DNA from: Nitrospinota bacterium | GTDB lineage: Bacteria; UBA8248 | NCBI GenBank assembly: GCA_036231405.1 | Contig: JAZAHK010000005.1 | Location: 1-23,533, forward strand | Reading direction: 5' to 3' | DNA length: 23,533 nt | Shown: positions 1 through 23,533 of the stretch, in pieces | Layout of the letters: each line of letters begins with the position of its first letter | Numbering within the stretch: the first letter of the stretch is position 1 | Notes under the pieces: model-generated | Database searches by the model: none | Told to the model about the DNA's origin: nothing | The model's input: only the letters and a program-made list of their open reading frames with translations | Translations under genes and position numbers: made by a program

Positions 1-1
1 A

Positions 2-544
2 AACACTATTGAAACACCGCTTTTCGTGAAACCTGTTTCACAGGGGAGTAGTTTTGGAGTTCATTTTGTAAAAGACAAATCAAGTATCCAAAACATTATT
101 GAAAAATCTTTTGAATTTGACAACAAAATAATGATAGAAGAGTTCGCTAACGGAAGAGAAATAGAGTGTGCCATTTTAGAAAATAAACAAGAAAAACCAT
201 ATATCCTTGCGAGTCCTCTTATGGAGATAATTCCAAAAAGTGAGTGGTACGATTTTGACTCTAAATATACGGACGGGATGGCTGAATTAATAATACCAGC
301 AAATCTGGACGAATCCACAAAAAAGAAAATTCAAGAATATGCGAAATCTGCTTTTAGGATTATTGGCTGTTCAGACCTTGCTAGAATCGATTTCTTTTAT
401 AGAGAAGCAGAAGGTGAAATTTTTATCAACGAAGTTAATACCCTGCCTGGGTTCACCGAATTAAGCGGTTTCCCCAAAATGATAGGTGCTGCGGGTATAA
501 CCTACAATAAAATGATCGATATACTAATAAACAATTCAAAATAA
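2..544 (+). CDS. ddl: D-alanine--D-alanine ligase, C-terminal part (5'-truncated by window)
   Basis: Frame is open from base 2. ATP-grasp motifs FVKP..QGSS.GV, EE...GREIEC, YDFDSKY (omega-loop Tyr typical of D-Ala-D-Ala ligases), ARIDFF, NEVNTLPGFT. Confidence 0.95.
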   Translation, partial: NTIETPLFVKPVSQGSSFGVHFVKDKSSIQNIIEKSFEFDNKIMIEEFANGREIECAILENKQEKPYILASPLMEIIPKSEWYDFDSKYTDGMAELIIPANLDESTKKKIQEYAKSAFRIIGCSDLARIDFFYREAEGEIFINEVNTLPGFTELSGFPKMIGAAGITYNKMIDILINNSK

Positions 545-591
545 TTAATCTTTATTTATCAATAACTTACCAAACGCACTTATTCTTAATT

Positions 592-1500
592 CTAATTTAT
601 GTAAATTTCTTCCCTAGTAGATGGATCATCATATCTACTTTCTTGAATTGAGAATTTTTGTAAAAGCACTTGATATAAACCCAAACCACCTCTGTAAAAA
701 GCCGTAGAGGAACATGCTAGCCACAGTTTATATATCCTGTAGTTTCTTTCCCCAATAATATCGCGAATTTTTTCTGAATGTTCCTCAAGGTTATCAAACC
801 ATTCTTGGCAAGTTTTTGCGTAGTGAAGACGTAAATTTTCAACATCAAGAATTTCCCATCTTTCTTGCTCCATAACATTCATCATATTTGTAATGTTTTC
901 AAGTTCCCCATTTGGAAAAACATTTTTCTGGAGAAAGTCATTCTGACTTGTCTCAATTCTAAATTTTTGGCAAGTTATTCCGTGATTTAAAAAAAGGCCC
1001 TCATCCTCTAACCGTTCCCTTATTCCCCTAAAAAAAGAAGGATAGTTAGCAATTCCAACATGTTCTATTATCCCAATTGCGGATATCTTAGAAAATTTTT
1101 TTTCTGAAGGAAAATCACGATAATCCAAATGCAAAACTTTACAACGATCAGAAAGTCCTTCTTTTTGGATCCATTCATTTGCCCATTTCGCTTGTTCCTT
1201 AGACAAGGTAACTCCCGTTGCATTAACTCCGTAATGTTTCGAAGCCCAAATAACTAAACTTCCCCAACCGCAACCAATGTCCAAAAATGAATCGTCAGAA
1301 TTAATACGTAATTTCCTACACACCAAATCCATTTTATCTTTTTGAGCAACTGCCAATTTGTTTTGAGGGGACCTATAGTATGCACAGGTATAGAGCATAT
1401 TTTCGCACAAAAGCAATTCATAAAAATCGTTTGAGAGATCGTAGTGAAAAGAAATTGCTTCTGCATCTGCCGATTTTATTCGATTTTTCTTCATACTCAT
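592..1500 (-). CDS. cfa: Cyclopropane-fatty-acyl-phospholipid synthase family SAM methyltransferase, catalytic domain only (~302 aa)
   Basis: HYDLSNDFY, YTCAYY, LDIGCGWG, GVTLS.EQ, DYRD, EHVG, FPNGEL, LHYAKT. Start moved to ATG at 1500 because GGAGG lies just upstream (1504-1508). Confidence 0.9.
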   Translation of the reverse strand: MSMKKNRIKSADAEAISFHYDLSNDFYELLLCENMLYTCAYYRSPQNKLAVAQKDKMDLVCRKLRINSDDSFLDIGCGWGSLVIWASKHYGVNATGVTLSKEQAKWANEWIQKEGLSDRCKVLHLDYRDFPSEKKFSKISAIGIIEHVGIANYPSFFRGIRERLEDEGLFLNHGITCQKFRIETSQNDFLQKNVFPNGELENITNMMNVMEQERWEILDVENLRLHYAKTCQEWFDNLEEHSEKIRDIIGERNYRIYKLWLACSSTAFYRGGLGLYQVLLQKFSIQESRYDDPSTREEIYIN

Positions 1501-1511
1501 TTTCCTCCACA

Positions 1512-2639
1512 TTAACCGATACCGAATGCGCCCTCTAAAACAAAACGCCTTCTAAGCCAAGCATTTTTACACATTAGCTTCGCAATACTCTTGGTAATAT
1601 TAGTCGGTAAAAATTCTATGACTTTACCCCCTAAGCTAACTTCGCCATTTCCATACAATGCACATATTCTATCTTTATAGTTATCCAAATTTTTACCAGA
1701 ATCAAGGAAATCTAAAATATTGGCACTTGCGATAATTGAACTCTTAATGGCAGGCCCGATACCCTCACCACTAAAATCTTGAGCAAGTCCAGCTGCATCA
1801 CCAACCAACAAAAATCTATCTCCTGCAATATTTCTTGAAAATGTTCTATATATGGAGTAAGCATGCCCTTTAAATTTATTAAGAACAGCGTCAGCACTCA
1901 ATCTTCCAGTATTGTGAAGTGTTTTTAAAAACCGATGTAACCTTTCATGAACACTAGGTTCTTTCCCTACACAACCAACTCCAATATTGAGATAATCCCC
2001 TTTCGTGAAATACCACGCATATCCATTAAAATCAGCCTCGGGAAACAGTTCAGGCAGTCCATAGTTAGGAGCAATAGATTGTAAAACATCTGAACCTATT
2101 TTAGTTTCACTTTCTTGCGTTAAAACAACAGATTCTTCAGAAGAAATAGAACCACAACTTCGTGCGACCGGACAGGTATGCCCCCCTGCTCCAACCACAA
2201 TTGAAGACTTAAAAGACTCTTTATCAGAGTAAACTGTCACACTATTTTCATGAAATTTTACTTCCCGCACACGAATCCCACAACGAACATCCACCCCAGT
2301 TTTTTCTGCACGTTTCAACAAAAAATGGTCAAATTCATAACGAATGATTCCATAACTTGCAGGCTCATCCCAACTTGTTTCGTAAGATTTGCCATCACAG
2401 TCAATAAAAATCGAAGAGAAAGGTTGAATTGTCAAAGGATAGTCACTTGGACTCAGTTCTAGATCAGACAGAGCCTGTTTTGTAATCCATCCAGCACATA
2501 ATTTAACACGAGGAAAAATTGATGCGTCTAGAAGTAATACTTTTTTTTCTGCTAAAGCAAGTTTCCTGGCAACCGTACTCCCTGCGGGACCACCGCCAAT
2601 CACAATCACATCCCACATATCCAAATTCAAATCATCCAT
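1512..2639 (-). CDS. Geranylgeranyl-reductase-family FAD-dependent oxidoreductase
   Basis: GGGPAG FAD fold, FPR.K.CAG, R.EFD..L, GYAWYF.KG, NIGVG, LVGDAAG......GEGI..A. Confidence 0.88.
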   Translation of the reverse strand: MDDLNLDMWDVIVIGGGPAGSTVARKLALAEKKVLLLDASIFPRVKLCAGWITKQALSDLELSPSDYPLTIQPFSSIFIDCDGKSYETSWDEPASYGIIRYEFDHFLLKRAEKTGVDVRCGIRVREVKFHENSVTVYSDKESFKSSIVVGAGGHTCPVARSCGSISSEESVVLTQESETKIGSDVLQSIAPNYGLPELFPEADFNGYAWYFTKGDYLNIGVGCVGKEPSVHERLHRFLKTLHNTGRLSADAVLNKFKGHAYSIYRTFSRNIAGDRFLLVGDAAGLAQDFSGEGIGPAIKSSIIASANILDFLDSGKNLDNYKDRICALYGNGEVSLGGKVIEFLPTNITKSIAKLMCKNAWLRRRFVLEGAFGIG

Positions 2640-2980
2640 ATCTTGATCCCATAGACCACTTTTTTAAAAAACGGTATCTCTAAATAATCAAAACTATCTG
2701 CAGCCGCAATAGACTCGAATAGATCTCCCTCAATGTTTATAAGCTGGTCGCAGTAAGCTTCAGCAAAGTTTCCCGCTGTTGGATTTAACATGATTTTTTT
2801 AAAAATTTTCAAAGAAGTGAAATGAACCTTTATTGGTCGGACATTCTTCCCAACATCAATTTCTGTACCATCCCAGAGAACAAATGTAAGTCCATACTCA
2901 CTCTCAGAAAACAAAGAACTAACAGATTCAGTGATTTTAGAAATTGTTCGACTATCCAAAGATTTCATTTCTGCAGACAT
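2627..2980 (-). CDS. Small protein resembling the N-terminal domain of two-domain Cfa synthases (~117 aa)
   Basis: FVLWDG...NP....FAEAY....INIEGDL pattern recalls the Cfa N-terminal domain (LWDG...LGEAY..G.IDIEGDL). ATG at 2980 follows GGTGG, and the stop overlaps the next gene. Confidence 0.72.
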   Translation of the reverse strand: MSAEMKSLDSRTISKITESVSSLFSESEYGLTFVLWDGTEIDVGKNVRPIKVHFTSLKIFKKIMLNPTAGNFAEAYCDQLINIEGDLFESIAAADSFDYLEIPFFKKVVYGIKIWMI

Positions 2981-3014
2981 ATCAGCCACCAAAATGTTCT
3001 TTAACTAAAAAATT

Positions 3015-3044
3015 ATTTTAAAAAACACACCTATCTAAAGTCAA
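3015..3044 (-). promoter_or_regulatory. Putative sigma70 promoter for the three-gene lipid-modification unit
   Basis: Minus strand TTGACT (3044-3039), 18-bp spacer, TAAAAT (3020-3015), upstream of ATG 2980. The background is AT-rich. Confidence 0.45.
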
Positions 3045-3076
3045 TAGTTCTTTTTGAAGAGAATCAAAGTATAAAA

Positions 3077-3943
3077 CTAAAATTGAAGTCTTATAGTAAC
3101 AAGCACAACACCTATTACTATAATAATTGAGGATGCTATAACAGGAAGTGTTATTTTCTCTTTGTCACCCAGAATTAATGGGGCAAGGAAAAGTGTAAAC
3201 AAAGGAACGGTAGCAACTAAAGGCGAAACTCTATAAACCTCACTTCTACTAAGAGCAAAAAGTAAACTAAACTGAGCAAATGCCATTGCAATTCCAGAAA
3301 GAAGAAAATTTCTATTGCTCTTTAAGTTAAAGACAAAAGGTTCCCATTTGTTGCTCATTTTCAAAAAAATAGGACCAAAAATCGATGCAGATAGACCCTG
3401 AACAAAACCGGCAAACAATAAGGAAGTATGTGATTCAATCCCATTTTTTCTTAGTGCGTGAGCTAATCCAAAACACATAGCAGAGATCAACGGAAATATA
3501 AGGAATTTTGATCTCCCCATAGCGTTTTTTCCACCTCCTGAAATAAAAACAATTCCTATTACAACCAGAATGATCCCTATCCAAACATGCAAGGAAGGTC
3601 TCTCTCCAAGGATAAAAAAAGCAGATAATGCTCCAAAAATTGCGTGAGTATTCGAAATTGCATTTGTCCTAGCAACCCCGATACGGTTTATGGATAGGAA
3701 AAGAAACAATAGAGAAAGTGCAGGAGATGACAACCCAGCAAAAATAAAAAACAACAAACTATAAGTAATTGTAAATTGCGAAAAATCTACAAAAAAAAGT
3801 GAGAATGCAAACAAAGAAAATTGTGTCTGTAAAACTATGAAGCTTCCTGTTTGCGGGGTACTATAATCTAAACCTTTTCTGGTAAAAATACTTGACAATG
3901 CGAAGAAAAAAGCCGGAATTAAACCAAGTAAATCTATATCCAT
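3077..3943 (-). CDS. EamA/DMT family transporter
   Basis: 288 aa, about 10 hydrophobic segments in two repeats with LGE/LGD.E motifs and 'GIILVVIG'. GGAGG RBS. Confidence 0.88.
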   Translation of the reverse strand: MDIDLLGLIPAFFFALSSIFTRKGLDYSTPQTGSFIVLQTQFSLFAFSLFFVDFSQFTITYSLLFFIFAGLSSPALSLLFLFLSINRIGVARTNAISNTHAIFGALSAFFILGERPSLHVWIGIILVVIGIVFISGGGKNAMGRSKFLIFPLISAMCFGLAHALRKNGIESHTSLLFAGFVQGLSASIFGPIFLKMSNKWEPFVFNLKSNRNFLLSGIAMAFAQFSLLFALSRSEVYRVSPLVATVPLFTLFLAPLILGDKEKITLPVIASSIIIVIGVVLVTIRLQF

Positions 3944-3980
3944 ACCTCCGTGAATACAAGGAACGATTACACAAAAGAAA

Positions 3981-4928
3981 TTATAAAATTTCTGGATTTA
4001 TAACACTTGCAGGTACTAACCCAGAAAGAGAATCTCTAAGAATTTCACAGGTTTTTTGAATTGCGAGATCTTGTGTTTCCGGAGTTCTTGACGAATTATG
4101 AGGAGTAATCAAAACGTTTTCAAGCTCCCATATTGGATGTTCTTCAGGCAGTGGCTCAGGGTCGGTAACATCTAGACCTGCTCCATATATTTTTCCAAAT
4201 TTGATCCCGTCGTAAAGATCATCAGTCACAACAATTGCCCCTCTTGAAACATTAATTAAAATACAGTTTTTTTTCATAAGATTTATAGTTTGTTTGCAAA
4301 TCAAACCCCTTGTTTCCGCTAACAAAGGCAAGGCAAGGACAATAAAATCTGAATTTTTCAAAATTGTCTCAAGAGAAACAAATTGAATGTTAATATCTTG
4401 ACAAATAGTAGGATCCGAGGTTCTTGTATTCACCAAAATATCCATGTCAAACCCTTTAGCAATTTTGGCAACATGCATGCCAATATTTCCTAATCCAAAA
4501 ATTCCTATTTTTTTCTTTGCAAGTTGAACCCCAGGAATATGCCTCCACTTTTCTTGTTCGTTATGCATCCATGCATGCCTTGCAATATGAAGTATCATAA
4601 AAAAAACATGCTCAGAAATTGCCTGTCCCCTCACTCCTGCAACATTGCAAACCATTACCTTAGATTTTGTAGCATACTCCAAATCGATATTGTCTATTCC
4701 CACACCAGGTTTGACTATAACTTTCAAATTAGGTGCTAGAGAAATCATTTCTCTAGTAACATCGGAAAAAACTGTAAGAATGGCATCTGTCTCGGGCAAG
4801 TATTGTTTTAAAACATTAATTTCAAAACTATCCGGATATACTATTTCGTTTCCTACACCAATAACTTCTTCTTCTAGTTCCCAAGCGGGAGCCTTAAGCA
4901 ATGGATCCACTGCCAAAATCCTTCCCAA
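3981..4928 (-). CDS. D-isomer-specific 2-hydroxyacid dehydrogenase
   Basis: GVGIDNID, GIFGLGNIG, NVSRG, LDV.DPEPL, ITPH catalytic motifs. TTG start with GAGGG upstream. Confidence 0.92.
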   Translation of the reverse strand: MGRILAVDPLLKAPAWELEEEVIGVGNEIVYPDSFEINVLKQYLPETDAILTVFSDVTREMISLAPNLKVIVKPGVGIDNIDLEYATKSKVMVCNVAGVRGQAISEHVFFMILHIARHAWMHNEQEKWRHIPGVQLAKKKIGIFGLGNIGMHVAKIAKGFDMDILVNTRTSDPTICQDINIQFVSLETILKNSDFIVLALPLLAETRGLICKQTINLMKKNCILINVSRGAIVVTDDLYDGIKFGKIYGAGLDVTDPEPLPEEHPIWELENVLITPHNSSRTPETQDLAIQKTCEILRDSLSGLVPASVINPEIL

Positions 4929-4949
4929 TGTAAAACCCTCTGTGTATAT

Positions 4950-5981
4950 TTATTCTTCGTCAAGAATTTCTTCTATTGAGACTGATCTTTTTTCCAAATC
5001 GCTCAATAAAATTGCTCTCATAATCGCCAGAGCTCGCACTCCCTGAATACCAGAAACTTCTGGAGTCTTCCCAGTACGAACCGCAGCGTGCAAATCTACG
5101 AATTGTTCAGCATTAGCCGATGCACGACCAGAAATAAAATCTAAATCTAAATCGAAGAATTCCGCTTCCCATGCTTCTTGTCCCTCTTTCTGGATTCTTG
5201 GCATATGTGCGTTAGACAAAAGTAAGTTCGCCTTTGATCCTTGTATTTCAAAAGTGAACGACATGGGAGAGAGATACGAGCCGGAAATTATTCCAACCTG
5301 ACCAGATCCAAAACGCAAGACTGAAGCAGCCGAGTCTTTTGTCATTGACGGACCTCCAACTTTTCCGCAATTTGCGGTAACTTCAACTACTTCCCCAAAT
5401 AGAAATTCCATTACATCAGAAAGATGAATCGTATAACTGTAAAGAGGCCCTCCTGGATTCTCCAAAGGATCCCATCTCAGACTATCTATTCCCGAAACCA
5501 GTCCTAAGTTCCCCGAAAATTGTGAAATAGCGATGCTTATCAATCCCAAGTTTTCTGCAGAAACTTGTTCTTTTGCAAAACGAAACATCGGCCATCTTCT
5601 GAAATTTTGTCCAATATGTAGCCTTACATTGGACTCTTCGCAAGCACGAACAATTTCTTTCGCATCAGAAATACGTAAAGCCATTGGCTTTTCAAGATGT
5701 ATATGTTTACCTGCACGCGCTGCAGAAATAGCGTGTTCGAAATGAACGCCATTAGAAGAGGCTATTACGACAGCATCAACACATGAATCTTTAAGCAGGT
5801 CATCTAAGGAAGAGTAATTTTTCGCGTCGAATTTTTCAGCAAATTCTTCTCTGGATTTTTCAGTCCTAGCGAAACAACCTTCAACCTTCGCAACTTTTGA
5901 ATCTATCGCAGCCTGAGCCAATACACTCCCCCACCAACCCAGACCAACAAAACCTAGACCTATTTGCTTATCTATTGACAA
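4950..5981 (-). CDS. Gfo/Idh/MocA family NAD(P)-dependent oxidoreductase
   Basis: GLGWWG, H......A..AGKH..LEKP, GG.L....IH..D. Confidence 0.92.
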   Translation of the reverse strand: MSIDKQIGLGFVGLGWWGSVLAQAAIDSKVAKVEGCFARTEKSREEFAEKFDAKNYSSLDDLLKDSCVDAVVIASSNGVHFEHAISAARAGKHIHLEKPMALRISDAKEIVRACEESNVRLHIGQNFRRWPMFRFAKEQVSAENLGLISIAISQFSGNLGLVSGIDSLRWDPLENPGGPLYSYTIHLSDVMEFLFGEVVEVTANCGKVGGPSMTKDSAASVLRFGSGQVGIISGSYLSPMSFTFEIQGSKANLLLSNAHMPRIQKEGQEAWEAEFFDLDLDFISGRASANAEQFVDLHAAVRTGKTPEVSGIQGVRALAIMRAILLSDLEKRSVSIEEILDEE

Positions 5982-5990
5982 TTGAGAAAC

Positions 5991-7082
5991 TCACTCAATG
6001 ATTTTTAACTCTGGAACACTAACTGGAGAAGAAGAATTAACAATGGCTACTTGGAGAGCTACATTCCTTGCAGTTTCCTTGAATGCTTGTGCTACCGGAT
6101 CCTCATTTTTGCTTAAAACAATCGGAGACCCTTCATCACCACCAAGGCGAACCTTTATATCTAAGGGAATCGAACCTATAAAAGGAACCTCATACTTTTC
6201 TGCTGCTCTCTCGCCTCCCCCATTGTCAAAAATATTTTCGCGATGATTGCATGAGGGACACTCGTAGTAGCTCATATTTTCAATAATACCAAGAATAGGG
6301 ACGTCAGTTTTTCGGAACATCTGCAACCCTTTTCTAGCATCAAGCAAAGCTATATCTTGAGGAGTAGAGACAATAACGGCTCCCGCCAGAGAAACTTGCT
6401 GGACTATTGTTAATTGTGCATCTCCAGTTCCTGGTGGAAGATCAAGGATCAGGTAATCTAAATCGCCCCAAATTGTTTCTGATAAAAACTGAGTGAGCGC
6501 CTTCATGACCATCGGACCTCTCCAAATAACAGGACTGTCTTCCTCAATCAAGAAACCCATAGACATAACCCTTACTCCATGCGCTTCCAGAGGGTAAATA
6601 CGATTCTTCTCATCTGCATGCGGCTTTTGATCCGGGATTCCAAGCATCAAGGGCTGACTAGGACCATAAATATCTGCATCCAAAATACCCACATTCGCTC
6701 CCTCCAAAGATAAAGCGAGTGCAATGTTAACAGCAATCGTTGATTTGCCAACACCACCTTTCCCACTAGCAATAGCTATAATATTTTTTACTCCAGGAAC
6801 AGACATTTTTCCAGGAGCGACAGCAGAAAATGCAATATTGCTTGCTAGGCGTACATTCACACTTTTAACTCCCTCAAGTGTTCCAACCGCCATTTTACAT
6901 TCCTCGAGAAGTTCCTCTTTTCTGGGATGAGCAGGGGTAACCAGTTCAAGAGTGAAAGCAACTGCATCTCCACAAATTTGAATATTCTTTATCATCTTCA
7001 AACTTACGATATCTTTGCCAAGATCCGGATCTCTTACCTTACTTAAGGCATCCAAAACCTGGACCTCACTTAGTTCTTGCAT
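5991..7082 (-). CDS. apbC: Mrp/ApbC Fe-S cluster carrier ATPase with N-terminal DUF59-like domain
   Basis: DPDL..DIV, ASGKGGVGKST, DADIYGPS, WRGPM, DLPPGTGD, ENMSYYECPSC. Confidence 0.95.
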   Translation of the reverse strand: MQELSEVQVLDALSKVRDPDLGKDIVSLKMIKNIQICGDAVAFTLELVTPAHPRKEELLEECKMAVGTLEGVKSVNVRLASNIAFSAVAPGKMSVPGVKNIIAIASGKGGVGKSTIAVNIALALSLEGANVGILDADIYGPSQPLMLGIPDQKPHADEKNRIYPLEAHGVRVMSMGFLIEEDSPVIWRGPMVMKALTQFLSETIWGDLDYLILDLPPGTGDAQLTIVQQVSLAGAVIVSTPQDIALLDARKGLQMFRKTDVPILGIIENMSYYECPSCNHRENIFDNGGGERAAEKYEVPFIGSIPLDIKVRLGGDEGSPIVLSKNEDPVAQAFKETARNVALQVAIVNSSSPVSVPELKIIE

Positions 7083-7188
7083 TCTGAATTCCTTTCAAAC
7101 AAAACAAAATATTTTTAATTAAAATTAATGCCACCTATGATTACCTATTTTAAAACAATACGAAAACAAAATGAAACAAGATTAAGAC

Positions 7189-7217
7189 TTGAGACAAAAT
7201 ATCCTAACAATTATAAT
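7189..7217 (+). promoter_or_regulatory. Putative sigma70 promoter of etfBA
   Basis: TTGAGA (7189-7194), 17-bp spacer, TATAAT (7212-7217), upstream of the AAGGAG RBS and TTG start at 7271. Confidence 0.65.
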
Positions 7218-7270
7218 TCCATTCACTTTATGAAAAAAAACTTACAGTTTGATTAAGGAGTTAAATCAAG

Positions 7271-8071
7271 TTGAATATTATAGTTTGCATTAAACAAGTA
7301 CAAGACCCAGACATTCCACCTCGAGATTTCAAAGTTGATGAAGAAAAAATGGAAGTCTTATCTCCTGCGAACGTTTCTCCTGTTATTAGCACTTTTGATG
7401 AGAATGCTATTGAAGAAGCAATTGCTCTCAAGGAAGTACATGGGGGGAAAATTACAGTGGTTACGGTAGGCTCCGAAAGTTGTAAGGACTCATTGAAAAA
7501 ATGTCTGGCCATGGGTTGCGATGATGCCATATTACTCAATGATGATTGTTTTGAAGATTCAGATGCGTTTGGAATTGCTCGCATTTTAGCAGCGGCAATC
7601 GAGAAAATAGGAGAGTTTGACATTATCATGTGTGGAAGATTGAGTAGTGACTGGAGTTTTGGTTCAACTGGTCTCGCTTTAGCAGAAGCTCTTGGTCTAC
7701 CAAGCGTAGGTCAATTGCAGAAAATTACGGTCGAGGGAGATGAACTAATTTGCGAGAGAGGTCTTGAGGATGGAGTAGAAGTAGTTAAAGTAAAAACTCC
7801 ATGTTTGCTCACAGTTAGTAATGAAATAAACAATCCTCGTTTACCCTCTGTAAAAGGCATTTTAATGGCTTCGCGCAAACAACTACCAATTTGGAAAAGT
7901 ACCGACATAGAAATAGACGAATCAAAAATCGGAAGTTCAGCGAATACCCTGGAACTTACCAAACTTTACCAACCAGTTTTCACTGGCAACTGTGAATTTA
8001 TTGAAGATGAAAGCCTTGAGGAAGCCGCCAAAAAATTAGCTTTACGTCTTCGTGAAGATAAAATTATTTAG
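7271..8071 (+). CDS. etfB: Electron transfer flavoprotein beta subunit
   Basis: IIVCIKQV.DP, D..A.EEA..LKE, LAMG.D, N.PRLPS.KGI. Confidence 0.93.
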   Translation: MNIIVCIKQVQDPDIPPRDFKVDEEKMEVLSPANVSPVISTFDENAIEEAIALKEVHGGKITVVTVGSESCKDSLKKCLAMGCDDAILLNDDCFEDSDAFGIARILAAAIEKIGEFDIIMCGRLSSDWSFGSTGLALAEALGLPSVGQLQKITVEGDELICERGLEDGVEVVKVKTPCLLTVSNEINNPRLPSVKGILMASRKQLPIWKSTDIEIDESKIGSSANTLELTKLYQPVFTGNCEFIEDESLEEAAKKLALRLREDKII

Positions 8072-8081
8072 GAGATGTACA

Positions 8082-9074
8082 ATGTCTAAAGATGTTCTCA
8101 TTTTAGCTGAATCCGTAGAAGATAAGCTTGCTCTCATCAGCAGTGAGTTATTAGGAATTGGCAGGAAATTAGCCGATGATTTGGGGGGAGACCTAATTGC
8201 CGTTATTCTAGGTTCCGAAGGAACAAAAGAGTTATCAAAGGGTTTAATTTCACTAGGAGCAGATAAAGTCATCGTAGGCGAATCAGATATTTTCGACGGA
8301 TATACAAATTCTTTTTATCTTGAAGGAATTGATGCAGCAGTAAGAGAAAGTTCTCCGCACACATTCCTTGTTGCAAATACTTCCGTAGGAAGAGATATCG
8401 CGCCGAGAATTGCTTTCCGCCACAATGCAAGTTACGCACATGACTGTACAGAACTATCATATGAAGACGAAAAGCTTTGTGCTATTAGGCCAGTCTGGGG
8501 TGGAAGCGCAATTAGTCATGTAAAATCAAAAACAGAAAATCTTTCCATCGCTTCTCTGCGACCTAAAGCACTACCAATGGCAGATATAATCGAAGGTCGT
8601 ACAGGAGATTTGGTTGAATTAAACATTTCGATTGAATCAGGGGAAACTCTTATGAGTTTTCTGGAAGCTAAAAAAGTTCAATCTGAAGGCGTAAGATTAG
8701 AAGATGCTGAAATAGTTGTCAGTGGTGGGAGGGGACTAGGAGGGGCTGAGAATTTTTCTCATTTAGAAAAACTTGGAAAAGTCTTAAAAGCTGCTGTAGG
8801 TGCTAGTAGAGCCGCCGTGGATGCAGGCTGGGTTCCTACGCAAATGCAAGTAGGACAAACAGGGAAAATCGTGAGTCCTAATTTGTACATTGCAGTTGGA
8901 ATTTCAGGTGCCATGCAACATATGGTAGGCGCAGGGCCAAGTAAGAATATAGTTGCAATAAACACCGATGCGGATGCCCCAATTTTTCAACGTGCTAGAT
9001 ATGGTATAGTCGGTGACTATAAAAAAGTTTTACCCGCACTTACGGAAAAATTCGAAGAACTCCTGCAGAGTTAG
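8082..9074 (+). CDS. etfA: Electron transfer flavoprotein alpha subunit
   Basis: VVSGGRG, VGASRAAVDAGW, QVGQTGK.V.P.LYIAVGISGA.QH, AINTD.DAPIF. ATG at 8082 follows AGGAG. Confidence 0.96.
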   Translation: MSKDVLILAESVEDKLALISSELLGIGRKLADDLGGDLIAVILGSEGTKELSKGLISLGADKVIVGESDIFDGYTNSFYLEGIDAAVRESSPHTFLVANTSVGRDIAPRIAFRHNASYAHDCTELSYEDEKLCAIRPVWGGSAISHVKSKTENLSIASLRPKALPMADIIEGRTGDLVELNISIESGETLMSFLEAKKVQSEGVRLEDAEIVVSGGRGLGGAENFSHLEKLGKVLKAAVGASRAAVDAGWVPTQMQVGQTGKIVSPNLYIAVGISGAMQHMVGAGPSKNIVAINTDADAPIFQRARYGIVGDYKKVLPALTEKFEELLQS

Positions 9075-9076
9075 AG

Positions 9077-9101
9077 AAAAAAACTAATCTCTAGAAATTA
9101 G
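9077..9101 (-). terminator. Possible weak intrinsic terminator between convergent etfA and cyclase genes
   Basis: Near-palindrome CTAAT-C-TCTAGA-A-ATTAG (9084-9101) followed on the minus strand by T7. The stem is AT-rich and weak. Confidence 0.3.
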
Positions 9102-9103
9102 AA

Positions 9104-9793
9104 TTAATCCTCAAGTATGGCGATTGCCCTAATAGGGCTGCCCGTACCACCAGAGAACTTGAGTGGGAATCCAACAAAAAGAAATTCACCGACCCCTATC
9201 AAGGATTCTAAATTACATAAGCTTTCCATGTGAGTTATATTTTTCTCCCAACAAGCTTTATGCACTAAAGAATTAATATCTCCCTCTGGACCAGGCCTCA
9301 TCGAGTCAATCCCAAAACTAACTATTCCTTGATCTGCAAGCCATTCTGTGGCTTCTACATTTACACCAGGATTGTCATTAGAATAAGCAGGTGTAGGGAA
9401 AGTTCTTTCATGATGACCAGTACAAAGTAATATTGTGCCGCCTTTAGGTATAGAGACTCCAGTTTTTTGGACTGCTTCTTCAAGATGAGTTGAAGTAATC
9501 TCGCTTCTAGGTGGAATATGCTGGAGGTCAACACAGATCCCCTTTACATAACAATTATCAAGAGGATATTCATCAATACTGGTGGCATCTTTATGGAAAT
9601 GTCTAGGGGCATCCAAATGAGTTCCACCATGATCAGGCATGCTGAAGTAGTGTACGGAGTTTCCCCATACATTTCCTGAGTCTACGAGTGCTTCTTCATG
9701 CGACTTCCATACTCCCTTTATTATAGGAGGTTGACCAGGATAATTTGGAGCCCTATGAAAAATCTCCCTAGTTAAATCTATAAATTTTGGCAT
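9104..9793 (-). CDS. Cyclase-family metal-dependent hydrolase (kynurenine formamidase/isatin hydrolase fold)
   Basis: HGGTHLDAPRH (HxGTHxDxPxH), GID, H..., E.L.NL, PLK..GG.GSP.RA. ATG at 9793 lies 8 nt after AAGGAG. Confidence 0.92.
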   Translation of the reverse strand: MPKFIDLTREIFHRAPNYPGQPPIIKGVWKSHEEALVDSGNVWGNSVHYFSMPDHGGTHLDAPRHFHKDATSIDEYPLDNCYVKGICVDLQHIPPRSEITSTHLEEAVQKTGVSIPKGGTILLCTGHHERTFPTPAYSNDNPGVNVEATEWLADQGIVSFGIDSMRPGPEGDINSLVHKACWEKNITHMESLCNLESLIGVGEFLFVGFPLKFSGGTGSPIRAIAILED

Positions 9794-9808
9794 ATTAAAC
9801 ACTCCTTT

Positions 9809-11041
9809 TTATAAAGTACATTTCAAAATATGAAGACCGTGATTTTTATCGGTAACGTATATATAGCCTCTTCTATCTACTAGAACATCTTCACTTTGAG
9901 TTACTAACGTTTCAGGAAGCAGTCCTAATCTTTTTGTTGGATCTGAAGGGATATAATAAGCTATCTCTCTTGGAAGATTTGGATCTGAAATATCATAAAT
10001 ACGTAATCCCGCGTTAAAATAAGTAAGATATATCCTGTCCTCTCCTTGCTCCAAACAATCTAGCCCTTGAGCATGATGCTGATTATGCGGACCAAAACGC
10101 CCTCCCCTTTCACAGAAATTTTTATGGGTATATCCTTTAGGAGGTTCAGGAACAGGAAATAAACTCTTCAAACAAGGATTCTTTTCATCACTTATATCTA
10201 TGATAGCCGTGTAGTTAAGAGGCTCATCACATTTCTCTTTTAAGGCCTCACTATTAGCAATGGCAAAACCTTTAGAAAAATAAGGATAAACTGTATGCAC
10301 TGCAATCGCACTTCCAAGAGGGGGATATACATTCAATCTACTTACAAACGTTGGGTTATTAATATCCTCAATATTTACAACAACCATCCCTCCCCTTGCA
10401 TAAGGGAGATATGCTCTCCCATTTTCTGCATGGGCAGGTCCATGCTGAAAAATTCTAAGACCCTCTTGCAGTTCTTTACTCTCTCCTTCTTTCTGTTCTG
10501 GCAAAGAAAATTTCGAGACCTCCTTAGGAGAACGTGGATCACTCACATCAAGAATCCTATAAATCTGACCGTCATAGCCTGAGCAACAAGCGGAAAGATG
10601 AGCGTACTTTCCTCCATTATAGAAATTTCTATGAGTCCCATCCGAACCAGTTTCCCAATGAGAGAGCAGTTTTGGCATGGCAGGATCAGAAGAAACATCC
10701 CATATAAAAACTCCCTCTGCCTCAGGTGGGTCATCAGGTCTAGTACCCCATCCCGGTGGAATTTTTTCAAGTGAAGTTATAAGTAAACCCTCTGCGACTT
10801 GCACTTGCAACGTCCAAGTATTATCTGGTCCTTCTATAAAATTCAAATATTCAGGTCTATCAGGTTCAGTTACATCTAAAATACTCCAACCACTGACCCA
10901 AAAATGAGACAAATACAAATAAAAACGTCCGTCTACTTCTTGCATAGCAATTTTAAAAGCCGGTCTATCTTTTAAATCATGGTAACCAACCAGATTAATA
11001 TTCTCTGATGCAATCGCCGCTGGAGCCTGAGAAACACTCAA
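9809..11041 (-). CDS. LVIVD-repeat beta-propeller protein
   Basis: Repeated (I/V)(L/W/Y)D(V/I)S(D)P..P motifs: ILDVTEP, IWDVSSDP, ILDVSDP, IIDISDE, IYDISDP. No signal peptide. Confidence 0.8.
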   Translation of the reverse strand: MSVSQAPAAIASENINLVGYHDLKDRPAFKIAMQEVDGRFYLYLSHFWVSGWSILDVTEPDRPEYLNFIEGPDNTWTLQVQVAEGLLITSLEKIPPGWGTRPDDPPEAEGVFIWDVSSDPAMPKLLSHWETGSDGTHRNFYNGGKYAHLSACCSGYDGQIYRILDVSDPRSPKEVSKFSLPEQKEGESKELQEGLRIFQHGPAHAENGRAYLPYARGGMVVVNIEDINNPTFVSRLNVYPPLGSAIAVHTVYPYFSKGFAIANSEALKEKCDEPLNYTAIIDISDEKNPCLKSLFPVPEPPKGYTHKNFCERGGRFGPHNQHHAQGLDCLEQGEDRIYLTYFNAGLRIYDISDPNLPREIAYYIPSDPTKRLGLLPETLVTQSEDVLVDRRGYIYVTDKNHGLHILKCTL

Positions 11042-11070
11042 AACATCCTCCTCTCTTTTTTTAAATAAAT

Positions 11071-11865
11071 CTAATACCGAGTTGTGCTACAACCTCCGCC
11101 ATCAATAATAATAGATTCTCCCGTAATACAAGAAGAAAGATCCGAACAAAGAAACAAAACCGTCTTGGCACAATCATCTGGGGCAACAAATCTACCCATA
11201 GGAATACTTGCCAATCTCTCTTTTTCTATATCTGCTACTGATTTCCCTGTGTAGTCGGAAATTCTTTTATTTTGCATATCCATACGCGGCGTTTTCGTTG
11301 AACCTGGATTAATTAAATTTACACGTATGTTATCAGGAGCTAATCGCTTAGCAAGCAAATGCTTATAGGCGGCGATACCTGCATTAGGGATACATCCTGA
11401 ACCCTGCAAAGATGCAGAGTGTAGTTGGCTGAGTCCTGCAGTGAAAATTATGGAACCCCCGCCCCTTTTCTTCATAAAAGGAACAACCAAACGTGCAAGA
11501 CGAATTGCAGAGCGTAATTTCAAATCAAATGCAATATCAATTTCTTCATCTGTTGTATCTAACGGATCTGTTCTCCTACTTACACCCGCAACATTAACCA
11601 AAAAATCTATGCCTCCAAATTCATCAATACATTTATCAACTACTAATTCACATGCATTACTCTCTGTAAGATCAACTGGGACAGCAATAGATTTCCCGCC
11701 ATTTTCATTGATATCGGCAACATTTCTTTTTAAATTTTCCCCATTTCTTGCGGCCAAAACCACTGAAGCACCCGCACGACTTAACCACTGTGCACAACCC
11801 ATACCTATGCCCTGACTTGCCCCAGTTACAATCGCATTTTTTCCACTTAAATCAATGTTTATCAT
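11071..11865 (-). CDS. Short-chain dehydrogenase/reductase (atypical active site)
   Basis: TGASQGIG, VDL, NVAG, IRVN.INPG...T, IPMGR, ITG..I.IDGG. No YxxxK at the usual position. Confidence 0.9.
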   Translation of the reverse strand: MINIDLSGKNAIVTGASQGIGMGCAQWLSRAGASVVLAARNGENLKRNVADINENGGKSIAVPVDLTESNACELVVDKCIDEFGGIDFLVNVAGVSRRTDPLDTTDEEIDIAFDLKLRSAIRLARLVVPFMKKRGGGSIIFTAGLSQLHSASLQGSGCIPNAGIAAYKHLLAKRLAPDNIRVNLINPGSTKTPRMDMQNKRISDYTGKSVADIEKERLASIPMGRFVAPDDCAKTVLFLCSDLSSCITGESIIIDGGGCSTTRY

Positions 11866-11913
11866 TTTTCCCCCACAAAAAAAGAAGAAAGAAAATATTT
11901 CGAATTATTAAAT

Positions 11914-12894
11914 TTAAAAAAAATAAGTACGATTTTTTAATCTTGGATACATATGTGAAACCAAATCAGAATACCCATTAAAAATTTCAGTCTTTCTCAC
12001 CCGATTGGTTCCTAGCATTCTCTCGAACTTTTGAGACCATCTTGGATGATCAAAATCAGGATTAACATTTGCCCAGAAGCCGTATTCATTCGGTTGCGCT
12101 GTCTCCCAAAATGTTTTGGGTCTTCTCTCTACAAAATCTATAGATACAATCGATTTTATACTTTTAAATCCATATTTCCATGGTACGACTAATCGAATTG
12201 GCGCACCATGTTGTTTTGGCAATGATTTCCCATAAATTCCCACAGCCATAAAAGCAAGTTCATTCATTGCTTCTTTGATTGTAAGACATTCGACATAAGG
12301 CCAAGGATACCAAGTCTGGAGTTGCCCTAATGCAATTTTACGATTTAAAAAAGTAGTAAAGACAACATATTTTGCTCGACTAGATGGGACTACTTTTTTA
12401 ACAAATTCCGACAACGGAAATCCTACCCAAGGAACTGCCATTGCCCACGCTTCAACACATCGAAACCTATACAATCTTTCTTCTAAAGACATAAGACTTA
12501 TGAGACGATCAATATCGAAAAGAATCTTTTTTTTCACAAGGCCGTCTACAAGAACTTGCCAAGATTTCACTTTGAGTCTTTGTGCAAGCCATGCAATATT
12601 TTTAGTCGGACCAAATTCAAAAAAATTATTATACCTAGCGGCAATTATTTTTTTAGTAAGAGGCCGATCCAAACGGTATTTGTTATTTCTGGATACATCG
12701 ATAAATCTCTCTTTATCGCCAATCAAATTCGAATCATTATCCCTAGTTTGCCCATAGGCATTAGAAATTGAAGAGGAACCAAGGACAAATGAACTTAATG
12801 CATATTTAACGAAATCTCTTCTCTTTAAATAAACATCTTCTGGAGTAGCGAATGATTCTTTAATTTTCCACTTGGATTTTGAGTAAGTATTCAT
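11914..12894 (-). CDS. msrP: Protein-methionine-sulfoxide reductase catalytic subunit (Tat-exported molybdoenzyme)
   Basis: TPE..Y..RRDF Tat signal, YNNF.EFG, EER.YRFRCVEAW, PWPYVE.L...EAM, GAPIRLVVPWKYGFKSIK, EYGFWANVNP..DHPRWSQ. Confidence 0.95.
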   Translation of the reverse strand: MNTYSKSKWKIKESFATPEDVYLKRRDFVKYALSSFVLGSSSISNAYGQTRDNDSNLIGDKERFIDVSRNNKYRLDRPLTKKIIAARYNNFFEFGPTKNIAWLAQRLKVKSWQVLVDGLVKKKILFDIDRLISLMSLEERLYRFRCVEAWAMAVPWVGFPLSEFVKKVVPSSRAKYVVFTTFLNRKIALGQLQTWYPWPYVECLTIKEAMNELAFMAVGIYGKSLPKQHGAPIRLVVPWKYGFKSIKSIVSIDFVERRPKTFWETAQPNEYGFWANVNPDFDHPRWSQKFERMLGTNRVRKTEIFNGYSDLVSHMYPRLKNRTYFF

Positions 12895-12919
12895 AATTCC
12901 AGAAATTCTGATAAAATTT

Positions 12920-14158
12920 TTAATCCTGCAACAACAATTTATCGCAGTACGGTGCCCGAGTCATATAAACCGGTTCATCTTCAGTTACGAGAATATGATC
13001 TTCTATTCGAACTCCCGCCCCTCCTGGTATCCCATCAACAAAGATTAGAGGCTCAATAGCAAAAGTCATTCCAGGCTCAAATTCGACTTTTTCAGCCCCA
13101 GGCATTACTTCCCCAACATAAGGGGGCTCATTTGGGGATATCCCACATCCGTGACCTATGAATAATTTTATAAAATTATTCTCCAATCCAGCAGAACGCG
13201 CAACTTCAATGAATTCTTGTGTAGAATCGTCATTAGTATATCCAGGTTTCATCTTTGCGATTCCAGCCTTTAGAGCCTTATATACAGTAGTATATACTTT
13301 TTGTTGCATTGGATGAGGAGGTCCTCCGGCCAAAGTTGCTCTCCCACAGTCTCCAAAGTACCCGTTCCAACATGCTCCAATATCTATAAAGACAACATCA
13401 CCATTACGGATTATTTTATCTGTTGGAAAACGCGTTGGAGGAGCCATATGCTCACCAGAAGCAACAAAAGGTGAGGCAAGATGCCCAAATTCTCCACCAT
13501 GGGTAAAAAGAGTTTTCATTGCTTCAGCAGCCACATCGTATTCTCTAACACCAGGCTTTGAATTCTCAATTGCAGTCATTGTCACAGAATCTGCAATAGC
13601 ACAAGCCTGCATTAAACACGCAACCTCGTCAGGGGTTTTATTAATACGACTTAGATACATAAACCTTTCCCCGTCAACAAATTTAGCCTCGGGCAAATGT
13701 TTCTCTAATGCTGATCTTTGCATAAACGTATGACCATCCAACCCAATTGTTTTATTTGCAACATCCCAATCCTTTAGACGAGGGAGAATTTCATCTTTAA
13801 CGGTCAAATCAACCAAACCCGGTTCTTCAAGAATCCCAATTGGAACATAGTCTTTAATCCAAGGCATACATTGTTCAATCCGATGTGCTTCTCCCGACGA
13901 TGCAAGTAATGTAGGATCTCCTTCTTGATGAAGTAAAACGCCGTAGGTCGTTGAAGACCTGTACTGAATCATGATTGCTCTTAAACTCGTCAAATACCGA
14001 ACATTTTCATCTTTCCACAAAACAAGTGCATCTATCCCTTGTTCTTTCATTGCATCCTGAGTTTTTTGAATTCTCTCTTTTCTCATACGTTCAAAATCTA
14101 TTCTGTGCTCCCAATCAACCATCATGCTTCCACGCGCCCAGGTCGGATACTTATTCAT
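12920..14158 (-). CDS. M24 (Xaa-Pro peptidase/creatinase fold) metalloenzyme
   Basis: Creatinase-like N domain (NVRYLT), KT.DE, D.G...GY.GD..R, GHG.G, EP, GVRIED.ILVT. Confidence 0.9.
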   Translation of the reverse strand: MNKYPTWARGSMMVDWEHRIDFERMRKERIQKTQDAMKEQGIDALVLWKDENVRYLTSLRAIMIQYRSSTTYGVLLHQEGDPTLLASSGEAHRIEQCMPWIKDYVPIGILEEPGLVDLTVKDEILPRLKDWDVANKTIGLDGHTFMQRSALEKHLPEAKFVDGERFMYLSRINKTPDEVACLMQACAIADSVTMTAIENSKPGVREYDVAAEAMKTLFTHGGEFGHLASPFVASGEHMAPPTRFPTDKIIRNGDVVFIDIGACWNGYFGDCGRATLAGGPPHPMQQKVYTTVYKALKAGIAKMKPGYTNDDSTQEFIEVARSAGLENNFIKLFIGHGCGISPNEPPYVGEVMPGAEKVEFEPGMTFAIEPLIFVDGIPGGAGVRIEDHILVTEDEPVYMTRAPYCDKLLLQD

Positions 14159-14196
14159 TTACATGGCCTCCGCTTAATAATAAAAAAATATACAAG

Positions 14197-15195
14197 TCAA
14201 ATTATATGTTTTAAATTCATCAATACTTCGAATGCATTTTTTTCTGAGATAGAATCTGGAATTCTTAAAATTGGCTGTGTAATACCTATCGAGTCAAGAG
14301 CATTTAATTTACTTTTAACCTCTTCTATGGTTCCACATACAACTAAATCTTCAAGGAGATGGTCTTGCATTGCATCTGCAGCCCCTTCACGTCCATTTTT
14401 TTTCCAGCCATCTCTGATTAGATTAGCTTCTTTCCCGTACCCCCACCTAGTAAGCTGGGCATGATAATAATTCCCCATAGCCCCAATATAGAATGCTAAA
14501 TCTGGCTTAATTTTATTTCTAGCTTTTTTAGAGTCTTCGTCAGTACAATAATAAATAAAGGGAGCCACATCCATGTCTCCTATTTTTCGACCACTCTTAA
14601 GAAGACCTTCTTGCAATGGTGCCATAGCTTCCTTGAATCTACTGAATGGGACACAAAAGGGAATCCAACCGTCCGCAATCTCTCCACATATTTTGATGTT
14701 TTTAGGACCATTCGCAGCCAAGTACAAAGGTATTCTTTGCTGCAGAGGCTTCCTCCTTAGAGAGAAACCTTTCAGGCTAATCGTTTCACCATAAAAGTCT
14801 ATTCGATCTCCAGAAAATATTTTTCTTAAAACGTCAAATACTTCACGAGTACGTGTAAGTGATTTTGTGAAACTTACTGAATGCCAATTTTCATTTATTA
14901 GTTTGCCACTTACTCCTAAACCTAAATCAAAACGACCTTTGGAAAGATGATCAATTTCAGAAGACGTCTGTGCTAAAAAACCAGGAGTACGACTAAAAAG
15001 ATTAAAGACTGCAGAACCAATTCTAATATCTTTTGTTGCAAGAGCAGCAACTGCGAGTTGAACAGAAGCATCTCGAACCCAAGTCTCAGGAATCCATAGA
15101 GCATGGGCTCCAGATTTTTCAACCTCTTCAGAAAATTTCGAAATAGATTCTGCACTTATCTGATCGAAATTCCACAGCAAAACTCCTGTTTTCAT
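14197..15195 (-). CDS. Luciferase-like (LLM) oxidoreductase, probably F420-dependent
   Basis: WIPETW.RDA, N.FSRTP..LAQT, S.GRF.LGLG.SG, WH, AANGPK, ADGW. Confidence 0.85.
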   Translation of the reverse strand: MKTGVLLWNFDQISAESISKFSEEVEKSGAHALWIPETWVRDASVQLAVAALATKDIRIGSAVFNLFSRTPGFLAQTSSEIDHLSKGRFDLGLGVSGKLINENWHSVSFTKSLTRTREVFDVLRKIFSGDRIDFYGETISLKGFSLRRKPLQQRIPLYLAANGPKNIKICGEIADGWIPFCVPFSRFKEAMAPLQEGLLKSGRKIGDMDVAPFIYYCTDEDSKKARNKIKPDLAFYIGAMGNYYHAQLTRWGYGKEANLIRDGWKKNGREGAADAMQDHLLEDLVVCGTIEEVKSKLNALDSIGITQPILRIPDSISEKNAFEVLMNLKHII

Positions 15196-15371
15196 TTTTC
15201 CTCTCTAAAAAGAAAATCTCCAACATTCTATATAAAAACAATGTATCCTCAATATAAACATTTTTAAATAATTTGCATAAACAAAAAAAATATTTTTACG
15301 AATGTGAACTTTTTGGACTGACAAAAAAATTATAAAAGGTTAATATGGTTAATTATTTGAATTTAGACTAT

Positions 15372-15401
15372 TTGACTTCTTACATTTAGTAGATATAGAA
15401 T
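15372..15401 (+). promoter_or_regulatory. Putative sigma70 promoter of the HU gene
   Basis: TTGACT (15372-15377), 18-bp spacer, TAGAAT (15396-15401). Confidence 0.5.
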
Positions 15402-15479
15402 GGTCTACGTTTTCAAAACCCAAACAATCTGCACTTATTTTATAAACTGGTGCTATCAAATAATCGGAGGTTTTTTCCT

Positions 15480-15752
15480 ATGCATAAAGTAGATTTACAA
15501 GAAAAGATTGCAAGCGAAGCAGGGATCTCAAAAGCTGCGGCAGGCCGTGCAATAGATTCTATCCTAGGGAACATTACAAAAGCGCTCAAAAATGGTGATA
15601 GTGTTTCTCTAGTGGGCTTTGGAACATTCAAAATCTCCAATCGTTCTGCTAGAGTTGGAAGAAACCCTAGAACAGGCGAGGCAATACAAATCAATGCAAG
15701 CAAATCCCCTAGATTTTCAGCTGGGAAATCACTGAAGAACGCTGTCAATTAG
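15480..15752 (+). CDS. hup: DNA-binding protein HU (90 aa)
   Basis: M.K.DL...[33 protein letters not shown] at 15480 follows CGGAGG. Confidence 0.96.
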
Positions 15753-15774
15753 TTTTTCAGTTTTTGGTTTGTTT

Positions 15775-16881
15775 TTAGCAAGAGATTTTTAGGATTTTCT
15801 TTAGAGTTTCAAGGAATATTTCAATCTCTCTTAGGGTACCTACCGTTACTCTTATCCACTCTTTATTCTCAAAGACTGAGCCGGGTCTTACAATGACCCC
15901 TTGGGCCATGAGTTCGTTTGAAACTTTATCACCATCACCCACTTGAACAAAAATAAAATTTGCTTGACTCTCGATAAAATTAATTCCTAGACGATTAAAA
16001 CCAGAGTATAAAAGTTCCCTTCCTTCCTTAACCATTCTCACGACCTTATCTTTAAATTCTGCATCATTAAGAGCAAAAAGTGATGCGGATTGAGCCACTG
16101 AATTCACATTAAATGGTTCTCTCACCCGGTTCATATAACCGACAAGTTCATCATTTCCTATTCCATATCCCACTCTTAGACCAGCCAAGCCAAATGTTTT
16201 AGAGAACGATCTAAGTATGAAAAGAGGATTGTTTTCAAACATGGAAATTGTGTCAACTCTTTTTTCTTCTTCAACAAAATCCACATAAGCTTCGTCAAGA
16301 AGAACCAAAACATTCTCAGGCAAAGAATCAAGGAAATTCAGTAATTGTTCTTCTGACAAAATCTTGCCAGTAGGATTGTTAGGGCTGCACAAAAAAATCA
16401 ATTTTGTTTTTTTTGACACTCTCTCTAAAACTGTATCCAAGTCAATATTGAAGTTGTCCAATCCAATAAATATTGGGACCGCGCCCATCAAACGACTTAC
16501 ATGTTCGTAGGGAGCAAAACTTGGTGATGGAAGAATTACTTCATCACCCTCATTAAGAATAGTTCTTGAGAGAACAGAAAGTACGTCATCTCCTCCATTC
16601 CCAATAAAAATCGAACAACTGTCCACTTTATCGTAAATTCCTAAAGATTCCCGCAAAGATTTTACTCCACTATCGGGGTAACGATGAATCTTTGAAAGCG
16701 TAGAAGATAGATCAGAAATTGCTAAGGGAGAGGGGCCCAAAGGGTTCTCATTACTAGCTAGTTTTATGATCCCGTTTTTTAAACCAAATTCCTTTTGGAC
16801 ATCTTCTATAGATCGACCAGGTACATAAGGCTCTAGTGAAATTACGCCTTTTCTAAGCATTATATTTGAATTAAATGACAT
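15775..16881 (-). CDS. hisC: Histidinol-phosphate aminotransferase
   Basis: Y.PG, KLASNENPLGPS, RYPD, GNG.D, PNNPTG, DEAY, RSFSK.FGLAGLRVGY, RVTVGT. The likely start is ATG 16881 after AAAGG. Confidence 0.95.
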   Translation of the reverse strand: MSFNSNIMLRKGVISLEPYVPGRSIEDVQKEFGLKNGIIKLASNENPLGPSPLAISDLSSTLSKIHRYPDSGVKSLRESLGIYDKVDSCSIFIGNGGDDVLSVLSRTILNEGDEVILPSPSFAPYEHVSRLMGAVPIFIGLDNFNIDLDTVLERVSKKTKLIFLCSPNNPTGKILSEEQLLNFLDSLPENVLVLLDEAYVDFVEEEKRVDTISMFENNPLFILRSFSKTFGLAGLRVGYGIGNDELVGYMNRVREPFNVNSVAQSASLFALNDAEFKDKVVRMVKEGRELLYSGFNRLGINFIESQANFIFVQVGDGDKVSNELMAQGVIVRPGSVFENKEWIRVTVGTLREIEIFLETLKKILKISC

Positions 16882-17083
16882 GAAAAAGACCTTTCTAATT
16901 CGACAAATTAGGTTTTCACATTCTAAGATTATAATCAAGATTAAAGAAAAACAAGTAGTAACTAAAGCGAATACTTTTTAAATTTCATATTGAGCAAGAA
17001 TCATTGTTTATGTAAATTCTATGACTCAACAAGTCTGTAATAGATGACATGATCTGATAAAACAAGCAAGGATCGTAAATGAA

Positions 17084-17326
17084 ATGAAAATTACAATTGG
17101 TCTTTTCGCAAACTTTGAAGAAAGAATGCCTTTAAATACTAATGAAGAAGGAGTAGCCAAAATTCATATCCCAGAAAATTCAAATGTATCTTATGTGTTG
17201 AAAGTTTTCGATATACCAGAAGAAGAAGCTTATATTGTACTCATTAATGGAAGACACGCAAAGAAAAACTTCATCTTACACGATGGGGATGAAATGTATG
17301 TATTCCCTGCGATTGTAGGAGGTTGA
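17084..17326 (+). CDS. MoaD/ThiS-family ubiquitin-like sulfur carrier
   Basis: 80 aa, LFA, ING, L.DGDE, FP.I.GG C-terminal diglycine. Confidence 0.9.
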   Translation: MKITIGLFANFEERMPLNTNEEGVAKIHIPENSNVSYVLKVFDIPEEEAYIVLINGRHAKKNFILHDGDEMYVFPAIVGG

Positions 17327-17334
17327 TTTTTATT

Positions 17335-17814
17335 TCATTTCTCTTTTTTTAGTTTTACTATAAATGTTATTTCCCCTTCCTGTACTTTTTGTTCCTCTTG
17401 ATTAAACAAAGAAATCGAAAAAGTGATTAAACCTCTTCCCTTTTTACTTTTCCGGCATTTTACCACTTGCAAAATCCCATATACCGTATCATTTAAAAAA
17501 ACAGGTGCTTTAAAACTCCAATTTACACCCAAAAAAGCTTCTAATGTAACTTCTACGATTCCCAACTGTGTTACAAGACCTATCAAAACAGATAATCCTA
17601 ACAAACCGTGCGATATTCTTTTTCCAAAAGGACCTTTTGAAGAAAGAATATCATCCATGTGTAGATAAGTAGAATCTCCAGTTAACTCCGCAAAAGAATT
17701 TACATCAGACTCGGTAATTGTCCTTGAGGAGGTTTCCCAGGTTAATCCATCATTAAAATCTTCAAAAAAAAGCGATTTCCCCATTTTTTCTAGATCTCTC
17801 AATTTTATCGTCAA
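17335..17814 (-). CDS. MaoC-family (R)-specific enoyl-CoA hydratase/dehydratase
   Basis: FFEDF, RTITESDV..FA.LTGD...LH.D, FG.RI.HG, F.APV..NDT. The TTG start overlaps the tonB stop; ATG 17784 is an alternative start. Confidence 0.9.
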   Translation of the reverse strand: MTIKLRDLEKMGKSLFFEDFNDGLTWETSSRTITESDVNSFAELTGDSTYLHMDDILSSKGPFGKRISHGLLGLSVLIGLVTQLGIVEVTLEAFLGVNWSFKAPVFLNDTVYGILQVVKCRKSKKGRGLITFSISLFNQEEQKVQEGEITFIVKLKKEK

Positions 17815-18959
17815 TCAACCAAGAATCTGTAAGCAACAATTCCCCATTGTTCTTTAATTAATTTTTTTTTAACTAAATTATTAAACTTCCATTTTTTCAA
17901 ATGATTAATAGCAGATACTTCTAAAATTGCATTAGCTTTTTTTTCAACTAAAATCCTCCCAACACTTCCATCAGAAAGAACCCAGAACTTAAGAACAACA
18001 GTTGCAGGAGTTTGCAACGAATTTATTTTGGGAGGAGGTGGTGTGAAAATCAATTGACGTGTACGTTTCTGCATCTCCTTACGCAATGGGCTATCAACCA
18101 TAACCACTTTCTTGCTATCCAAATTTTTCTGAATTTGATCAATATATTTATCTATATCGAAACCTACTTTCGAGACATCCAAAGCTCCAACTTGTTTTCC
18201 AATAATCTTAGGAAGATATGCATGTAACTTCTTATTTTTTTTCCTTGCTAAAATCTGTTTAGCTTTTTTTTTGATAGATAAATAAGAAAACTTTACATTC
18301 TTAGACGCAGTCTTCTTCAGGGCACTTTTCAGATCAATCAATTTCATATTTTTATTATTTGAAAATCTTTTAATTAAAGAAGATTTTTTAGGATGTCGCA
18401 CTGGATACACCAGTTTAGGAGGTTTAATTTTTGATGGATATTCAGGAGTTTGTACATAAGGGATAAAAGCAGGAGAACTTGGTTTTATTGGCATAACTTG
18501 ACTTTTAACGCCGGGGATATTCTTGGCTTCAAAAAAAACGGGCCTTGATGGCATTTTAGGCAATTCAATCTTCGACAAAGCATTTGGATTCAAATAAAAA
18601 GGCTTTGATGGCAATTTAGGAGAGTTAATCTTAGGCAAAGAATTTGGGTCCGAAAAAATAGGTTTAGATGGCAATTTAGGAAATTTAACCTTAGACAAAG
18701 CATTTGGATTCGGGAAAATAGGTTTAGTTGGCATCCTAGATCTTTTTACCTTAGGAATGTGTTTTGGCCTAAGAACTTGAGGGACTGGCTTGTGAATTAA
18801 TGCTTTAGGCAATTGTAAATGACGACTTATGAAAGATACTTCATGCTTTTTATATTCAGGCATACTCATCTTTGGGAGCACAACATCTGGAGCGAAAACC
18901 ACTAATAGAACATGGATGATTATTGACCCAAATATTCCATAGATTAACCGTAACGTCAT
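17811..18959 (-). CDS. tonB: TonB-family energy transducer
   Basis: N-terminal TM with SxxxH (SIIIH), long Pro/Lys-rich linker, C-terminal V.LKF.V..DGSV...A...LKKWKF domain. Lies downstream of exbB-exbD. Confidence 0.8.
   Translation of the reverse strand: MTLRLIYGIFGSIIIHVLLVVFAPDVVLPKMSMPEYKKHEVSFISRHLQLPKALIHKPVPQVLRPKHIPKVKRSRMPTKPIFPNPNALSKVKFPKLPSKPIFSDPNSLPKINSPKLPSKPFYLNPNALSKIELPKMPSRPVFFEAKNIPGVKSQVMPIKPSSPAFIPYVQTPEYPSKIKPPKLVYPVRHPKKSSLIKRFSNNKNMKLIDLKSALKKTASKNVKFSYLSIKKKAKQILARKKNKKLHAYLPKIIGKQVGALDVSKVGFDIDKYIDQIQKNLDSKKVVMVDSPLRKEMQKRTRQLIFTPPPPKINSLQTPATVVLKFWVLSDGSVGRILVEKKANAILEVSAINHLKKWKFNNLVKKKLIKEQWGIVAYRFLVD
18481..18780 (-). repeat. Degenerate 60-bp (20-aa) tandem repeat, about 5 copies, in the TonB linker
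   Basis: Units begin ggttttattggca, ggccttgatggca, ggctttgatggca, ggtttagatggca and ggtttagttggca at 18481, 18541, 18601, 18661 and 18721. Protein units resemble KPIFPNPNALSKVKFPKLPS. Confidence 0.9.
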
Positions 18960-18986
18960 TATAGAAACACCTTAAATGTAAAAAAA

Positions 18987-19397
18987 TTATTTCTCTAAAT
19001 TTATTGGCTCCGTAGCAATTGCGAGATTAGGGAAGCCAGCCTGTTTTACAACATCCATAACCTTAACGACAAAACCATGGGAAACATCACGATCTGCACG
19101 AATCACAACTGTACCATTTGCTTGCTTCTTGGCCTCTTTCTGGAAACGTTCAAAGATATTAGAATATTTTGTCAGTTTGTTATTTATGAAAACTCTTTTA
19201 TCTCGCGCAATTATGACTACGATCTCCTTCCTAACAGGAAGTTGTTTCGTCAACGTTTTAGGTAGTTTTATTTTTATAGCAGGTTGCAAAACAAAGGCAG
19301 AACTTAGAACAAAGAAGATCAATAATAAGAAGACGATATCTATCATAGCTGTTAACCCTGGCTGTGCTTTTACACGACGGTAATCACGAAATTTCAT
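18987..19397 (-). CDS. exbD: Biopolymer transport protein ExbD/TolR
   Basis: TAMIDIVFLLLIFF TM with essential Asp, I.LP, IRAD..V.HG.VV.VMD....AG. Confidence 0.93.
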   Translation of the reverse strand: MKFRDYRRVKAQPGLTAMIDIVFLLLIFFVLSSAFVLQPAIKIKLPKTLTKQLPVRKEIVVIIARDKRVFINNKLTKYSNIFERFQKEAKKQANGTVVIRADRDVSHGFVVKVMDVVKQAGFPNLAIATEPINLEK

Positions 19398-19399
19398 GA

Positions 19400-20011
19400 T
19401 TATTCCTCTACAATTACTTCAATAAGTTGAGTTACATGATTTTCAATTTTTAACAAATATTTATCTATTCTTCCACTGAAGTAATTAAAGAAAACTAATG
19501 CAGGAATCCCCACAACCAAACCAGTAGCTGTCGTAACGAGTGCCTCGCTTATTCCACTTGCAAGTTGACTTGGATGCGCTATACCTTTTTCGCTTATAAC
19601 GGTAAAAACCTTGATCATACCGAATACTGTCCCTGTCAAACCTAAAAGAGGAGTTACGGCTGCAATCGTTCCAAGTGTCTGTAAATTTTTTTCCAAAACA
19701 GGAACTTCTTGACGACCTGCATTCTCAGCAGTTTCTTTAAGTACTCCCCTCCCTTTAAAATTACTTTTCAGAACTTCAATAATGATTCTTCCTATAGAGG
19801 AAGAATTTTTTTCACACAAAATTATTGCTTCTGAAATCTTTTTCTGAACAACTAAACCTCTTACACTTCTAATCACATCTAACTTAACAATCTGTTTTTC
19901 CCTTAACACAATTATTCTCTCAATAATGATAGCCAGAGAAAGAATGGAACAGACAAAAAGAGGAATCATTAAAATGCCTCCGCTCCAAAGCAATTCTGCA
20001 AAAGTTCCCAT
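19400..20011 (-). CDS. exbB: MotA/TolQ/ExbB proton channel protein
   Basis: GG.LM.PL, IIER, LGTIA...PLLGL.GTV.GMI, LA.GISEAL.TTA.GL.V.IPA. Confidence 0.93.
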   Translation of the reverse strand: MGTFAELLWSGGILMIPLFVCSILSLAIIIERIIVLREKQIVKLDVIRSVRGLVVQKKISEAIILCEKNSSSIGRIIIEVLKSNFKGRGVLKETAENAGRQEVPVLEKNLQTLGTIAAVTPLLGLTGTVFGMIKVFTVISEKGIAHPSQLASGISEALVTTATGLVVGIPALVFFNYFSGRIDKYLLKIENHVTQLIEVIVEE

Positions 20012-20055
20012 TTTAATTTCCTCTCAATATAATGAATTTTAACTACACTATTTTT

Positions 20056-23000
20056 TCATTGAACTCTAATTTTACTGGAAAGACGATGTAATTCTTTAAC
20101 GGCTATTTTATTACACTTTTTCAAATTAACCGAACGTCCTATTTTTTCAAGAATCTTCTGGGCAGTCAAAAGTTTTCCTCTTGATTCATACAGTGAAGAA
20201 GATTTCAACAAAGACCTACAAACTATATCTCTATCATCATAAAACTTATAAGCCAACTTTAAATATTTCACTTCTGTATTTTGAATTTTTTTCTTTTCAA
20301 GAATAAGGATTAGAAGAAATTGAGCTCTTGCCGAAATACTTGGATCTTTCAATTTAGAAGCTGGCAATAAAGTTTTTTTTGCTTCCGAAAAACGTCCTTC
20401 TTGAATAAGGATACTACCAAGTTCGATCATAGAATTCACTCTCAATTCAACACTAGACTTTTTAGGGGTTTCAATTACTTTTTCAAATTGTTTAATAGAT
20501 AGTTCTTTCTCTCCTAACTCCCTATAACAAATCCCTAGACGATACCTTACAAGAAATTCATACTCGTGGCTTGAAAATTCAGATAAGAATAAGACAAGCC
20601 ATTTTTTCGACTCTAAATATCTACCAATCTTGAACAGTGTTTCTCCTAGTCCGAAAAGAACATTCGCACGCATTCTATGTTTAGGATATTTTTTTAGAAC
20701 CCTTTCGTAGGAACTTAAAGAAGCATCAATTTTACCTCTCAAACTATGAATCATAGAGATCCTAAACAAAGCTTGAGCTGCGAAAGGGGAGTTCGGATGT
20801 TCTGCAACAATTTGCAAATACTCTTCAAAAGCATTTTTCAATTTTCTTCGAGAATAAAACATTTCCGCAATTTGAAAGGAAAGAGCAATGCTAAGAATAT
20901 CTTTAGGAGATTTTTTGATAACTTGTCTCGCTTCAATTAGAAATTTAGAAAAATTCTTCCTTCTTGCATTTGTCATAGCAAAGCTATATGCAGCCTCCCT
21001 TGCCTCGAGGTGCGATGCGAATTTTTTTACAATTAGCGAATATGATTTTTCCGCATCCTCAAAATCCTGAAGATTATACTGCGCATCGCCTATCCTTAAG
21101 AACGCTTTTGGCAAAAACTTAGAATTAGGACTGCTCTTAACAAAATTTCTCAATCTTTTCAGAGAAACTTTATAATTCAACTTATGAAAGGGAATTAATG
21201 CGTAATTAAACTTAACTTCGTCCAGAAACTTTGACTTGGAATATTTTTTCAAGAACCTTGAAAGTGCAGGTTCTGCAATTTTTAATTTATTCCTTTGTAT
21301 CAGCAATTTTATTTTTTGGAACAAAGCGCGTTCAGAAACCAGAGTTCCATCAAATCTCTTTTCTACACGATCAAATGTATCTATCGCCTTCTGATAGTCG
21401 CCTAAGTTAAATTTAGACTCTGCAGAACGAAAGAGAGCTTCAGAAGCAAATTTTCCAAAAGGATCGGAATAAAAAGTTTTTTCAAACAAATTTGCGGACT
21501 TCTCCCAATCTTCACGAAGAAAATGAATCCACGCTAATCCCATTCGAGACTGTAAATACGAAGGAGAGGAAGAAGGAATCGAAGAATAAATATCTTTAGC
21601 CCTTGCATACTTACCATTTAAAAGCAAAATTTCACCGAGCCAAACAGATGCAATCTCTTTTACTGTTTTATCTGCACTTTTTTCTAATGACAGAAGAGAA
21701 TTAAGAGTGTCTTTTGCAACTTTATAATCTTTTAAACGTATGGCAACAAAGGAAAAAATTAAACTTGATATCTCTTTCAATCTTTCTTCACCTTGAAAAC
21801 TTCTATACTCCGAAAGTTCATTTGCTCTTTTCAATATACCGAAAGATTTAGAAAATTCTCCTTTATGATAAAGGCACAATCCTTCAAGGATTAGAGAAAT
21901 TGGATAAATTCTTCTTAGAGGATTTCGATTACTTAATTTAGTCGCAAACTGCAATGCAGACAAAAACTGTTGCTTTTCAAACAGTGCCCATGCAAGTTCA
22001 AGATAGAGGTTTTGAACTTGAGAAGAATCAGGAAAGAGTTTTCTGAAACTTTCAACTTCCTTAATAATTACATTTGCACGGAAATTGCCTTTTCTAAATA
22101 AACGCAATTTGGCAGAAATTCGACCAACGTGCACAGATGAAATCAGAAATTGAGTCGGATACTTTTTTTCGAACAACTGAAATGAAACCAGTGCGCCTTG
22201 ATACCTACCCAGCCTTAACTCACTCCAAGCCTTTCCATAAATGGCCACACTCTCATAAGAAGAATCTATTTTTTGTTTTGTCCCTGATAATTTTATTGCT
22301 CTCTCAAAATAATTAAGGGAAACTGCGTACCTTTTCTTCTTCGCAGAAACAATGCCAGCGTTCACAAGAGATCTTATCTGGAATGGGCCTTTATGGCGAG
22401 ATAAATACACCCATTTCTTTTGTGCTAAAGTAAATTTCTTTTGCTTTAATAAGACCCATGCCTTTAAAAAGGTAGCATGATCAGAATAATTAGTATCTTT
22501 CCACTTTTTTGCTTCTAGATGTTTTGCACACAGATAAAAATTATTATTTTTACAGGCCTGCAAAGCCGAATAGAATCTAGCAGAAGAAACATAGGGAATT
22601 GACACATCGTTTTTCATTGTCAAAAGCTCTTTTCTCCAAACGTTTGCCTTCATATGATCATCCATTTCCAAAAGAGCTTCTATACCCCAAAATAAGGATG
22701 CAGAGTAAAAAAGTGCATTACCATTCTCTTGGGCTTTGTCCTTTGATCTCTTGAAATAGTAAAATGCCTCTATTGGAGATTTCTTATGGAGATGCGCCCG
22801 TCCTGTTTCAAAAAGATCTTTCATGTCTCCAAACAAACCTAAATACCAAGAATATCCCGTATAGGCTAATTCAGTATCCAGTTTGGATTCTGAGGGGAAA
22901 AACCGATCGGGAAGTTGAATATCAGGAAAATTAGATTCCACAAAAAAATCGGGAAATACCACTCCAAAATACTTAGGGGGAACCAAAGGTTTCCTAACCC

Positions 23001-23196
23001 CTATTATTTTAGATTTGTTTTGCCAATTTACAGTCACAGACGGAATTTTAAGTTTTAATTCCAATTCTTTTCCAATCACCTCCCCTGTATTTCCAACCAA
23101 GTTCAGTGGAAATGAGACAAAAAAATAAAAAATAATGCAAAACAAAATGACCGAAACTGGAAACTTTATTTTAAAAAAAAGTTTTTTTGCATACAT
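20056..23196 (-). CDS. Large exported tetratricopeptide-repeat protein (1046 aa)
   Basis: N-terminal hydrophobic segment and many TPR-like units (A.F..A/G..Y..G.Y..A...F/Y......YP.S) resembling CpoB/BamD-type TPRs. Confidence 0.85.
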   Translation of the reverse strand: MYAKKLFFKIKFPVSVILFCIIFYFFVSFPLNLVGNTGEVIGKELELKLKIPSVTVNWQNKSKIIGVRKPLVPPKYFGVVFPDFFVESNFPDIQLPDRFFPSESKLDTELAYTGYSWYLGLFGDMKDLFETGRAHLHKKSPIEAFYYFKRSKDKAQENGNALFYSASLFWGIEALLEMDDHMKANVWRKELLTMKNDVSIPYVSSARFYSALQACKNNNFYLCAKHLEAKKWKDTNYSDHATFLKAWVLLKQKKFTLAQKKWVYLSRHKGPFQIRSLVNAGIVSAKKKRYAVSLNYFERAIKLSGTKQKIDSSYESVAIYGKAWSELRLGRYQGALVSFQLFEKKYPTQFLISSVHVGRISAKLRLFRKGNFRANVIIKEVESFRKLFPDSSQVQNLYLELAWALFEKQQFLSALQFATKLSNRNPLRRIYPISLILEGLCLYHKGEFSKSFGILKRANELSEYRSFQGEERLKEISSLIFSFVAIRLKDYKVAKDTLNSLLSLEKSADKTVKEIASVWLGEILLLNGKYARAKDIYSSIPSSSPSYLQSRMGLAWIHFLREDWEKSANLFEKTFYSDPFGKFASEALFRSAESKFNLGDYQKAIDTFDRVEKRFDGTLVSERALFQKIKLLIQRNKLKIAEPALSRFLKKYSKSKFLDEVKFNYALIPFHKLNYKVSLKRLRNFVKSSPNSKFLPKAFLRIGDAQYNLQDFEDAEKSYSLIVKKFASHLEAREAAYSFAMTNARRKNFSKFLIEARQVIKKSPKDILSIALSFQIAEMFYSRRKLKNAFEEYLQIVAEHPNSPFAAQALFRISMIHSLRGKIDASLSSYERVLKKYPKHRMRANVLFGLGETLFKIGRYLESKKWLVLFLSEFSSHEYEFLVRYRLGICYRELGEKELSIKQFEKVIETPKKSSVELRVNSMIELGSILIQEGRFSEAKKTLLPASKLKDPSISARAQFLLILILEKKKIQNTEVKYLKLAYKFYDDRDIVCRSLLKSSSLYESRGKLLTAQKILEKIGRSVNLKKCNKIAVKELHRLSSKIRVQ

Positions 23197-23204
23197 AAAA
23201 AATT

Positions 23205-23533
23205 CTACCTAAATAAGGGTTCTCTAGTACGTATAAGCTTTTCTCGTTCCATTACCTTTTCACGATACTCTTTCTCCTGCAAACGAATCTTTCGCTTCCT
23301 CTCCTTCACCTTCTCGAGATATTCCTCTTCCAATTTACGTACTTTCTTTTTGTAAGAATCAAGTTTCTTGGTATTCTCTACTTTCAGCGCACGTACCTTC
23401 TTCTTCCTCTCCTTCACCTTCTCGAGATATTCCTCTTCCAATTTACGTACTTTCTTTTTGTAAGAATCAAGTTTCTTGGTATTCTCTACTTTCAGCGCAC
23501 GTACCTTCTTCTTCCTCTCCTTCACCTTCTCGA
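23205..23533 (-). CDS. C-terminal part of a highly charged alpha-helical repeat protein (5'-truncated)
   Basis: Frame is open to the window end with a TAG stop at 23207-23205, 8 bp before the TPR start. K/E/R-rich, no Pro or Gly in the repeat. Confidence 0.75.
   Translation of the reverse strand, partial: EKVKERKKKVRALKVENTKKLDSYKKKVRKLEEEYLEKVKERKKKVRALKVENTKKLDSYKKKVRKLEEEYLEKVKERKRKIRLQEKEYREKVMEREKLIRTREPLFR
23295..23533. repeat. Perfect 108-bp tandem repeat (at least 2.2 copies, runs off the window)
   Basis: cttcctctccttcaccttctcga starts at 23295, 23403 and 23511. The two full copies are identical and encode a 36-aa unit. Confidence 0.97.

Follow-up and report, generated by a model that had tools for sequence, protein, structure and literature searches.

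The window, as the whole stretch of 23,533 nucleotides analysed here is termed, contains three tightly packed minus-strand genes in which the two domains of one Cfa methyltransferase are encoded separately, on either side of an intact reductase gene (Table 1). The layout is a real, conserved split of a single Cfa. The small first gene (N) was confirmed, by sequence comparison and a predicted model, as a stand-alone Cfa N-terminal lipid-binding domain with an SCP2-like fold; profile and motif comparisons likewise confirmed that the second belongs to the TmpA group of GGR-family flavoproteins and that the third (C) is an intact Cfa catalytic domain. Judged from its gene content, the operon quite probably directs the synthesis of mid-chain methyl-branched (10-methyl type) membrane fatty acids through methylenation followed by reduction. 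The pairing of a Cfa-like methyltransferase with a TmpA-type reductase is already published (PMC7791843).

The locus and its three products

Table 1. Genes and expression signals of the operon, listed in the direction of transcription.
Feature	Position	Strand	Stop	Assignment or remark
Promoter, sigma70-like TTGACT-18-TAAAAT	3015..3044	-		10/12 consensus match; -35/-10 conserved in genus
RBS-like GGTGG of small gene	2986..2990	-		Conserved in genus
N gene, 117 aa	2627..2980	-	TGA	Stand-alone Cfa N-terminal lipid-binding domain (DUF7884)
Reductase gene, 375 aa	1512..2639	-	TAA	GGR-family FAD reductase, TmpA group
GGAGG, RBS of catalytic gene	1504..1508	-		Sequence motif
Catalytic gene (C), 302 aa	592..1500	-	TAG	Cfa/CMAS catalytic domain

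All three open reading frames of the original prediction were recovered, as were the RBS-like motifs that it had reported for both Cfa parts. The motifs LWDG, FAEAY and INIEGDL lie within the 117-aa protein, and HYDLSNDFY starts at residue 19 of the 302-aa protein. The operon is flanked upstream by an EamA transporter gene and on the other side by a convergent ddl. The small gene and the start of the reductase gene share 13 nt in the window, while most relatives have a 4-nt ATGA/GTGA overlap between these genes; an ATGA, GTGA or TTGA overlap was present in 60/71 N-reductase-C loci (drawn from the best 80 of 534 metagenome matches) and in 17/20 family loci. A start of the catalytic gene at 1500 is favoured over the in-frame ATG at 1512 because a 1-nt insertion occurs at position 1507 in another run. 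The predicted sigma70-like promoter held up in part: sites of the TTGACT-18-TAAAAT type numbered 9 in a scan against 9.2 expected by chance, and so showed no excess, but the -35 and -10 boxes were kept in 4/4 genomes of the genus with a spacer that varies. Both gene junctions were spanned by contigs of other seawater runs, and an assembly artefact is rejected. Elsewhere in the window, an ORF at the contig end (23205-23525) consists of a lysine/glutamate-rich coiled-coil unit repeated twice, and a 410-aa ORF (9809-11041), with a cyclase-like gene and ETF genes as neighbours, presumably resembles an LVIVD-repeat beta-propeller.

The 117-aa protein matched Pfam PF25371 (DUF7884) above the cut-off with an E value of 1.9e-7. 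It aligned to positions 6-79 of 393, the N-terminus, in the NCBIfam CfaB model (NF040703), which scored it at 19 bits (cut-off 650). Its predicted model (pLDDT 78) ends in a basic, moderately amphipathic C-terminal helix, and in Foldseek its best matches were two solved Cfas, 5Z9O and 7QOS, through their N-domains (E about 0.01), followed by SCP2 proteins (E 0.008-0.06 over the set); structural comparison of the model gave a middling VIA Z of 5.3-5.6. The predicted fold resembles the SCP2 and UbiJ-SCP2 carriers. A PDB sequence search with N alone as query yielded at best a match to 5Z9O at only E 1.4, and against the natural fused Cfa P0158 the E value was 1e-14. Both halves are collinear with natural fused Cfas, for example with residues 13-104 (N) and 121-412 (C) of P0158, so that the predicted likeness of the small ORF to Cfa N-domains, and of the joined halves to a two-domain Cfa, was borne out by profile, structure and alignment. 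The gene is under purifying selection (dN/dS 0.09-0.30 in 8 pairs), its product measures 105-132 aa in 47/49 cases, the remaining two being cut by contig ends, and it is retained across several phyla. Within the genus it diverges faster than its neighbours, with 69% identity versus 77-84% for the other two genes. A frameshift pseudogene, which had already been thought insufficient to explain the arrangement, is rejected for this conserved split around an intact reductase.

The 302-aa protein is the only Cfa in the genome and matched CMAS (Pfam) at E 1e-85. Residues C39, E146, H173, I175 and Y227 correspond to C139, E239, H266, I268 and Y317 of the E. coli enzyme; C39, E146, H173 and Y227 were invariant in 32/32 sequences and all bicarbonate ligands are intact. 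Thr38 occupies the place of E. coli Ser138, and the E. coli dimer residue E308 is replaced by Leu. The best named NCBIfam match was the cyclopropane synthase CfaB (NF040703) at 310 bits, below the cut-off of 650. In its two domains and its catalytic residues the pair of proteins matches the two-domain Cfas of E. coli (6BQC), L. acidophilus (5Z9O) and A. aeolicus (7QOS), whereas in those enzymes the domains are linked and Ser stands at position 138.

According to the accessible part of PMC11387697, the N-domain of E. coli Cfa holds one acyl chain and a cut between the domains lowers activity; the available text of PMC9851988 records that engineered halves remain associated. Unlike that engineered E. 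coli enzyme, in which association is kept but activity is lost, the split here is natural. Because separated E. coli domains stay associated but lose activity, it is likely, by analogy, that N acts as a separate lipid-presenting subunit of the catalytic protein. The proposal of a stand-alone lipid-presenting subunit accordingly survives for the methyltransferase; its extension to the reductase was not supported, as discussed below.

The reductase exceeded the NCBIfam cut-off only for the broad TIGR02032 subfamily and fell below the equivalog cut-offs for DGGR, ChlP and MenJ. Its nearest solved relative is the archaeal DGGR 3OZ2. Fold and FAD motifs are common to the reductase and the archaeal DGGRs (3OZ2, 3ATQ), but identity is about 18% and the DGGR substrate consists of isoprenoid chains. 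The motif FPRxKxCAGW was found in 49/49 reductases, and published TmpAs carry FPR.K.CAGW, a comparison made by eye and via a fetched look-alike (L218); the reductase is 32% identical to the fetched TmpA look-alike. The DGGR-type motif YxW[YF] was likewise present in 49/49. Identity as a halogenase was rejected, the WxWxI motif occurring in 0/49. In a quick tree the split-locus reductases made up one clade (SH-aLRT 99), whose sister group (93) consists of the reductases located after a fused Cfa in the tmpBA arrangement, the TmpA look-alike among them. Plasmids yielded no match to the reductase at 1e-20. One family reductase (L021, G005:C154) contains a single internal TAG and is otherwise intact, the result of a sequencing error or a recent break. 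Three reductases of the split clade are located apart from N (L126:1799-2582, L145:3074-3595 and L133). All three have a conserved gene upstream, of which the copy from L126 gave no Pfam match, and in L126 and L145 a ferritin-like gene lies convergently downstream, whose DESRHF motif we take to be desaturase-like.

Distribution and history of the split

Among 41 other genomes of the window's family within its phylum, 39 had N, and the reductase and C were each detected in 40. The order N-reductase-C stood on one contig in 37/39 genomes with N and was broken across contigs in 2/39. One genome (G016, 97% complete) was without all three genes, and in another (G021, 67% complete) the contig ends before N. 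Outside the family, 0/9 genomes of the same phylum matched. Related records carry the labels Nitrospinota, Nitrospinaceae or Ca. Tectomicrobia. A first contig scan with a single protein as query gave no match. A metagenome scan with the reductase as sole query produced 534 confirmed matches, and the best 80, a selection that favours close relatives and contains some duplicates, comprised 71 N-reductase-C loci, 4 with the reductase only, and 4 N-reductase and 1 reductase-C loci cut by contig ends. The predicted gene order is conserved well beyond this assembly, both in the family and in these metagenome loci.

Named members of the split clades belong to Methylomirabilota/Rokubacteria, Binatia and 'Deltaproteobacteria'. 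In 201 genomes of another phylum, N was matched in 28; 1 genome had the split, 9 had a fused Cfa followed directly by the reductase (tmpBA order) and 1 further genome had a Desulfobacter-type tmpBA look-alike. The class that holds this split genome was represented by 151 genomes, of which 56 matched. These gave 29 new loci: 21 with N-reductase-C (one with a frameshift in N), 1 with an internal deletion, 1 with N-C without the reductase, 5 fused with no reductase in view and 1 fused with a reductase. At L255:5136-5651 (G307:C97), the reading frame after N links the first 16 residues of the reductase, in frame, to the C-terminal half of C; the join sits at a short shared GC-rich word, indicating a deletion or a misassembly. 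A word-indexed search returned 772 proteins of 57-228 aa that match the N profile. Seven stand-alone N proteins (P0135, P0138, P0145, P0146, P0148, P0151 and P0165) are of a different lysine-rich, low-GC type, one of them labelled Nanoarchaeia archaeon, and possibly represent a separate split.

C is followed, in the majority of family genomes, by a same-strand alpha/beta-hydrolase gene (L023:9811-10800, with equivalents in L020, L022, L027, L031 and L034), and a lipase-like gene frequently lies opposite. Neither gene occurs in the small-genome genus of the window, in which ddl adjoins the operon.

Trees of the catalytic domain (a subset of 40 rows), N (25/64 split N rows left out) and BfaB (38 rows) were built under LG+G4; one quick tree left out P0190 and P0262 as long branches. 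The split catalytic domains formed one clade (100/99) inside a lineage of fused Cfas without a reductase in view. A single clade of split catalytic domains and tmpBA-order Cfas was rejected by the AU test (p 2e-7), also without the E. coli-like member (p 9e-6); these tests used look-alikes in place of the published TmpB proteins, which are themselves of two types. The N domains grouped with the same fused lineage as C (100/99); an origin of N as what is left of an upstream tmpB is rejected, since N falls with the relatives of C itself. Across 37 fused proteins the N and C scores correlated (rho 0.56), kin among them not being independent. Because both halves fall within one and the same Cfa lineage in the trees, and not in the tmpBA-order lineage, a single ancestral fused cfa was probably cut at the linker around a tmpA-like gene. 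Two of three trees made Nonomuraea BfaB the sister of the split clade (86/85 and 91), with alternatives not rejected (AU 0.18 and 0.07), and in a larger tree P0158 took its place. Two fused Cfas, P0177 and P0190, have long N-terminal extensions, the start of the former presumably resembling a heavy-metal-binding domain.

Within the split clade lie two fused proteins, P0250 and L242, and one pair of adjacent genes, L232. In L232 the order is N-ATGA-C with no reductase between, and in the incomplete genomes of L232 and L242 no reductase of the TmpA-like clade was found. From these placements we infer that the halves stayed adjacent or re-fused once the reductase was later lost. That the halves re-join when the reductase goes implies that N is tied to C. 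In the re-fused N-C protein L242 (G283:C34), Gln replaces the bicarbonate-binding His, and this protein may be inactive or altered in function.

Proposed pathway and the residue at position 138

In the proposed pathway, N and the catalytic protein would come together again at the membrane through non-covalent contacts, as a Cfa-type enzyme of two chains in which N would hold or extract the phospholipid. The catalytic domain would use SAM to methylate a cis double bond, and proton loss would then give an exo-methylene branch, as in BfaB and TmpB. The FAD reductase would finally saturate the methylene to a methyl group, as proposed for the putative reductase TmpA; the step is putative in tmpBA as well, TmpA having been inactive in E. 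coli and yeast, as given in the accessible text of PMC7791843. A membrane fatty-acid desaturase encoded in the genome could supply the substrate. The desaturase (G000:C48, L256:1357-2769) is prolonged at its C-terminus by a long helical stretch of about 180 aa.

The closest precedent is tmpBA of Desulfobacter, Desulfobacula, Marinobacter and Thiohalospira, in which, from what PMC7791843 gives in its available portion, TmpB makes 10-methylene acids and TmpA is a GGR-like putative reductase. There too a Cfa-like methyltransferase and a GGR-like flavoprotein of the same group share one operon, with common reductase motifs and Thr in a Y-T-C motif. However, tmpBA has two genes, a full-length tmpB and then tmpA, whereas here there are three, and by the AU rejection the methyltransferase derives from another Cfa lineage and is not a TmpB orthologue. 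The bfaAB (tmsAB) system of actinomycetes resembles the operon in its Thr marker, in a BfaB from the same broad Cfa lineage and in methylenation followed by reduction, which is proposed here from the genes alone. It differs in that BfaB is a single chain rather than two and that BfaA (Nonomuraea) is a PF01565 FAD-binding oxidoreductase, unrelated to the GGR-family reductase of the operon.

As the methyltransferase is not a TmpB orthologue, support independent of the tmpBA pairing was sought. Position 138 was the best-separating column of 302 scanned, and the tree needs 5 changes at it. Thr, located between a conserved Tyr and Cys, was present in 38/38 non-redundant split C proteins (131/131 split loci, duplicates included), in 11/11 tmpBA-order Cfas, in Nonomuraea BfaB and in 6/6 BfaB and 5/5 TmpB published sequences (PMC7791843 set). 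Ser was present in E. coli Cfa, 25/34 unpartnered fused Cfas, 4/4 further controls and all 5 solved relatives, out of 10, that were compared at this position (7QOS, 5Z9O, 1KPI, 1L1E and 2FK7). The 8/34 unpartnered Cfas with Thr all lie inside Thr clades. An independent-pair test gave p 0.25-0.5, being too small to reach significance. The marker was spotted after the fact and is a post-hoc lead, yet it spans three separate characterised lineages, and for this reason methylenation followed by reduction is regarded as quite probable. The likely product, as the marker and gene pairing suggest, is a methyl branch and not a cyclopropane ring.

Alternative readings and significance

The pathway could be as proposed but with the freed N as a shared SCP2-like carrier that collects the methylene intermediate at the methyltransferase and delivers it to the reductase, much as the original prediction had N serving both enzymes. 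The carrier-like fold of N is in keeping with such a role, as are its translational coupling to the reductase and not to C (the 60/71 and 17/20 loci given above) and the near restriction of the split state to loci where the reductase is present, but the intervening gene by itself would account for rare re-fusion. Moreover, N goes with C on loss of the reductase, beside it in L232 and fused to it in L242 and P0250; reductases of the clade occur without adjoining N in L126, L133 and L145 (short contigs); and the sister reductases accompany fused Cfas. These loci argue against service of N to the reductase, and a shared carrier is an improbable refinement of the pathway.

It is unlikely that N and C form an ordinary cyclopropane synthase, with the reductase engaged in an unrelated or later task such as isoprenoid or quinone saturation or ring opening and reduction. 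The intact bicarbonate ligands and the best NCBIfam match to CfaB would fit such an enzyme, as would the lack of a visible redox gene beside the majority of the closest fused relatives and the DGGR/GGR fold of the reductase; but BfaB and TmpB likewise retain the bicarbonate ligands, as the accessible text of PMC7791843 has it, and the Thr marker speaks against this reading, as does the fact that at least three lineages have kept a TmpA-group reductase between the two halves.

Less probable again is a different product: a methyl-branched monoene, a product of methylation with flavin-dependent desaturation or oxidation, or one built on an ether-lipid substrate. Furan fatty acid synthesis proceeds by methylation and then flavin-dependent desaturation or oxidation. 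The hydrolase gene that follows C on the same strand in many family genomes would be in keeping with another product. Cfa-like enzymes yield varied products, and within the part of PMC7791843 that was accessible no TmpA-group enzyme has a demonstrated activity; however, the published tmp carriers are listed there as 10Me16:0 producers, and the motifs match those of reductases (DGGR type). That the small gene is a decaying remnant, with C working alone like the single-domain mycolic-acid methyltransferases, is highly implausible, for although N diverges faster and about 8% of Cfa-family proteins are given as lacking the N-domain (PMC11387697, accessible part), its purifying selection, its length of 105-132 aa in 47/49 cases, its retention across several phyla and re-fusion to C all speak against decay.

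Methylenation followed by reduction remains the preferred reading. A broader version of it, put forward tentatively and regarded as doubtful when all its parts are taken jointly, would have a functional split in which N is the phospholipid shuttle of a three-protein machine found widely among uncultured bacteria of soil, sea and sponges, Thr138 helps to steer the reaction to methylene, and the carriers are unrecognised sources of 10-methyl biomarkers. A literature search, conducted outside subscription journals and patents, found no description of the Thr/Ser contrast, the split layout or DUF7884 as a free subunit.

A natural split kept across several phyla, set against the lowered activity of cut E. 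coli Cfa given in the available text cited above, offers a test bed for the roles of the N-domain and the linker, and the operon provides a second, independent setting in which TmpA-type reductases can be tested. The Thr/Ser marker supplies a one-residue hypothesis for the distinction between methylene- and cyclopropane-forming enzymes and an aid to re-annotating Cfa homologues. According to PMC7840048, high-microbial-abundance sponges are rich in mid-chain methyl fatty acids, whose producers are still debated; carriers of the operon in seawater and soil would widen the range of candidate producers of these acids.
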